Assembly: GCA_963766715.1 (NCBI GenBank) | Contig: CAVYBH010000013.1 | Coordinates: 224,001-288,000 of the forward strand | DNA: 64,000 nucleotides | Direction of reading: 5' to 3' | Origin: an uncultured delta proteobacterium | Lineage (GTDB): Bacteria > Myxococcota > Myxococcia > Myxococcales > Anaeromyxobacteraceae | Part shown: positions 1 to 64,000 of the stretch, piece after piece | How the letters are laid out: each line of letters opens with the position of its first letter | How positions within the stretch are numbered: position 1 is the first letter of the stretch | The notes under the pieces: model-generated | Databases searched by the model: none | Seen by the model: only the letters and a program-made list of their open reading frames with translations | What the model was told of the DNA's origin: nothing | Program-made: the position numbers and the translations under genes

Positions 1-191
1 GTGGCGCGCAGGCCGCCCACCACCTGGTAGGTCTGGCCACCGCTCTTGAAGGGCGCGCCCTTCGGGGACGACTGGACCAGCGCCGCCCGGGCCTGGGGAG
101 CGAGCCCCTGCAGGCCCGGCGCCTGGCTCCACGCCGCGGCGGGGAGCACGAGAAGCAGCGAAGCGATCATCTTCCAGGTGCGGGAACCCAT
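1..191 (-). CDS. 5' part of an exported protein directly downstream of the S8 protease (runs off the window); possible external chaperone
   Basis: Hand translation from ATG 191: MGSRTWKMIASLLLVLPAAAWSQAPGLQG..., a signal peptide; purine-rich RBS GGAAGGGGAGAG; 13 bp after the protease stop. Confidence 0.65.
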   Translation of the reverse strand, partial: MGSRTWKMIASLLLVLPAAAWSQAPGLQGLAPQARAALVQSSPKGAPFKSGGQTYQVVGGLRA

Positions 192-204
192 GGCTCTCCC
201 CTTC

Positions 205-2539
205 CTAGTGTCCATAGACGCGGATCTTCCAGTCCACCAGGCTCCCCGTGTGGGCCGGAACCCCGTCCACCACCTTCAACGTCCAGGTCCCGGCCGCCGA
301 CTCTCCGTAGAACGCGTTGCTCGAAAGCACCATCTGGAACACGCCGCTCCCGGCCGCGAAGCCGTTCCGGATGGTGAGCAGCACGCTCCTCGTTCCCTGC
401 GGGCTGACGAGCTCGATGCCCAGGTCGCTCGGGCTGGGGTGCTGGGCCGTCACCTCGATCTGGACGGACTCGATGACCAGGTTCCTGGGCGTCGCCGGGA
501 CCGCGAGCGTGCTCGAGGCGCCCAGCGCGCTCGCGTCGGGGATGGGCAGGTTGAGCGCGGCGCTCGGCAGCCAGCCGCTGTTCGCGTACGTGCCCAGCGA
601 GCCCGGGACGAGCGACTGCGCCATGGCCACGGCGGCGTCCACGTCGACCCCGCCGAAACCGTACCAGTCGTGGAAGGCGTAGCCCGCCGCGTTCAACGTC
701 CAGGCCGGCTCCGCCACGTAGGGACCCCCGGCGAGGGTGTTGTCCACCAGCGCCGGGACGCCCGGGTCGACGCGCCGCGCGGTGCTGGCCAGCACGTGCT
801 TCACCTCCCGCCAGGTCAGCGAGGGCCGGGCGTCGAGGACGAGCGCGATGGCCCCGACGAGCGCCGGGGCCGCGGACGAGGTCCCGTTGAAGGTGTTCGT
901 GTAGTTGCACTGCCCGTTGGGCGACCCGCCGCCGTCGAAGGCGCTGTAGGGGGTGGCGGTCACCGAGTAGCCCACCCCGCAGCCGGTCTGGTCGGTCGTC
1001 ACCATGGCCGGCTGGAACACGTAGTCGGGGAACGGGAGATTGGTGACGGGGTTGATGGAACCGAACGTGGAGGCGTTCAGCCCGAACTCCCCGCCGGGCG
1101 CGCTCACCCAGATCGCCGAGTCCGGCGGTGGAGTAGCTGCTCCTCACGCCACTGGCGTTGAGCGCCCCGACCACGAGGTTGTACGGCAGCGTGTTCAAGC
1201 CCATCCATGCTGGCGTTCTGGCAGGAGACGCCGAGGTCCCTCGCGGGCTGGCAGACCGCTGGAGAGGCGGTCGGCCCGAAGCCGCGGAAGCCGTTCCCGG
1301 CCGACTTCACGTAGAGCGCACCCTTTCCGCCGCGCAGGTTGGTCACGCCGTCCAGGTACTGGGCCTCGAGGGTGGGGTCCGCGGCCGCGGGCGTGGTGTC
1401 GTCCGAGCCCCAGCTCTGGTTGAACACCGAGACGTCGGCCGAGGCCGGGTTCGCCGCCGAGCCGCCGAGGCTCCGGACGAAGCTCGAGACGCTCTGGTTG
1501 GTCCCGGGGGCGAGGACGTTGTAGCCGTTGAGCGACGCGCCCGGGCGCCACGCCCATGCCGCCCTTGGCGTTGCCGTAGACCATGGCGATGATGCCGCTC
1601 ACGCTCGTCCCGTGGTCTCCGTCGGTGACCGAGGGCGCCGGGGACGGATCGCTCGAGGCGGTCAGGAAGTTCCAGGAGCCATGGACCACGTTGGCGGCCA
1701 GGTCCTCGTGGGCAATCTCGAGGCCGGTGTCCACGACGCCCACCTTCACGCCCGCCCCGAGCCAGTCCCTGGCGGTAGGTGTTCGTGAGGGCAGGTCCAT
1801 CCCGGCCACGCCGCCCGTGTCGGCATAGCCGGTCTGCCCCGTGTTGCGCACGTACCACTGCTGCCCCGCCAGCGGATCGTTGGAGAGGTCCGGGCCGATG
1901 GGAACCCGCGGCGCGACGACGAGGGTCGAGCCTCCCTGCTTGCCGCTCAGCGATGCGCTCATCGCCACGTTGTCCGAAGGCGGCGCTGGCCGATGCACTG
2001 GCCAGGCCGGTCGCGTTGACGGTGACCGCGGCTGGATTTCCAGAAGACCACGCTGCGCGGGCCGTCACGTCCTCGGTCACGCCGTCGGCCCAGGTCGCGA
2101 TGGCGGTGAGCTGGCGCGTCCTGTCCTGGAAGATGTCGGCGGTCGCCGGCTGGACGGTGATGCTCGAGAGCGCCGGGAGCGACACGGTGGCCGTGGCCTG
2201 CCCCGTCACCGGGCTGACCGTCGCGGAGACGGTGGTCGTTCCCACGGCCTTGCCCGTCAGGGCGCCGGTCGCCGACACCGTGGCGACGGCGACCGTGGAG
2301 GAGACCCACGTGGCCTGCGCGGTCACGTCGGCGGTGCTCCCGTCCGAGTAGGTCCCCGTCGCCCGGAGCTGGAGCGCCGACCCGCGGGCCACCGAGACGG
2401 GTTGCGGACCGACGGCGATCGACGTGAGCGAGGGGGGCCCCGAGCTGCCTCCGCAGGCGGCGAGCGTCGCGGCGGCGAGGAGCCCGACGAGGAGCCCGGC
2501 GAGGAAGGTTCGGGCGGGAGCGCGATTGGTTCGACCCAT
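205..2539 (-). CDS. Lipoprotein with two Ig-like (Big_2) domains, a kexin/ASP-like S8 serine protease domain and a P domain (frameshifted)
   Basis: Lipobox LAAC-GG; Big_2 repeats (LTSIAVGP..ATGTYSDGST..VT..ATW.SS); catalytic motifs VVDTG, HGTSV, KSAGN, NGTSSAAP; C-terminal P domain (HPSPSDL.IEL.SPQGT, GTWTLKVVD); spread over several frames. Confidence 0.88.
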
Positions 2540-2675
2540 CGATGTGGCCTCCGGCTGCTCGTCCAGGTGGATCGGGCCCGAGCGCCTACCCGGGAAGGGG
2601 GGGGTCGCGCGGCGTTTCTTGGCTTATCGGGTCAGGTTATCCCGTGCCAGCCATCTTCCGGGAGGGGGAATCTCG

Positions 2676-3867
2676 ATGCGACATGCAACAATCATCGGCC
2701 TGGCCTCGCTCACCCTCGCCGGCTGCGAGACGGCCCGGGTGGCGACGAACATCGCCACCAGCCGGAATCCGCAGCAGGCGATGAACGATACCCTGAAGCA
2801 GCGCGGAGACGAGTACCTCCGCAACCCGGAGGCCGTGATCCGGGACGCCGGGATGCTGAAGCGGGACTACGACCGGGTCGTCGGCCTGCTCACCGGGGAG
2901 GTGAAGAAGACCTGGGGAGAGAAGGAGGTCAAGCTCCCCTCGCGAACGCACTACGTGAAGTACACGCAGAGCTACATGAGCCGCGCCGACGTCGACTTCG
3001 ACGCCGGGACCGTCCTGGTCGAGACGGTGGACGCGGCCGACCCGCGCGCCAGCCTGCGCGCCGCGCTGATCACCACGCTGCTCACGCCCGACGATCCCCG
3101 CTCGGTCGACCTCTTCAGCGACCGGCCGGTGACGCTCACCGGCGACCGGAAGCCCTACCTCCAGGGGCTGGTGGTCGACTCGACCGGCCGCGCGGTGACC
3201 ACCCCGGCGGACGCGGAGGCCTTCGCCGACGCCGCGATGGCGCGCACCTCGAGCCGGACGGTCGAGATGCAGGACGGCAGGAAGACCGCACTCTTCGTGA
3301 AATTCCCCATGGTCGCGAACTTCCAGAACAGGCAGGCCGAGAAGTACCGGACCGTGGTGACCCGGGTGTCCCAGCAGTACGGGGTGAGCCCGAGCCTCGT
3401 GTACGCGGTCATCAAGGTGGAGAGCAACTTCAACCCCTTCGCGGTGAGCTCGGCCCCGGCCTACGGAATGATGCAGCTCGTGCCCACCAGCGGCGGGCGC
3501 GAGGCCTACAAGCGGGTGCGCGGGATCGACGAGCCGCCCACCCGCGAGTACCTCTTCGACGCGGAGAGCAACATCGAGCTGGGAACCGCCTACCTGAGCG
3601 TGCTGTCCTCCAGCCAGCTGAACAAGGTGACGAGCCCGCTGTCGCGGGAGTACTGCGTGATCGCGGCCTACAACACCGGGCCCGGGCAACGTGACCAAGG
3701 CCTTCGCCAAGGACCGGACGGCCGCCTGGAACGCCATCAACGGGATGCAGCCGCCCGCGGTCTACGAGCGGCTGCGGACCCAGCTCCCGTACGAGGAGAC
3801 GCGCCAGTACGTCGTGAAGGTGGTCCAGTCGCGGAAGCAGTTCGTGAGCCGGCTCCCCGAGGGGTAG
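2676..3867 (+). CDS. mltC: Membrane-bound lytic murein transglycosylase C (DUF3393 + SLT), frameshift near 3685
   Basis: Lipobox LAGC; YVKYT..Y.SR; IKVESNFNPFAVS.APAYGMMQLVP..GG; IAAYNTG; continues LPYEETRQYV after the frameshift. Confidence 0.85.
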
Positions 3868-3887
3868 CGCGCGGCGGGAGAGGGGCC

Positions 3888-4742
3888 TCAGATCCGGATC
3901 GTCCCCCGCCCCAGCTCCACCACGTCGCCGGCGACGTGGATGCGCCGGGCGTCGTCGACCTCGAGCAGGAGGCGCGACGGGCGGCCCACCCGGGCGCCCT
4001 GGGAGACCGCGCGCCGCGCGGGCAGCGGTTCCCCGGTGGCGAGGATCCAGCCGCCCAGGTTGGCGCACGCCGATCCCGTGGCCGGGTCCTCGGCCACGCC
4101 GCCGCCCGCGACGAAGAAGAAGCGGGCCTCCACCTCCTCCGGACCGGCCGGCGCGAAGACGTAGGCCATGACCTCCCCACCGCTGCGTGCGACGCCGTGG
4201 CGGGCGAGCAGCGCCGGGTCGGGGCGCGCCGCGCGGACCTCGTCGACGCTCCGGAGCGGCACCACGAGCTGCTCGGCGCCGGTGTCCACCCAGAGCGGGC
4301 GGGAGACGCTCCCGGGCGGCAGGCCGACCATGGCCGCCAGCTCGTCGGGGCTCGCGTCGGGGACCCGCACCTCGGGAGCCTTCGGGGCGCGGAGCCGCCA
4401 GCGGTCTCCCTCGGCGTTCACCTCGACGAGGCCTGCCGCCATCTCGAGCGTCACCCGGTCGCCGGCGCCTGCCAGGGCGCGCACGACGTGGGCCGTCCCC
4501 AGCGTGGGATGGCCGGCGAAGGGCATCTCGAAGTCGGGCGTGAAGATGCGGACCCTGGCCGTGGCGCCGGGCCGCCCGGGCGGGAGGAGAAAGGTCGTCT
4601 CGGAGAGGTTGAACTGGCGCGCCAGGGCCTGCATGCGCTCGGCGGCCAGGGCGCTTCCGTCCTCGAAGACGCAGAGCGGGTTGCCGGAGAGGCGATCGTC
4701 ACCGACCGTGAACACGTTGAGCAGGCGGTAGGCGAGTTCCAT
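3888..4742 (-). CDS. PhzF family epimerase/isomerase
   Basis: NVFT..GNP, NLSETTF, RIFTP..EMPFAGHPTLG, EDPATGSA motifs. Confidence 0.92.
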   Translation of the reverse strand: MELAYRLLNVFTVGDDRLSGNPLCVFEDGSALAAERMQALARQFNLSETTFLLPPGRPGATARVRIFTPDFEMPFAGHPTLGTAHVVRALAGAGDRVTLEMAAGLVEVNAEGDRWRLRAPKAPEVRVPDASPDELAAMVGLPPGSVSRPLWVDTGAEQLVVPLRSVDEVRAARPDPALLARHGVARSGGEVMAYVFAPAGPEEVEARFFFVAGGGVAEDPATGSACANLGGWILATGEPLPARRAVSQGARVGRPSRLLLEVDDARRIHVAGDVVELGRGTIRI

Positions 4743-4958
4743 GGCAGCTCCCGGCCCGTCAGTGTAGCCGGACCGCGACGAGGGGACGTGGCGAGATCCT
4801 CGCCGCCGTCCTCCTCACGGGGGTCCTCGCGCGGACGGGCGCCAGGCGCCTCCTGGACGCGAACGTCAAGCAGATAATCCCCCGTGATCGACGAGATCTT
4901 GAGCCGCGTCTGGCCGGTTCGCACCGGGCCGGTACGCCGGGGGGTCCTGGTCCCGGGC

Positions 4959-4987
4959 TCGACTCCTGCCTCCAAACGGGATACACA
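4959..4987 (+). promoter_or_regulatory. Putative sigma70 promoter of the csp gene
   Basis: TCGACT-N17-TACACA about 75 bp upstream of the ATG. Confidence 0.35.
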
Positions 4988-5063
4988 CCGGTACCCCTTC
5001 CCCATCCGGGAAGGCCCTGACGGCGGTCTTCGTCGCCAGTGAATGGAAAAGAGCAAGAACGAA

Positions 5064-5267
5064 ATGGCTACCGGTACCGTGAAGTGGTTCAACGACGCGA
5101 AGGGCTTCGGCTTCATCACTCAGGACGGCGGCGGCGAGGATGTCTTCTGCCACCACACCGCCATCCAGGCCAACGGGTTCCGCACCCTGGCCGAGGGCCA
5201 GAAGGTGGAGTTCGACGTCACCAAGGGCCCCAAGGGCCTGCAGGCGGCGAACGTCCGTCCCGTCTGA
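5064..5267 (+). CDS. cspA: Cold-shock protein (CSD)
   Basis: [40 protein letters not shown]. Confidence 0.97.
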
Positions 5268-5288
5268 GCCGCTTCTAGAACGGCTCCG

Positions 5289-5321
5289 GAGCCCGGTCCG
5301 AAAGGGCCGGGCTCTTTGTTT
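5289..5321 (+). terminator. Rho-independent terminator after csp
   Basis: GAGCCCGGTCC-GAAA-GGGCCGGGCTC followed by TTTGTTT. Confidence 0.85.
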
Positions 5322-5344
5322 GTGCGCCGCACGCGGCGCGCGTC

Positions 5345-6229
5345 TCAGTCGCGTGCGCCGAAGGTGTCGCAGGCGTCGATGCGCCCGGTCTCCAGGCCCC
5401 GCCGGAACCACTCGCTCCGCTGCGCCGACGTCCCGTGGGTGAAGCTCTCCGGGGAGACGCGCCCCGTCGCCGCCTTCTGCAGCCGGTCGTCGCCCACCGC
5501 CGCCGCGGCGCGGAGTCCCGCCTCGAGGTCGCCCGGGTCGAGCAGCTGGCGCCCCTGCGCCGAGCGGGCCCACACCCCGGCCAGGCAGTCGGCCTGGAGC
5601 TCCATCTTCACCGAGAGCGAATTGCGGATCCCGGGGTTGCGGCGCTGCGCCTCGCGGACCTTGGGCTCGATGCCCAGCACGTTCTGCAGGTGGTGGCCGA
5701 CCTCGTGGGCGATGACGTAGGCCTGCGCGAACTCGCCGGGCGCGCCGAACCGGGTGGCCAGCTCCCGGTAGAAGCCGAGGTCGATGTAGACCTTCTCGTC
5801 CGCAGGGCAATAGAACGGCCCCATCTCCGCGCCGGCCTGTCCGCAGCCGGAGCGGGTCTGGTCCCAGAACAGCACGAGCTTCGCGTCGCGATAGCCGCCG
5901 GCGCTCCGCGCGAGCGCCTTCTCCCAGGTCCGCTGCGCGTCGTTGAAGGCCGAGACCGCGGTGGCCTCCAGCTTCTGCTCGGCGGCGGCCCGCCGCTCGG
6001 CCTGCTGGGGAGACGGGCCCTGTCCTCCGGCCGCCACGGGCGCGCCGGCCGGCGCCGCGCCCAGGTCCGCGAAGAGATCGCGCCCGAACAGGACGGAGAG
6101 GGCCAGCACCACGACGGTTCCGCCCAGCCCGAGCCGGACGCCGCGCCCGCCCATCGGAACCCCGAAGCCCGACGCCTGGCCGCGCCGGTCCTCCACGTTG
6201 CTGCGATCGCCGTCGTCCCCGAGCCTCAT
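5345..6229 (-). CDS. Neutral zinc metallopeptidase (YpfJ family)
   Basis: SNVEDRRG, GPFYCPAD.KVYIDL, AYVIAHEVGHH.Q, ELQADC.AG, SFTHGTS.QR. Confidence 0.93.
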   Translation of the reverse strand: MRLGDDGDRSNVEDRRGQASGFGVPMGGRGVRLGLGGTVVVLALSVLFGRDLFADLGAAPAGAPVAAGGQGPSPQQAERRAAAEQKLEATAVSAFNDAQRTWEKALARSAGGYRDAKLVLFWDQTRSGCGQAGAEMGPFYCPADEKVYIDLGFYRELATRFGAPGEFAQAYVIAHEVGHHLQNVLGIEPKVREAQRRNPGIRNSLSVKMELQADCLAGVWARSAQGRQLLDPGDLEAGLRAAAAVGDDRLQKAATGRVSPESFTHGTSAQRSEWFRRGLETGRIDACDTFGARD

Positions 6230-6331
6230 GCATCCCTCCCGAACCGGCTTCTTATCGCGGCGGCGCTCCGCCGTCCGGCCGGGCACCCATTCCGGGCTTC
6301 GGCGCCCGAATCGATCACACGATCTTCCCCG

Positions 6332-6362
6332 TCGTGCTACGGTCGCGCCTTTCGTAGCACGA
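6332..6362. promoter_or_regulatory. Perfect palindrome, putative NikR operator, upstream of the Ni/Co ECF operon
   Basis: TCGTGCTACG-N11-CGTAGCACGA (= GTGCTAC-N13-GTAGCAC), about 20 bp before the first ATG. Confidence 0.75.
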
Positions 6363-6380
6363 TCGGGGGCACGGTCTCAG

Positions 6381-7100
6381 ATGGCGCCGTGGAAGGTCCT
6401 TGGGTCCGTCGTCGCGGGGGCCATCCTCGCGGCCTGCCTGGCCGTTCCGGCTGGCGCTCGCGCCCACGACCTCTGGCTGGAGCCGCAGGGCGGCGTGCTC
6501 GTCCTCCGGTACGGCCACCGCGGCGGCGAGGTCCTCGACCTCGACGCTGGCCAAGGTCAAGGTCGTCCAGTGCCGCGACGGGGCGGGGCCGCCCCGGCGA
6601 CGTCCGCGGCAGCTCCGACGGCGGGCCCGAAGGAGCTGCGCACCCCGTCGCGCTGCGACGCGGCGAGCGCCTTCCTCGACGGCGGCTTCTGGTCGCTCAC
6701 CCCGGACGGCGAGCGGAACCTGCCCAGGAACGCGGTGCCCGACGCGGTGCGCTCCTGGCAGTCGAGGCAGTTCGCGAAGTGGATCGACGTCCGATCGCCG
6801 GCGGCAGGCTCGCCGCTCGGCGCCGAGCTGGAGATCGTGCCGGTGAGCGACCTCTCGCGCGTCCGGCAGGGCGACAAGGCCACCTTCCGCGTGCTCTGGC
6901 AGGGCAAGCCGGTGGCCGGCGCCATCCTCGCCATCGACCACAGGCCGCTCGGCGAGACCGACGCGGCCGGCGAGTGCCGGGTGAAGGTTCGCGCCGCGGA
7001 GGTGGAGTCGGTGAGCGCCACCCTGAAGCGGCCGCTGGGCACGCCCGAGGCCGACACGCTCGTGGCCGAGGCCAGCCTGACCTTCGGGGTCGCGCGGTGA
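6381..7100 (+). CDS. DUF4198 family periplasmic Ni/Co uptake protein
   Basis: Signal peptide ending ARA-HDLWLEP, YGH, LEIVP..D, RVLWQGKPV.GA, TDA.G; probable compensating indels near 6550-6600. Confidence 0.8.
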   Translation: MAPWKVLGSVVAGAILAACLAVPAGARAHDLWLEPQGGVLVLRYGHRGGEVLDLDAGQGQGRPVPRRGGAAPATSAAAPTAGPKELRTPSRCDAASAFLDGGFWSLTPDGERNLPRNAVPDAVRSWQSRQFAKWIDVRSPAAGSPLGAELEIVPVSDLSRVRQGDKATFRVLWQGKPVAGAILAIDHRPLGETDAAGECRVKVRAAEVESVSATLKRPLGTPEADTLVAEASLTFGVAR

Positions 7101-7549
7101 GGCGCACCCACGTCCTCGTCGCGCTCGCGCTCCTGGGAGCCTCCTCGGCGGCGGTCGCGCACGAGGTCCTGCACGAGGTCCAGCGCGGCCGCGCGGTGGC
7201 CGTGCGTGCCTGGTTCCCGGATGGAGAGAGCCTCGCCTACGTCCAGGCCGAGGTCTTCTCGCCTGCCGACGGGAAGATCCCCTACTGGAAGGGGCGCACC
7301 GACCGGAACGGCTGGCTCGCCTTCGTGCCCGACGTCCCGGGAAAGTGGCGCGTGCGCATCTTCGACGCGACGGGGCACGGGCTCGACACCCAGGTCGACG
7401 TGGCGGCGCCCGGTGCGGCCGGGGCGTCGTCCGACCCGGCGCCGGGAACGGGCGTGGCGGCCCTCGCGATCCGCCCGATCGCCGGGGTCGCGCTCATCGC
7501 CGCGCTCTTCGGCTTCCTCTACCTCCGCGGAAGGCGGAAGCGGCCATGA
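7097..7549 (+). CDS. NikL/CbiL-like accessory protein with a C-terminal TM helix
   Basis: GTGA overlap with the upstream stop; signal peptide then AHEV..; GRTDRNG..AFVPD.PG.WRV...D.TGH. Confidence 0.75.
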   Translation: MRRTHVLVALALLGASSAAVAHEVLHEVQRGRAVAVRAWFPDGESLAYVQAEVFSPADGKIPYWKGRTDRNGWLAFVPDVPGKWRVRIFDATGHGLDTQVDVAAPGAAGASSDPAPGTGVAALAIRPIAGVALIAALFGFLYLRGRRKRP

Positions 7550-8567
7550 CCCGCTCCCGGCTCCCGCTGCGCGCGCTGGGCCTCGTGGCGCCCTCGCCGG
7601 CGCCCTCGCCGCGCCCGTCGTGGCCCGCGCCCACCACGGCGGCGCGGCCGTCGGCATGGCCGGTCCGGAAGGTCCGGGCGCAGCCATCGAGACCAGCTCA
7701 CCCCTGCCGCTGCCGCAGGGCGCCCTCTTTCTCATGGTGAAGTCGGAGTACGTTCCCTTCCGGCAGTACGAGTTCGCCCAGCCCACCAACAAGGTCTATT
7801 CCCTCTTCGACACGCTGGTGACGGGCTACGGGATCACCCCCTGGCTCTCCGGCTACCTCTTCCTCCCCTACAACGTGAAGTCGCAGGACGGCGTGGGCAC
7901 GAACGTCGGCTTCGGCGACCCCGGGCTCTACGTGAACCTCGCCTTCAAGTACGACGAGGGCTTCCGGCTGGCGCCGGCGAAGGAGAGCCTCGACGAGCTC
8001 ATGGACTGGCACTTCTCGGTGTTCGGGTACGCGACCGTGCCGATGGGTCCCACCGTGTCGGTCACCCATGCCGGCGAGTGGTACGCACCGGACATGCAGA
8101 CCGGCTTCGGGTCTCCCAGCTTCCAGGTCGGAGTCGCCGCCGAGAAGCAGCTCTCCGCCGACTTCACCTGGCTCGCCGATGCGAGCTACCAGTACTTCCT
8201 CCCCCACACCTATCCGTTCACCCGCTACCAGTTCGGGGCCGAATCGCGGGTGAACACCGCCGTCGCCTGGCGGGCCGTCGCCTCGACCGGGTTCCGGCTC
8301 GACCTGGCCGGCGAGGTGAACCTCCTCCACATCCAGCGCGACGAGGAGCGGGACGCCGCCGGGGCGATGGAGCCCCTCCAGGCCTCGGGCGGGACGATCC
8401 TCTATGCGGGCCTCGGCGTGCGGACGTACGTCGGACGCTTCTCCGCGGCGCTCGCCGCCCGGACCTCCTTCGCCCGGTGGCTCAACGAGCGCGCCGCCCA
8501 GCAGGGCTCCGAGGGGCTCGAATGGGTCCGCGTCGCCCTCACCCTCTCCTGCGTGCTGCCCATCTAG
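7546..8567 (+). CDS. Putative outer-membrane beta-barrel 'transporter' (COG4313-like), frameshift near 7590
   Basis: ATGA overlap; mature N-terminus AHHGG; YGITPWLS, GFGD.GL, amphipathic strands. Confidence 0.65.
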
Positions 8568-8570
8568 CCC

Positions 8571-9203
8571 ATGCACGTGCCCGACGGATTCCTCTCCCCG
8601 GTGGTCACGCTTCCCGCGTGGGGCGTGGCCGCTCCGCTCTGGTACTGGTCGGTGAAGCGGAACTTCGGCGCGTCGTCCACCGATTCGCTTCCGGTGGTCG
8701 GCGCCCTCACGGCGCTCGCCTTCGTCGTGCAGAGCATCATGATCCCCGTGCCCGGCGGGACCTCGGCGCACCTGACCGGCATCGCCATCCTGGCCTTCCT
8801 GTACAACCCCGGCGTGGCCTTCGTCTGCGAGTCGCTGGTGCTCCTCCTCCAGTCCCTCTTCTTCGGGGCGGGCGGCTTCACCGTGCTGGGGGTGAACGCG
8901 CTCGCCATGGGGCTCGTCGGGCCGGGAACGGCCTGGCTGGTCCACCGCGCGCTGCGCCGGCCGTGGCCGCGCCTGGCCGCGTTCGCCGGCGCGTACGCGG
9001 GAATCCAGGCGGCGACCCTCACCGTGGCGCTCGTGCTCGGGCTGCAGCACCACCTCTCGAGCGACTACATGCCCGTGCCCCTCCCGGTCCTGCTCACGGC
9101 CATGATGGCGCCCAGCCTGACCGTCGTCGGCGTCGTCGAGGGTCTCTACACCGTGGCGACCCTGTCCCTGCTCCGGAGGGCGAAGCTCCTTGCGACTCCC
9201 TGA
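8571..9203 (+). CDS. nikM: ECF Ni/Co transporter S component NikM/CbiM
   Basis: N-terminal MHVPDGFL; PVPGGTSAHLTG; QSLFFGAGG.T.LGVN. Confidence 0.92.
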   Translation: MHVPDGFLSPVVTLPAWGVAAPLWYWSVKRNFGASSTDSLPVVGALTALAFVVQSIMIPVPGGTSAHLTGIAILAFLYNPGVAFVCESLVLLLQSLFFGAGGFTVLGVNALAMGLVGPGTAWLVHRALRRPWPRLAAFAGAYAGIQAATLTVALVLGLQHHLSSDYMPVPLPVLLTAMMAPSLTVVGVVEGLYTVATLSLLRRAKLLATP

Positions 9204-9757
9204 ACCTCGAAGGAGCCAGGCCATCCTGGCCGCCTGGGCCGTGTCGATCTTCGCGCTCTCGGCGCTTGACCGGTCTCGCCGCGCTCGCGCTCGCCTCGGC
9301 CGCGGCGCTCCTCCTCTTCCGGCGAGGCGCCCCGCGCGAACTGCGCCGGGTGGCGGTGACGGTCGTCCCTCTCACCCTCGGCCTCTCGCTCGCCTCCTGG
9401 GCCTGGCTGTCCTTCCTGGGGCGCCCGGCGCCCTTGACGCCGTTCGCGTCCCTCTCGCTCCGATCCGCGCTCATCGCCTTCGTCACCTTCTCGGTGCTGC
9501 GCCGGGTGGATCTGCTGCGCGCCGCGGCGCCCTTCCCGACGGCGTCCCGCCTCCTCGTCCTCTGCCTCGCCCAGGTCCACGCCCTGCGCCTGCTCGCGAC
9601 CGAGTCGGCGCTCGGGCTGCGGAGCCGGCTCCCGCGACGCCCGGGGACCCTCGACGTCGTCCGCGGCTCGGGCGCGGTCACCGTCGCCCTCCTCAGCCTG
9701 TCCGCCCGGAACGCCCGGGACATCGGCGACGCCATGCGGTCGAGGGGGTTCGAGTGA
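9190..9757 (+). CDS. nikQ: ECF T component NikQ/CbiQ-like (short, frameshift near 9265)
   Basis: Hydrophobic; LRSR and C-terminal AMRSRGF coupling motifs; lies between nikM and the ATPase. Confidence 0.75.
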
Positions 9758-10536
9758 TTTACGAGCTGTCGGGCGTGGGACTCGACGTGGACGGGCGCCC
9801 GGTCGTCCGCGACCTCACCTTCTCGGTCCGGGAAGGCGAGCGCCTGGTGGTGCTGGGCGTGAACGGCTGCGGGAAGACCACGCTCCTCAAGGCGCTCGAC
9901 GCGCTGACCTTCGCCGGGTCCGGCTCGATCCGCTACTCCGGCTCCCCGCTCGACCCCGGCGCGCTCGGCGACGCCGCGTTCCGGCGCCGGTTCCGGGGCG
10001 AGGTGGGCTTCCTGTTCCAGAACGTGGACGCGATGCTCTTCAACCCCACCGTCGCCGACGAGATTGCCTTCGGCCCGCGGCAGCTCGGACAGGGCGACGT
10101 CGAGGGGCGCGTCGCCCGGTGGGCCCGGGTCTTCGGGCTCGACGCCCTGCTCGCTCGCGCGCCCTTCGAGCTGTCCGGTGGGGAGAAGAAGCGGGTGGCC
10201 CTGGCCGCGCTCCTGGCGGTGGACCCGCGCGTCCTGCTCCTCGACGAGGCCACCGCCAACCTCGACCCCGCGTGGGCCGGCCGGCTCGTCGACCTCCTCG
10301 CCGAGCGCAAGGAGCTCACCGTGATCGCCGCGACCCACAACCTGTCGATCGCCGAGGAGCTCGGGGGCCGGGCGCTGCTGCTCGCCGCGGGGCGCCCCGG
10401 CCTGCTCTTCGACGGCGCACCCTCGGCGCTCTTGCGCAACCAGGGGCTCCTCATCCAGGCCGGGCTCGCCCATCTCCACCGCCACGTGCACGACGGCGCC
10501 GACCACGCCCACTTCCACGTTCATGACGTGGAGTGA
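9754..10536 (+). CDS. nikO: ECF ATPase NikO/CbiO with a His-rich tail
   Basis: GVNGCGKTT, FQN.D..LF.PTV.DEIAFGP, LSGGEKKR, LLLDE; C-terminus HLHRHVHDGADHAHFHVHDVE. Confidence 0.9.
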   Translation: MIYELSGVGLDVDGRPVVRDLTFSVREGERLVVLGVNGCGKTTLLKALDALTFAGSGSIRYSGSPLDPGALGDAAFRRRFRGEVGFLFQNVDAMLFNPTVADEIAFGPRQLGQGDVEGRVARWARVFGLDALLARAPFELSGGEKKRVALAALLAVDPRVLLLDEATANLDPAWAGRLVDLLAERKELTVIAATHNLSIAEELGGRALLLAAGRPGLLFDGAPSALLRNQGLLIQAGLAHLHRHVHDGADHAHFHVHDVE

Positions 10537-10600
10537 CCCCCATCAAGGGAGGCCCCGGGACGCCGTTCCGGGGTATCCTGCTGCGCGGAAAGGTGGCCAC

Positions 10601-11230
10601 ATGACCGCTGGAAAGCTCGTCGTCTTCGAAGGCATCTACGGCTCGGGGAAGCTCACCGTCGAGGTGGTCAACCGGCTGCGCGAGGCACTGGTGCGGCAGG
10701 GCCGCGAGGTCTACGAGATCGACAGCCCCGACACCGGCCGGGCTCGCGTGATGGGCGCGCAGGAGCTCGACACCAGCTGGCGCTACGGCGTCTTCGAGGC
10801 CGACTTCTTCTTCGAGCTGGCCTCCCGGGCGCGCGTCTGCTCGGTGGTTCGCGAGGAGCTGGCTCGCGGGAAGATCGTCCTCTGCAAGAACTTCTCGCTC
10901 GCCTCCGCCGTCCACGCCCGCCTCCAGGGGCACGACTGGGTCGGGGAGGAGCTGAACGTCCTGGAGAAGCGGGCGCGGGGGCTTCCCTTCGGCCGCGAGG
11001 TGGTTCCCGACCTCACCCTCTTCCTCGACGTCCGGCCCGAGGTCGCGGCCGGAGAGCTGGGGACGCGCCTCTCCGAGTTCTTCCCGGCCGGTACGCTGGC
11101 CCGCCAGCGGGACTTCTACCTGCAAGAGCTGTCCCGGCTCCCGGCCGATCGGGTGAAGATCATCGCCGCCGGCTCGGCGGACGGGGTCTTCGAGGAAGCC
11201 CTGCTCGCCATCCGGTCCCTCGCTCCGTAG
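10601..11230 (+). CDS. Thymidylate kinase-like protein with degenerate motifs
   Basis: GKLVVFEGIYGSGK, F.LASRA, PDLTLFLDV.PEVA; lacks the DRY/F motif. Confidence 0.7.
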   Translation: MTAGKLVVFEGIYGSGKLTVEVVNRLREALVRQGREVYEIDSPDTGRARVMGAQELDTSWRYGVFEADFFFELASRARVCSVVREELARGKIVLCKNFSLASAVHARLQGHDWVGEELNVLEKRARGLPFGREVVPDLTLFLDVRPEVAAGELGTRLSEFFPAGTLARQRDFYLQELSRLPADRVKIIAAGSADGVFEEALLAIRSLAP

Positions 11231-11305
11231 ACGCGGCGGCCGTGCCCCTCGTTCCCGGGGCATCGACCCTGGGTCGAACGCGCATCCCCCTCACGAGCCT
11301 CGTCG

Positions 11306-11340
11306 CGCGGATGGACGGTCATCCGCGTGAACGCTAAGGT
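11306..11340 (+). promoter_or_regulatory. Promoter with an inverted repeat overlapping the -35, upstream of the signalling operon
   Basis: TGGACG-N17-TAAGGT; CGCGGATG-N6-CATCCGCG at 11306-11327. Confidence 0.5.
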
Positions 11341-11399
11341 TTCGCCAGGCGTGCGGGGGCGCGCCCGACTCGTCGGCCGGCGCAAAGGGGACACCAACA

Positions 11400-12554
11400 G
11401 TGAATCTCTCGATGGCAGTCCTGGCCACGGCCCTCGCCGTCGCAGGAGACCCCGTCTACGTGGGGCTCGACCTCGAGTTCGGCCACCAGACCAGCACCTC
11501 GGCGGAGGCCGTGCAGCGCGGGGTGGAGCTGGCCATCGCGGAGGTGAACGCGGCAGGCGGGGTCCTCGGCGGGCGTCTCCTCCAGGCCGTCGTGCTGCCG
11601 AACCGGGCGGTGCCCGCGCGCGGCGTGGAGAACATCCGCGAGTTCGCCGCCCGCAAGGACGCCGTGGCCGTCTTCTGCGGGAAGTTCAGCCCGGTGGTCC
11701 TCGAGGAGCTGCCGATCCTGCACGAGCTCGAGATGCCGCTGCTGGATCCCTGGGCGGCCGCCGATGCCATCGTGGACAACGGCAAGCGTCCCAACTACGT
11801 CTTCCGCCTCTCCCTGCGGGATTCCTGGGCGATGCGGACCATGATGGCGTACGCCGCCTCCCGCGGCCTGGACCGGGTCGGCCTGCTCCTGCCCAACACG
11901 GGCTGGGGGCGGAGCAACGCCGCCGCGGCCGAGGCCTACCAGAAGGCCCACCCGACGCCGCGCATCGTCGCCACGCGCTGGTTCAACTGGGGCGTCGAGT
12001 CGCTCGCGGAGGACCACGAGGCCTTCCGGGCGGCTGGCGCGCAGGCCATCGTCTTCGTCACGAACGAGGCGCCCGGCGCGGTGCTCGTCCGCGAGACGGC
12101 GGCCATGCCCCCCGACAGGCGCCTGCCCATCATCGCCCATCACGGGATCGCCGGCGGCGACCTCGTCACCCTCTCCGGACCCGCGCTCTCCCAGGTCGAC
12201 CTCTCGGTGGTGCAGTTCTTCACCTTCGTGGGCAATGGCCGGCCCGAGGCGAAGGCCCTCCTCGCCGCGACCGAGAAGAGGTACGGGGTCCAGGACGCCG
12301 GGCACGTGCTCTCCGCCGGAGGCCTCGCCGCCGCCCACGACCTCACCCACCTGCTCGCACGCGCCGTGCAGAAGGCGGGGACCACCGACCGGCGCGCCGT
12401 GCGCAAGGCGCTGGAGGAGCTCGGCGAGTTCGACGGGGCCGTGAAGAAGCTGAGCCGCCCCTTCGCCCCCGATCGCCACGAGGCGCTCGGACCGGACGAC
12501 CTCTTCATGGCCCGCTTCACCTCCGATGGCGCGCTCGTCCGCATCGCCCCGTGA
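11400..12554 (+). CDS. Periplasmic binding protein type 1 (LivJ-like), probably a sensor partner
   Basis: GVELAI.EVNAAGGVLGGR, NYVFRLSLRD, WGRSN; no permease genes nearby. Confidence 0.85.
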   Translation: MNLSMAVLATALAVAGDPVYVGLDLEFGHQTSTSAEAVQRGVELAIAEVNAAGGVLGGRLLQAVVLPNRAVPARGVENIREFAARKDAVAVFCGKFSPVVLEELPILHELEMPLLDPWAAADAIVDNGKRPNYVFRLSLRDSWAMRTMMAYAASRGLDRVGLLLPNTGWGRSNAAAAEAYQKAHPTPRIVATRWFNWGVESLAEDHEAFRAAGAQAIVFVTNEAPGAVLVRETAAMPPDRRLPIIAHHGIAGGDLVTLSGPALSQVDLSVVQFFTFVGNGRPEAKALLAATEKRYGVQDAGHVLSAGGLAAAHDLTHLLARAVQKAGTTDRRAVRKALEELGEFDGAVKKLSRPFAPDRHEALGPDDLFMARFTSDGALVRIAP

Positions 12555-12558
12555 TCCC

Positions 12559-14480
12559 TTGACCCTCCGCCCCTCATCGATCGTGGGCCGGCTCCGGAGG
12601 TGGCTCGGGGCCAGCGTGTACCGCCAGGTCGGGGTGTCGCTCGGGGCGACCACGCTGGCCTTCGCGCTCTTGGTGGACACGCTCTCCTTCGTCACCGCGC
12701 GCGGGCAGATCAACCGTTCGGTCGATCGCCTCCTGGACGCCCAGGTCCTCCACGAGACGGAGCGGATGTCGAACGCCCTCTCGTCCACCGTGGACGCGGT
12801 CGCGGTCCTCGGGCGCAGCCGCATGCTCTCGAACGCGCTCGTCGACTCCGAGGGCCGCCTGGTCTACGTGGCGCCATTCCTCCGCGACTTCGAGGCGGGC
12901 CGGACCAAGAAGCTGGCATTGACGCTTGGTGACTTCCGCGGCTCGCCCATCGCCACGACCCACGCCGACGGGAACGCGGGCTTCGTCGGGGCCCCGTGGC
13001 TCCCCGCGGTGGTCGACGCCGGGAAGCCACACGCCGAGATCACCGGTTCCCGGCAGGCGCCGGTCCTGCTCGTGGCCTGGCCGGTGCTCTTCCCGGAGAC
13101 CCGGACCACCGAGGGCGTCCTCGTCGCCGAGTTCGACGCCCGTTCCGTGCTCCGGCCGTCGCCGGGCGGCTCCCAGGCCCTCTCCCCGGTGCGGATCCGC
13201 GTGTCGGATGCCTCCGGCGCCGTCCTGTCCGAAGGAGGGGAGCCCGGCGCCTGGATCGGCATGCTCTCCCGGACGGCGCCCGTGCCGGTGCCCGACCTTC
13301 TCGTCCCGCTCGGGCTCCGCGTCGAGGTGGGCATCCCGAAGTCGGTGGCCTACGCACCGCTCCGGTCCCTCGCCTTCGTCTACCTGCTCGGCACCGTGGC
13401 GGTCGTGCTCGCCGCGCTGGGCGTGGCCCGCCTGGTGGCCGACCGGCTGACGCGGCCGGTCCGGCGCCTCTCCGCCGAGGCCTCCCGCGTGGCCGACAGT
13501 GCGCGGCTCGACGCCGGGGTCTCGGTGGAGGGCACCGACGAGGTCGCCCAGCTGGCGCGGGCGTTCAACGAGATGCTGCTGCGGCTGCAGCTCACGACCG
13601 AGTCCCGCCTCGCCGCGCTGCGGGAGCAGAACGCCGAGCTGGTGCGGGCCCACGCGGCCCAGAAGCGTCTCGAGGACGAGCTCCACCAGGCCCAGAAGCT
13701 CGAGGCGGTCGGCCGCCTGGCCGCCGGGATCGCCCACGAGATCAACACCCCCACGCAGTACATCGGCGACAACACCCGCTTCCTCGCCGACGCCGTCGAG
13801 TCGCTCTCGCGGATGCTCGACCGGCAGCGGCGCGAGCTCGACCGCGTCGCCTCGCTCGAGGTCCTCTCCCGTCTCGACGTGTTCGGCGAAGAGCTGGACC
13901 TGCCCTACGTGCGGGCCGAGACGCCCCGCACCGTGGCCCGCACGCTGGAGGGCGTCCGGCGCGTGGCCACCATCGTGCGCGCCATGCGCGAGTTCGCCCA
14001 CCCCGGGCAGGGAAATCCGGTGGCCTCGGACATCAACCGGTCCCTGGAGGCCACCCTCGACGTGGCGCGCAACGAGTACCGGTACGTGGCCGACGTCGAG
14101 ACCGAGCTCGGGCCCCTGCCGCTCGTCACCTGCCGACCCGGCGATCTGAACCAGGTCTTCCTCAACGTGATCGTGAACGCCGCGCACGCCATCTCGGACG
14201 TCGTCGGGGGAACCGGCAACCGCGGCCTCATCCGGGTGCGGACCGTCGCCGAGGGGGACGAGGTGGTCATCTCCATCACCGACACGGGCGCCGGGATCCC
14301 GCCCGACATCCAGGACAAGGTCTTCGAGCCCTTCTTCACGACCAAGGAGGTCGGGCGGGGCTCCGGCCAGGGGCTCGCCATCGCCCGGGGCATCGTGGAG
14401 AAGCACAGGGGCTCGATCACCTTCGATTCGACGCCCGGCAAGGGCACCACCTTCCACATCCGCATCCCGCCCCGGCGAGC
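12559..14480 (+). CDS. Membrane sensor histidine kinase (periplasmic domain, HAMP, HisKA, HATPase); possibly fused to the next REC-HDOD
   Basis: Two TM helices, DEVAQLARAFNEM, GIAHEINTP, QVFLNVIVNA, DTGAGI, PFFTTK..G.GSGQGL; the raw ORF runs to 14658. Confidence 0.9.
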
Positions 14481-14489
14481 CTCCGATCG

Positions 14490-15626
14490 AGCGACCTGCC
14501 GCTCCGGAGCATCCTCCTCGTCGACGACGACCGGTCCGTGCTCGGTGGGCTCCAGCACGTCCTGCGCGCCGAGCGACAACGCCTGTCCGTGCGCGCCGCC
14601 GACGGTGCGGTCTCCGCCCTGGCCGCGATGGCCCGCGAGCCCGCCGACGTCATGGTGACGGACCTCCGGATGCCCGGGATGGACGGGCTGGACCTCCTCG
14701 AGCGGGTCATGTCCGAGTGGCCCGGCACGGCGCGAATCCTCCTCTCCGGGTGGGCCGACCTGGACACCATCATCCGGGCCGGCGCGGTGGCCCACCGCTA
14801 CCTGATCGAAGCCCTGCGAGGCCGAGTCGCTCCGCCGGGAGCTCGCCGACGTCTGCGAGGCCCAGGACCGGCTTCCCGATCCCCGCCTCCGCGCCGCGCT
14901 CGGCTCCATCGGGTCCCTGCCCGTCTCCCCGTCGACGGTCGCGGCCATGCTCGCCCTTCCGGACGACCCCGTCGCGAGGGCCCGGATCGTCGCCGAGGCC
15001 GTCGCCTCCGACGTCGCGCTGGCCGTCCGGGTGGTGCAGCTGGCGGGGTCCCCGTCCTTCGGGGCGCCCCACCCCGTCGCCGGCGTCCAGGAGGCGCTCC
15101 ACCTCCTCGGGCCCGGACCTGCTCCGCGCGGTCACGGCGACCCTCGAGCCGCTGGCCTCGGCGTCGGTGCTTCCCGGCGCCGCCGCGTCGCTGGAGGGGC
15201 TCGAGCATCACGCCCGCTCGACCGCCCGGGTGGCGCGGATCATCGCCCCGGATGGCGCGGCGGCCGACGAGATCGCGACTGCCGCGCTCCTGCACGACGC
15301 GGGGCGCCTGGCCCTCCTCACCCGCCTCCCGGGCCCCTATCTCGAGACCGTGCAGCTCGCGGCGCGGTCCGGGCAATCGCTCCCGGACGTCGAGCGGGAC
15401 GTGCTCGGCACGACCCATGCCCAGGTGGGCGCCTACCTCCTCGGATTGTGGGGCCTGCCCCGGCCCATCGTCGACGCGGTGGCCCGCCACCACGACGACT
15501 CCGCCCTCGAGGGGAGCGGCGAGGACGTCGCCGCCATCGTCGCCACAGCCAACCTGCTGGCACACCATGCCGAGGCCTCCGAACGGTCCGGCCGCGGGAA
15601 GTGCCTTCGCCCGGAGCTTCCGATGA
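14490..15626 (+). CDS. Response regulator REC + HDOD domain protein (two or more frameshifts)
   Basis: ILLVDDD..TDLRMPGMDG..RILLSG..(KP)C; then LLHDAGRL, THAQVGAYLLGLWGLP..VARHH. Confidence 0.82.
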   Translation, partial: SDLPLRSILLVDDDRSVLGGLQHVLRAERQRLSVRAADGAVSALAAMAREPADVMVTDLRMPGMDGLDLLERVMSEWPGTARILLSGWADLDTIIRAGAVAHRYLIEALRGRVAPPGARRRLRGPGPASRSPPPRRARLHRVPARLPVDGRGHARPSGRPRREGPDRRRGRRLRRRAGRPGGAAGGVPVLRGAPPRRRRPGGAPPPRARTCSARSRRPSSRWPRRRCFPAPPRRWRGSSITPARPPGWRGSSPRMARRPTRSRLPRSCTTRGAWPSSPASRAPISRPCSSRRGPGNRSRTSSGTCSARPMPRWAPTSSDCGACPGPSSTRWPATTTTPPSRGAARTSPPSSPQPTCWHTMPRPPNGPAAGSAFARSFR

Positions 15627-16773
15627 CCTCGATGGTCGACCTTCCGTCCTGTGCGTCGACGACGAACCGAACCTCCTCGCCGGCCTGGAGCACACGCTCC
15701 GCCGCCGGTTCCGGGTCACCACCGCGCCCGGAGGCGCCGAGGGGCTCCGCCTGCTCGACACGCCCCGCGCCTTCGACGTGATCATCTCCGACTACCGCAT
15801 GCCGGGGATGGACGGCGCCGAGTTCCTGCGTCGCTCCCGTGAGACCGCCCCCGAGGCCGTCCGGGTGCTCCTCACCGGTCACGCCTCCCTGGAGGGCGCC
15901 ATCGCGGCGGTGAACGAGGGGCACGTCTTCCGGTTCCTCATGAAGCCCTGCCCGCCCGAGGTCCTGGTGGGCGCGGTGGAGGCGGCCGCCGCCGAGGGGC
16001 GCGCGGTGGCCGCGGAGCGCCAGGGACTCAAGGAGGCCATCGCCGACCTCTCCGGCGAGCTGAAGGAGGCCTCCCGCCTCGCCACGGTCGGGCGGCTGGC
16101 GAGCTCCTTCGGGCACGAGATCAACAACATGGTCACCGTGCTCGACGGCACCATCGCCGGGCTCCGGGACACCGACGAGCGCGGTGCGCCGATTGACCCG
16201 GAGGACATGGCGGCGCTCGCCCACGTCCGGCGACACCTCTTCTCCCACGGCCGCAACCTCATGCGCCTGGGGAAGCCGGCGCCGGCGGCGGGAGGGAGCG
16301 CCGACCTGGGCCGGTGCGTGGCCGACGCCGTCTCGATGCTGCGGGACACCGGCCCGCTCCGCCGTCCCGAGGTGGTGCTCGAGCTGCCGCGCGAGCCGGT
16401 CCGGGTCGTGCTCGGGGAGACGCCGCTCGAGCAAATCCTGCTCAACCTCATCAAGAACGCCTCGGACGCGGTGCGCGGCGTCGCCGGGAGACCGGCGCAG
16501 ATCCGCGTGGCCGTGGCCGTGGACGCGGCGAGCGGGATGGCCTCCTGCACCGTCGAGGACAACGGGACCGGAATCCCGCCCGAGTCGATGGAGCGCATCT
16601 TCGAGCCGTTCCACACCACCAAGGAGCCCGGGAGCGGCACCGGACTGGGGCTCTTCGTGGTCCGGCACATCGTGGAGTCGTCCGGCGGCAAGGTGGCGGC
16701 CAGCAGCCAGGTGGGCGCGGGGAGCTCCTTCACCTTCAGCCTGCCAATCGACCAGGGAACCGACTCCGACTAG
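15623..16773 (+). CDS. Hybrid REC + histidine kinase (frameshift just after the ATG)
   Basis: GGAG RBS; VLCVDDE..SDYRMPGMDG..KP; GHEINN; NLIKNA; DNGTGI; GTGLGL. Confidence 0.88.
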
Positions 16774-17189
16774 GGCCGCTCGCGGGCCCGGGCTTCGGCG
16801 GCTACGACGGCGGCTTCTGCGCAGAGGCCGGCGGCGTGTTGTCGGGGGCCTGCATCGCCGGGAGCGGACACCTGCGACGCCGTGCACTCGTAGTCGACGC
16901 GGATGCCGTACGGGGCACCGGCCGCGCCCGTGGGGTCGGCCATCGCGCCCGGCGTGGCGGGCGGGGGCCCGGAGTAGCCCCGGCTGTGCTCCTGGGACTG
17001 GCCCACCACCCGGTACTTTCCGTCGCAGTGGCTGCTCATGAGCTCCCGGGCGCGGTCCCAGGCCTTGTCGTTGTTGGCGGAGAGCATGATCGACCCACCG
17101 TCGGGGCGGGTGCCAATCCGTTCCGCGCGGCCGGGGGCTCCACACGCGGTGAGTGCGACGAGCGCGATCATTGCCGTCCTGGAGGTCAT
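16770..17189 (-). CDS. Hypothetical lipoprotein
   Basis: Lipobox ALTAC; Cys-containing small domain. Confidence 0.55.
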   Translation of the reverse strand: MTSRTAMIALVALTACGAPGRAERIGTRPDGGSIMLSANNDKAWDRARELMSSHCDGKYRVVGQSQEHSRGYSGPPPATPGAMADPTGAAGAPYGIRVDYECTASQVSAPGDAGPRQHAAGLCAEAAVVAAEARARERP

Positions 17190-17317
17190 TCCCGATCGGT
17201 AGCACGAGCCTGGGGGGGCGGCGAGAGAAGCATGGGGCGTTGCCGGCACCGCAATCGCCTGGGCGGCGGTTGCACCCGGGAGCGGCCCGGGCGCATCATC
17301 GCGACCCGGAGGACGCC

Positions 17318-18103
17318 ATGGACGCCACCACGCTCAACACCCACCTCGAGAAGCATCTTCGGGTCGCCACCTTCCCGCTGGGCATCCGGCCGCTTCGCCC
17401 CGGGGAGCCCTTCCCGGCGAAGGCCAGGCGGCCGCTGGCCCAGATGGGCGTGAAGGTCGCCATCTGCCAGGCCCTGGGACTCGCCCGCCGCTACGGCTGG
17501 ACCATGGGATTCTCCGGCGAGGACCTCTCCTGCCCCATCGCCAAGGCCGTCTTCGGCTTCGAGGAACGAAACGATTACTACACGTCCGGGACCCTCGCCG
17601 ACGGGATGTACGCCTCGTGCCGCGAGGCCGGCGCCCGCTTCGAGGACGCCCTCGCCAAGTACGAGGTCGGGGAGATCGCCGGCGTGGTCGCCGGGCCGCT
17701 CAACCGGATCGACTTCGAGCCCGAGACGGTCCTCGTGTACGGCAACTCCGCCCAGGTGCTGCGCCTGCTCAACGCCTGCCTCTTCGAGAAGGGGGGCGCG
17801 CTGCGGTCCGAGTTCTCCGGGCGCGGGGACTGCTCGGACATCATCATCCGCACCGGGAAGACCTCCGAGCCGCAGGTGATCCTGCCCTGCTACGGCGATC
17901 GGATCTTCGGAATGGCCGCCGACGACGAGATGGCCTTCACGTTCCCGTTCCGGATGGCCGAGCAGGTCGTGAAGGGGCTCGAGGGCACCCACGCGGGCGG
18001 CGTGCGCTACCCGGTGCCCATCTTCCTCCGCTACCAGGCCGACTTCCCCAAGAGCTACCAGGAGCTCGAGAAGCTCTGGCAGTCGGAGAAGCCCGGCTCG
18101 TAG
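17318..18103 (+). CDS. DUF169 family protein
   Basis: ICQA..LARRYGW, CPIA..FG, PET.L.YGN.AQ, C.D, PCYGDR; GGAGG RBS. Confidence 0.85.
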   Translation: MDATTLNTHLEKHLRVATFPLGIRPLRPGEPFPAKARRPLAQMGVKVAICQALGLARRYGWTMGFSGEDLSCPIAKAVFGFEERNDYYTSGTLADGMYASCREAGARFEDALAKYEVGEIAGVVAGPLNRIDFEPETVLVYGNSAQVLRLLNACLFEKGGALRSEFSGRGDCSDIIIRTGKTSEPQVILPCYGDRIFGMAADDEMAFTFPFRMAEQVVKGLEGTHAGGVRYPVPIFLRYQADFPKSYQELEKLWQSEKPGS

Positions 18104-18109
18104 CGCGCG

Positions 18110-18661
18110 TCAGCGCTGGGGCGGGAACTTCTGGAGCTTGCGCTGCAGGGACCGGCGGTGGATCCCGAGCCGGCGGGACGCCTCCGAGACGTTGCCCTCG
18201 CAGTCGGTGAGCACGCGCTGGATGTGCTCCCACTCCGCGCGGGCGAGCGAGGGCGTGTCGATCTCGACGGGGGCCCGCGTCGCGCCCCGGCCCAGGAGCT
18301 CCGCCACGACCTCGTCGGCGTCGGCCGGCTTCGAGAGGTAGCCCACGGCCCCTCGGCGGGTGGCCTCGACCGCGGTGGCGATCGACCCGTAGCCGGTGAG
18401 CATGAGCACCCGGGTGGCGGGGTCGATGGCGCGCAGCGCCTCGAGGACCTCGATCCCCGACGGCCCGGGCATGCGCAGGTCGACCACGGCGTACTCGGGC
18501 GCATCCCGCCGGGCGATCTCGATGGCCTCTGCCCCGCCGGGCGCCGTCGTCACGTCGAAGCCGCGCTCCCGGAGCGCGCGTCCCAGCCGCTCCCGCAGCA
18601 CCTCGTCGTCGTCGACGAGCAGCAGGGTCAGCCCGCCGTCCTTCCCGCCTTCCTGGCTCAT
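18110..18661 (-). CDS. regA: RegA/PrrA-family response regulator
   Basis: LTGYGSIATAV.A, YLSKPADAD, EWEHIQRVL..C.GNVSE..RRLG.HRRSLQRKL. Confidence 0.93.
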   Translation of the reverse strand: MSQEGGKDGGLTLLLVDDDEVLRERLGRALRERGFDVTTAPGGAEAIEIARRDAPEYAVVDLRMPGPSGIEVLEALRAIDPATRVLMLTGYGSIATAVEATRRGAVGYLSKPADADEVVAELLGRGATRAPVEIDTPSLARAEWEHIQRVLTDCEGNVSEASRRLGIHRRSLQRKLQKFPPQR

Positions 18662-19960
18662 GCAGCCTCCTCGCGTCGGGGTGTCGAAGCCGGCAGGACG
18701 ATGCGGGCCGTCGTGCCCCGCCCGGGAGCCGATTCGAGCTCCAGCCTCCCGCCCAGCTGCTCGGCGAGGGTCCGGGCGATGTAGAGCCCGAGCCCGCTGC
18801 CCTGCCCCGTCTCCTTGGTGGTGAAGAAGGGCTCCCCGGCGCGCGCCAGCACGTCGGGCGCCATCCCGGGACCGTCGTCCTGGACCTCGACCGTCACGGT
18901 GGAGCCGGTCGCCCGGGCCCGCAGGTGCACCTTTCCGCGCTCCCCGCTCGCCTGCAGCGCGTTCTGCAGGAGGACGCGCAGGGCCCGCTCCAGGCCGTGG
19001 GCCGGTCCGCGAACCGACGCCTCCTTGCAGCCGACCTCCGTCTCGACCCGGCCCACCCCGGGAAGGCCGCCGAGCGCGGCCGCCACCCACCCCGCCACCG
19101 GGACCTCGACGATGGGCTCCCCGGCGTTCTCGCCGGCCCGCGCCGACATCTGCTGGAGGATCTCCTTGCAGCGGGACACCTGCGAGCGGATGAGCCCCAC
19201 GTCGGCCCGGGCCGACTCGGAGGCGCCCCGGCGCTGCATGTCCCGGTCGAGCTCCTTGGCGGCGATGGCGATGGCCGAGAGCGGCGTGGCCAGCTCGTGG
19301 GCGGCGCCCGCGGCGAGCGTGACGAGCGAGGCCAGCTTGGCCCGCTGCTCGGCGAGGCGCCGCTCCCGGGCCAGCTCCTCGTCGCGACGCGCCAGCGCCC
19401 GCGTCACCCGCTGCACGATGAGCACGATGACGAAGGCGGCGATCGCCACCGCCACGAGCATGCCGTAGAGGTGGACGCCCATCATCGCCTCGTGCTCCTG
19501 CACGCCGAAGGGCGCCCACTGCTGCAGGGGAAAGAGCGCGCCGAAGGCGAGGACGCTGAAGACCGCCTGGGTCCAGGACCAGCGAGGCGGCAGGAGGACC
19601 GCGGCCAGCGCCACGTTCACGATGTAGAGCGTGGAGAAGGGGTTGAAGTGCCCCCCGGAGAGGTGGAGGAGACCCGTCAGGATCGCCGTGTCGAAGAGCA
19701 TGACCCCGGCGAGGAAGCCGTCCGAGACGGTCGGGTCGGTGCGCAGCCAGGCCCGGAGCGCCAGGTTCCCGGCGATCGCGATGCCGACGAGCACCGCCAG
19801 GGGGGCGATCGGGCAGCTCCATCAGCCCCGCCACCTGGACCCCGACGATGGCCGCCGACTCCCCGAGGATGGCGATCCAGTGGAGCTTGACCAGCCAGTC
19901 GAGCTTGATGCGCCCCGGTTCGGCGACCAGGTCTGTGATCCGCTCGGCCAAGGCCCGCAT
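18658..19960 (-). CDS. regB: RegB/PrrB-family sensor kinase (frameshift near 19805)
   Basis: SGG.FNPF quinone-binding motif, AAGAAHELATPL, conserved Cys in SRCKEIL, GEPFFTTK, GLGL. Confidence 0.88.
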
Positions 19961-20045
19961 CTTGACAGAGGGTCGACCCGTTCAAAAGTGCGCTTCCGTC
20001 GCGCCCCCCTCTGGTATCGTCCCCCGTCCAGAGGAGGTTCACCGC

Positions 20046-21318
20046 GTGCGTACCGTCTCGGCGGCAGAAGCCGTCTCCGCCATCCAGTCCGGCAACCGGG
20101 TCTTCATCCACAGCGTCGCCGCCGCGCCCCGCCGCCTCATCGAGGCCATGACGGCGCGCGCCGGGGAGCTGCGGGTGGTGGAGATCGTCCAGCTCCACAC
20201 CGAGGGGGAAGCCCCCTACGCCGCGCCGGAGATGGCCCGGAGCTTCCGGGTGAACTCGGTCTTCGTCGGCCCGAACATCCGCGACGCCATCCAGGACGGC
20301 CGCGCCGACTACCTGCCCGTCTTCCTCTCCGAGGTGCCCAAGCTCTTCCGGACCGGGCTGCTCCCCCTCGACGTGGCCCTCGTCCAGGTCTCGCCTCCGG
20401 ACCGGCACGGCTTCTGCTCGCTCGGCGTCTCGGTCGACGCCACCCGCGCCGCCGTCCAGACCGCGCGCACGGTGATCGCCCAGGTGAACCGCAACATGCC
20501 CCGCACGCACGGGGACGGGCTCATCCACCTCGACGACATCGACTTCGGCGTCCTCGGCGACGACCCGATCCCGGAGCTCCGCCACCCGCCCATGTCCGAG
20601 GTGGACCGGGCGGTCGGGCAGCACTGCGCCGAGCTGGTCGAGGACGGCGCCACCCTCCAGATCGGCATCGGCACCATCCCCGACGCCACGCTGGCCGCCC
20701 TGGGCGGCCATCACCGGCTCGGCATCCACACCGAGATGCTGTCCGACGGCGTGGTCGACCTCGTCGAGAAGGGCGTGGTCACGGGAGAGCTGAAGCGGGT
20801 TCACCCGGGCAAGATCGTGGCCGGCTTCGCGCTGGGCACGCGCCGGCTCTACGACTTCATGGACGACAACCCGCTCGTCCAGATGCTCGACATCGCCTAC
20901 GTGAACGACCCCACGGTCATCCGGCGCAACCCGCGCGTCACCGCCATCAACGGCGCGCTCGAGGTGGACATCACCGGGCAGGTCTGCGCCGACTCGATCG
21001 GCGAGCGGCTCTACTCCGGCGTGGGCGGCCAGATGGACTTCATCCGCGCCGCGGCCCTGTCCGAGGGCGGCAAGCCCATCATCGCGCTCCCTTCGGTGAC
21101 CACGAGCGGCGAGTCGCGGGTGGTCTCGCAGCTGAAGCCCGGCGCCGGCGTCGTCACCACCCGCGCACACGTGCACTTCGTCGTCACCGAGCACGGCATC
21201 GCCGACCTCTTCGGCAAGAACCTCCGCCAGCGCGCCGAGGCGCTCATCGCCGTGGCCGATCCCGCGCCACCGCGACGCCCTCTCGGCCGAGGCCCGGCGC
21301 CGCTTCGGGAGCTGGTAG
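20046..21318 (+). CDS. Acetyl-CoA hydrolase / 4-hydroxybutyrate CoA-transferase (frameshift near the 3' end)
   Basis: SPPD.HGFCSLG, LQIGIG.IP, HTEM, SGVGGQMDF, VVTEHG.ADL.GK; GGAGG RBS. Confidence 0.92.
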
Positions 21319-21362
21319 CCTCGGTGCGCGGGCGGCCAGCGAGCCGCGCCGCGGCTGCCCGA

Positions 21363-21521
21363 TCAGTCGCCCCGGAACAGGATCGCGCCGAAGAGCACCG
21401 CGACGATCAGGAGCGCGAGGAGGAACAGGACGGACGACCTGTAGGTCGGGTCCCGCGCGCCACACTTCCGGCACAGGGCACTGAACCAGGACTTGCTCCC
21501 GCCGCAGTTCGGACAGGTCAT
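21363..21521 (-). CDS. Small (52 aa) zinc-ribbon membrane protein
   Basis: MTCPNCG..CRKCG followed by a TM helix; ATGA overlap with the upstream stop. Confidence 0.6.
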   Translation of the reverse strand: MTCPNCGGSKSWFSALCRKCGARDPTYRSSVLFLLALLIVAVLFGAILFRGD

Positions 21522-23511
21522 CTGCTGCCTTCTTCGAGAGGCGACGACCGAGACGCGGCCTCCTGCAGCCTGAACCCTTCCGCGCTGTCGCCGATTCCGC
21601 CGCCCGGGACGGTTGGGGGTAAGTCCTCGATCAGCGCGGCGGCGCACCGCGGCCGTCGAGGTACGCCTGGAGCTGCGCCGCGATTCCTGGCGAGAGACGG
21701 CGGATGGCCTCCGCCTCGTGGCGCGCGGCCGGCAGGTCGCCCAGCTGGGCGAGCGCGAGCGCCAGCTGGGCGCGAGCGAGCGGGCTGGGTGCGGATGACG
21801 TCGCCGGCGCCTCTCAGCAGCCGGACCGTGTCGGCGTACCGTCCCAGCGCGTTCCAGCAGGCGGCCAGGTTGGCGTAGGCGTCGGGATAGGCCGGGCGGC
21901 GCGCGATGGCCTGCTCGAAGTACGGCGCGGCCTCGGCGTATCGGCGGGCCTCGAAGCGCATGGTGCCCAGGTCGTACCAGGGCGCGGCGAGCTTCGGGTC
22001 GAGGTCGATGGCCCGGCGGAGGTGGGACTCCGCCTCGGCGGGGCGCCCGGCCTCCTCCAGGGCGAGCCCCAGGCTCTCGTGCGCCTGGGCGTAGGCCGGC
22101 TCGATCCGGACGGCGTCCTGGAGGAGCGGCATCGCCTCGGCCCGGCGCCCGAGCCGGTGAAGCGCCACCCCCAGGTTGTGGCGCGGTCGCGCCTTCGCGG
22201 GAGCCTTCAGCGACGGCGTCGGTCCACAGCGCCACCTCGCTCGACCAGACCTCGTTTCGATTCCAGGTGACGGTTCCGAGGACGGCGGCGAGGAGAGCCC
22301 GGCCGCACCCGTGACCGCCGCGGTGCGGTCGGGCGCGAGCGCGGTGCGCTCCCATCGCGAGGAGCGTGGCGGCGGAGATCGCGAGCCCCGCCATGGGCAG
22401 GTAGACCCGGTGCTCGTACATCACGTCGAGGATGGGGATGACGCTCGACTCCACCGAGAGTGCGAGGAAGAACCATCCGATCCCGAGGGCGACGACGCGC
22501 GCCGCCGGGTCGAGGGGTCGCCGGCGGTGCGGCGACGAGGCGTGGACCAGCCATCCGGCCAGGAGGGCGATCGCGAGCAGGAGGAGCGCCGAACCGAGCA
22601 CGGCCGGGTCGAGAAGCGCGTGGCGCAGCGGCACGTCGTGGTCGATGGTCTGCCCGGACGGGAACGCGATCAGGCCGAGGTAGCGGGCGACCACGGTGAG
22701 CTCGGTGAGCAGGTAATCCCCGCGGGACATCGACGTCTGCACCCGGGGCAGGTCGATCGGCCCGGTCGTCGCCCCGGCCGGCGCGGTCGCGAGGAGCAGC
22801 GTCGCCGGGATGATCGCCATGGTGGCCAGGAACGGCAGGAGGGGGACGAGACGGCGCCACGGTCCCTCGAAGAGGAGGACCTCGAGGAGGAGGAGGGCCA
22901 GGGGCAACGTGAAGGCGATCTCCTTCGACCGCATGGCCAGCACCGCGGCGAGGAGCGCCGCTCCGTAGCCCACGTGCGCCCTCCACCCCCGCGCCCCGGC
23001 CTCCCGGCCGTTCCTCCAGCGCACGTAGAGGAGCGCGGAGAGCAGGTAGAAGAAGGTCGCGAGGGACGCGAGCCGCTGGACGATGTACGAGACCGCCTGG
23101 GTCTGGATGGGGTGGGCGGCGAAGAGGAGCCCGGCCGCCATGCCCACGGCCCAGGCCGACGGCACGAGCGCCGACCGCCGCAGCCGGGGGGCCTGGAAGA
23201 CGGCGAGGACCAGGCCGAGGAGGAGCAGCGAGCTGGCGACGTGGATGGCCAGGTTCACCGCGCGGTGGAAGGTGGGGTCGTTCCCGCCGATGGCGCGGTC
23301 GATCGCGAAGGTGGCGAAGGTGACGCGCCCGGTTGGGCTGGGCCGCGTACCCCGGTCCGCCGGGCAGGTAGTCGAGCGGCCGGTCGAGCCCGGGGTTGTC
23401 CCTGACGTTCGGCGTGTCGTCGAAGACGAACGCGCCCGGGAATGCGCTCGAGTAGGCGAGAAGGCTGGCGGCGACGATGGCGGCCGCGGCCAGGAATCCG
23501 TGGGATCTCAT
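21518..23511 (-). CDS. TMTC-like GT-C protein O-mannosyltransferase with C-terminal TPRs (multiple frameshifts)
   Basis: FVFDD, FH.VNL.IH, LFAAHPIQTQAV.YIVQR, SKE, EHRVYLP, RN.VW....LW.D, then TPR repeats. Confidence 0.82.
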
Positions 23512-23552
23512 TTCCTCGCTGCCCTTGTACGCGAGCCGTCGCAAAGGTTGAA

Positions 23553-23642
23553 GCGGAAGTCGCCGACCCGGGCAGGCCCCCGGTGGGCTGGGGCATTTCC
23601 CGCAGGGCGGTGGGGGAAAGGACCCGCCCGGGTTCACTTCGC
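23553..23642 (-). ncRNA. Candidate structured RNA (long hairpin) between divergent genes
   Basis: 14-bp stem ACCCGGGCGGGTCC / GGGCCTGCCCGGGT pairs fully (two G-U) only on the minus strand; flanked by an outer stem and enclosing an inner stem. Confidence 0.3.
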
Positions 23643-23721
23643 GGTGTAGGCATTCCGGCTACTTGGCCGCACCGTGGACTCCAAAGGGCTAGTACGCGGG
23701 TTGCAACGGTCCAGCGGGTCG

Positions 23722-25588
23722 ATGGCCTCCCCGCTCCTCGCGCTCACATCCCGTGGTTCACACTGGGTCGCGGTCGCCGCGCTGGTGTCGCTCTGCGCCT
23801 GTTCCCAGGGCGTGACCTCGTCGTCCCCCGCCCCGGTCCGGCCCGGAGCCGGCTGGCGCCCCGGCTGCCGTCGCCCCTGCCCTCGCAGCGCCCGACCCGA
23901 CGCCGGCCAGGCTCCCCGCGCCCAGCCCGGACCCTGCGGCCCCGGCGGCCGACCTCCCGTCCCCGTCCCCGGCCAGCTGCGGGCCACCGCCCAGTCGGCC
24001 TCGGAGATCGCGCTCGCCTGGCAGCCCTCGGCATCGGGGTCGGGACCCGTCGCCTACGAGGTCTTCCGCGACGACGCCCGGGTGGGCCACGTCGAAGGGA
24101 CGACGATGGTCGACTCGTCGCTCCGGCCCGGCAAGCGCCACTGCTACGCGGTGCGCGCCGTCGACCCGGCCGGCCGGGCGTCGGCCCGCAGCGCGACCGC
24201 CTGCGCGCAGACCCTCGACACCGACCGCACCGTCCGCCCCGTCCGGCGTGACGGCCACGGCTCGCCCGGGAAACGTCGCCGAGCTCTCCTGGAGCCCATC
24301 CACCGACGACGTCGGCGTCACCTCCTACGAGGTGGCCAGCGCCGACGCGCCCGCGACGACCGTGAAGGGAACCGCGCTGCGGGCGGAGAAGCTGGCCCCG
24401 GGGCGCGAGCACTGCTGGACGGTGAAGGCGCTCGACCTGGCCGGGAACCGGTCCGCCGCCTCCGACCCGGCCTGCGCCGCCATTCCCGACACCACCCCGC
24501 CGACCGTGCCCACCCGGGTGGTGGCGACCGCGGCCGGCGAGCGCCTCGTCGATCTCCAGTGGGAAGCCTCCCGCGACGACGTGGCGGTGGTCCGCTACGA
24601 GGTCCAGCGGGCCGGCGCACCGGTCCTGGCCGCGGCGGACACCTCGGCGCGGGATTGGGGGCTCGCTCCCGCGCAGCGCTACTGCTACGCGGTGCGCGCC
24701 TGCGACGCGGCCGGCAACTGCTCCGCCCCCGCCCCGGAGGCGTGCGCCACGACCCCCGACCTCACGCCGCCCACCCGGCCCGCCACCCTCGACGCAAATC
24801 CCCGCGGCGACAAGTCCATCGAGCTCGCCTGGGCGAGCGCCACGGACGAGGTCGGCGTCACCGGCTACGAGCTGCGGCGCGGCGAGAAGGTGGTGGCCTC
24901 GGGCCAGGCCGGCCTCGCCTTCACCGATGGCGGACTCCGGCCGGGCACGCCGTACTGCTACACCGTGCTCGCCGTCGACGCGGCCGGCAACCGCTCGCCG
25001 TCGACGCGCGCCTGCGCCACCACGCTCGACCTCGAGGCGCCCAGCACGCCCGGCCGCCCGGCAGCGGTCTCCGTCTCCTCCTCGCAGCTCTTCCTGGGAT
25101 GGGACCCCTCCACCGACGACGTGGGCGTGGCCGGCTACGAGGTCCTCCGCGACGGGGCCGTGGTCGCCCGGGTGACGGTGACGCGCGCGAGGGAGACCCG
25201 GCTGCCCGCCAACCGGAAGTTCTGCTACTCCGTGCGGGCCTTCGACGCCGCCGGCAACCGCTCCGAGCCGGCCGGCCCGGCCTGCGCCACCACGGCCAAT
25301 CCCTCCCAGCTCGCCTCGCCCTCGGATCTCCGCGTGGTCCGCGTCTCCACCACCGACGTGCTCCTGCAGTGGGAGCCCTCCGAGCAGGCGGGGGTGCTCT
25401 ACCGCATCTACGCGAACGGGACGAAGAGCGTGGGGCTCACGCGCGGGAACACCTTCAACCCCTCCGGCCGGATCGGCGCGCAGGCCGACTGCTACCGGGT
25501 GGCCGCGCTGGACGACGAGGGGCGCGAGTCACCCCGCTCCAACGAGGTGTGCGCCCTGCTGGCTCCTGGCCCGGTGTCGCAGCGCTGA
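23722..25588 (+). CDS. Lipoprotein made of six fibronectin type III repeats (frameshifted)
   Basis: Lipobox LCAC; repeated W..STDDVGV..YEV..CY.VRA.DAAGN.S..AC.TT; no catalytic domain. Confidence 0.85.
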
Positions 25589-25609
25589 GGAGAAGCCGCG
25601 GCTCGCGGG

Positions 25610-26533
25610 CTACGCGTGCTGGCTCGCCGGAGCGAGCTTCGGCAGGCGGACCCGCAGCGGCTCCAGCTCGCTCTCGCCGCTGACGCGCACCACGCGGTGG
25701 CTCGACGGGTCGCCGAGCACCTTCGAGACGAGCGCGTGGTTCAGGCCGTGGCCGCTCTTGTAGGCGCGGAAGTGGCCGATCACCGGGAGACCGAAGAGGG
25801 ACAGGTCGCCGATGGCGTCGAGCACCTTGTGGCGCGCGAACTCGTCGGAGAAGCGCAGCCCCTCGGGGTTCAGGATGGAGAAGTCGTCGACCACGATCGC
25901 GTTCTCGAGGCTTCCGCCCCGGGCCAGGCCGGCCTTCTTCATCGCCTCGATGTCGCGCAGGAAGCAGAAGGTGCGCGCGCGGGCCACCTCCCGCTCGTAG
26001 TTGCGGTCGGAGAAGGCGAAGCGGAAGGCCTGGTCGGTGACGAGCGGGTGCTTGAAGTCGACGGTGAACTCGATGGAGAGCGAGTCGGAGGGCTCGAGCC
26101 GGGCCAGCTTGTCGCCGTCGCGGACCTCCACGGTCCGCTCCATGAGGATGAACTGCTTGCCGGCGCGCTGCTCGGCGATGCCGGCCTCGCGGATGAGGGC
26201 CACGAAGGGAGCCGACGAGCCGTCGAGGATGGGGATCTCGGGGCCGTCCACCTCGACCCGGCAGTTGTCGATGCCCATGCCGGTGAGGGCGGAGAGCACG
26301 TGCTCCACGGTGTGGACGCGGGCCTGGCCGAGCGCCAGGTTGGTGCTGAGGGTGGTGTCGACGACGTGGGCGGAGCGGGCCGGGATCTCGGCGCCGAGGT
26401 CCATCCGGACGAAGCGAACGCCGCTGTCGGCCGGGGCCGGGGCGAGCGTGAGCGAGGCGGGACGGCCGGAGTGGAGTCCGACCCCCGAGCAGGTCACCCG
26501 CTTTGCCACCGTTCGCTGGTTCCAGTACGCCAT
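25610..26533 (-). CDS. lpxC: UDP-3-O-acyl-N-acetylglucosamine deacetylase
   Basis: GVGLHSG, TVEHVLSAL, EIPILDGS, ARARTF, RHKVLDAIGDL, KSGH. Confidence 0.97.
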   Translation of the reverse strand: MAYWNQRTVAKRVTCSGVGLHSGRPASLTLAPAPADSGVRFVRMDLGAEIPARSAHVVDTTLSTNLALGQARVHTVEHVLSALTGMGIDNCRVEVDGPEIPILDGSSAPFVALIREAGIAEQRAGKQFILMERTVEVRDGDKLARLEPSDSLSIEFTVDFKHPLVTDQAFRFAFSDRNYEREVARARTFCFLRDIEAMKKAGLARGGSLENAIVVDDFSILNPEGLRFSDEFARHKVLDAIGDLSLFGLPVIGHFRAYKSGHGLNHALVSKVLGDPSSHRVVRVSGESELEPLRVRLPKLAPASQHA

Positions 26534-26603
26534 GTCGATTGCCTCCCGTGCCAACGCCGCCCTGCGATGCTGCACCGCGTAAACGCTGCGCGCGCTGGTA
26601 AGG

Positions 26604-26619
26604 AGCAAGAAGAGTGCCT
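26604..26619 (-). promoter_or_regulatory. Putative sigma54 (-24/-12) promoter of lpxC
   Basis: Minus strand AGGCACTCTTCTTGCT = GG-N10-GC, close to TGGCACNNNNNTTGCW; inverted repeats upstream at 26662-26689 and 26699-26713. Confidence 0.6.
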
Positions 26620-26846
26620 CCGGAGCACGCCAGTCCCATCCGGACGGCCAAGAACAGGGATGCGGCTGATATCACAGGGTATTAGCCGCCGGCAAGCCGG
26701 AAAGCCAGTTTCCCGACTGTCATGGGCGTGTCGCCGAGGCCGAACAGGCAGGACATGGATGTCGCGGTCTGGCCGCCGGCCGCGCAGTTCCTCGGTGAAT
26801 TCGGGTATATCCATGGCCGGGCCCCGCACCTGCGGGCCCTATCCCC

Positions 26847-27534
26847 TTGATTCCCCTGAGGAACGACATCCCGGTTCGCCGGACCCCTGCGGTGACCTGG
26901 GGCCTCATCGCCGCCAACGTCATCGTCTTCGTCTGGCAGCTGGGCGTCGGGATCAACCTGTCGGCCCTGATTGGCGGGGTGATTCCCTACGAGGTGATGA
27001 CCTTCCGGGACATCGGTCCCCGGGACCTGGTCCCTCCCCCGTTCACCGTCCTCACGAGCATGTTCCTCCACGGCGGGTTCTTCCACCTGGGGGGGAACCT
27101 GCTCTTCCTCTGGGTGTTCGGCCCGAACGTCGAGGACGTCCTCGGCCGCTTCCGGTTCCTCGGCCTTCTACCTGGCGAGCGGGGTGGCCGCGGCCATCGC
27201 CCACACCTTGCTCTCGGTCGCCGCGGGCGATCCGCTCGTCCCCATGGTCGGGGCCAGCGGCGCCATCGCCGGCGTCATGGGCGCCTACATCGTCCTCTTC
27301 CCGAGGGCGCGCGTCCTGACCGCGGTGCCGATCTTCGTCTTCGTCCGGTTCATGCACCTGCCGGCGTCGTTCTTCATCGGCCTCTGGTTCGTCCTGCAGA
27401 TGCTCTTCGCCTTCGTGGGCGACTCCGGATTGGGCGTGGCCTTCTTCGCCCACATCGGCGGGTTCGTCTTCGGGTGGCTGGTGACGAAGGTGCTCGTGCG
27501 CACCCAGCTGCGGCGCCGCGGCGCCGGCTGGTGA
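26847..27534 (+). CDS. Rhomboid family intramembrane serine protease (frameshift near 27170)
   Basis: TSMFLHGG..HL.GN.LFLWVFG.NVED, GASGAI.G, VAFFAHIGGF. Confidence 0.9.
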
Positions 27535-27538
27535 CGGA

Positions 27539-28567
27539 TCAGAAGAGCGGGTCCTGGCCGCCGCGCGGGCGGTCGCGTCCCAGGTGCGCGTAGGCCGGCG
27601 GAAGCGCCACGCGCCCTCGGGGCGTGCGGGCCAGGTAGCCCTCGCGAACCAGGAAGGGCTCGTAGACGTCCTCGATGGTGTCGCGCTCCTCGCCCACCGC
27701 CGCGGCGATGGCGTCGATGCCCACCGGGCCCCCGCCGAAGACGTCGATGACCACGGTGAGGATTCGCCGGTCCATGGCGTCGAGCCCGCTCGCGTCGACC
27801 TCGAGCCGCTCCAGGGTGCGCTTCACGATGGCCGGCGTGATCCGTCCGTCCCCCTCGACCTGGGCGAAGTCGCGGGCGCGGAGCAGGAGCCGGATGGCGA
27901 TGCGCGGCGTGCCGCGGGCCCGCCGGGCCAGCTCGTCGACGCCGGCCGGGTCGATGGGGAGCCGCAGCTTCCCGGCGGCGCGGACCGCGATCTCCTTCAG
28001 GTCGGGCGGGGCGTAGTAGTCGAGCCGCTCCTGGATGGGGAACCGGTCGCGCAGCGGGCTCGCGAGCAGGCCGGTGCGGGTGGTGGCCCCCACCAGCGTG
28101 AATCGCTCGAGCTTCATCTCCATGGTCTGCGCGCCCAGCCCGGCCCCCAGGACGACGTCGAAGCGGAAGTCCTCCATGGCCGGGTAGAGCGCCTCCTCCA
28201 CGGCGGGCGAGAGCCGGTGGATCTCGTCGATGAAGAGGATGTCGCGCGGGGCGAGCGCGGTGAGCAGGCCGGCCAGGTCGCCCTTCTTCACCAGCGCCGG
28301 GCCGCTCGTGACGTGCATGGCCACGCCCAGCTCGGCGGAGAGGATGTGGGCGAGCGAGGTCTTCCCGAGCCCCGGAGGGCCGGAGAGGAGCACGTGGTCC
28401 AGGGCCTCGCCGCGCTGGCGGGCCGCCTGGGCATAGACCCGGAAGTTCTCGACCAGCTTCTTCTGGCCGACGTACTCGTCGAACGTGGCCGGCCGGAGCG
28501 ACTGCTCCAGCCGCTCCTCGCCCACCTGGGCCCTTCCCGAAAGCTCGCGCGCCGGCTGCACCGACAT
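27539..28567 (-). CDS. ruvB: Holliday junction branch migration helicase RuvB
   Basis: LRP..FDEYVGQ, GPPGLGKT, FIDEIHRL, GATTR, RGTPRIA, RTPRGR. Confidence 0.97.
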   Translation of the reverse strand: MSVQPARELSGRAQVGEERLEQSLRPATFDEYVGQKKLVENFRVYAQAARQRGEALDHVLLSGPPGLGKTSLAHILSAELGVAMHVTSGPALVKKGDLAGLLTALAPRDILFIDEIHRLSPAVEEALYPAMEDFRFDVVLGAGLGAQTMEMKLERFTLVGATTRTGLLASPLRDRFPIQERLDYYAPPDLKEIAVRAAGKLRLPIDPAGVDELARRARGTPRIAIRLLLRARDFAQVEGDGRITPAIVKRTLERLEVDASGLDAMDRRILTVVIDVFGGGPVGIDAIAAAVGEERDTIEDVYEPFLVREGYLARTPRGRVALPPAYAHLGRDRPRGGQDPLF

Positions 28568-28572
28568 CCGGG

Positions 28573-28579
28573 TAATGTA
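28573..28579. promoter_or_regulatory. Overlapping bidirectional -10 elements between divergent start codons
   Basis: Plus TAATGT-N7-GTG (28586); minus TGc-TACATT-N6-ATG (28567); only 18 bp between the starts. Confidence 0.6.
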
Positions 28580-28585
28580 GCACTC

Positions 28586-28984
28586 GTGTCCGACCGGCTC
28601 GATGGGCGATTCGCCCCCTTCTCCGCGATCGCCCGGGTGGCGCTGCTCGCGCTCGTGGCCGCCTGCCAGCCCCTCGGCCCGATTTCCCCGCCTCCGGACG
28701 GCGGCACGCCCTGCTCCCGCGCGGTGGCCGTCGCGGCCGACACGGTGGTGATCTCGGCCGGCGCGTGCAACCCGTGGTGCATCCACGTCGCGGTGGGGAC
28801 CCCGATCTACTTCCTGAACCAGGACCCGGGCCTCTACTACTTCGTGGCGGATCCTCCGCTCCCCTACGACGTGCAGGTGCCGGGGAGCGCGCCGGCGGTC
28901 ACCCTGCCGCTCTCGACCGCGGGCACGGTGACCTTCACGGCCGTGCACGCCCCGTCGGCGACGGTGACCGTCTTCGTGGAGTGA
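28586..28984 (+). CDS. Hypothetical lipoprotein with a cupredoxin-like beta fold, inserted between ruvA and ruvB
   Basis: Lipobox VAAC; P.CI.VAVGT.I.F.N.D pattern; fills the gap on the opposite strand. Confidence 0.55.
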
Positions 28985-28997
28985 CGCGGGGCGGGCG

Positions 28998-29589
28998 CTA
29001 GCCCCGCAGGCGCTTCAGCGCCTCGCGGAGCAGGTCGTCGAGCCCGCGCCCCTCGGCGGAGCCAGCCACGGCGTCGGCGGCCTGGGCGGCCTGCTGCGGG
29101 CGGTAGCCGAGGCCGATGAGCGCCTGCTCGAGCTGCTCGATCACGCGGAGCTCGCCTCTCGCCCGCGCGCGGCGCCGCGACCCGGGCCAGCGCCACCAGC
29201 TTCTCCTTCAGCTCCAGCACCAGCCGCTCGGCGGTCTTCTTCCCGATGCCCGGGACCTTGGTGAGCCGGGCCACGTCGCCGGAGGCCACCGCGGCGGCGA
29301 ACTCGCGCGGCTCGATGCCGGAGAGGATGTGGAGCGCCGCCCGCGGCCCCACGTTCTTCACGCCGATGAGCTCGCCGAAGACCGCCTCCTCCTCCTCGGT
29401 GGCGAATCCGAAGAGGTCGAGCGCATCCTCGCGGACGTGGGTGTAGGTGCGGAGCCGGGCCCGCTCGCCGGGAGGGAGCGCGGCCAGGCTGGTCTGCGAG
29501 ACGTGGACCAGGTAGCCGACGCCGTTCACGTCGAGGACCACGGCTCCGTCCCGCTTCTCGACGACGACGCCGGTGAGCTGGGCGATCAC
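28998..29589 (-). CDS. ruvA: Holliday junction DNA helicase RuvA (frameshift near 29165)
   Basis: [55 protein letters not shown]. Confidence 0.95.
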
Positions 29590-30092
29590 GCGGCGCTCCC
29601 GGTGCGGCGGGCGCGCGGGGGCGGACCGGGATGCGGCGCCCGGCCGATGTGGCAGACGGCGAGCGCGATGGCGTCGGCCTCGTCGGCGAGGCCGGCCTCG
29701 ACGCCGAAGAGCGCGCGGGCCATGCGGATCATCTGGACCTTCTCGGCGCGGCCGTTGCCGGTGAGCGCGAGCTTGGCCTGCTGCGGAGCGTACTCGGCCA
29801 CCGGGAGCCCGGCCCGGGCGGCCGCGGCGAGCACGACCCCGCGGGCCTGACCGAGGACGAGCGCGGAACGGGGGGAGACGCCTGCGAAGACCGTCTCGAC
29901 CGCCACCGCGTCGGCCTGGGCGCGCCCGAGGATGGCCTCGAGCCCCTCGAGGATGAGCGCGAGCCTGCGCGGCAGGTCATGGTCGCCCGGCACGAGCACG
30001 CCCGACTCGATCACCCGGAGCCGGGAACCCGTCCTCGCCACCACACCGTAGCCGCACCGCTGCGTGCCCGGATCGACGCCGACGACCACCAC
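29586..30092 (-). CDS. ruvC: Crossover junction endodeoxyribonuclease RuvC
   Basis: GVDPG..CGYG, AVE..F, LGQARG, G.GRAEK.Q, DEADA.ALA. Confidence 0.95.
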
Positions 30093-30140
30093 GGGCGCAT
30101 CCTGCCACGGCTCTGAATGCCCGTCCAGTAGAGGTCCCGC

Positions 30141-31496
30141 TCAGCGCCCGGCGCGCGCGGCGTCCGGCTTCACCACGGCGAGGAGCCCAGCGAGGAGCGC
30201 CATCGCCGCGCCCGAACCGAGCGCGAGCCGCCAGCCCGCGACGAACGAGTCGCGGCCGCCGGCCTCGAAGAGCGCTCCTCCCAGGGCCACGCCGACGACC
30301 ATCCCCACGTTTCGCGCGGTGGCCAGCAGGCCTCCTCCAGCGCCCAGCTTGGCCCGGGGCAGCGCTCCCATGACGGCGCTGTTGTTCGGCGGCTGGAAGA
30401 AGCCCATGCCGGCCCCCTCCAGCGCCAGGCGGGCCACGATCGACGGCAGGGACGAGGCGGCATCGGCGAGCGACAGGGAGACGAGCCCGGCCGCGAGCAT
30501 GGCGCCGCCCACGACCTGGGGAATCCGCGGCCCGAACCGGTCGGAGAACCATCCGGCGATGGGCGAGCTCACCATGAGCGCGATGGGAACCACCGTCAGC
30601 ACCGCGCCGAGCCCCGCCGCCCCGAAGCCCTTCACCTCGGAGAGGAAGAAGGGCGACAGCAGGGTCTGGTGGAAGAGGGCCGCGTAGGAGAGCGTGGCGG
30701 CCAGCAAGCCGAGCGACACGGTGCGGTCCCGGAACAGCTCCGGGTCCACGAGCGGCGCCGCGGCGCCGCGCTCGGCCCGCCAGAGGAGGAGGGTCGCGAC
30801 CGCCGCGACGCCCAGGAGCGCGAGCGCCCACGGCACGGAATGCGGCGCCACCTCGAGCGCGCCGATGGCCGCCGCGAGCGCCGCGCCGAACCCGAGCGCT
30901 CCGGCCCGGTCGAACGACGCGCCGCGCGCCGGGACGTCCGCGGGCAGGATCCGCGAGGCCCAGATGGCGCCGGCGACCCCCACCGGCAGGTTCACGAGGA
31001 AGACCGCCTTCCAGCCGAAGAAGGAGAGGATGGCCGCGCCCACCGGTGCACCGGCCGTCAACCCCGCGGCGACCACGCTCGACACCGCGCCGAGCGCCCG
31101 GCCCCGCCGGTCGGAGGGGAAGATGGAGGTGACGATGGCCGCGCCCATCGACATCATCGCGGTGGCCCCCAGCGCCTGCACCGCCCGCGCGGCCACGAGG
31201 ACCGGGAGCGACCAGGCGAAGCCGCAGAGGCCGGAGCCCAGCGTGAAGAGCAGGAGGCCGCCCACGTAGACCCGGCGGCGCCCGAGGACGTCGCCGAGCC
31301 GGCCCGCGGCGAGGAGCCCGGCGGAGGTGACGAGCAGGTAGGCGCTCACCACCAGCTCGACCTGGGTGATCGGCGCGCCGAAGGCTTCCCGGATCGAGGG
31401 GAGCGCCACGTTGACGATGCTCCCGTCGAGGGTGGCCATGAAGACCCCGACGGACACGGCGGAGAATCCCCACCACGGGGAGCGCTCGCGGCTCAC
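30141..31496 (-). CDS. MFS transporter, DHA2 (EmrB/QacA-like)
   Basis: FMATLDGSIVNVALP, GRLGD..GRRR, FQPPNN. Confidence 0.9.
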   Translation of the reverse strand: MSRERSPWWGFSAVSVGVFMATLDGSIVNVALPSIREAFGAPITQVELVVSAYLLVTSAGLLAAGRLGDVLGRRRVYVGGLLLFTLGSGLCGFAWSLPVLVAARAVQALGATAMMSMGAAIVTSIFPSDRRGRALGAVSSVVAAGLTAGAPVGAAILSFFGWKAVFLVNLPVGVAGAIWASRILPADVPARGASFDRAGALGFGAALAAAIGALEVAPHSVPWALALLGVAAVATLLLWRAERGAAAPLVDPELFRDRTVSLGLLAATLSYAALFHQTLLSPFFLSEVKGFGAAGLGAVLTVVPIALMVSSPIAGWFSDRFGPRIPQVVGGAMLAAGLVSLSLADAASSLPSIVARLALEGAGMGFFQPPNNSAVMGALPRAKLGAGGGLLATARNVGMVVGVALGGALFEAGGRDSFVAGWRLALGSGAAMALLAGLLAVVKPDAARAGR

Positions 31497-32701
31497 GTCC
31501 GGGCTCCCTGGAGCCTCGGCAGCGCCACCCGGAAGGCCAGGCTGGCGGCGAGCACCGCCAGCGCGCCGGAGAGCAGCGTCCGGGGGACGCCGAAGCGGGC
31601 CGCCGCGATCCCGCCGGCCAGCGCGCCGAAGGGGGCCATGCCCACGAAGAGCGTCGAGAAGAGTCCCATCATCCGGCCGCGCATCCCGGCCGGCGAGGCC
31701 GACTGCAGGAACATCATGGTCCCGGCGGTCTGGGTGACGTAGCCGAAGCCGGCGACCGTGAGCGCCGCGGCGGTGAGCCACGGGGAGCGGGACAGGGCGG
31801 CGCCCAGGATCCCGGCGCCGAGGAGGGCCGCGCCCACGCCGGCCCGCCGCTCCAGCCCCGCCACGTCCGCGCGGACGAGCAGGAGGATGCCGCCGCCGAG
31901 CGCGCCGACGCCGGCAGCCGACTGGAGCACGCCGAAGAGCTCCGGCCCGCCCCCGAGGACCTCCGAGGCCAGCGCCGGCAGGAGCGCCACGTAGGACATC
32001 CCGAAGAGGCTCGAGGACGCGAGGAGCCCCAGGATCCCGCGGACCACGGGCGCGCGCCACGCCCAGGCGAACCCGGCCCGTAAGTGAGGTCCCGGCTGGC
32101 GCGGGGCGGGGCGGAAGGGCGGAAGCTCCATGACGACGAGCGCGCGGATCGTCCCGAGGAAGGAGAGCGCGTTCACCGCGAAGGCCCAGCCCTCCCCCAC
32201 CGCGGCCACGAGCAGGCCGGCCAGCGCAGGACCGACGATGCGGGCCCCGTTCACGATGGTGGAGTTGAGGGCGAGCGCGTTCGGCATGTCCTCGCCGGCG
32301 ATCTCCCCGAGCAGCGCCTGCCGGGCCGGGATCTCGAAGGCGTAGGTCATCCCCAGCATGAAGGAGAGCGGGAGCAGCATCCAGGCCTGGACCCACCCGC
32401 CCAGCGTGAGGACGGAGAGCAGGACGGCCTGGGCGAGCGCGTTGGCCTGCGTCACGAGCACGATGCGGCGGCGCGGCAGCCGGTCGGCGAGGGAGCCGGC
32501 CCATGCGCCGAAGAGGAAGGTGGGGATCTGGGAGAGGAAGCCGATGAGGCCGAGCATCCCCGCCGAGCCGGTGAGCCGCCAGACGAGCCAGCCCTGCGCC
32601 ACCGACTGCATCCAGGTGCCCACCAGCGAGACCGCCTGTCCGCCGAAGAAGAGTCGGAGGTTGCGGTGCTCCAGCGCTCGGAGCGGACGGGGCCACGGCA
32701 T
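31493..32701 (-). CDS. MFS transporter (MFS_3 type)
   Basis: RLFF.GQ.VSL.GTWMQ.VAQ.WLV, GSLADR, P.RQA, RGRMMG. Confidence 0.9.
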   Translation of the reverse strand: MPWPRPLRALEHRNLRLFFGGQAVSLVGTWMQSVAQGWLVWRLTGSAGMLGLIGFLSQIPTFLFGAWAGSLADRLPRRRIVLVTQANALAQAVLLSVLTLGGWVQAWMLLPLSFMLGMTYAFEIPARQALLGEIAGEDMPNALALNSTIVNGARIVGPALAGLLVAAVGEGWAFAVNALSFLGTIRALVVMELPPFRPAPRQPGPHLRAGFAWAWRAPVVRGILGLLASSSLFGMSYVALLPALASEVLGGGPELFGVLQSAAGVGALGGGILLLVRADVAGLERRAGVGAALLGAGILGAALSRSPWLTAAALTVAGFGYVTQTAGTMMFLQSASPAGMRGRMMGLFSTLFVGMAPFGALAGGIAAARFGVPRTLLSGALAVLAASLAFRVALPRLQGART

Positions 32702-32759
32702 GGGCGGCGCAGCTTACCCGCTTTGCCGGGGGGGCCGGGCCCGTTATGTTCGCGCGCCC

Positions 32760-34159
32760 GTGAAGCCCTCCCTGCCCGTCCGCGCCGAGGTGCGCGCGCT
32801 CGTCCGCCTGGCCGTCCCGCTCGCGCTCGCGAACGCGGGGCAGTCGCTCATGGGCGTGGTGGACGCGGCCGTGGTCGGGCGGGCCGGCGCGACGCAGCTG
32901 GCCGGCGTGGGGCTCGGCGCCCTCCTCTTCTTCGCCGTCTCGGTGCTCGCCATGGGCACGATGATGGGGCTCGACCCGCTCGTGTCGCAGGCCTTCGGAT
33001 CCGGCGACGCCCGGCGGGCCCGCCACTTCCTCTGGCAAGGGGCGTGGATGGCGCTGGCCCTCGGCGTCGTGCTCGCCGTGCCCCTCGCCTTCGTCCCGCT
33101 CGCCCTCCAGCCGCTGGGGATCGCGCCGGACGTGGCGGCCCAGGCCTCCGGGCACCTGCTCGCGCGACTCCCCAGCCTGCCCGCCCTCCTCTTCTTCTTC
33201 GCCGCCCGATCCTACATGCAGGGGGCGAACGCCCCGCGCGCGGTGGTCCTCTCGGCGGTGCTGGCGAACCTCGTCAACTTCGCCCTCGACGTCCTGCTCG
33301 TCTTCGGCGGCGCCGACCTGCCCGCCTGGGCGGGGGCCCTGCGGCAGCTCCCGCCCCTGGGCGCCCTCGGGTCGGGCATCGCCACCTCGGTCGCCACCTG
33401 GCTCCAGGCCGCCTTCGTGGCCTGGGCGGCGGGCCGCATCCCCGTCGAGGGTTCGTTCGTCCGGCGCCCCGTGCTCGAGGAGATGCGCCTGGCCGCCCGC
33501 GTGGGCGCGCCCATCGGCCTCCACATGGGCGCCGAGGTCGGCGTGTTCGCGCTGGTGGGGTTCATCGCCGGCCGGCTCGGCGCGGTTCCGATGGCGGCCC
33601 ACCAGGTCGCCCTCGTGATCGCCTCCTTCTCCTTCAACGCGGCGGTGGGGATCGGCAACGCCGGGTCGGTCCGGGTCGGGTGGGCGGTCGGCTCGCGCGA
33701 CACCCCGGGTGCGCGCCGCGCCGGCCTGGTCGCCTTCGGGACCGGAGCCGCCGTGATGTCGGCCTGGGGGCTCGCCTTCCTCCTCTTCCCCGGCGTCTTC
33801 GCGCGCCTCATGAGCAACGACCCGGAGATCGTGGCCGTCGCCACGCCGCTGCTCCGCGTGGCCGGCGTGTTCCAGGTCTCGGACGGCATCCAGGCGGTCG
33901 GGGCCGGGGTCCTGCGGGGCGCCGGGGACACCCGGTTCACCCTGTGGGCCAACCTGATCGGCCACTGGGCGCTCGGCATGCCCGCGGCGCTCGGGCTCGG
34001 GCTCGCGCTGGGCTTCGGCGTCACCGGCCTGTGGTGGGGATCTGCTCATCGGGCTGTCCGCCGTGGCCCTCGCCCTCTATTTCCGCTTCCGCCGGGTCTC
34101 GTCCCGGCGAGATCGTCCCGATCCAGGAGAAGCGGGCCCGATCCGCCGCGCCCGCCTGA
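32760..34159 (+). CDS. MATE family efflux transporter (3' frameshifts)
   Basis: LAVP..LAN..Q, SQAFG, AAHQVA, FQVSDGIQAV..G.LRGAGDTR. Confidence 0.9.
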
Positions 34160-34162
34160 CCG

Positions 34163-34596
34163 GTGCGCCTCTCCCTTCCCCAGCCCTGGGAGGAGATCTC
34201 CCACACCGCCGACGTCGGCATCGCCGCGCGCGGCGACACGCCCGAGGAGGCGCTCGCCCGGCTGGTCCTCGCGCTCGGCGCGCTCCTCGCCGGGGGCGGG
34301 GCGGTGGCCGAGGACCGCGTCGAGGAATGACTGTCCGTGAAGGCTCGGACCTGGCGCAGACCGCGGTGGCGGTCCTCCGGGAGGTGCTCTACCGCTGCGT
34401 CACGGCGCGGACCCTCCCGTGCGGCTGCGAGGTCCTCTCGCTGCGTCCCGGGGAGGCGCGGCTGGTGGTCGCGACGGGGCCGCGCGATCCCGTGCGTCAC
34501 GCCGAGGGGGCCGACGTGAAGGCCGTCACCTGGCACGCGGCGCGCCTCGAGCCGGACGGCGGAGGCTGGCGCGCGCAGGTGATTCTCGACGTGTAG
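34163..34596 (+). CDS. Archease (SHS2-domain RtcB cofactor), frameshift near 34327
   Basis: Hand translation: WEEISHTADVGI.A.G.TPEEA ... VKAVTWH ... AQVILDV; directly upstream of rtcB. Confidence 0.85.
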
Positions 34597-34605
34597 GATG
34601 ATCGC

Positions 34606-36044
34606 GTGCAGCTGCGGCGCGTCCACGACTGGCTCTGGGAGATCCCGCGCGAGGGAGGCATGCGCGTCCCGGGTCGCGTCTACTCGGACGGGATGCCCGC
34701 GCCGGACGATCCCGCGCTCCGGCAGGTGGCGAACGTGGCCTTCCTGCCGGGCATCGTGACGGCCTCGCTGGCCATGCCCGACATGCACTGGGGCTACGGA
34801 TTCCCCATCGGCGGGGTGGCCGCCGTCGATCCGGACGAGGGCGCGATCTCCCCGGGCGGGGTGGGCTACGACATCAACTGCGGCGTCCGCCTGGTCGCCA
34901 CCCGGCTCGACGCCGACGAGCTCCGCCCCCGCCTCCACGAGGCGCTCGCGCAGCTCTTCCGCGACGTGCCCACCGGCGTGGGGTCGAGCGCGGCGATTCC
35001 CCGCCTCTCGCTGCGCGACCTCGATCAGGTCCTGGTCCAGGGCGCCCGCTGGGCCTTCTCCCGGGGCTACGCCGCCTCGGCGAGCGACCTCGAGCACTGC
35101 GAGGAGGGAGGCGCCCTGGGTGGCGCCGATCCCGCGGCGGTGAGCGACCGCGCCCACGAGCGCGGCGCCGACCAGCTGGGCACGCTGGGGAGCGGGAACC
35201 ACTTCCTCGAGCTGGACGTCGTGGCGGAGGTCTTCGACGAGCCCGCCGCGACCGCCTTCGGCCTGCGGCCCGGGGACGTCGCGGTCCAGATCCACTCCGG
35301 GTCGCGAGGGCTGGGGTACCAGGTGTGCGACGAGGCCATCGCCGCGCTGGCGCCGGCCATGGGGCGCCACGGGCCCGCGTACGCGGCCATCCCGGATCCC
35401 CAGCTGGCCTGCGCGCCGGTCCGCAGCCCGGCCGGCGAGGCGTATCTCGCCGCCATGTCGGCGGCCGCCAACTTCGCCTGGGCGAACCGCCAGGTGATGA
35501 CGGGGCTCTCGGTGCGCGCGCTGTGCCGGTCGCTCTCCCTCTCGGAGGGCGACCTCCGCGCCCGCGTGGTCTACGACGTCTGCCACAACGTGGCCAAGCA
35601 CGAGGAGCACGGGTCGACGGGCGGCCGCGGCGCCTGCTGGTCCACCGCAAGGGAGCGACCCGCGCCTTCGGGCCGGGCGATCCCCGCGTCCCGGCCGCCT
35701 ACCGGGCCGTCGGGCAGCCCGTGCTCATCCCCGGCGACATGGGGCGCTGCTCGTACGTGCTCTGCGGCGCCGCCGGTGCGATGGAGCAGACCTTCGGCAG
35801 CTCCTGCCACGGGGCCGGCCGCGTCCTCTCCCGCCACCAGGCCATGAAGCAGGCCCGGGGCCGCTCCATCCACCGGGAGCTCGCCGACCGCGGCATCGAG
35901 GTCATCTCCCGCGGCAAGAAGACGCTCGCCGAGGAGATGAGCGAGGCCTACAAGGACGTCACGCGCGTGGTTCGAGTGGTGGAGAAGGCCGGGCTCTCCC
36001 GGCTGGTGGCGCGGCTCGAGCCGATGGGCGTGATCAAGGGCTAG
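34606..36044 (+). CDS. rtcB: RNA ligase RtcB (long, archease-associated type), frameshift near 35610
   Basis: MPDMHWGYGFPIGG, GYDINCG, GTLGSGNHFLE, HSGSRG, HN.AK, HRKGAT, SCHGAGR, EE...AYKD. Confidence 0.95.
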
Positions 36045-36854
36045 ATGGCCGATCCCTTCCAGCTTCCCGTCACCGCCTGGTCCCGGCTCCACCTGGTCGA
36101 GTTCACCGACATGCCCGGGCTGGCGCGCCCGCTCCGGCGGTGGCTGGGCGACTACCTCCGCGGCATCGTCACCCTCACCCGGCTCTTCGAGCCGGCCGCG
36201 CCCCGCATCGCCGACCTCCTGCGCGCCACCGGGGGCGACCGCGTCGTCGACCTCTGCTCGGGGGCCGGGGGACCGTGGCCCGCGCTGGCCGGCCCGGTGG
36301 AGGCGGCGCTGGGGCGGCCGGTCCGGGTGCTGCTCACCGACCTCCACCCCGACTTCGAGACCTGGCGCTGGCTCGAGGCCTCGACCCCGACGCGCGTCTC
36401 CGGCCATCCCGGGTCCGTGCCCGCGGACGACGTCCCCGCCGCCCTTCCCGGGGTTCGCACCCTCTTCGACGGCCTCCACCACCTGCCGCCCGACGCGGCC
36501 CGCGCCGTCCTCGCCGACGCGGCACGCCACGGGGTCCCGCTCGTCGCCGCCGAGGCGGTGGAGCGGAGCGCCATCGGGCTCGCGGGCGTGCTCTTCTCCC
36601 CGCTGCTCGTCTGGGCGGTCACGCCGTTCCTCCGGCCCGTCTCGATCCCGCGCCTCCTCCTCACGTACGCCGTCCCGCTCGTGCCGCTGATGGTGCTCTG
36701 GGACGGGATCGTGTCGGTGCTCCGCTGCTACCGGCCGGAGGAGTTGCGCGCGCTCACCGCCGGGCTCGACGACGGCTACGACTGGCGAGTCGAGCGGGTG
36801 CGGCGACGGGGGCCGGCGGCGACCCTCCTGGTGGGTACCCCTCGATCCCGCTGA
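36045..36854 (+). CDS. Class I SAM-dependent methyltransferase-like membrane protein
   Basis: [36 protein letters not shown]. Confidence 0.75.
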
Positions 36855-36876
36855 CGGGGCGGGTTATTCGAAACGG

Positions 36877-39043
<2,167 letters not shown>

Positions 39044-39056
39044 GCGGCTGAACGGC

Positions 39057-39827
39057 TCACCGCCCGGTGGCGCGTCTCACCGCGTCCCGGGCCACTCCCG
39101 GGACGTTGCTGACGAGGGCGTCGACCCCCATCGCCGCGAGCCGCTCGACCTCGTCGGGGACGTCGACCGTCCAGACGAGGACTCGCAGGCCCGTCCGGTG
39201 CCAGGACGCCATCCGGCTCGCCGTCACCAGCTGCCGGGCCGGGTGGACGGCCGCCGGGCGGAGCGCCCGGATCGCGGCGGCGGCGCGGGCCAGCCAGAGC
39301 GCGCCCGGCTCGACGAGCGTCCCGGTCGCCACGTCCGGCGCCAGCGCACGGAAGGCGGCCAGCAGGGCCACGCTGAACGAGGAGACCACCACGCGCGCCT
39401 CGGCCCCCCGCTGCCGGATCGTCCGGACGACCTCGGCCGCCAGGCCCGGATCGGGCACGAGGCCCGACTTCAGCTCGACGTTCACGACCGCCGAGGGGAA
39501 CAGGTCGAGCACCTCGGAGAGCGTCGGGATGCGTTCGCCCCGGAACGCCTCGCCCCGCCACCGCCCGACGTCGAGCTCCCGGAGGAGCGGGAGCGGCGTC
39601 CGGGTCACGCGAAGCGGGGACTGCCCCGTGCGCGAGGCCTCCTCGTCGTGGATGACCACCGCCTCCCCGCTGCCGCAGCGCCACACGTCGAGCTCGAAGC
39701 CGTCGGCGCCCTGGTCCATGGCGAGGCGAAAGGCGGCGAGGGTGTTCTCCGGCGCGTCGGCGCTGGCGCCGCGGTGGCCGAGGACGAGCGGACGTCCGTC
39801 GATGGAAGGGAAGTTCGGAGGGCTCAC
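39057..39827 (-). CDS. Glycerophosphodiester phosphodiesterase
   Basis: GHRGAS..APENTL.AF, ELDV, HD, NVELK, SSF, WTVD. Confidence 0.92.
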
Positions 39828-39870
39828 GGCGCGGTGGCGCGTTCGGGGTGCGACGGGTATGCTACCGCCC

Positions 39871-40122
39871 ATGCGACTCGGTTTCGGCGAGATTCTCATC
39901 ATCCTCGTCGTCGTCCTGCTGATCTTCGGGGCGAACAAGATTCCCCAGCTCGGCGACGCGCTGGGCAAGGGCATCAAGAACTTCCGGAAGGCCACCGGGG
40001 GCGAGGACGACTCCATCGACGTCACGCCGCCCAAGGCCGACGCCGAGAAGCTCTCGTCCCCGGAGCGCCCCGCTGCGCCACAGTCGCAGCAGGCGGCCCC
40101 CTCCGAGTCGAAGAAGGTCTAG
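39871..40122 (+). CDS. tatA: Twin-arginine translocase subunit TatA/E
   Basis: [43 protein letters not shown]7-ATG. Confidence 0.95.
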
Positions 40123-40892
40123 GTCGACCGCCGTCCCCGGCGTCCGCCCCGCTCCTCCGCCAGCTTCCTGGCCGCCTCCCGCACCGCGGGGTGCAGCGTG
40201 CCGTCGTCCGCCATCTCCTCCACCTCCCGCGCCGGCAGGGTGGGCAGGATGTGAAGCGCGATCTCGGTCTCGACGAAGGGATTCCTGGCCAGCGCGCGGC
40301 GCACCGCCGACCGGCTTCGCCAGCGCCGGTCCTCGTGGAGCGCCCGGAGGGTCTCCGGCCGGGCCGGCCGGCGCGCGGCGATCCGGACCGCCTCCGCCTC
40401 GGTGACGAGCGGGTTGCGGAGCAGTTCCCGGACCACCGACGGGTCCCCTTCCGCCGCCAGGCGCGCCAGGAGATCGGGGTCGCGCCGCAGCCGGGCGAAG
40501 GCCTTCTTGTGTCCGAGCGAGAGGCGGGCGGCCACGGGGTCCGCCTTGTCGCGCGGCTCCTCGAACGACCGGCGGGGGCGCGGCGAGAGGAACAGCGCGG
40601 CGACGTGCGGCAGGTCGCGTCCGCGCGCCTCGGCGTAGACCGCCGTCCGCCACTCGTAGTCGATGACCGAATCCGGGGCGAGGAGCGCCTGCCCCACCGC
40701 TGCGATGGCGGCCGTTCCCCAGTCCTCGGTGCCGCCCGCCACGAGCGCCGCGAGCAGCTCCACGGCCGGCCCGGGTTCGAGGCGAGCCAGGTGGCGCCCC
40801 GCCGCCCCCGCGCGGATGGCGCCCTCCTCCAGCGCGGCCAGTCGCAAGGCGAACGCCTCGGCCGCCGCCCGCGCTTTGCCGCCCGCGGCCAC
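40119..40892 (-). CDS. Hypothetical alpha-helical (LRV/HEAT-like) protein
   Basis: [28 protein letters not shown] repeats. Confidence 0.65.
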
Positions 40893-40894
40893 GG

Positions 40895-42293
40895 TCAGCG
40901 GCCCGGCGCGGGAACCGGCTCGACGCGGAAGCGGATGGCGCCGACGTCGCCGTCGGGACGGGGGAGGACCACGAGGAAGGGCTCGATCCTGCCCGGGCTC
41001 GAGCCGCGGGGCCGCGCGCGAGCGGATCTCTCCCCGCAGGCGCTCCAGCTCCTCCGCGGTGGAGATGCTCGCCAGCTCCTCCGGACGGGGCACCGCGCCG
41101 GCGAGGCCCGTCGCCTCTCCCAGGCGGGTACCCGCCGCGCACGAGCTCGACGCGGACCGCCACCGGCCCCTCGACGGGAGCGCGGGTCGCTCGCACCACC
41201 CCGCGCACGAAGAGGACCCGGTGCCCGCGAGAGCCCTCGTACAGGCCGCTCGAGACCTGGCCGGTCTCGACGTCGGCCGGGCGGGCGGCTCCGGGCCAGC
41301 GAAGCCCGGCGCCGACTCCCTCTCCCCGCCACCACACCAGGATCCCGGCGGTCAGGACGAGGAGCACGGCGAGCGAGAGCACGTTCATCGCGAGCACCCG
41401 GATGCGCGGGGCGCGAGGCGGCGGATGGGCGGGTGCGGCTGCCTCTGCTGCCGCCGGTGCCGCGGCCGCAGGCGCCGGCACCCGGTCCGGCGCCTGCGGC
41501 TCGGGGAGGGAAGCACCGGCGCGCTGTGCCACCACGGGCGGGGGCTCGGGCGGAGGCGCAGGCCGCCGCGACGTCGAGGGGGGCGTGGGCTCGGGCTCGA
41601 TGGGATCGAAATCGGGGTCCGGGGGCGCGGCGCCCGCCGCCAGGTCGACCTCCTGGAAGCCGTCCATCCCCACCGCCACGGCGTTCGTGGGCTCGGGCTC
41701 GTCCCAGCGCGGGGCGCCGTCCCGGATCGGCATCGCCGCCGGCGTCCGCTCCTCGAGCGAGAGTCCGCCCATCGAGAAGTCGGGCTCCGGCGGCTCCCGC
41801 CCGGCGAGCGGGATCGCGCCCGTGCGCTCCAGGTCGGAGAGGCTCGTCACCGGGAGCGAACCGAGGAATCCGGATCGCTCCACGGGAGGGTCGAGGAGCG
41901 CGGGGCCGAACGGCGTGGGCTCGGGAGGCGCGAGGTCCGACGGGCCGGCGAAGGCGGCGAACGGGTCGCCTTCCAGCGAGGTCGCGGTGGGCGTCCCTGG
42001 GTCCGCGGGGCCGGGGCCACCCTGGAGATCCAGGACGCCGGTGGGCCATCCTCCCGTCCCCGTGGCCTCGGAGGTGGTGTGGAGCGGCGTCGGCTCGGGG
42101 TCGAAAGACCCGATTCGGGGGTTCAGGTGGGGGGGCGGAGGAGGTGGGGGGGAGGTGGCGGCGGGGGAGGCGGCGCCAGGCTGACCGCGAAGGTCTGGCC
42201 GCACCTCGAGCAACGGACCCGCGCGCCGCGCGGACCGACCTTCTCATCGGCGACCCGGAACCGGGCGCTGCACGCGGAGCAAGCGACGATCAT
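40895..42293 (-). CDS. Zinc-ribbon (MJ0042 finger) protein with a Pro-rich linker, TM helix and DUF3426-like domain (frameshifted)
   Basis: MIVACSACSARFRV.D.K....G..VRCSRC...F; TM helix; C-terminal L.PGQ..PF.VV. Confidence 0.75.
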
Positions 42294-42338
42294 GCCGTGA
42301 TTCCAGCGATCCTGGCTGAACCTTAGCACCCGCCCCCC

Positions 42339-42381
42339 TTGACACCAAGGTTCGCGCCGAGAACAATGCCGCACTGCGGCA
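42339..42381 (+). promoter_or_regulatory. phaR promoter with a palindromic PhaR-box-like operator
   Basis: TTGACA-N17-AACAAT overlapping TGCCGCA-C-TGCGGCA (42367-42381). Confidence 0.65.
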
Positions 42382-42412
42382 GGACTTCCCACGCGAGGGG
42401 CCCGGACTCCAG

Positions 42413-42973
42413 ATGACCGACCAGCAGACGGCGAGCGCGGACGCGACCTCGATGGGGCGTGAACCGAAGGTGATCAAGCGGTACGCGAACCGGAAACTCT
42501 ACGACACCGTCGAGTCACGTTACGTCACATTGGAAGAGATCGCCGAGATGGTGAAGGCCGGCGCCGAGGTGCGGATCATCGACAACCGCACCAAGGAGGA
42601 TCTCACCAGCGTGACCCTGGCCCAGATCATCTTCGAGGAGGAGAAGAAGACCTCCAAGATGAGCCTCCGCACGCTCAAGGACCTCATCCGCCACGGCGGA
42701 GAGCGGGCCCAGCAGTTCGTCGAGGAGGCCCAGGCCGACCTGCGGGAGAAGGTGCAGGTGCTCATCCCGAAGGTCCAGGCCACCGGGGATCGCGCCAAGG
42801 ATCTCGTGGCTGCCTCCCAGGAGGCCGTGGCCCAGTTCCAGCGTCGCGTCGACGATCGGGTCCGCGCCACCGTGGACGGGATGGCCAACCTGCCCGAGCT
42901 CCGCAAGGATCTGCAGACGCTCACCGCCCGCCTCGAGGACCTCGAGCGGCGGCTGTCCGACCTCGACCGCTAG
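42413..42973 (+). CDS. phaR: PHA synthesis regulator PhaR-like DNA-binding protein with a phasin-like C-terminal coiled coil
   Basis: IKRYANRKLYDT..SRYVTL..I, D..T.EDLT...LAQII.EEE. Confidence 0.85.
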   Translation: MTDQQTASADATSMGREPKVIKRYANRKLYDTVESRYVTLEEIAEMVKAGAEVRIIDNRTKEDLTSVTLAQIIFEEEKKTSKMSLRTLKDLIRHGGERAQQFVEEAQADLREKVQVLIPKVQATGDRAKDLVAASQEAVAQFQRRVDDRVRATVDGMANLPELRKDLQTLTARLEDLERRLSDLDR

Positions 42974-43752
42974 GTCGGCCCCTGCCCGGCTCCGGCCGGT
43001 CCCAGATCAGTCGTGCGATCTCCGCGAGCGCGATGGCGCCGCTCGAGCGCGGCGCGTACTCGAAGATGGTCTGGCCGTGGCTCTGCGCCTCGTCGATCTT
43101 CACCGAGAACCCCAGCGGCGGCGGCCAGGCGATCGGGGAAGCGCTCGCGCAGCTTGGCCAGGATCTCCTCGGCGAGCTGCGTCTTCCGGTACAGGGTGGG
43201 CACGACCAGCGTGACCGCCGGGGCCCGTCCGGTCTCGGCCCGGAGCGCGTCGAGGCTGGCCAGGATCTCGGCGCACCCGTCGAGCGCCAGGTAGGTGAGC
43301 CCCACCGGCAGCACGACCTCCGTGGCGGCCCGGAGCACGTTCTCGGTGACGAGCGAGACCGACGGGGGCGCGTCGATGAGCACCGCGTCCCAGGAGCCCT
43401 CCGGCACGTCGTCGAGCCGGAGCCGGAGCCGGTCGGCCCGATCGGGGGAGCTCGCCACCTCCACCGGGAAGCCGGCCAGGTCCTTGTTGGCGGGGAGCAG
43501 GTCGAGGCCGGGCAGCGCGGTGGGGAGCGCCGCCTGCTTCACCGAAAGTGACTGCCCGACGAGCACGTCCCGGATGGTGGGAGAGAGGCCGCGGACGTCG
43601 ATGCCCAGCGCCTTCCCGGCGTGCCCCTGGGTGTCCAGGTCGGCGAGCAGGACCCGCTTGCCCCGCTGGCCGGCGATCCACGCGGCCGTGTTCACGCAGA
43701 GCGTGGTCTTGCAGGTGCCGCCCTTCTCGTTGACGAAGGCGATGCGCCGCAT
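42970..43752 (-). CDS. Orphan ParA family ATPase (frameshift near 43115)
   Basis: NEKGGTCKTT, DLD.QG, LIDAPPS, EAQSHG.TIFEYAP.S.GA; no parB nearby. Confidence 0.9.
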   Translation of the reverse strand: MRRIAFVNEKGGTCKTTLCVNTAAWIAGQRGKRVLLADLDTQGHAGKALGIDVRGLSPTIRDVLVGQSLSVKQAALPTALPGLDLLPANKDLAGFPVEVASSPDRADRLRLRLDDVPEGSWDAVLIDAPPSVSLVTENVLRAATEVVLPVGLTYLALDGCAEILASLDALRAETGRAPAVTLVVPTLYRKTQLAEEILAKLRERFPDRLAAAAGVLGEDRRGAEPRPDHLRVRAALERRHRARGDRTTDLGPAGAGQGPT

Positions 43753-43773
43753 GGGACGGGGCTCCGCGCCGCC

Positions 43774-44151
43774 TCAGCTCCGGGCGGGACCGTCCTTGGC
43801 GGGTTCCTCGTCCTGCGGCTCCGCGTCGTCGTCCGACGCCTCGCCCTCCCCCGGGTCGTCGTCCTCCCGGGCCTCGGCCCGGGCGAGCCGCGTGGAGAGC
43901 CCGTCGAGGAGCTCCTCCATCTCGACCAGGCGCCGCTTCAGCTCCTCGAGGTCCCGCGAGGAGGGGACCTGGGCGGCCTCGAGCGCCGCGCGCGCCAGCC
44001 GATCGATCCGCTCCCGGGCCTCGCCGGCCGCGGCCAGGACGGTCTGGAGGGCCAAGCCGGCCTTCTCGGGAGAGAGGACACGCCCCACCTGGCGCTCGCC
44101 GGCGGCACGCGCCTGGCGCAAGAGAGGATGATCGAGGAACGAACGGAGCAT
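43774..44151 (-). CDS. Small coiled-coil phasin (PhaI/PhaF)-like protein with an acidic tail
   Basis: AGGAGGGG RBS; ..ALEAAQVPSSRDLEELKRRL..; D/E-rich C-terminus. Confidence 0.55.
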   Translation of the reverse strand: MLRSFLDHPLLRQARAAGERQVGRVLSPEKAGLALQTVLAAAGEARERIDRLARAALEAAQVPSSRDLEELKRRLVEMEELLDGLSTRLARAEAREDDDPGEGEASDDDAEPQDEEPAKDGPARS

Positions 44152-44191
44152 GTGGACTTCTCCCCTCCTTGTCGTTAGCTTGTCAAGCGCC

Positions 44192-45127
44192 GTGTCCGGC
44201 TCCGATTTGCTCGATCGCCGCCTCGTCGTCGTCACGGGCAAGGGAGGCGTCGGGAAGTCCACGGTCGCCGCCGCCCTCGCCACGCTGGCCGCACGCCGCG
44301 GGAAGAGGGTTCTCGTCGCCGAGGTCGACGCGCGCGAGCGCGTGGCGCCCATGCTGGGCGGCCGCCCCTCCGGCCCCGTCGTCCATCCGGTGGTCGACGG
44401 CATCTCCACCGTCAACGTCGACCCGCGCCACGCGCTCGAGGAGTACGCGCTCATGGTGGTGAAGGTGCGGGCCATCTACCAGGCCGTCTTCGAGAACCGG
44501 ATCGTGCGCTTCTTCCTGCGCGCGGTGCCGTCGCTGGCCGAGACCCTCATGCTGGGGAAGATCCTGCACGAGGCCCGGAGCGAGAAGGACGGCAAGCCGC
44601 GCTGGGACCTGGTGGTCGTCGACGCGCCGGCCACCGGTCACGCGATCCAGCTGCTCGGGGTCCCGAAGGCGCTCCTCGACACCGTGCCGGCGGGCCCGAT
44701 GCGGCGGGACGCGGAGTGGATGCAGGCGCTCCTCACCGATCCCGCCAGGACCTCGGTGGTGCTCGTGTCGCTCCCCGAGGAGATGCCGGTGAGCGAGACC
44801 ATCGAGCTCGACCTGCAGATCCGCGACGGGCTGGGCCTTCCCCGCGGGCCGATCTTCGTGAACGCCATGCCGGACGCCCGCTTCACCGCCGCGGAGCAGG
44901 AACGGCTGCGAGGCCTCGCCGGGTCCGAGCCCCCGGTGGGTCCGGCGGCGCGGGCCTCGCTCCTCGAGGCCGGCCGGCGGGAGCGGGCCGAAGGACAGGT
45001 GGCCCGGCTTCGCGGGGCCGTCGAGGGCTCGCTCGTCACCCTCCCCTTGCTCGCCACCGAGCGCTGGGGGCGCCGCGCCGTGGAGAAGATCGCCGACGCC
45101 ATCGATGCCGCCGAAGGGCGCGCCTGA
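44192..45127 (+). CDS. ArsA/Get3-family ATPase, first of a tandem pair (Rv3679/BagA-like)
   Basis: VTGKGGVGKST, VDAPATGH, LPEEMPV.ET.EL. Confidence 0.9.
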   Translation: MSGSDLLDRRLVVVTGKGGVGKSTVAAALATLAARRGKRVLVAEVDARERVAPMLGGRPSGPVVHPVVDGISTVNVDPRHALEEYALMVVKVRAIYQAVFENRIVRFFLRAVPSLAETLMLGKILHEARSEKDGKPRWDLVVVDAPATGHAIQLLGVPKALLDTVPAGPMRRDAEWMQALLTDPARTSVVLVSLPEEMPVSETIELDLQIRDGLGLPRGPIFVNAMPDARFTAAEQERLRGLAGSEPPVGPAARASLLEAGRRERAEGQVARLRGAVEGSLVTLPLLATERWGRRAVEKIADAIDAAEGRA

Positions 45128-46248
45128 TGGGCGCGCTCCTCCGGTCGCTCCAGGACAGGAAGATCGCGGTGGTGGTGGGGAGCGGCGGCGTCGGCAAGAC
45201 GTCGCTCTCGGCCGCCATCGCCCTCTCCCGCGCGCTCGAGGGCGGGCGGGTGCTCGTGTGCACCATCGACCCGGCCCGCCGGCTCGCCACGGCCCTCGGG
45301 CTCGCGTCGCTCGGGAACACCGAGGCCCGCATCCCGGACGAGGCCTTCACGCGCGCCGGGCTCGAGCCCCGGGGCGAGATGTTCGCCATGATGCTCGACG
45401 TGAAGCGCACCTGGGACGACCTGGTGACGCGCCACGCGCCCGACGCCGCCACGCGCGACCGGATCCTCGGCAACCGCATCTACCAGCAAGTCTCCGGCGC
45501 CCTGGCCGGCTCGCAGGAGTACATGGCGATGGAGAAGCTCTACGAGCTCTCCACGGAGCGGGACTACGACCTGATCGTCCTCGACACGCCTCCCACCGTC
45601 CACGCCCTCGACTTCCTGGAGGCGCCCGACCGGATCCTCGACTTCGTGGGGAACGAGACGGCCCGGAAGCTCTTCGCCCCGGCCATCGGCGCCGGCCGCT
45701 TCGGGGCGCGCCTCATCCAGGCGGGCACGAGCTACGTGGCGAAGATCCTCTCCCGCTTCACCGGATCCGACGTGCTCCACGACGTCGGCGACTTCCTCGG
45801 GCAGTTCCAGGGCATGTACGACGGCTTCAAGGACCGGGCCTCCGCGGTCCGGACGCTCCTCACCCGCCCGGAGGTGGGGTTCGTGCTGGTGGCGAGCCCC
45901 AGCCCGCTCTCGGTGGACGAGGCGCTCTTCTTCCACGACCACCTCCGGACCGCCGGGATGCCGGTGGCCGGCGCCGTGGCGAACCGCGTGACGCCCGACC
46001 TCTGGCCCCTTCCCGGGGCGCTCCCCGGGGCGGCGGCGCTCGGCAACGCGCTCGGCGGGGAGGGAGACGCCACGCTGCCGGAGCGGATGGCCCGGACGCT
46101 CGCCGAGCACCAGGCCTTCGCCCACGCCGACGAGCGGGAGCTGGGGCGATTCCGCCGCGGGGCGCCCGGGCCCTTCGCGGCCGTCCCGCAGCTGGAGGGG
46201 GACGTCCACGACCTCTCCGGGCTGGCGGCGCTGGCCCGGCACCTCTGA
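45127..46248 (+). CDS. ArsA/Get3-family ATPase, second of the pair (Rv3680/BagB-like)
   Basis: GSGGVGKTS, TIDPARRLA.ALG, GSQEYMAMEKL, DTPP...ALDFL.AP, DVHDL. Confidence 0.9.
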   Translation: MGALLRSLQDRKIAVVVGSGGVGKTSLSAAIALSRALEGGRVLVCTIDPARRLATALGLASLGNTEARIPDEAFTRAGLEPRGEMFAMMLDVKRTWDDLVTRHAPDAATRDRILGNRIYQQVSGALAGSQEYMAMEKLYELSTERDYDLIVLDTPPTVHALDFLEAPDRILDFVGNETARKLFAPAIGAGRFGARLIQAGTSYVAKILSRFTGSDVLHDVGDFLGQFQGMYDGFKDRASAVRTLLTRPEVGFVLVASPSPLSVDEALFFHDHLRTAGMPVAGAVANRVTPDLWPLPGALPGAAALGNALGGEGDATLPERMARTLAEHQAFAHADERELGRFRRGAPGPFAAVPQLEGDVHDLSGLAALARHL

Positions 46249-46259
46249 AAGGGAATCCC

Positions 46260-48088
<1,829 letters not shown>

Positions 48089-48157
48089 GCGCGAATCGCG
48101 GGCTCATGACGGGTGGCGGAGGCCTGCGGCCCCGCCTAGGAGACACGGGGAGCCCAC

Positions 48158-49327
48158 GTGACCGCAGAGACCCGCATCCCCCTCGTCCCCTCGCCCGAAA
48201 CGGCCCTCGGACCAGACGAGCTCCAGCGGTACGCCCGTCATCTCTCCCTCCCCGAGGTGGGGCTCGCCGGGCAACGGAGGATCAAGCAGGCGCGGATCCT
48301 GCTCGTCGGAGCGGGCGGCCTGGGGTCTCCCGCCGCGCTCTACCTCGCGGCCGCCGGCGTGGGGCACCTCTCGCTCGTCGAGTTCGACGTGGTCGAGCTC
48401 TCGAACCTCCAGCGCCAGGTCCTTCACGGCACGAAGGATCTGGGGCGTCCCAAGGGAGAGTCGGCCCGCGATCGGCTGCTCGACCTGAACCCCCACCTGT
48501 CGCTCACGCTCCACGACCACCGCCTCGATGCCGGCAACGCCCTCGACCTGGTCCGCGACCACGACCTGGTCGTGGACGGCACCGACAACTTCGGCACGCG
48601 CTACCTGGTGAACGACGCCTGCGTCCTGGCGGGGCGCCCCAACGTCCACGCGAGCATCTACCGCTTCGACGGGCAGGCCTCGGTCTTCTCCGCCGCCGGC
48701 GGCCCCTGCTACCGATGCCTCTATCCGTCCCCGCCCCCGCCGGGCGAGGCGCCCTCCTGCGCCGAGGGCGGCGTCCTCGGGGTCCTCCCGGGCCTGCTCG
48801 GAACGATCCAGGCCACCGAGGCCCTGAAGCTGGTGACCGGCATCGGCCAGCCACTCGTCGGGCGGCTGCTGCTCGTCGACGCGCTCGCCATGCAGTTTCG
48901 CACCGTGAAGGTCCCCAAGGATCCCGCCTGCCCGGCCTGTGGGACGCGGACCCTTCGCGAGCTGCGGGAAGAGACCGTCGCGTGCGCGCCTGCGCCCGCG
49001 GGCGACCGGGTCCCGGAGGTCACGCCCGCCGAGCTGGTCGAGCGGCTCGGCCGCGGCGAGCCGATCACGCTGCTCGACGTCCGCGAGCCACCGGAGCTGG
49101 AGATCGCCCGGATCCCGGGCGCCCGGCTCGCTCCCCTGTCGCGCCTGGCGGAGGAGATGGCCAGGCTCGATCCCTCCAGGGAGATCGTCGCCTTCTGCCG
49201 GAGCGGCGTCCGCAGCCAGACCGCCGGGTTGAAGCTCCGGGCGGCCGGCTTCGCCCGGGTGTCGTCGCTCGCAGGCGGGATCCTCCGCTACGCGGCCGAC
49301 GTCGACCCGTCGATCCCCCGGTACTGA
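48158..49327 (+). CDS. moeZ: MoeZ-type adenylyltransferase (MoeB/ThiF) with a C-terminal rhodanese domain
   Basis: RYARH, GAGGLG, SNLQRQ, CYRC, CAEGGVLG, CPAC, rhodanese CRSGVRS. Confidence 0.92.
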   Translation: MTAETRIPLVPSPETALGPDELQRYARHLSLPEVGLAGQRRIKQARILLVGAGGLGSPAALYLAAAGVGHLSLVEFDVVELSNLQRQVLHGTKDLGRPKGESARDRLLDLNPHLSLTLHDHRLDAGNALDLVRDHDLVVDGTDNFGTRYLVNDACVLAGRPNVHASIYRFDGQASVFSAAGGPCYRCLYPSPPPPGEAPSCAEGGVLGVLPGLLGTIQATEALKLVTGIGQPLVGRLLLVDALAMQFRTVKVPKDPACPACGTRTLRELREETVACAPAPAGDRVPEVTPAELVERLGRGEPITLLDVREPPELEIARIPGARLAPLSRLAEEMARLDPSREIVAFCRSGVRSQTAGLKLRAAGFARVSSLAGGILRYAADVDPSIPRY

Positions 49328-49333
49328 CGCGAC

Positions 49334-50329
49334 TCAGCCGTCGCGCGGGAGCGGTCGAGGAACGAGCGACTTGCTCGCCAGGAACTCGGGGTTGAAGACC
49401 TTGGAGGCGTAGCGGCTGCCGTGGTCGCACAGGAAGGTGACGATGCGAAGGCCCTCCCCTCGGTGCCGGCGCGCGTACTCGTAGGCGGCGCGCACGTTGA
49501 GCGCGGCCGAGGTCCCGACCACCAGCGCATCCTCCCGCGCCAGGTGGTAGAGCATCTCGATCATCTCCTGGTCGGAGACGCGGACGGCCTCGTCCACGCG
49601 CGCCTGTCGGAAGTTCTCGGTGATCCGCATGATCCCGATGCCCTCGGTGATCGAGCTCCCCGAGGCCTCGACCTTCCCCTCGCGAACCCAGCAGTAGAGC
49701 CCGGAGCCGGCCGGATCGACGAGGACCACGTGCGTCTCCGGCCGCCGCGACTTGAGGTACCGGCTGGTTCCGGAGAGCGTCCCGCCCGTGCCCACCGCCG
49801 ACACGAGCACGTCCACGCGCCCCTCGCACTGCTCGAAGATCTCCGGCCCGGTGGTCTCGGCGTGGAAGTCCCCGTTCGCGGTGTTCTCGAACTGGTTCGC
49901 CCAGAACCAGCCCTCCTTCTCGGCCAGGATGCGCGCCTGGTGGAAGAAGTGGGCAGGGTTCGCGAAGGGCACCACCGGCACCTTCCGCACGTCCACGCCC
50001 ATGGCCTCGAGCAGCTCGTACTTCTCGCGGGCCTGGTTGTCCGGCATGGTCACGACCACCCGGTAGCCGCGCTCGACCCCCAGGAGGCCCAGGCCGATGC
50101 CGGTGTTCCCGGCCGTTCCCTCGACGATGGTCGAGCCGGGACGCAGCTTCCCCTCCGCCTCGGCGCGCCGGATCATGCCCTTGGCGGCGCGGTCCTTGAT
50201 GCTGCCGCCCGGGTTCATGAACTCGGCCTTGCCGAGGATTTCGCATCCGGTGAGGCGCGACAGCGACTCGATGCGGAGGAGCGGCGTGTCCCCCACCACG
50301 TCCCAGAGCTTTCCGACCTTGGCCGTCAT
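49334..50329 (-). CDS. cysK: Cysteine synthase A (PLP-dependent)
   Basis: KAEFMNPGGSIKDR, EGTAGNTGIG, GTGGT, TEGIG; ATGA overlap with deoB. Confidence 0.88.
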   Translation of the reverse strand: MTAKVGKLWDVVGDTPLLRIESLSRLTGCEILGKAEFMNPGGSIKDRAAKGMIRRAEAEGKLRPGSTIVEGTAGNTGIGLGLLGVERGYRVVVTMPDNQAREKYELLEAMGVDVRKVPVVPFANPAHFFHQARILAEKEGWFWANQFENTANGDFHAETTGPEIFEQCEGRVDVLVSAVGTGGTLSGTSRYLKSRRPETHVVLVDPAGSGLYCWVREGKVEASGSSITEGIGIMRITENFRQARVDEAVRVSDQEMIEMLYHLAREDALVVGTSAALNVRAAYEYARRHRGEGLRIVTFLCDHGSRYASKVFNPEFLASKSLVPRPLPRDG

Positions 50330-51525
50330 GTCGCCTCCCCGCGGCCGGGGTGGCCGGCCCGCCCGACCTCCGCGAGGAAGCTCGTCCCCTCGGCGGCGCG
50401 CAGGCCGAAGTAGGCCGCCACCGTGGCGCCCAGGTCGGCGAAGGTCGATCGGGTTCCGAGCGGCACGCCCGGCCGGCCCGGCACGTTCACGAGGAGTGGA
50501 ACGTACTCCCGGGAATGATCGGTCGACGGCGTGGTCGGATCGCAGCCGTGGTCGGCGGTGAGCGCGAGGACGTCGCCGGCGCGGAGCTGGCCCAGGACGG
50601 ACGGCAGCTCCCGGTCCATCGCCTCGAGCCCCCGCGCGTAGCCGCGCACGTCGTTGCGGTGCCCCCAGAGCATGTCGAAGTCGACCAGGTTCACGAAGAG
50701 GAGCCCGCGGTCCAGGCGGGCGAGGATCTCGGCGGTCCGGCGCATCCCGTCCGCGTTGCCCGCCGTGTGCACGTCCTCGGAGAGTCCGCGCCGATCGTAG
50801 ATGTCCCCGATCTTGCCGACCCCGACCACCGGCACGCCCGCCCCCGCGAGCTGCTCGAGGACGGTGGGGCGCGGGGGCTCGAGCGAGAAGTCCTTCCGGT
50901 TGTACGTCCTCGTGTAGGCGCCGGGCTTGCCCACGAACGGCCGGGCGATCACCCGCGCGACCCGGAGCGGGTCGAGGATGCGGCGCGCCTCCCGGCACCA
51001 GGCGTAGAGGGTCTCGAGCGGGACGGTCTCCTCGTGGGCCGCCACCTGGAAGACCGAGTCGGCCGAGGTGTAGACGATGGGCTTTCCGGTCCGCTGGTGC
51101 TCCTCACCCAGCTCCTGGATGATCTCGGTCCCGCTCGCCGCCCGGTTGGCGAGGACGCCCGGCACACCGGTCGCCGCGATCCACGGATCGAGCACCTCCG
51201 GCGGGAATCCCCCCGGGTAGAGCGCCAGCGGCTCGGCGAGGGAGACGCCCATCATCTCCCAGTGGCCGGTGATGGTGTCCTTGCCCGGGGAGCGCTCCGC
51301 CATCCGTCCCCAGGAGGCGGTCGGCCGGTCCACCGGCGGCACGCCCTGGATGGTCAGGATGTTCCCGAGCCCCATCCGGCCCAGCACCGGGAGCGAGAGC
51401 CCGCCCACCGCGCGGCTCAGGTTTCCCAGCGTGTCGGAACCCGCGTCGCCGTAGGAGGCGGCGTCGGGCAAGGCGCCCGCTCCCACGCTGTCGGCGACCA
51501 GGATGACGAACCGGCCGGACGTCAC
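50326..51525 (-). CDS. deoB: Phosphopentomutase
   Basis: DSVG.G..PDA..YGD, GKDT.TGHWE, YTSADSVFQ.AAHE, NLVDFD..WGHRND, TADHGCDP. Confidence 0.95.
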   Translation of the reverse strand: MTSGRFVILVADSVGAGALPDAASYGDAGSDTLGNLSRAVGGLSLPVLGRMGLGNILTIQGVPPVDRPTASWGRMAERSPGKDTITGHWEMMGVSLAEPLALYPGGFPPEVLDPWIAATGVPGVLANRAASGTEIIQELGEEHQRTGKPIVYTSADSVFQVAAHEETVPLETLYAWCREARRILDPLRVARVIARPFVGKPGAYTRTYNRKDFSLEPPRPTVLEQLAGAGVPVVGVGKIGDIYDRRGLSEDVHTAGNADGMRRTAEILARLDRGLLFVNLVDFDMLWGHRNDVRGYARGLEAMDRELPSVLGQLRAGDVLALTADHGCDPTTPSTDHSREYVPLLVNVPGRPGVPLGTRSTFADLGATVAAYFGLRAAEGTSFLAEVGRAGHPGRGEAT

Positions 51526-52220
51526 GGTCGCCTCAGCCCCCGAACGATTCCGCCGGCGATGGCCGGGCCCGAGCTCGTGCCGATGCGGTCGGCCCCGGCG
51601 CGCACCATGCGCAGCGCGTCGTCGGCGGTGCGGATTCCTCCCGACGCCTTCACCCCGACCGCCGGGCCCACCGAGGCGCGCAGGAGCGCCACGTCCTCGG
51701 CCGTCGCGCCACCCCCGGCGTAGCCGGTGGAGGTCTTCACCCAGGCTGCCCCGGCCGCCTGGGCGAGCGCGCAGGCCGCCACCTTCTCGTCGTGCGAGAG
51801 GCGGCTCGTCTCCAGGATCACCTTCACGGGCACGCGCGCCGCGGTCACCACCTCCTGCAGGTCGCGCAGGACGGCCCCGTGATCGCGGGCCTGCAGGGCG
51901 GCGCGCCCCAGCACCACGTCGACCTCGGCGGCGCCGGCCTCGGCCGCGGCCCGGGCCTCCCGAGCCCGTGCGCCGGTGCTCCCCGCGCCCTCCGGGAAGT
52001 CGACGGTGGCGACCACCGCCACGCCGCTCCCGGCGAGCGCGCGCGCCGCGCGACCCACCCAGCGGGAACGGACGCAGACCGCCGCGAACCCGTGCTGCCG
52101 CGCCTCGTCGCAGGTGCGGACGATGTCGGCCTCGGCGGCGTCCTCGCGGAGCAGCGTGTGCTCGAGGAGCGGGGCCAGGTTGCGCGGCTCGCGAATCGCG
52201 TCGGGGGAGAGGATGGCCAA
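51522..52220 (-). CDS. deoC: Deoxyribose-phosphate aldolase
   Basis: HTLL, FP.G, KVILET, KTSTG, KASGGIR, RIGTSS. Confidence 0.93.
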   Translation of the reverse strand: MAILSPDAIREPRNLAPLLEHTLLREDAAEADIVRTCDEARQHGFAAVCVRSRWVGRAARALAGSGVAVVATVDFPEGAGSTGARAREARAAAEAGAAEVDVVLGRAALQARDHGAVLRDLQEVVTAARVPVKVILETSRLSHDEKVAACALAQAAGAAWVKTSTGYAGGGATAEDVALLRASVGPAVGVKASGGIRTADDALRMVRAGADRIGTSSGPAIAGGIVRGLRRP

Positions 52221-52229
52221 CTCGTGCTC

Positions 52230-53108
52230 CTATCCGGGCTCGCCCCGGGCGCGGGACAGCATCACCACTTCCGCCGGCTCGGTCGCGTCGCCGCATCCGC
52301 CCGCTTCGCCCTCCTCGGCATCGATCCAGGGATCGCGGCCGGAGACCTCGCCCAGCCGCTGCTGGAGATCCCGGTCGAGCAGCCGGCTCGGGATCACGCG
52401 CGAGAGCGCGGAGAGCAGGTTTCCCTTCACGGCCGGGTGCTCGGCCGAGAGCTCGGTGAGCAGCGCCTTCACCCGCTTGCGCATGAGGTTCGGCTGGGAC
52501 CCGCACAGGCCGCAAGGCACGATCGGGAAGCGCATGGCCTCGGCGAAGGCGGCGATCTCCTCCTCGGCGGCGTAGGCCATCGGCCGGATCACCACGTTGC
52601 GCCCGTCGTCGGAGCGCAGCTTGACCGGCATGGTCTGCAGCCGTCCGGAGTAGAGCGCGGACATGAGGAGCGTCTCGATGAGGTCGTCGCGGTGGTGGCC
52701 GAGCGCGATCTTGTTGCAGCCCATCTCGATGGCCGCGTTGTAGAGGATGCCCCGGCGGAGCCGGGAGCAGGCGGAGCAGTAGGTGCCGCCCTCGGGCACG
52801 ACCCGCTTCACGATGGAGAGCGTGTCCTGGGACAGCATCCGGTAGGGCACGCCCACGGCGCGGAAGTGGGCCTCCAGCGTGGCGGCCGGGAAGCCCGGGT
52901 GCCCCTGGTCGAGGTTCACGGCCGTCAGGTCGAACTGGATGGGCGCCCGCTCCCGGAGCCGGGAAAGCAGGTGCAGGAGGACGTAGCTGTCCTTGCCGCC
53001 GGAGACCGCGACCAGGATCCGGTCCCCGTCCGCGACGAGGTCGAAGTCCTCGATGGCCCGGGCCGTGGCGCGCAGCAGGCGCCTCTCCAGCCTTTCGGTC
53101 TCCTTCAT
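52230..53108 (-). CDS. ttcA: tRNA 2-thiocytidine(32) synthetase
   Basis: SGGKDS, CSACSRLRRG, ALGHHRDD, IRP, PC.LCGSQ. Confidence 0.95.
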   Translation of the reverse strand: MKETERLERRLLRATARAIEDFDLVADGDRILVAVSGGKDSYVLLHLLSRLRERAPIQFDLTAVNLDQGHPGFPAATLEAHFRAVGVPYRMLSQDTLSIVKRVVPEGGTYCSACSRLRRGILYNAAIEMGCNKIALGHHRDDLIETLLMSALYSGRLQTMPVKLRSDDGRNVVIRPMAYAAEEEIAAFAEAMRFPIVPCGLCGSQPNLMRKRVKALLTELSAEHPAVKGNLLSALSRVIPSRLLDRDLQQRLGEVSGRDPWIDAEEGEAGGCGDATEPAEVVMLSRARGEPG

Positions 53109-53209
53109 GCAGGCGAGGTATAGCCCACGTTCCGTCGGGGGGCCTCGCCTTTTCCTTTGACGGGCCGGGGCGCTTTGGATAAACGGCGCGAACGCACCCG
53201 GGGAGAGAA

Positions 53210-53471
53210 ATGGCGCCGAAGGATTCTGGGAACCAAGCACACCTGCTTCAAGTGCTCCACGAAGTTCTACGACCTCAAGAAGCCGGTGCCGGTCTGCCCG
53301 AAGTGTGGGGCCGACCAGCGGGAGAGTCCGGCCCTGAAGGCGCCGCCCGTCGAGCGACGCGCCCGCGCGGCCGCGCGAAAGCCGGAGCCGGAGGTCGAGG
53401 CCGTCGAGGGCGACGAGGAGGTCGCGCTCGACGAGACCGAGGAAGAGCCCACGGAGGAGGACGAGCCCTAG
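53210..53471 (+). CDS. FYDLN acid-domain (TIGR02300-like) protein, frameshift near 53225
   Basis: LGTK..C..C..KFYDL.K...CPKCG with an acidic tail; TTGACG promoter at 53157. Confidence 0.85.
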
Positions 53472-53495
53472 CGTCTCGCTCCTCCCCTCGCTCCC

Positions 53496-54158
53496 TCAGC
53501 CTCCGAAGTCGAAGTCGAGCGTGGCCGGCCCCGTGGCGGGAACGGTCGCGCTGCCCTTCTTCTCTCCCAGCTTCTCGTGCCAGGCGGTCACCTCGTAGGT
53601 GCCGGGCGGCAGGTTCGGGATGACGAAGGCGCCGTCCTCGCCGGTGACGGCGGAGGGCCCGTCGACCACCCAGACGTAGGCGCTCATCCAGGCGTGCACG
53701 TCGCAGCGCACCACGACCAGCCCGGGCTTCTTCATCTGCCGGGCGATGCGCTGGTCCTTCGAGGGCATGGCCAGGTTGAAGGCGGTCGCCTGTCCCAGGT
53801 AGCCGTGGACGTTGTGGAGGGTCGGGTCGCCGTTCACGACCTCGAGGGTGCTCCCCAGCGGGATGGCCTGGACATGGGGCACGTAGCGGCAGGTGCGCTG
53901 GTCGAGCGTCGCCTTCCCCGGCGACGGAGCGGGCGCCCCCTTCACCACCACCACGACGTTGCGGAGCTTGCCGCCGGCGACCTGGACGGTCTCGTCCGGC
54001 ACCGAGTCCCCGCACAGGGCCCGTTCCTTGGTCGTCTCGAGGGTCGCAGGCCCGGGGGGAGCGCCCTGGAACCGGGCAACGCCGCGGAGTTCCCCTGCGG
54101 GAGCGGCCGAGGGGAGGAGCGCGAGCAGGGCGGCGAGGGCCAGGGCGGGTCGGTTCAT
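53496..54158 (-). CDS. Exported cupredoxin-like protein with a carboxypeptidase-regulatory-like domain
   Basis: Signal peptide; DQ..C.Y.PHV, N.D..LHNVH, RCDVHAWM, G.F.I...PPG.Y...AWHE. Confidence 0.78.
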   Translation of the reverse strand: MNRPALALAALLALLPSAAPAGELRGVARFQGAPPGPATLETTKERALCGDSVPDETVQVAGGKLRNVVVVVKGAPAPSPGKATLDQRTCRYVPHVQAIPLGSTLEVVNGDPTLHNVHGYLGQATAFNLAMPSKDQRIARQMKKPGLVVVRCDVHAWMSAYVWVVDGPSAVTGEDGAFVIPNLPPGTYEVTAWHEKLGEKKGSATVPATGPATLDFDFGG

Positions 54159-54258
54159 GCCCCAGACATACCCCGACTCGCGCCCTTTTCGGGGCCCCGA
54201 CCGGGGCCCGACGTGCCCTTGACCGGGATCAGGTCGCCCCTTAAATGTCCGTTCACCC

Positions 54259-55180
54259 ATGCTCGAGTACCGGCTCGCCCGGGCCACTGCCGCGGCCACC
54301 TTCGTCCTCCTCGTCATCGGGGGCATGGTCCACGCCACCGGGTCCTCTCTCGCCTGCCCGGACTGGCCCCTCTGCTACGGCCAGTTCTTCCCGTCCATGG
54401 AGGGAGGCGTCCTCTACGAGCACGGACACCGCCTGGTGGCGCTCTCCGTCTCGGTGCTGACCGGCGCGCTCGCGTTCGTGGTCTGGCGCCGGCGCCGGGA
54501 GACCGCGGTCCGGGTCGGCTCGATCCTCGCCGTGGGACTCGTGCTCTTCCAGGCCTCGCTCGGCGCCTTCACCGTGATCTGGAAGCTGCCGCTGGTGGTG
54601 TCGTCGGGCCACCTCGCCACGTCGATGGCCTTCTTCTCGCTGCTCGTGTGGCTCTCCTGGCGCCTCGCGCCCGCCTCGGTCGCGGCCGCGGAGTCCCCGG
54701 CGCCGCTCGGGCGTCCGCGCGATCGCGCTCGCCGCCGCCGTCGCCGTGTACCTCCAGATCGTCCTGGGGGCGCTCGTTCGCCACACCGGCTCCGGTCTCG
54801 CCTGCGGCAGCGAGGTGCTCCTCTGCCAGGGCGGCCTCTGGCCCCTGGGCGGGCCGGCCCAGCTCGTGACGCTGCACCGGTTCGCCGGCGTGGCGGTCGG
54901 GGTCCTCGTGATCGCCGCATCGCTCGTGGCGCTTCGCTCCGGCCCACTCCGCGCCCGTCGCGCCGCGCTCCTCGCACCCGTCCTCGTCGTCCTCCAGGTC
55001 CTGCTCGGCGCCTGGACGGTGTGGAGCCTCATCTCCGTCCCGGTGGTGAGCCTGCACCTGGGAGTCGGCGCGCTCCTGCTCGCCGACAGCCTCGTCCTCT
55101 TCCTCCTCACCGGTCCGCAGCCCGCGCCCCGGCGCGCCAGCGACGACCGCCTTCCCGGATACGCACATGCTGCGGGGTGA
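54259..55180 (+). CDS. ctaA: Heme A synthase (COX15/CtaA), frameshift near 54710
   Basis: GG.V..TGS.LACPDWPLC, EHGHR; second half LGALVRH...GLAC, LHR. Confidence 0.88.
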
Positions 55181-55183
55181 CAC

Positions 55184-56095
55184 GTGATCCCGATCCAGAG
55201 CCGCGCCACCGCGCGCACCGCCTTCTCCCCGCTGCAGGCGGTGCGGGGGCTGGGTGACCTCTTCGCCCTCGCCAAGCCGCGCCTCTCCGGGATGGTGGTC
55301 TCCACCACCGCGGCGGGCATCTGGCTCGCGCCGGAGCAGCCCTCGGCCCCTCGCGCCGCCGCGGTGCTCGCCGGCACGGCCATGGTCGTCGGCGCGGCCA
55401 ACATCCTGAACAACTACCTGGAGCGCGACGTCGACGGCCTCATGCGCCGGACCTGGGGGCGCCCGCTGCCCGCCGGCCGCGTCGAGCCGGGGACGGCGCT
55501 CGCCCTCGGCCTCGGCCTTCCCGCGTTCGCCATCCCGATGCTGGCCTTCGCCGCGAACCCGCTCACGGCGCTCCTCGCGCTCGTGGCGCTGGTGAGCTAC
55601 GCCTTCGTCTACACGCCCATGAAGCGCTGGAGCACCGCGGCGCTCTTCGTGGGCGCCATCCCGGGCGCCATTCCCCCGCTCATGGGCTGGACCGCCGCCA
55701 CCGGATCGATCGACGCGCGCGGGCTCGCGCTCTTCGCGCTCCTCTTCGTCTGGCAGCTCCCCCACTTCCTCGCCATCTCCGTCTACCTGAAGGAGGACTA
55801 CGCGCGCGGCGGCCTGAAGGTCTTCGCGCTGGTCCACGGGGAGCGGGCGGCCAAGGTCTGGGCGGTCGGCACGAGCGCCCTCCTCGTCCCGGTGGGCATG
55901 CTCCCCGCCTTCCTGGGCATGGCGTCCTGGGGCTTCGGCGCGGCGGCGGCGCTGCTCGGCGGAGGGCTGACCGCTGCGGCGGCGAGCGGGCTGCGCATCC
56001 CCGACGGCTCGTCGCGCTGGGCCCGCAACTTCTTCCTCTCGACGCTGCTCTACCTGGTGCTGGTCTTCATCGCCCTGTTCCTCGGGGCGAGGTAG
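55184..56095 (+). CDS. ctaB: Protoheme IX farnesyltransferase (heme o synthase)
   Basis: KPRL, N.Y.ERD.D..M.RT..RPLP.GR, YTP.K, GAIPP.MGW, WQLPHF.A. Confidence 0.95.
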   Translation: MIPIQSRATARTAFSPLQAVRGLGDLFALAKPRLSGMVVSTTAAGIWLAPEQPSAPRAAAVLAGTAMVVGAANILNNYLERDVDGLMRRTWGRPLPAGRVEPGTALALGLGLPAFAIPMLAFAANPLTALLALVALVSYAFVYTPMKRWSTAALFVGAIPGAIPPLMGWTAATGSIDARGLALFALLFVWQLPHFLAISVYLKEDYARGGLKVFALVHGERAAKVWAVGTSALLVPVGMLPAFLGMASWGFGAAAALLGGGLTAAAASGLRIPDGSSRWARNFFLSTLLYLVLVFIALFLGAR

Positions 56096-56105
56096 CCTGC
56101 CGGTC

Positions 56106-56539
56106 TTGACCCTCGGCGAGATCCTTCCCCCGGTGAACGCCGCGTTCAACGCGACGCAGCGCCACGCTGCTGGTCCTGGGCTGGCGCGCCATCCGGACCG
56201 GCCAGCGGACCCGCCACCGGAATCTCGATGATCTCGGCGCTCGGGACGTCGGCGCTCTTCCTCGTCGGCTACCTGACCCGGATGGCTCTCACCGGCACCC
56301 ACCGCTTCCCCGGGCAGGGCGGGCTGCGCACCGCCTACCTGCTGCTCCTCGGCAGCCACACCCTGCTCGCCGCCGCGATCGTCCCCCTGATCGGCGTCAC
56401 CCTGTGGCTCGCCTGGAAGGGGCGGTTCGATGCGCACCGCCGCATCGCGCGCTACACGATGCCGGCCTGGCTCTACGTGTCGGTCACCGGCGTGCTCGTG
56501 TACGTCATGCTCTACTGGGTGGCGCCAATCGTCTCTTGA
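56106..56539 (+). CDS. DUF420 membrane protein (frameshifted)
   Basis: P.NA..N, SALFL..YL, Y...L.SH..LA, HRRIAR...P.WLYVSVTG..VY.MLY. Confidence 0.82.
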
Positions 56540-56564
56540 CACCCGGCGTCCCGACCCGTAAACA
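56536..56564 (+). promoter_or_regulatory. sigma70 promoter of the tRNA
   Basis: TTGACA-N17-TAAACA. Confidence 0.65.
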
Positions 56565-56599
56565 AGCCCCCTCCCCACCCGCGGGAGACGTGCGAATAC

Positions 56600-56675
56600 G
56601 GGGCTGTAGCTCAGCTGGGAGAGCGCTAGAATCGCACTCTAGAGGTCGTCGGTTCGATCCCGATCAGCTCCACCA
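56600..56675 (+). tRNA. tRNA-Ala(CGC)
   Basis: 76-nt cloverleaf GGGGCTG...CAGCTCC-ACCA with G3:U70; anticodon arm CTAGA-ATCGCAC-TCTAG; GGTTCGATCCC T arm. Confidence 0.97.
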
Positions 56676-56681
56676 AATCAG

Positions 56682-56716
56682 AGGGCCCGGTCCGAAACGA
56701 CCGGGCCTTCCCTTTT
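56682..56716 (+). terminator. Terminator hairpin after the tRNA
   Basis: GGCCCGGTC-CGAAAC-GACCGGGCC followed by TTCCCTTTT. Confidence 0.7.
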
Positions 56717-56739
56717 CCGGGCTGCCAGGCGAGGGCCCG

Positions 56740-57166
56740 TCAGCCCCCGCGTCGCGCCACCACGAACTGGGCCGTGACCGCGTCCATCGACTGGATGTGG
56801 GCCACGAACCAGGTGGGGACCGCCTCGGCGACGTAGGACCAGAGCCGGCCCGTGTCCCCGGTCTCCCGGAAATGGGTCTCCTCCGATTCCATCTCGTCGA
56901 TGACCCGGTCGTGCTCCCCCTTGTGCATCGGATAGGGAGGGAACCCGGACTGGCGCATCGCCTCCTCCTCCCGCCCGAAGTGCTCCTGGGTGTGCTGCAG
57001 GAGCGCCTCGAAGTGGTGGAGCACCGTCTCGACCGGGACCTTGCCCGTCCGGTGTCCCTTCACGGCCTCGGCCAGGTCGTTGAGCAGGCGACCCTCCTCC
57101 CGGTGATCGTCGTTGATGAACGGGAAGCGCGACCTGGGGGATGGCTTCGAGATCGACGATGGGCAT
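56740..57166 (-). CDS. Bacteriohemerythrin (frameshift near 57130)
   Basis: NDDH, HF..EE..M....FP....HK.EH, WF..HI..MD. Confidence 0.88.
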
Positions 57167-57188
57167 GGGTCCCTGATAACTGTAGGCG

Positions 57189-58105
57189 ATGTCCGACGCA
57201 GCCCATAGCCTCACCGCCGGCGCTCCCCGCCCCTCGTCGCGGCCGCGGCTTCGCCTGGATCCTCGGCGCCTACCTGCTGGCCCTGGTCGCGGCCCTCGCC
57301 ACCGCGCTCGCCCTGTCCGGCCGCGACCCGATCCTCGTGGCGCTCGCCGCCGACGTCGTGGCCACCGCGGTGGTCTTCGCCTTCAGCCTGGTCCTCGACA
57401 ACTCCAGCATGTACGACCCGTACTGGAGCGCGGCGCCCATTCCCATCGTCCTCTACTGGGCCATGGCCCCGGGCGGATCGGCCGCCCAGCCGCTCCGACA
57501 GTTCCTGGTCATCTTCCTGGTCACCGCCTGGGGCGTCCGCCTCACCGCGAACTGGGCCGTCCCGCTGGCACGGCCTCTCCGACGAGGACTTCCGGTACGT
57601 CGAGATCCGCAGCAAGACCGGGCGGCTCTTCTGGCCGGCGAGCTTCTTCAGCATCCACCTCTTCCCCACCGGCTGGGTCTTCCTCGCCCTGCTCTCCACC
57701 TGGCCGGCCCTGAACGGCCCCGGGCGCCCGCTCGGCTGGCTGGACGCGCTCGCCGCGGGGGTCACCGCCGGCGCCATCCTCATCGAGGGCATCTCCGACC
57801 TCCAGCTGCGCCGCTTCATGCGCACGCGCCGCGACAAGGAGTCGGTGCTCGACGTCGGGCTCTGGGCCTGGAGCCGCCATCCGAACTACTTCGGCGAGGT
57901 CGCCTTCTGGTGGGGGCTGTGGCTCTTCGGCCTCGCCGCCCGTCCGGCCTGGGCCTGGACCGTCGTCGGCCCGATCTCCATCACGTTGCTCTTCGTCCTC
58001 GTCTCCATCCCGTGGATGGACCGGCGCATGCTGGAGCGCCACCCGGACTGGGCGGGGCACATGAAGCGCACGTCGGCCTTCTTCCCGCTCCCGCCCCGGC
58101 GCTGA
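57189..58105 (+). CDS. DUF1295 membrane protein (steroid 5-alpha-reductase-like), frameshifted
   Basis: NSS.YDPYWS, WG.RL, EDFRY, GLW.WSRHPNYFGE..FWWG. Confidence 0.85.
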
Positions 58106-58121
58106 ACCGGGGCGGCGGCGG

Positions 58122-60417
58122 TCACGCCTTCTCGCGCTCGATCGCCGCGGGGCGCTCGCCGCGAGAGCAGCCAGAGCGAGGCCGGCAGGGCGGTGAAGTC
58201 GGCCACCATGGAGAGCAGGAAGGCGGCCGCGGTGATCACCCCGAACTGCCGCAAGGGCGGGAAGTTCGACACCGAGAGCGCCAGGAACCCGGCCGCGTTG
58301 ATGAGCGTCGCGAAGACGATGGCGCGCCCCGATACACGGAGAGTGTAGCGGAGCGATTCCTCGAACCCCATCTTCTCGTGCCGCCCCTCCTGCAGGTGGT
58401 AGAAGAAGTGGATCTGGTCGTTCTCGGTGGTGCCGAGCACGGTCGTGGCGATGAGGATGGTGGCCACGTTGAGCGACCCGCCCAGGAGCCGCATCCCCAG
58501 GAACGTGGCCAGGATGGCGAACACCGACGGGATCATCGCCATGAGCCGCGCCGACGGGCTGCGGAAGACGAACAGGAAGGCCAGGAAGATGAGCCCGGCG
58601 GTGAGGGCGAAGCTCTCGGTCAGCGTGGGCACGAGGCTCGCGCCCACCTTGGCCTGCAGGAGCGACTCGCCGACCACCTGCATCTCCACGCCCCGGAAGG
58701 CCGGATCGCCCTTCACGTCGGCGTCCCAGGCCCGGTGCAGGCCGGCCGAGAGCCGCTCGTAGTCCTTCTCGTCGAACCCGTTGAAGACCACCGTGAGCTG
58801 GACGTTCCCGAGCGTCCCCACGTCCATGAAGGCCCGGAGCTCGCCCTCGGTGAGCAGGAGCTGCTCCACGTCGGCCGCCGCCTCCTCGAAGGCCTTCGGG
58901 TCCTGGGGAAGCTGGTCGCCCTGGCCGGCGATGTAGCGGCGCATGCGCAGGAAGGTGGTGGGCCCCACCACGCCCGAGACCTCGGGGAGCCGCTCCACCG
59001 AGGTGGCGAACCGGTCGATGCCGCGCAGGAACTCGGGGTCCACCGCCCCGCCCGGCGGCGTCCGCACCCAGACCCGGGCCACGTTCAGCCCGGCCACGTT
59101 CTTGCGGAACCAGACCATGTCCTTGTGGATGGGCAGGCTCGCGTCGACGTAGTCGAGCGAGTCGACCCCCACGCCCATGGGCGCCACCACGCCAGGCAGG
59201 CCGAAGAGCCCGACCGCGCCCGCGGCCGAGACCACCAGGGCGCCCACCACGAGCGGCCACCGGAACCGCCAGGTGAAGACCGGGAGCACCTCGGCCAGCC
59301 GGTCGTAGAAGCGGGTGCGGATGGCCACCGTCCGCCCGGTGGGGGTGCGCAGGAGCTTCTGCAGGGCCGGGAAGAGGGTGAAGGCCGTGATCCACCCCAG
59401 CGCCAGCCCCACCGCGGTCCAGACGCCCATCTCCCGCACCGGGAGGATGCGCGAGACCGCCAGCGCGCCGAAGCCCAGCACCGCGGCCACCGTCGACGCC
59501 GTCACCGGGAGGAACTTGTTGGCGAGCGCGAAGACCTGGTGGGCGTCGACCTCGGTGCCCTCCGGCTGGTCGACGAAGCGCGACTGGAGGTAGACCAGGG
59601 TCGCCAGCGTCGTCACCATCACCGTCAGTGGAACGAGCGCCGACACCACGGTGAAGGAGAAGCCGAGCAGGGAGCCCGCGCCCACCCCCAGGGCCACGGC
59701 GCTGCCCAGCGCGACCAGGATGGCGAGCAGCGTCCGCCAGGACCGGTAGAGGAAGAACGGAGATCGCCACCACGAAGGCCCCGAAGAGCGGGAAGTACCG
59801 GAGCGAGGCCGATCCCGACTCGTGCTCGATCCAGGCCTCGACGAGCGGCGCGCCCACCCGGCGGATGCCCTTCACCCCGGGACCTGGCTCGCCGACCGCC
59901 TTCTCGATCGCGGCCAGCGTCCGGGCCCGCGCCTCTCCCTTGCCGCCGAAGCCGGCGACCACCGCCTGGAAGTCCTTCCCCACCAGCCCCTGCCGCCGGA
60001 GGATGTCGGTGCCGGTGGCGAACTTCCGGAAGGCCTGGGCCGAGGCCGGGTCGGGCTGGAAGCGAGGGTCGACCCGCCGGTAGATGTCGAGCGCCGACAC
60101 CGGGAAGCACGCCCGGGATCGTCTTCAGCCGATCCTCCAGGCCGGCGACCTGCCGCAGCACGTCGGGGCTCCAGGGGTCCTCGCTCTCGACGAGCAGGAG
60201 GACCACCTGCCCCTCCGGGAAGACCTTCTGGAAGGCGCGGGTGGCGACGAAGTCCGGGTCGGAGGGGATGATGAGCCGGTCGATGGCCCCTTCCGACGGG
60301 ATGCGCATCGCCAGGACGACGGCGATCGGGCAGGAGCAAGGCGTACAGCGCGAGGATGGGGACGCGCCAGGACACGATGCGACGGAAGACGCGTTCCAGG
60401 AGGGGATGTCGGTCCAT
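58122..60417 (-). CDS. MMPL/RND family transporter (frameshifted)
   Basis: Two membrane repeats separated by periplasmic loops; T..AVLGFGAL..S.I.P.REMG, GF.AL..S.FPPL..FG. Confidence 0.85.
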
Positions 60418-60485
60418 CGGTGCCACGATACGTAGCACTGGCCCGGTGCTGTCGGGTAGTGTCCGCGACGGACCGGGAGGGACGC

Positions 60486-60905
60486 ATGCTGGAGCGCATC
60501 GGGATCTCGCTCGAGGAGGACCTCCTCGCACAGTTCGACCGGCTCATCGCCGAGAAGGGCTACGTCAACCGGTCGGAGGCCATCCGGGACCTCATCCGGG
60601 ACTCGCTGGTCCAGCGCGAGTGGGCCGAGTCGAGCGGCCGGGAGGAGAAGGTGGCGGTCGTGACCCTCGTCTACGACCACGACTCCGCCAGCCTGGCCCA
60701 GAAGCTGGCCCACATCCAGCACGAGAACCACCGGGCGGTCGTGTCGGCGCTCCACATCCACCTCGACCCGCACAACTGCCTCGAGGTGCTGGTGCTGCGG
60801 GGGCGGGCCCGCGACGTCTCCGCCATGGGGGACGGGCTCGTCTCCACGAAGGGCGTCAAGTTCGGGAAGGTGGTCCCGGCCACCACCGGCGAGGGGCTGC
60901 GCTAG
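60486..60905 (+). CDS. nikR: Nickel-responsive transcriptional regulator NikR
   Basis: RIGISL...LL..FD..I...GY.NRSEAIRDLIR, YDH, HIHLD..NCLEV; GGAGG RBS. Confidence 0.95.
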   Translation: MLERIGISLEEDLLAQFDRLIAEKGYVNRSEAIRDLIRDSLVQREWAESSGREEKVAVVTLVYDHDSASLAQKLAHIQHENHRAVVSALHIHLDPHNCLEVLVLRGRARDVSAMGDGLVSTKGVKFGKVVPATTGEGLR

Positions 60906-61240
60906 GCGCGGAAGACGAAGTAGACCGCCCCCATCAGGCAGATCCCGGCCCACACGTAGTCGAGCTTCACCGGCTGTCCCATGTAGAGGACGGCGAACGG
61001 GACGAAGACCGACAGCGTCACCACCTCCTGCAGGATCTTGAGCTGGGGGAGCGTCATCACCCCGTACCCGATCCGTTGGCCGGGACCTGCACCAGGTACT
61101 CGAAGAGGGCGATGCCCAGGACACAGCGCCGCCACCCACCAGGCGCTCCGCGCAGGTCTTGAGGTGGCCGTACCAGGCGAACGTCATGAAGACGTTCGAG
61201 ACCACGAGGAGCAGGGTGGCGACGACCGCGGGATGCGCAT
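60902..61240 (-). CDS. DMT family (DUF486) small membrane protein, several frameshifts
   Basis: SNVFMTFAWYGHLK ... QLKILQEVVTLSVF.PF. Confidence 0.82.
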
Positions 61241-61242
61241 GG

Positions 61243-63754
61243 CTACTTCTCGGGCGGCGGCCCGCCCCGCAGCGCCCGGGCGGCCGGCTCCTCGACCGAC
61301 ACCACGTGCAGGTCCCGCTGCGGGAACGGGATGGAGATGCCGGCCTCGTCGAGCTTGGCCACGATGGCGGTGCGGGCCTCGCCGGCGATGGTCAGGGCGC
61401 GGTCGAAGCGCGCCGTCCAGAAGCGCAGCTGGAAGTTGAGCGCGCTGTCGCCCAGGGCGGTGAAGAGCACCAGCGGCGCCGGATCGGAGAGCACGTCGAC
61501 GTTCTGCCGCGCGACCAGGAGCAGGATCTCCTGCACCTTCTCGATGTCGCTCCCGTAGGCCACGCCGACGTCGATCTCCACGCGGCGGGCCTGGTCGGTG
61601 AGCGTCCAGTTGGTCAGCTGGTTCGAGACCAGGCTGGAGTTCGGCATCACCACCTCCGCCCCCTGGAAGGTCTTGATGGTGCTGGAGCGGATGCCGATGT
61701 GGCTCACCGTCCCGGTCGCGGTCCCCACGTCGATGACGTCTCCCACGCGGATGGGGCGCTCGTAGAGCAGGATGAGCCCGGAGACGAAGTTGTTCACCAC
61801 GTTCTGCAGGCCGAAGCCGATGCCGACCGACAGCGTGCCCAGGATGACCGTGAAGCGGGTCACGTCCATGCCGGACGCCAGCACCGCGACGAGGAACCCC
61901 ATCCCCACCATCAGGTAGCCGACCGTCTTGGAGATGGCGACGGGCACGCCGGCGGGCAGCCGGGCGTCCCGGTCGAGGTAGCCTTCGAGGACGAGCCGGA
62001 GCAGGCGCGCCAGGAGGATCGCGACGTACAGCGTGACGCCGAAGGCGGCCAGGTCGCCGAGCGACACGTCGAGGCCGCCGACCTTGAGCCGGGCGGTGAA
62101 CGCGACGCCGATCGCGTCCGCCACGGCGCCGTCGGCGTGGAAGAGCCGCAGGGTACCCACGATCCAGAGGAGGGTCGCACCCCACTCGATGAAGGTGGAC
62201 CCCTTGCGAGGCGATGGCGTCCGCGTGCTCGGCGAGGACGTGGAACCTGCGGATCTCCGGCATGCGGAGGCCGCCCACGAGCAGCGCCCGGAGGACGCGT
62301 GCCACCGCGGCGAGCAGGAGCGCGATCATCCCGGTGGACAGCGACCCGTCGGTGAGGCGCCGGGCGAGGCTGACGTTGCCGACCACGTTCGCCAGGAGCG
62401 CCACGACGAGGAGGGCGCCGAGCACCCCGATCGCGATCCGGACGTGCGCCCTCCGCCGGGGACGGGTCACCGACCCGGTCCAGGGCGCATCCTTCCGGAG
62501 CATCCTCGGACGCCGCCACGATGCCGATCAGCGCCACCACGAACGTCAGGAGCCGGCCGGGCAACGAGTACGCCGGCAGCAGGGCCCCGATCCGGGCGGA
62601 CGCGAAGAGCGCGGTGAACCCGTAGAGCGACCACCGCAGTGCACGGCCCGAGGAGGTTCCGGGTGAGCACGCAGGAAGGGCGGCAGCATGAGCAGCACGA
62701 CCGCCTCGGTGAAGACGGCCGGGGCCCGCGGCAGGATCCAGGAGGTGAGGCTCAGCGCGACGAGGAGGCCGGCCGAGATCGGGTGTGCGAGGACCTCCGC
62801 GGGCGCTGCCAGCTCGGGGTCGTCCGCGGCCCTCCTGGCGAAGCGGCGCCCCGACCAGGCGACGACGCACCACGACGACCACGAAGGACAGGAGCACCCA
62901 GAGGAACCCGGCTCCCTCCTCCCGGACGAAGGCGGAGATGGAGGAGACGTTGTGCTCGAACAGCCGCCGGAGCTGGCCCCCGAAGTCGCGGAGCGGCGCC
63001 CGGCGCGCGAGAAGACCGTCCAGATGGGCTTGGCCTCGATCTCGAAGAGCTGCTGCTCCCGGACGGCGTCGGCCCGGTCGGCAGCGGAGAGCCAGCCCAG
63101 GATGCGGATCCGCAGGCTCCCCACCCGGTCCTGGGCGGCCAGCAGCTTGTCGAGCTGCGCCTTCACCGACTTCTGGAGATCCGCGATCTCCTTGCGGACC
63201 GTGCGGGTGCGCTCGGCGATCTCCGCCGCCCCTCCATCCTCGGCCACCTTCTCCTCGGTGAGCTTCCAGACCGCCGCCATCCGCTCCAGCTCCTTCAGGG
63301 ACCCGTAGCTGGACCGGACGGCGTCCTCGATCCTGCTGCTCCACCGGCCGAGGAGCGCGTCCTGCCGCAGCATCTCCTGGCGGAAGTCGACGAGGTCCCG
63401 GTCGGAGAGCATGGACATCGGCTGGCGGGTGAACTGCTCGCCGGCCTGCTCGACGGCCTTCGCGACGTCGTCGAGCGGCTCGAGCGTGCCATCGAGCAGC
63501 GCCTCGGGGCCGCCCTTCGCCCGGATGGCCGCCAGGCTCCGGTACGCCTCGACCGCCGCCGGCACCACCTTGGGCAGGGGGATCGCCGCCGGCTCCTGCG
63601 CCGCGGTCGCCTTGGCGTCGGCGGGCTTCGCGTCGGTCGCCGGCCCGGGCCGGTCAGGAGGTCGAGCGGCCCGGCGGCGAGAACCGGGGCGGCCGGGACG
63701 AGGAGGAGCCGCCGCGGCGAGGACCGCGGCACGCGCGGGGGAGCGGGGCGTCAT
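61243..63754 (-). CDS. Large MscS/MscK-like mechanosensitive channel (frameshifted)
   Basis: Signal peptide, coiled-coil periplasmic region, TM helices, LSVGIGFGLQNVVNNFVSGLILL.ERPI..GD, PFPQRD. Confidence 0.88.
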
Positions 63755-63780
63755 CGTCGCCATGCTAGTCGAATGTCCGC

Positions 63781-64000
63781 CTAGCGCGAGCGCCTGGACG
63801 CCGCGACCCGGCGCCCGGCGCCCACCCGGGGCGCCGCGGCCCGTCCGGGTGCACAGGTGTCGCAGCTGGCCCCGCAGGGATCGATCTGCTCGCCGAAGTG
63901 GCGCCCCAGCAGCCTGTGGCGGCAGCCGCTCGACTCGGCCCACTCGAACATGGCCCGGGCCTTCTGGCGCTGGAACCTCGCCGTCTCGGGGTCGTCGGTG
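63781..64000 (-). CDS. recQ: 3' end of a RecQ-family helicase (Zn-binding domain), truncated by the window edge
   Basis: Hand translation ...MFEWAESSGCRHRLLGRHFGEQIDPCGASCDTC...SRRSR*. Confidence 0.7.
   Translation of the reverse strand, partial: TDDPETARFQRQKARAMFEWAESSGCRHRLLGRHFGEQIDPCGASCDTCAPGRAAAPRVGAGRRVAASRRSR

Follow-up and report, generated by a model that had tools for sequence, protein, structure and literature searches.

The PhaR-like regulator encoded by a conserved five-gene locus of Myxococcota is probably tied to phasins and fatty-acid catabolism, a link that was absent from the first-pass annotation of this DNA and is supported by the recurrence of a palindromic operator upstream of phasin and β-oxidation genes in related genomes. 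A PhaR-phasin circuit was retained in a family with no detectable PHA synthase and has likely been rewired to β-oxidation; literature searches found no earlier report of this. We tentatively explain these genes as accessory to a lipid inclusion other than PHA, with a PhaR-like repressor, a phasin coat and a ParA spacer, a reading to which we give slightly less than an even chance.

Gene content and conservation of the locus

The five open reading frames were re-read in the window (the whole 64,000-nucleotide stretch analyzed) and lie where they had first been placed. They are the counterparts of M. xanthus MXAN_5814 to MXAN_5818. The PhaR-like regulator gene (MXAN_5814; positions 42413 to 42973, plus strand) matches PF07879. 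On the minus strand, the orphan Soj-like ParA ATPase gene (MXAN_5815; 42921 to 43752; AAA_31 match) ends at 42921, the stop of its continuing frame, and is preceded by the gene for a small helical phasin-family homologue (MXAN_5816; 43774 to 44151). Two Get3/ArsA-fold ATPase genes follow on the plus strand, one BagA-like with the signature Lys (MXAN_5817; 44192 to 45127) and one BagB-like without it (MXAN_5818, agmR; 45127 to 46248). The divergent intergenic region between the small gene and bagA spans only 40 bp (44152 to 44191; alignment of 116 distinct regions), and the predicted promoter boxes within it overlap (TGGACT-17-TAGCTT towards bagA and TTGACA towards the small gene).

A survey across Myxococcota, as the first-pass annotation had called for, found conserved synteny: of 80 phaR loci sampled, 28 had the complete five-gene set. 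All-against-all clustering of neighbours returned mostly antisense frames and was used as a lead only. We found no published paper on the five-gene locus, and the main text of a 2026 BarSeq preprint does not name the five genes.

The regulator, its predicted regulon and the cargo

The regulator matched PF07879, the PHB_acc_N DNA-binding domain, at 95.8 bits, in agreement with its original description as PhaR-type, and scored 87.7 bits against TIGR01848, below the equivalog cut-off of 109.45. Its C terminus aligned with the small protein of the locus (HH probability 94.6) and represents a phasin-type module. In a tree, the lineage separated from PHA-linked PhaR paralogues with support of 99/99. 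Genomes with pha genes have their own PhaR paralogue, on another branch.

The phaR-like gene has a predicted sigma70-type promoter (TTGACA-17 bp-AACAAT; 42339 to 42367, plus strand) with equal spacing in relatives. The palindrome TGCCGCA-C-TGCGGCA (42367 to 42381) is a putative site for the PhaR-like protein, which makes autoregulation likely. Sites with at least 13 of the 15 letters were present in 26 of 86 phaR orthologue upstream regions, compared with 1.6 in shuffles. The palindrome TGACGCA-N-TGCGTCA, which contains the known PhaR core, was found at the regulator's own promoter, at a distant phasin pair and at fadIJ. The core of the palindrome here is identical to that of S. meliloti PhaR, YGCRNYGCR (PMC12542648).

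A matrix trained solely on phaR upstream regions was used to search for further sites. Of 26 genomes, 25 had the operator upstream of the phasin pair (coding control, 1/20; 1.8% of 597 random genes); it preceded fadIJ in 21 of 30 (control, 0/30) and fadE in 11 of 25. In the source genome, 26 of the 34 top sites fell outside called genes, versus 76 of 244 for permuted matrices. In Myxococcaceae, a weaker operator (11.7 to 14.2 bits) lies over the −35 box of the small-gene/parA promoter in 29 regions, against a background of 1 in 104 TTGACA sites; it is a single inherited event and overlaps the −35 box like many fadI sites. No operator was found at the small-gene/bagA promoter of the source genome or of any sampled member of its family, and the matrix scan found none at the WS/DGAT genes of the source genome. 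A plsB-like acyltransferase was rejected as a target (4/30 versus 1 in the control). One-mismatch palindromes showed no excess in one genome (17 versus 15 in the control), and the same was true of five further genomes. The fadI operator was absent both from a genome lacking the regulator (G102) and from one retaining it (G097), so this comparison is uninformative. From these sites, we infer that the PhaR-like protein acts on the palindromic operator.

The arrangement shares with the PhaR/AniA-phasin circuit of the PHB producers S. meliloti and R. eutropha the PHB_acc_N domain and a palindrome built on YGCRNYGCR, located both at phasin genes and on the promoter of the regulator itself. It differs in the lack of a detected PHA synthase in the family, in the phasin-type C-terminal module, subthreshold TIGR01848 score and separate branch of the regulator, and in the operator, whose flanks are TGAC..GTCA and whose predicted targets include fadIJ and fadE.

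The first-pass annotation had proposed that the locus puts amphipathic proteins onto PHA/lipid bodies and segregates these over the nucleoid; taken literally, PHA granules are the cargo. The PhaR-type and phasin-type domains agree with this, as do PhaC-like genes, which 85 of 201 genomes carry (16 of 16 in one genus, g19). However, PhaC was not found in the source genome (84.6% complete), in any of 20 genomes of its family (f1), four of them single-contig, or in any of 4 genomes of family f3, and the PHA version is contradicted for the source family. The separate PhaR paralogues of pha-bearing genomes also argue against it, as does the PHA-synthase-like MXAN_2706, which is up in mrpC, in the direction opposite to that of the phasins. 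PHA is therefore unlikely as the cargo, and a module for PHA granules is very improbable. In four genomes with the full locus, neither PhaC nor WS/DGAT was found.

For an inclusion of another lipid, the developmental TAG lipid bodies of M. xanthus offer a comparison, since the orthologues are present there and the time course of the phasin pair fits that of the bodies. According to a 2014 paper, lipid bodies are seen from 6 h and peak at 18 h, the single DGAT is dispensable for them, and their making, coating and regulation were unknown. The phasins MXAN_3079 and MXAN_3080 and fadI fall in the same developmental group (group 7); both phasins peak at 24 h, MXAN_3079 being up about 5- to 6-fold. 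The time courses of MXAN_5815 to MXAN_5818 did not pass the quality filters of that study and were nearly flat for MXAN_5815 and MXAN_5818. The literature covered, which did not extend to the 2009 lipid-body proteome, contained no paper linking MXAN_5814 to MXAN_5818 or MXAN_3079/3080 to lipid bodies.

The small phasin homologue and the ParA ATPase

The small protein (125 amino acids) carries the motif PSSRDLEELKRRL and an acidic tail, as first described. The window protein itself scored 14.5 bits against PF05597 (cut-off, 28.8), the family of the PhaF/PhaI-type phasins. Its phasin kinship was supported by homologues, 35 of 36 of which matched PF05597 at an E value of ≤0.05, weakly (best, 1.5e-7), and by an HH probability of 96 against the genome's Pfam phasin family, which lies above the PF05597 cut-off. 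The small protein, both distant phasins and the C terminus of the PhaR-like regulator share one module. The predicted model has four helices, and an amphipathic moment was computed for it. A fold search with this model gave no match at an E value of ≤0.001, and a second returned generic coiled coils only (best Z, 5.1). An Atlas search retrieved Myxococcota clusters only, one of them 12% Phasin, and a taxon look-up of ten distant homologues gave two names, Myxococcota and Deltaproteobacteria. The acidic tail was rejected as a defining feature: net tail charge ranged from −10 to +10 across 36 homologues, certain of which end in basic Lys/Ala/Pro-rich tails. Such tails, together with the grouping with PF05597, recall the granule-nucleoid tethers PhaF, PhaM and PhaH. 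Those tethers operate without ParA, however, and the basic tail of the small protein is not conserved, being acidic in the window.

The parA start codon (43752, minus strand) lies 21 bp beyond the small gene. This order, with the small gene immediately 5′ of parA and between −1 and 51 bp separating them, recurred in 24 of the 25 loci measured. The two genes are likely cotranscribed. A one-base frameshift near position 43118 is very likely an assembly error, because it was absent from four close relatives and from contigs of three of four public runs. RNA runs contained at most 7% of the words and were left out. The best PDB matches of the ParA were Soj structures. The pattern EKGG.xKTT plus D..QG (deviant Walker A with signature Lys, catalytic Asp) was present in all 34 orthologues. 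The variant Walker A first read in the window, KGGTCKTT, is indeed there, but its Cys occurs in only 25 of the 34 and was rejected as a defining feature. As first noted, no parB is nearby: the sole parB found in the assembly adjoins the chromosomal parA on another contig. A PomZ-like parA gene is likewise located elsewhere in the source genome.

Orphan ParA proteins with a partner are known from other systems, such as ParC/ParP. As in McdAB carboxysome positioning, PomXYZ and the like, the ParA gene here stands right behind a gene for a small coiled-coil protein, and parB is absent. Unlike in those systems, the candidate partner is a phasin homologue, the ParA lacks one Soj DNA-binding Arg, and some families carry only one of the two genes. 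With positions numbered according to B. subtilis Soj, the R189 equivalent was retained in 34 of 34 orthologues and the next basic position in 27 of 34. The R218 equivalent was basic in none and hydrophobic in all 34 (W, F or Y in 28), and nucleoid binding by this ParA is therefore doubtful. Complex prediction for an ATP- and Mg-bound ParA dimer with the small protein gave a score of 0.00 and was uninformative.

The altered R218 position would also fit a ParA that serves as a regulator rather than as a nucleoid-surfing positioner, either modulating the convergently encoded PhaR-like protein or working at the membrane or body surface. FleN, which acts on FleQ, provides a model for such a protein. 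The small protein's module in the C terminus of the regulator and the gene order in two families (f11 and f9), in which ParA adjoins phaR and the small gene is absent, point the same way; in f11, a search at an E value of ≤1e-12 recovered the small gene from none of 17 genomes, although ParA was present in 15 of them. Conversely, ParA was not found in two families that retain the small gene (0/10 in f24 and 0/3 in f5). The retained R189 equivalent and the second basic position argue against a purely regulatory ParA, as does gene movement: the small gene and parA remain paired when split from phaR or bagAB (families f6, f7, f8, f19 and f25), and in the last four the pair lies apart from phaR. 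We consider a regulatory ParA improbable. Positioning of an inclusion, the role assigned to ParA in our preferred reading, is itself less likely than not: some families have ParA but no small gene, others the reverse, and one Soj Arg is lost. A 2025 review poses ParA-type positioning of storage granules as an open question.

The Get3/ArsA-fold pair and a model for the locus

The two ATPase genes overlap by stop and start codons. The first (GTG start at 44192) encodes GKGGVGKST and the second GSGGVGKTS. The BagA-like protein scored 138.6 bits against NF053622 (equivalog cut-off, 400), and its best PDB match was 6bs3_A (E value, 1e-26). The BagB-like protein scored 314 bits against NF053621 (cut-off, 521) and matched 6bs3_B (E value, 9e-68). 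These best NCBIfam and PDB matches substantiate the coupled Get3-type pair of the first-pass annotation and identify it as BagAB-type. An arsenical pump ATPase was rejected: the chains are single-domain, scores against TIGR04291 were below 60 bits (versus 650), and, with 0 and 1 Cys, the two proteins lack the cysteines by which ArsA binds arsenite. No ArsB-like frame was seen among the neighbours in the window's ORF list. Like BagA/BagB of mycobacteria (Rv3679/Rv3680; PDB 6BS3), their top matches, the two form a coupled tandem pair whose second subunit lacks the signature Lys; they differ in falling below the equivalog cut-offs and in being divergent from a phasin-parA unit. The mycobacterial phenotypes relate to glycerol and NO toxicity.

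The five genes could instead form an old synteny block of separate functions, in which the regulator and phasins serve lipid storage, BagAB serves downstream envelope proteins (a TPR lipoprotein, AgmM or MltG) and ParA handles other cargo. The TPR-lipoprotein gene is near bagB in 40 of 44 loci, a second BagB occurs in many genomes, and agmR (MXAN_5818; tag and name from supplements) originates from a gliding-motility screen. Distribution also fits: among 201 genomes, the regulator (181) and BagB (171) are near-universal and the small gene (123) and ParA (102) are not, and the non-PHA regulator stands without the other locus genes in 25 of 80 loci. Against separate functions, the TPR gene is not next after bagB in the source genus, and parA stays directly behind the phasin homologue even after relocation. 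Expression differs as well: according to published supplements, MXAN_5814 to MXAN_5818 are all down in the lipid-body-poor csgA mutant, whereas the TPR gene and agmM respond differently and the flanking genes are up (MXAN_5812 and MXAN_5813) or unchanged (MXAN_5819 and MXAN_5820). The shared response is weak evidence, because about 1,455 genes are down in this mutant. Separate functions are a real but minority possibility.

If, as in the preferred reading, the five genes are accessory to a non-PHA lipid inclusion, the PhaR-like protein would repress phasin and β-oxidation genes via the palindromic operator. By analogy with PhaR/PhaP, forming lipid bodies would probably draw the regulator to themselves through its phasin-type C terminus, freeing the operators and raising coat proteins and FadIJ/FadE. 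The small phasin homologue may, on balance, coat the inclusion, its position being the body surface. ParA might conceivably use the phasin coat as an adaptor and space the inclusions. A BagAB heterodimer that shields or delivers amphipathic coat helices is unlikely; the suggested connection of BagAB to the bodies comes from synteny and coexpression. That all parts act together as a full organelle programme for non-PHA lipid bodies, with a body-sensing repurposed PhaR, a Get3-like coat loader and ParA spacing via a phasin adaptor, has perhaps one chance in several.

If true, this would give a carbon-storage inclusion its first known ATP-driven positioning system. For M. xanthus, a model open to genetics, the analysis names MXAN_5814 as the regulator, with a 15-bp operator, MXAN_3079, MXAN_3080 and MXAN_5816 as candidate coats and MXAN_5815 as a candidate motor. 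Even if ParA proves unrelated, a PhaR-phasin circuit without a detectable PHA synthase stays notable.

Conservation and gene content of the locus

The five-gene layout described in the first-pass annotation was confirmed, with all five open reading frames in place: a phaR-like regulator (42413-42973, + strand), parA (42921..43752, -), a small gene (43774-44151, -), and bagA-like (44192..45127, +) and bagB-like (45127-46248, +) genes. The closest named relatives were Anaeromyxobacteraceae. The regulator, called PhaR type, matched PF07879 but did not reach the PhaR equivalog cut-off. Likewise, BagA and BagB were the best matches for the ATPase pair proposed to be Get3/BagAB-like, but both scores fell under the cut-offs. 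ParA matched AAA_31, and a PDB search returned Soj structures for ParA and the 6BS3 heterodimer for the ATPase pair. As claimed, no parB lies near this parA. The one parB of the assembly (4.2 Mb, 84.6% complete) adjoins another parA on a different contig, and the ParA of the locus is therefore an orphan. The signature Lys and catalytic Asp of ParA proteins, as well as the first DNA-binding Arg of Soj, were kept in 34/34 sequences; at the second DNA-binding Arg of Soj, 34/34 have a hydrophobic residue, mostly aromatic. ParA C-terminal tails were short and variable, and nucleoid binding is accordingly doubtful.

The window parA has one extra base near 43118 compared with four close relatives. 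Since contigs of three of four public runs lack this base and similar shifts were seen in other genes of the source assembly, the frameshift was treated as an assembly error. Apparent frameshifts split a thioredoxin-domain gene (window 36877-39043), a pyrD-like gene (G000:C17 near 121615, G000 being the source genome and C17 a contig) and both WS/DGAT genes (G000:C14:40785-42184 and G000:C12:102854-104194), which points to indel errors throughout the assembly. Upstream of the regulator and divergent from it, 39950-42300 (-) holds genes for a zinc-ribbon membrane protein (frameshifted in the source assembly) and a conserved helical-repeat protein without a Pfam match, whose gene remains near phaR in many families, along with a tatA-like gene and a GDPD gene.

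Synteny was surveyed in 80 phaR-type loci, hand-picked across families from a list of 150 matches obtained for 201 members of the phylum. All five genes occurred together in 28 (one more was cut by the fetch edge), 11 lacked only parA, 3 lacked only the small gene, 25 held the regulator alone, and 7 were paralogues adjoining phaC or phaB. By a hand count of the table, 66 of the best 80 named ParA loci, which are close kin, hold all five genes. Genome-wide, the regulator was present in 181, BagB in 171, the small protein in 123 and a single-copy locus-type ParA in 102 of the 201 genomes (one of them, G181, marked unpublished). ParA was not found in families f24 (0/10) or f5 (0/3), though the small gene is kept there; looking for the small gene in f11 gave 0/17, and in this family parA is present in 15/17, usually flanked by phaR and bagA. 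Wherever the two genes co-occur, the small gene lies directly 5′ of parA: of 25 loci measured, 24 have a gap between -1 and 51 bp and one a gap of 176 bp (9 further parA loci gave no measurement), and this adjacency was kept even where the pair had moved away from phaR or bagAB. A TPR lipoprotein gene was near bagB in 40/44 loci; the conserved block thus includes envelope genes, so synteny alone is no proof of one machine. A second BagB-like gene occurs elsewhere in many Myxococcota genomes. The locus is real and conserved, and each of its parts belongs to a known kind.

The small protein and the candidate cargo

The kinship of the small protein with phasins, first suggested by a motif, was supported: with an E-value limit of 0.05, 35 of 36 homologues matched Pfam Phasin (best hit, 1.5e-7), and 8 of 36 weakly matched PhaE. 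Profile comparison joined the protein to the source genome's Pfam phasin family (probability 96, E 3e-9; controls 4 and 0.4) and to the C-terminus of the regulator (probability 94.6). The predicted structure comprises four helices and a disordered tail. The tail, described earlier as acidic, is so in the source genus but is neutral or basic elsewhere. Some homologues (L052:5049-5441, L053:4964-5401 and L099:4456-4812) end in Lys/Ala/Pro-rich basic tails that resemble the histone-type tail of PhaF, and these proteins might therefore tether to DNA directly.

PHA had been proposed as a cargo. No PhaC was found in the source genome, at 84.6% completeness, in 20/20 genomes of its family (f1) or in 4/4 f3 genomes; a Caulobacter positive control matched. 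PhaC-like genes were present in 85/201 genomes, and PhaR paralogues adjoining pha genes formed their own branch (7 versus 73 rows, support 99/99, 89 columns, bootstrap not settled). This second PhaR lineage, with class III-like phaC and/or phaB (L045, L059, L061, L064, L077, L089 and L092), has a more canonical TGYTGC-type palindrome upstream, and L089 and L092 also carry a short homologue of the small protein that resembles PhaE. PHA is unlikely to be the cargo in the source family. WS/DGAT was found in the source genome and in 11/20 f1 genomes at E≤1e-15 (one more at a looser threshold). In four genomes (G026, G108, G147 and G172) the locus is complete and neither PhaC nor WS/DGAT was found. 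Neutral lipid may nevertheless be the cargo there, since M. xanthus forms TAG bodies without its single DGAT (PMC4048283).

A predicted operator and its candidate targets

A perfect palindrome (42367-42381; TGCCGCA-C-TGCGGCA) overlaps the predicted -10 box of the regulator. Related palindromes (general form TGACGCA-N-TGCGTCA) with at least 13/15 letters lie upstream of regulator orthologues in 26/86 regions versus a shuffle mean of 1.6, a figure that is partly circular because the consensus was written after the regions were seen. The core is identical to that of S. meliloti PhaR (PMC12542648). From autoregulation and the shared core, we infer that the regulator binds these sites.

A matrix from phaR upstream regions only gave 34 sites of at least 15 bits in the source genome, 26 of them outside called genes, versus 76/244 for eight permuted matrices (the gene calls are rough). 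The highest-scoring sites stand before a distant tandem phasin pair (G000:C17:120398-121262, locus L204; 17.3-bit operator 60 bp upstream), an ACAD9-like fadE, fadIJ, acetyl-CoA synthetase and aldehyde dehydrogenase, as well as lepA, purM and ABC transporters; lower-scoring ones lie ahead of genes for malic enzyme and an acyl-CoA carboxyltransferase. In relatives, sites of at least 12 bits stood before the phasin pair in 25/26 (control coding DNA, 1/20; in the 26th, an exact match stands 65 bp upstream of the aligned stretch), before fadI in 21/30 sampled from 38 matches (0/30) and before fadE in 11/25 (0/25), against a background of 1.8% among 597 randomly chosen genes. After refinement on the phasin sites, an exact pattern was counted 43 times in 55 genomes versus 8 for its reverse. 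A weaker site lies over the -35 box of the small-gene promoter in 30 of 116 distinct regions; of these 30, 29 are from Myxococcaceae and none is from the source family; 1/104 TTGACA sites of the source genome scores as high.

Six strong operator-like sites (G000:C12:691434, C6:43401, C17:59326, C17:163158, C9:82413 and C8:848590) have behind them lepA, branched-chain ABC transporters or formate dehydrogenase, purM, acs and aldehyde dehydrogenase, and the predicted regulon may be wider than lipid metabolism. In genome G110, operator-like sites at loci L282, L291, L295 and L296 precede genes for glutamine synthetase or esterase, a diacylglycerol-kinase-like protein, an alpha/beta hydrolase and an acyl-CoA ligase; the G110 site count was not above control. 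A plsB-like acyltransferase gene lies 4-8 kb from the tandem phasin pair in most sampled source-family genomes; plsB was rejected as a conserved target (site in 4/30 only).

M. xanthus counterparts and a proposed mechanism

MXAN_5816 belongs to the small protein's 90% cluster, and supplement annotations give MXAN_5814 as a PHA regulator domain, 5815 as ParA, 5817 as ArsA and 5818 as agmR. Gene order and lengths, rather than an alignment, point to MXAN_3079/3080 as the likely phasin pair; a lytic transglycosylase gene follows it. Lipid-body area in csgA cells is about 20% of wild type. MXAN_5814-5818 were all down in csgA and four of the five also in mrpC, with 5816 and 5818 down in all three mutants; phasins, fadI and DGAT were likewise down, against a high base rate (1455 genes down in csgA, 382 in all three). 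Flanking MXAN_5812 and 5813 were up in csgA, and 5819 and 5820 were altered only in fruA (PMC11980068). During development, MXAN_3079, in group 7 together with 3080 and fadI, rose from about 1100 RPKM to 4900-6400 at 24 h; the 5816 profile, which did not pass the data filter, had its maximum at 24 h, 5815 and 5818 varied little, and 5814 dropped about twofold (PMC6791715). Lipid bodies first appear at 6 h and reach their maximum at 18 h (PMC4048283). agmR is among gliding-motility transposon hits without an established role (PMC3169522, including Table S1).

Our search of mostly open-access literature found no paper on the locus or operator; a 2009 lipid-body proteome may list some of the proteins. 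The locus is not discussed in the available portions of a 2025 review (PMC12288465) or a 2026 preprint. Mycobacterial BagAB is known for glycerol and NO phenotypes (PMC10597346). The granule positioners PhaM, PhaF and PhaH work without ParA; a ParA-like helper for granule positioning has been posed as possible (PMC13052382).

On the best reading, the locus is a PhaR/phasin circuit that no longer serves PHA but a different hydrophobic inclusion, most probably neutral lipid. Genes for coat proteins and beta-oxidation would stay repressed by the regulator as long as there are no bodies; once formed, the bodies would bind the regulator's phasin-type tail and so sequester it. Comparative evidence supports this predicted regulatory scheme well. 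The small protein would be one more component of the coat. Synteny and co-expression are consistent with a possible part for BagAB. Gene pairing hints that ParA may act on the bodies through the phasin-type module; in genomes without the small gene, the tail of the regulator could provide that module.
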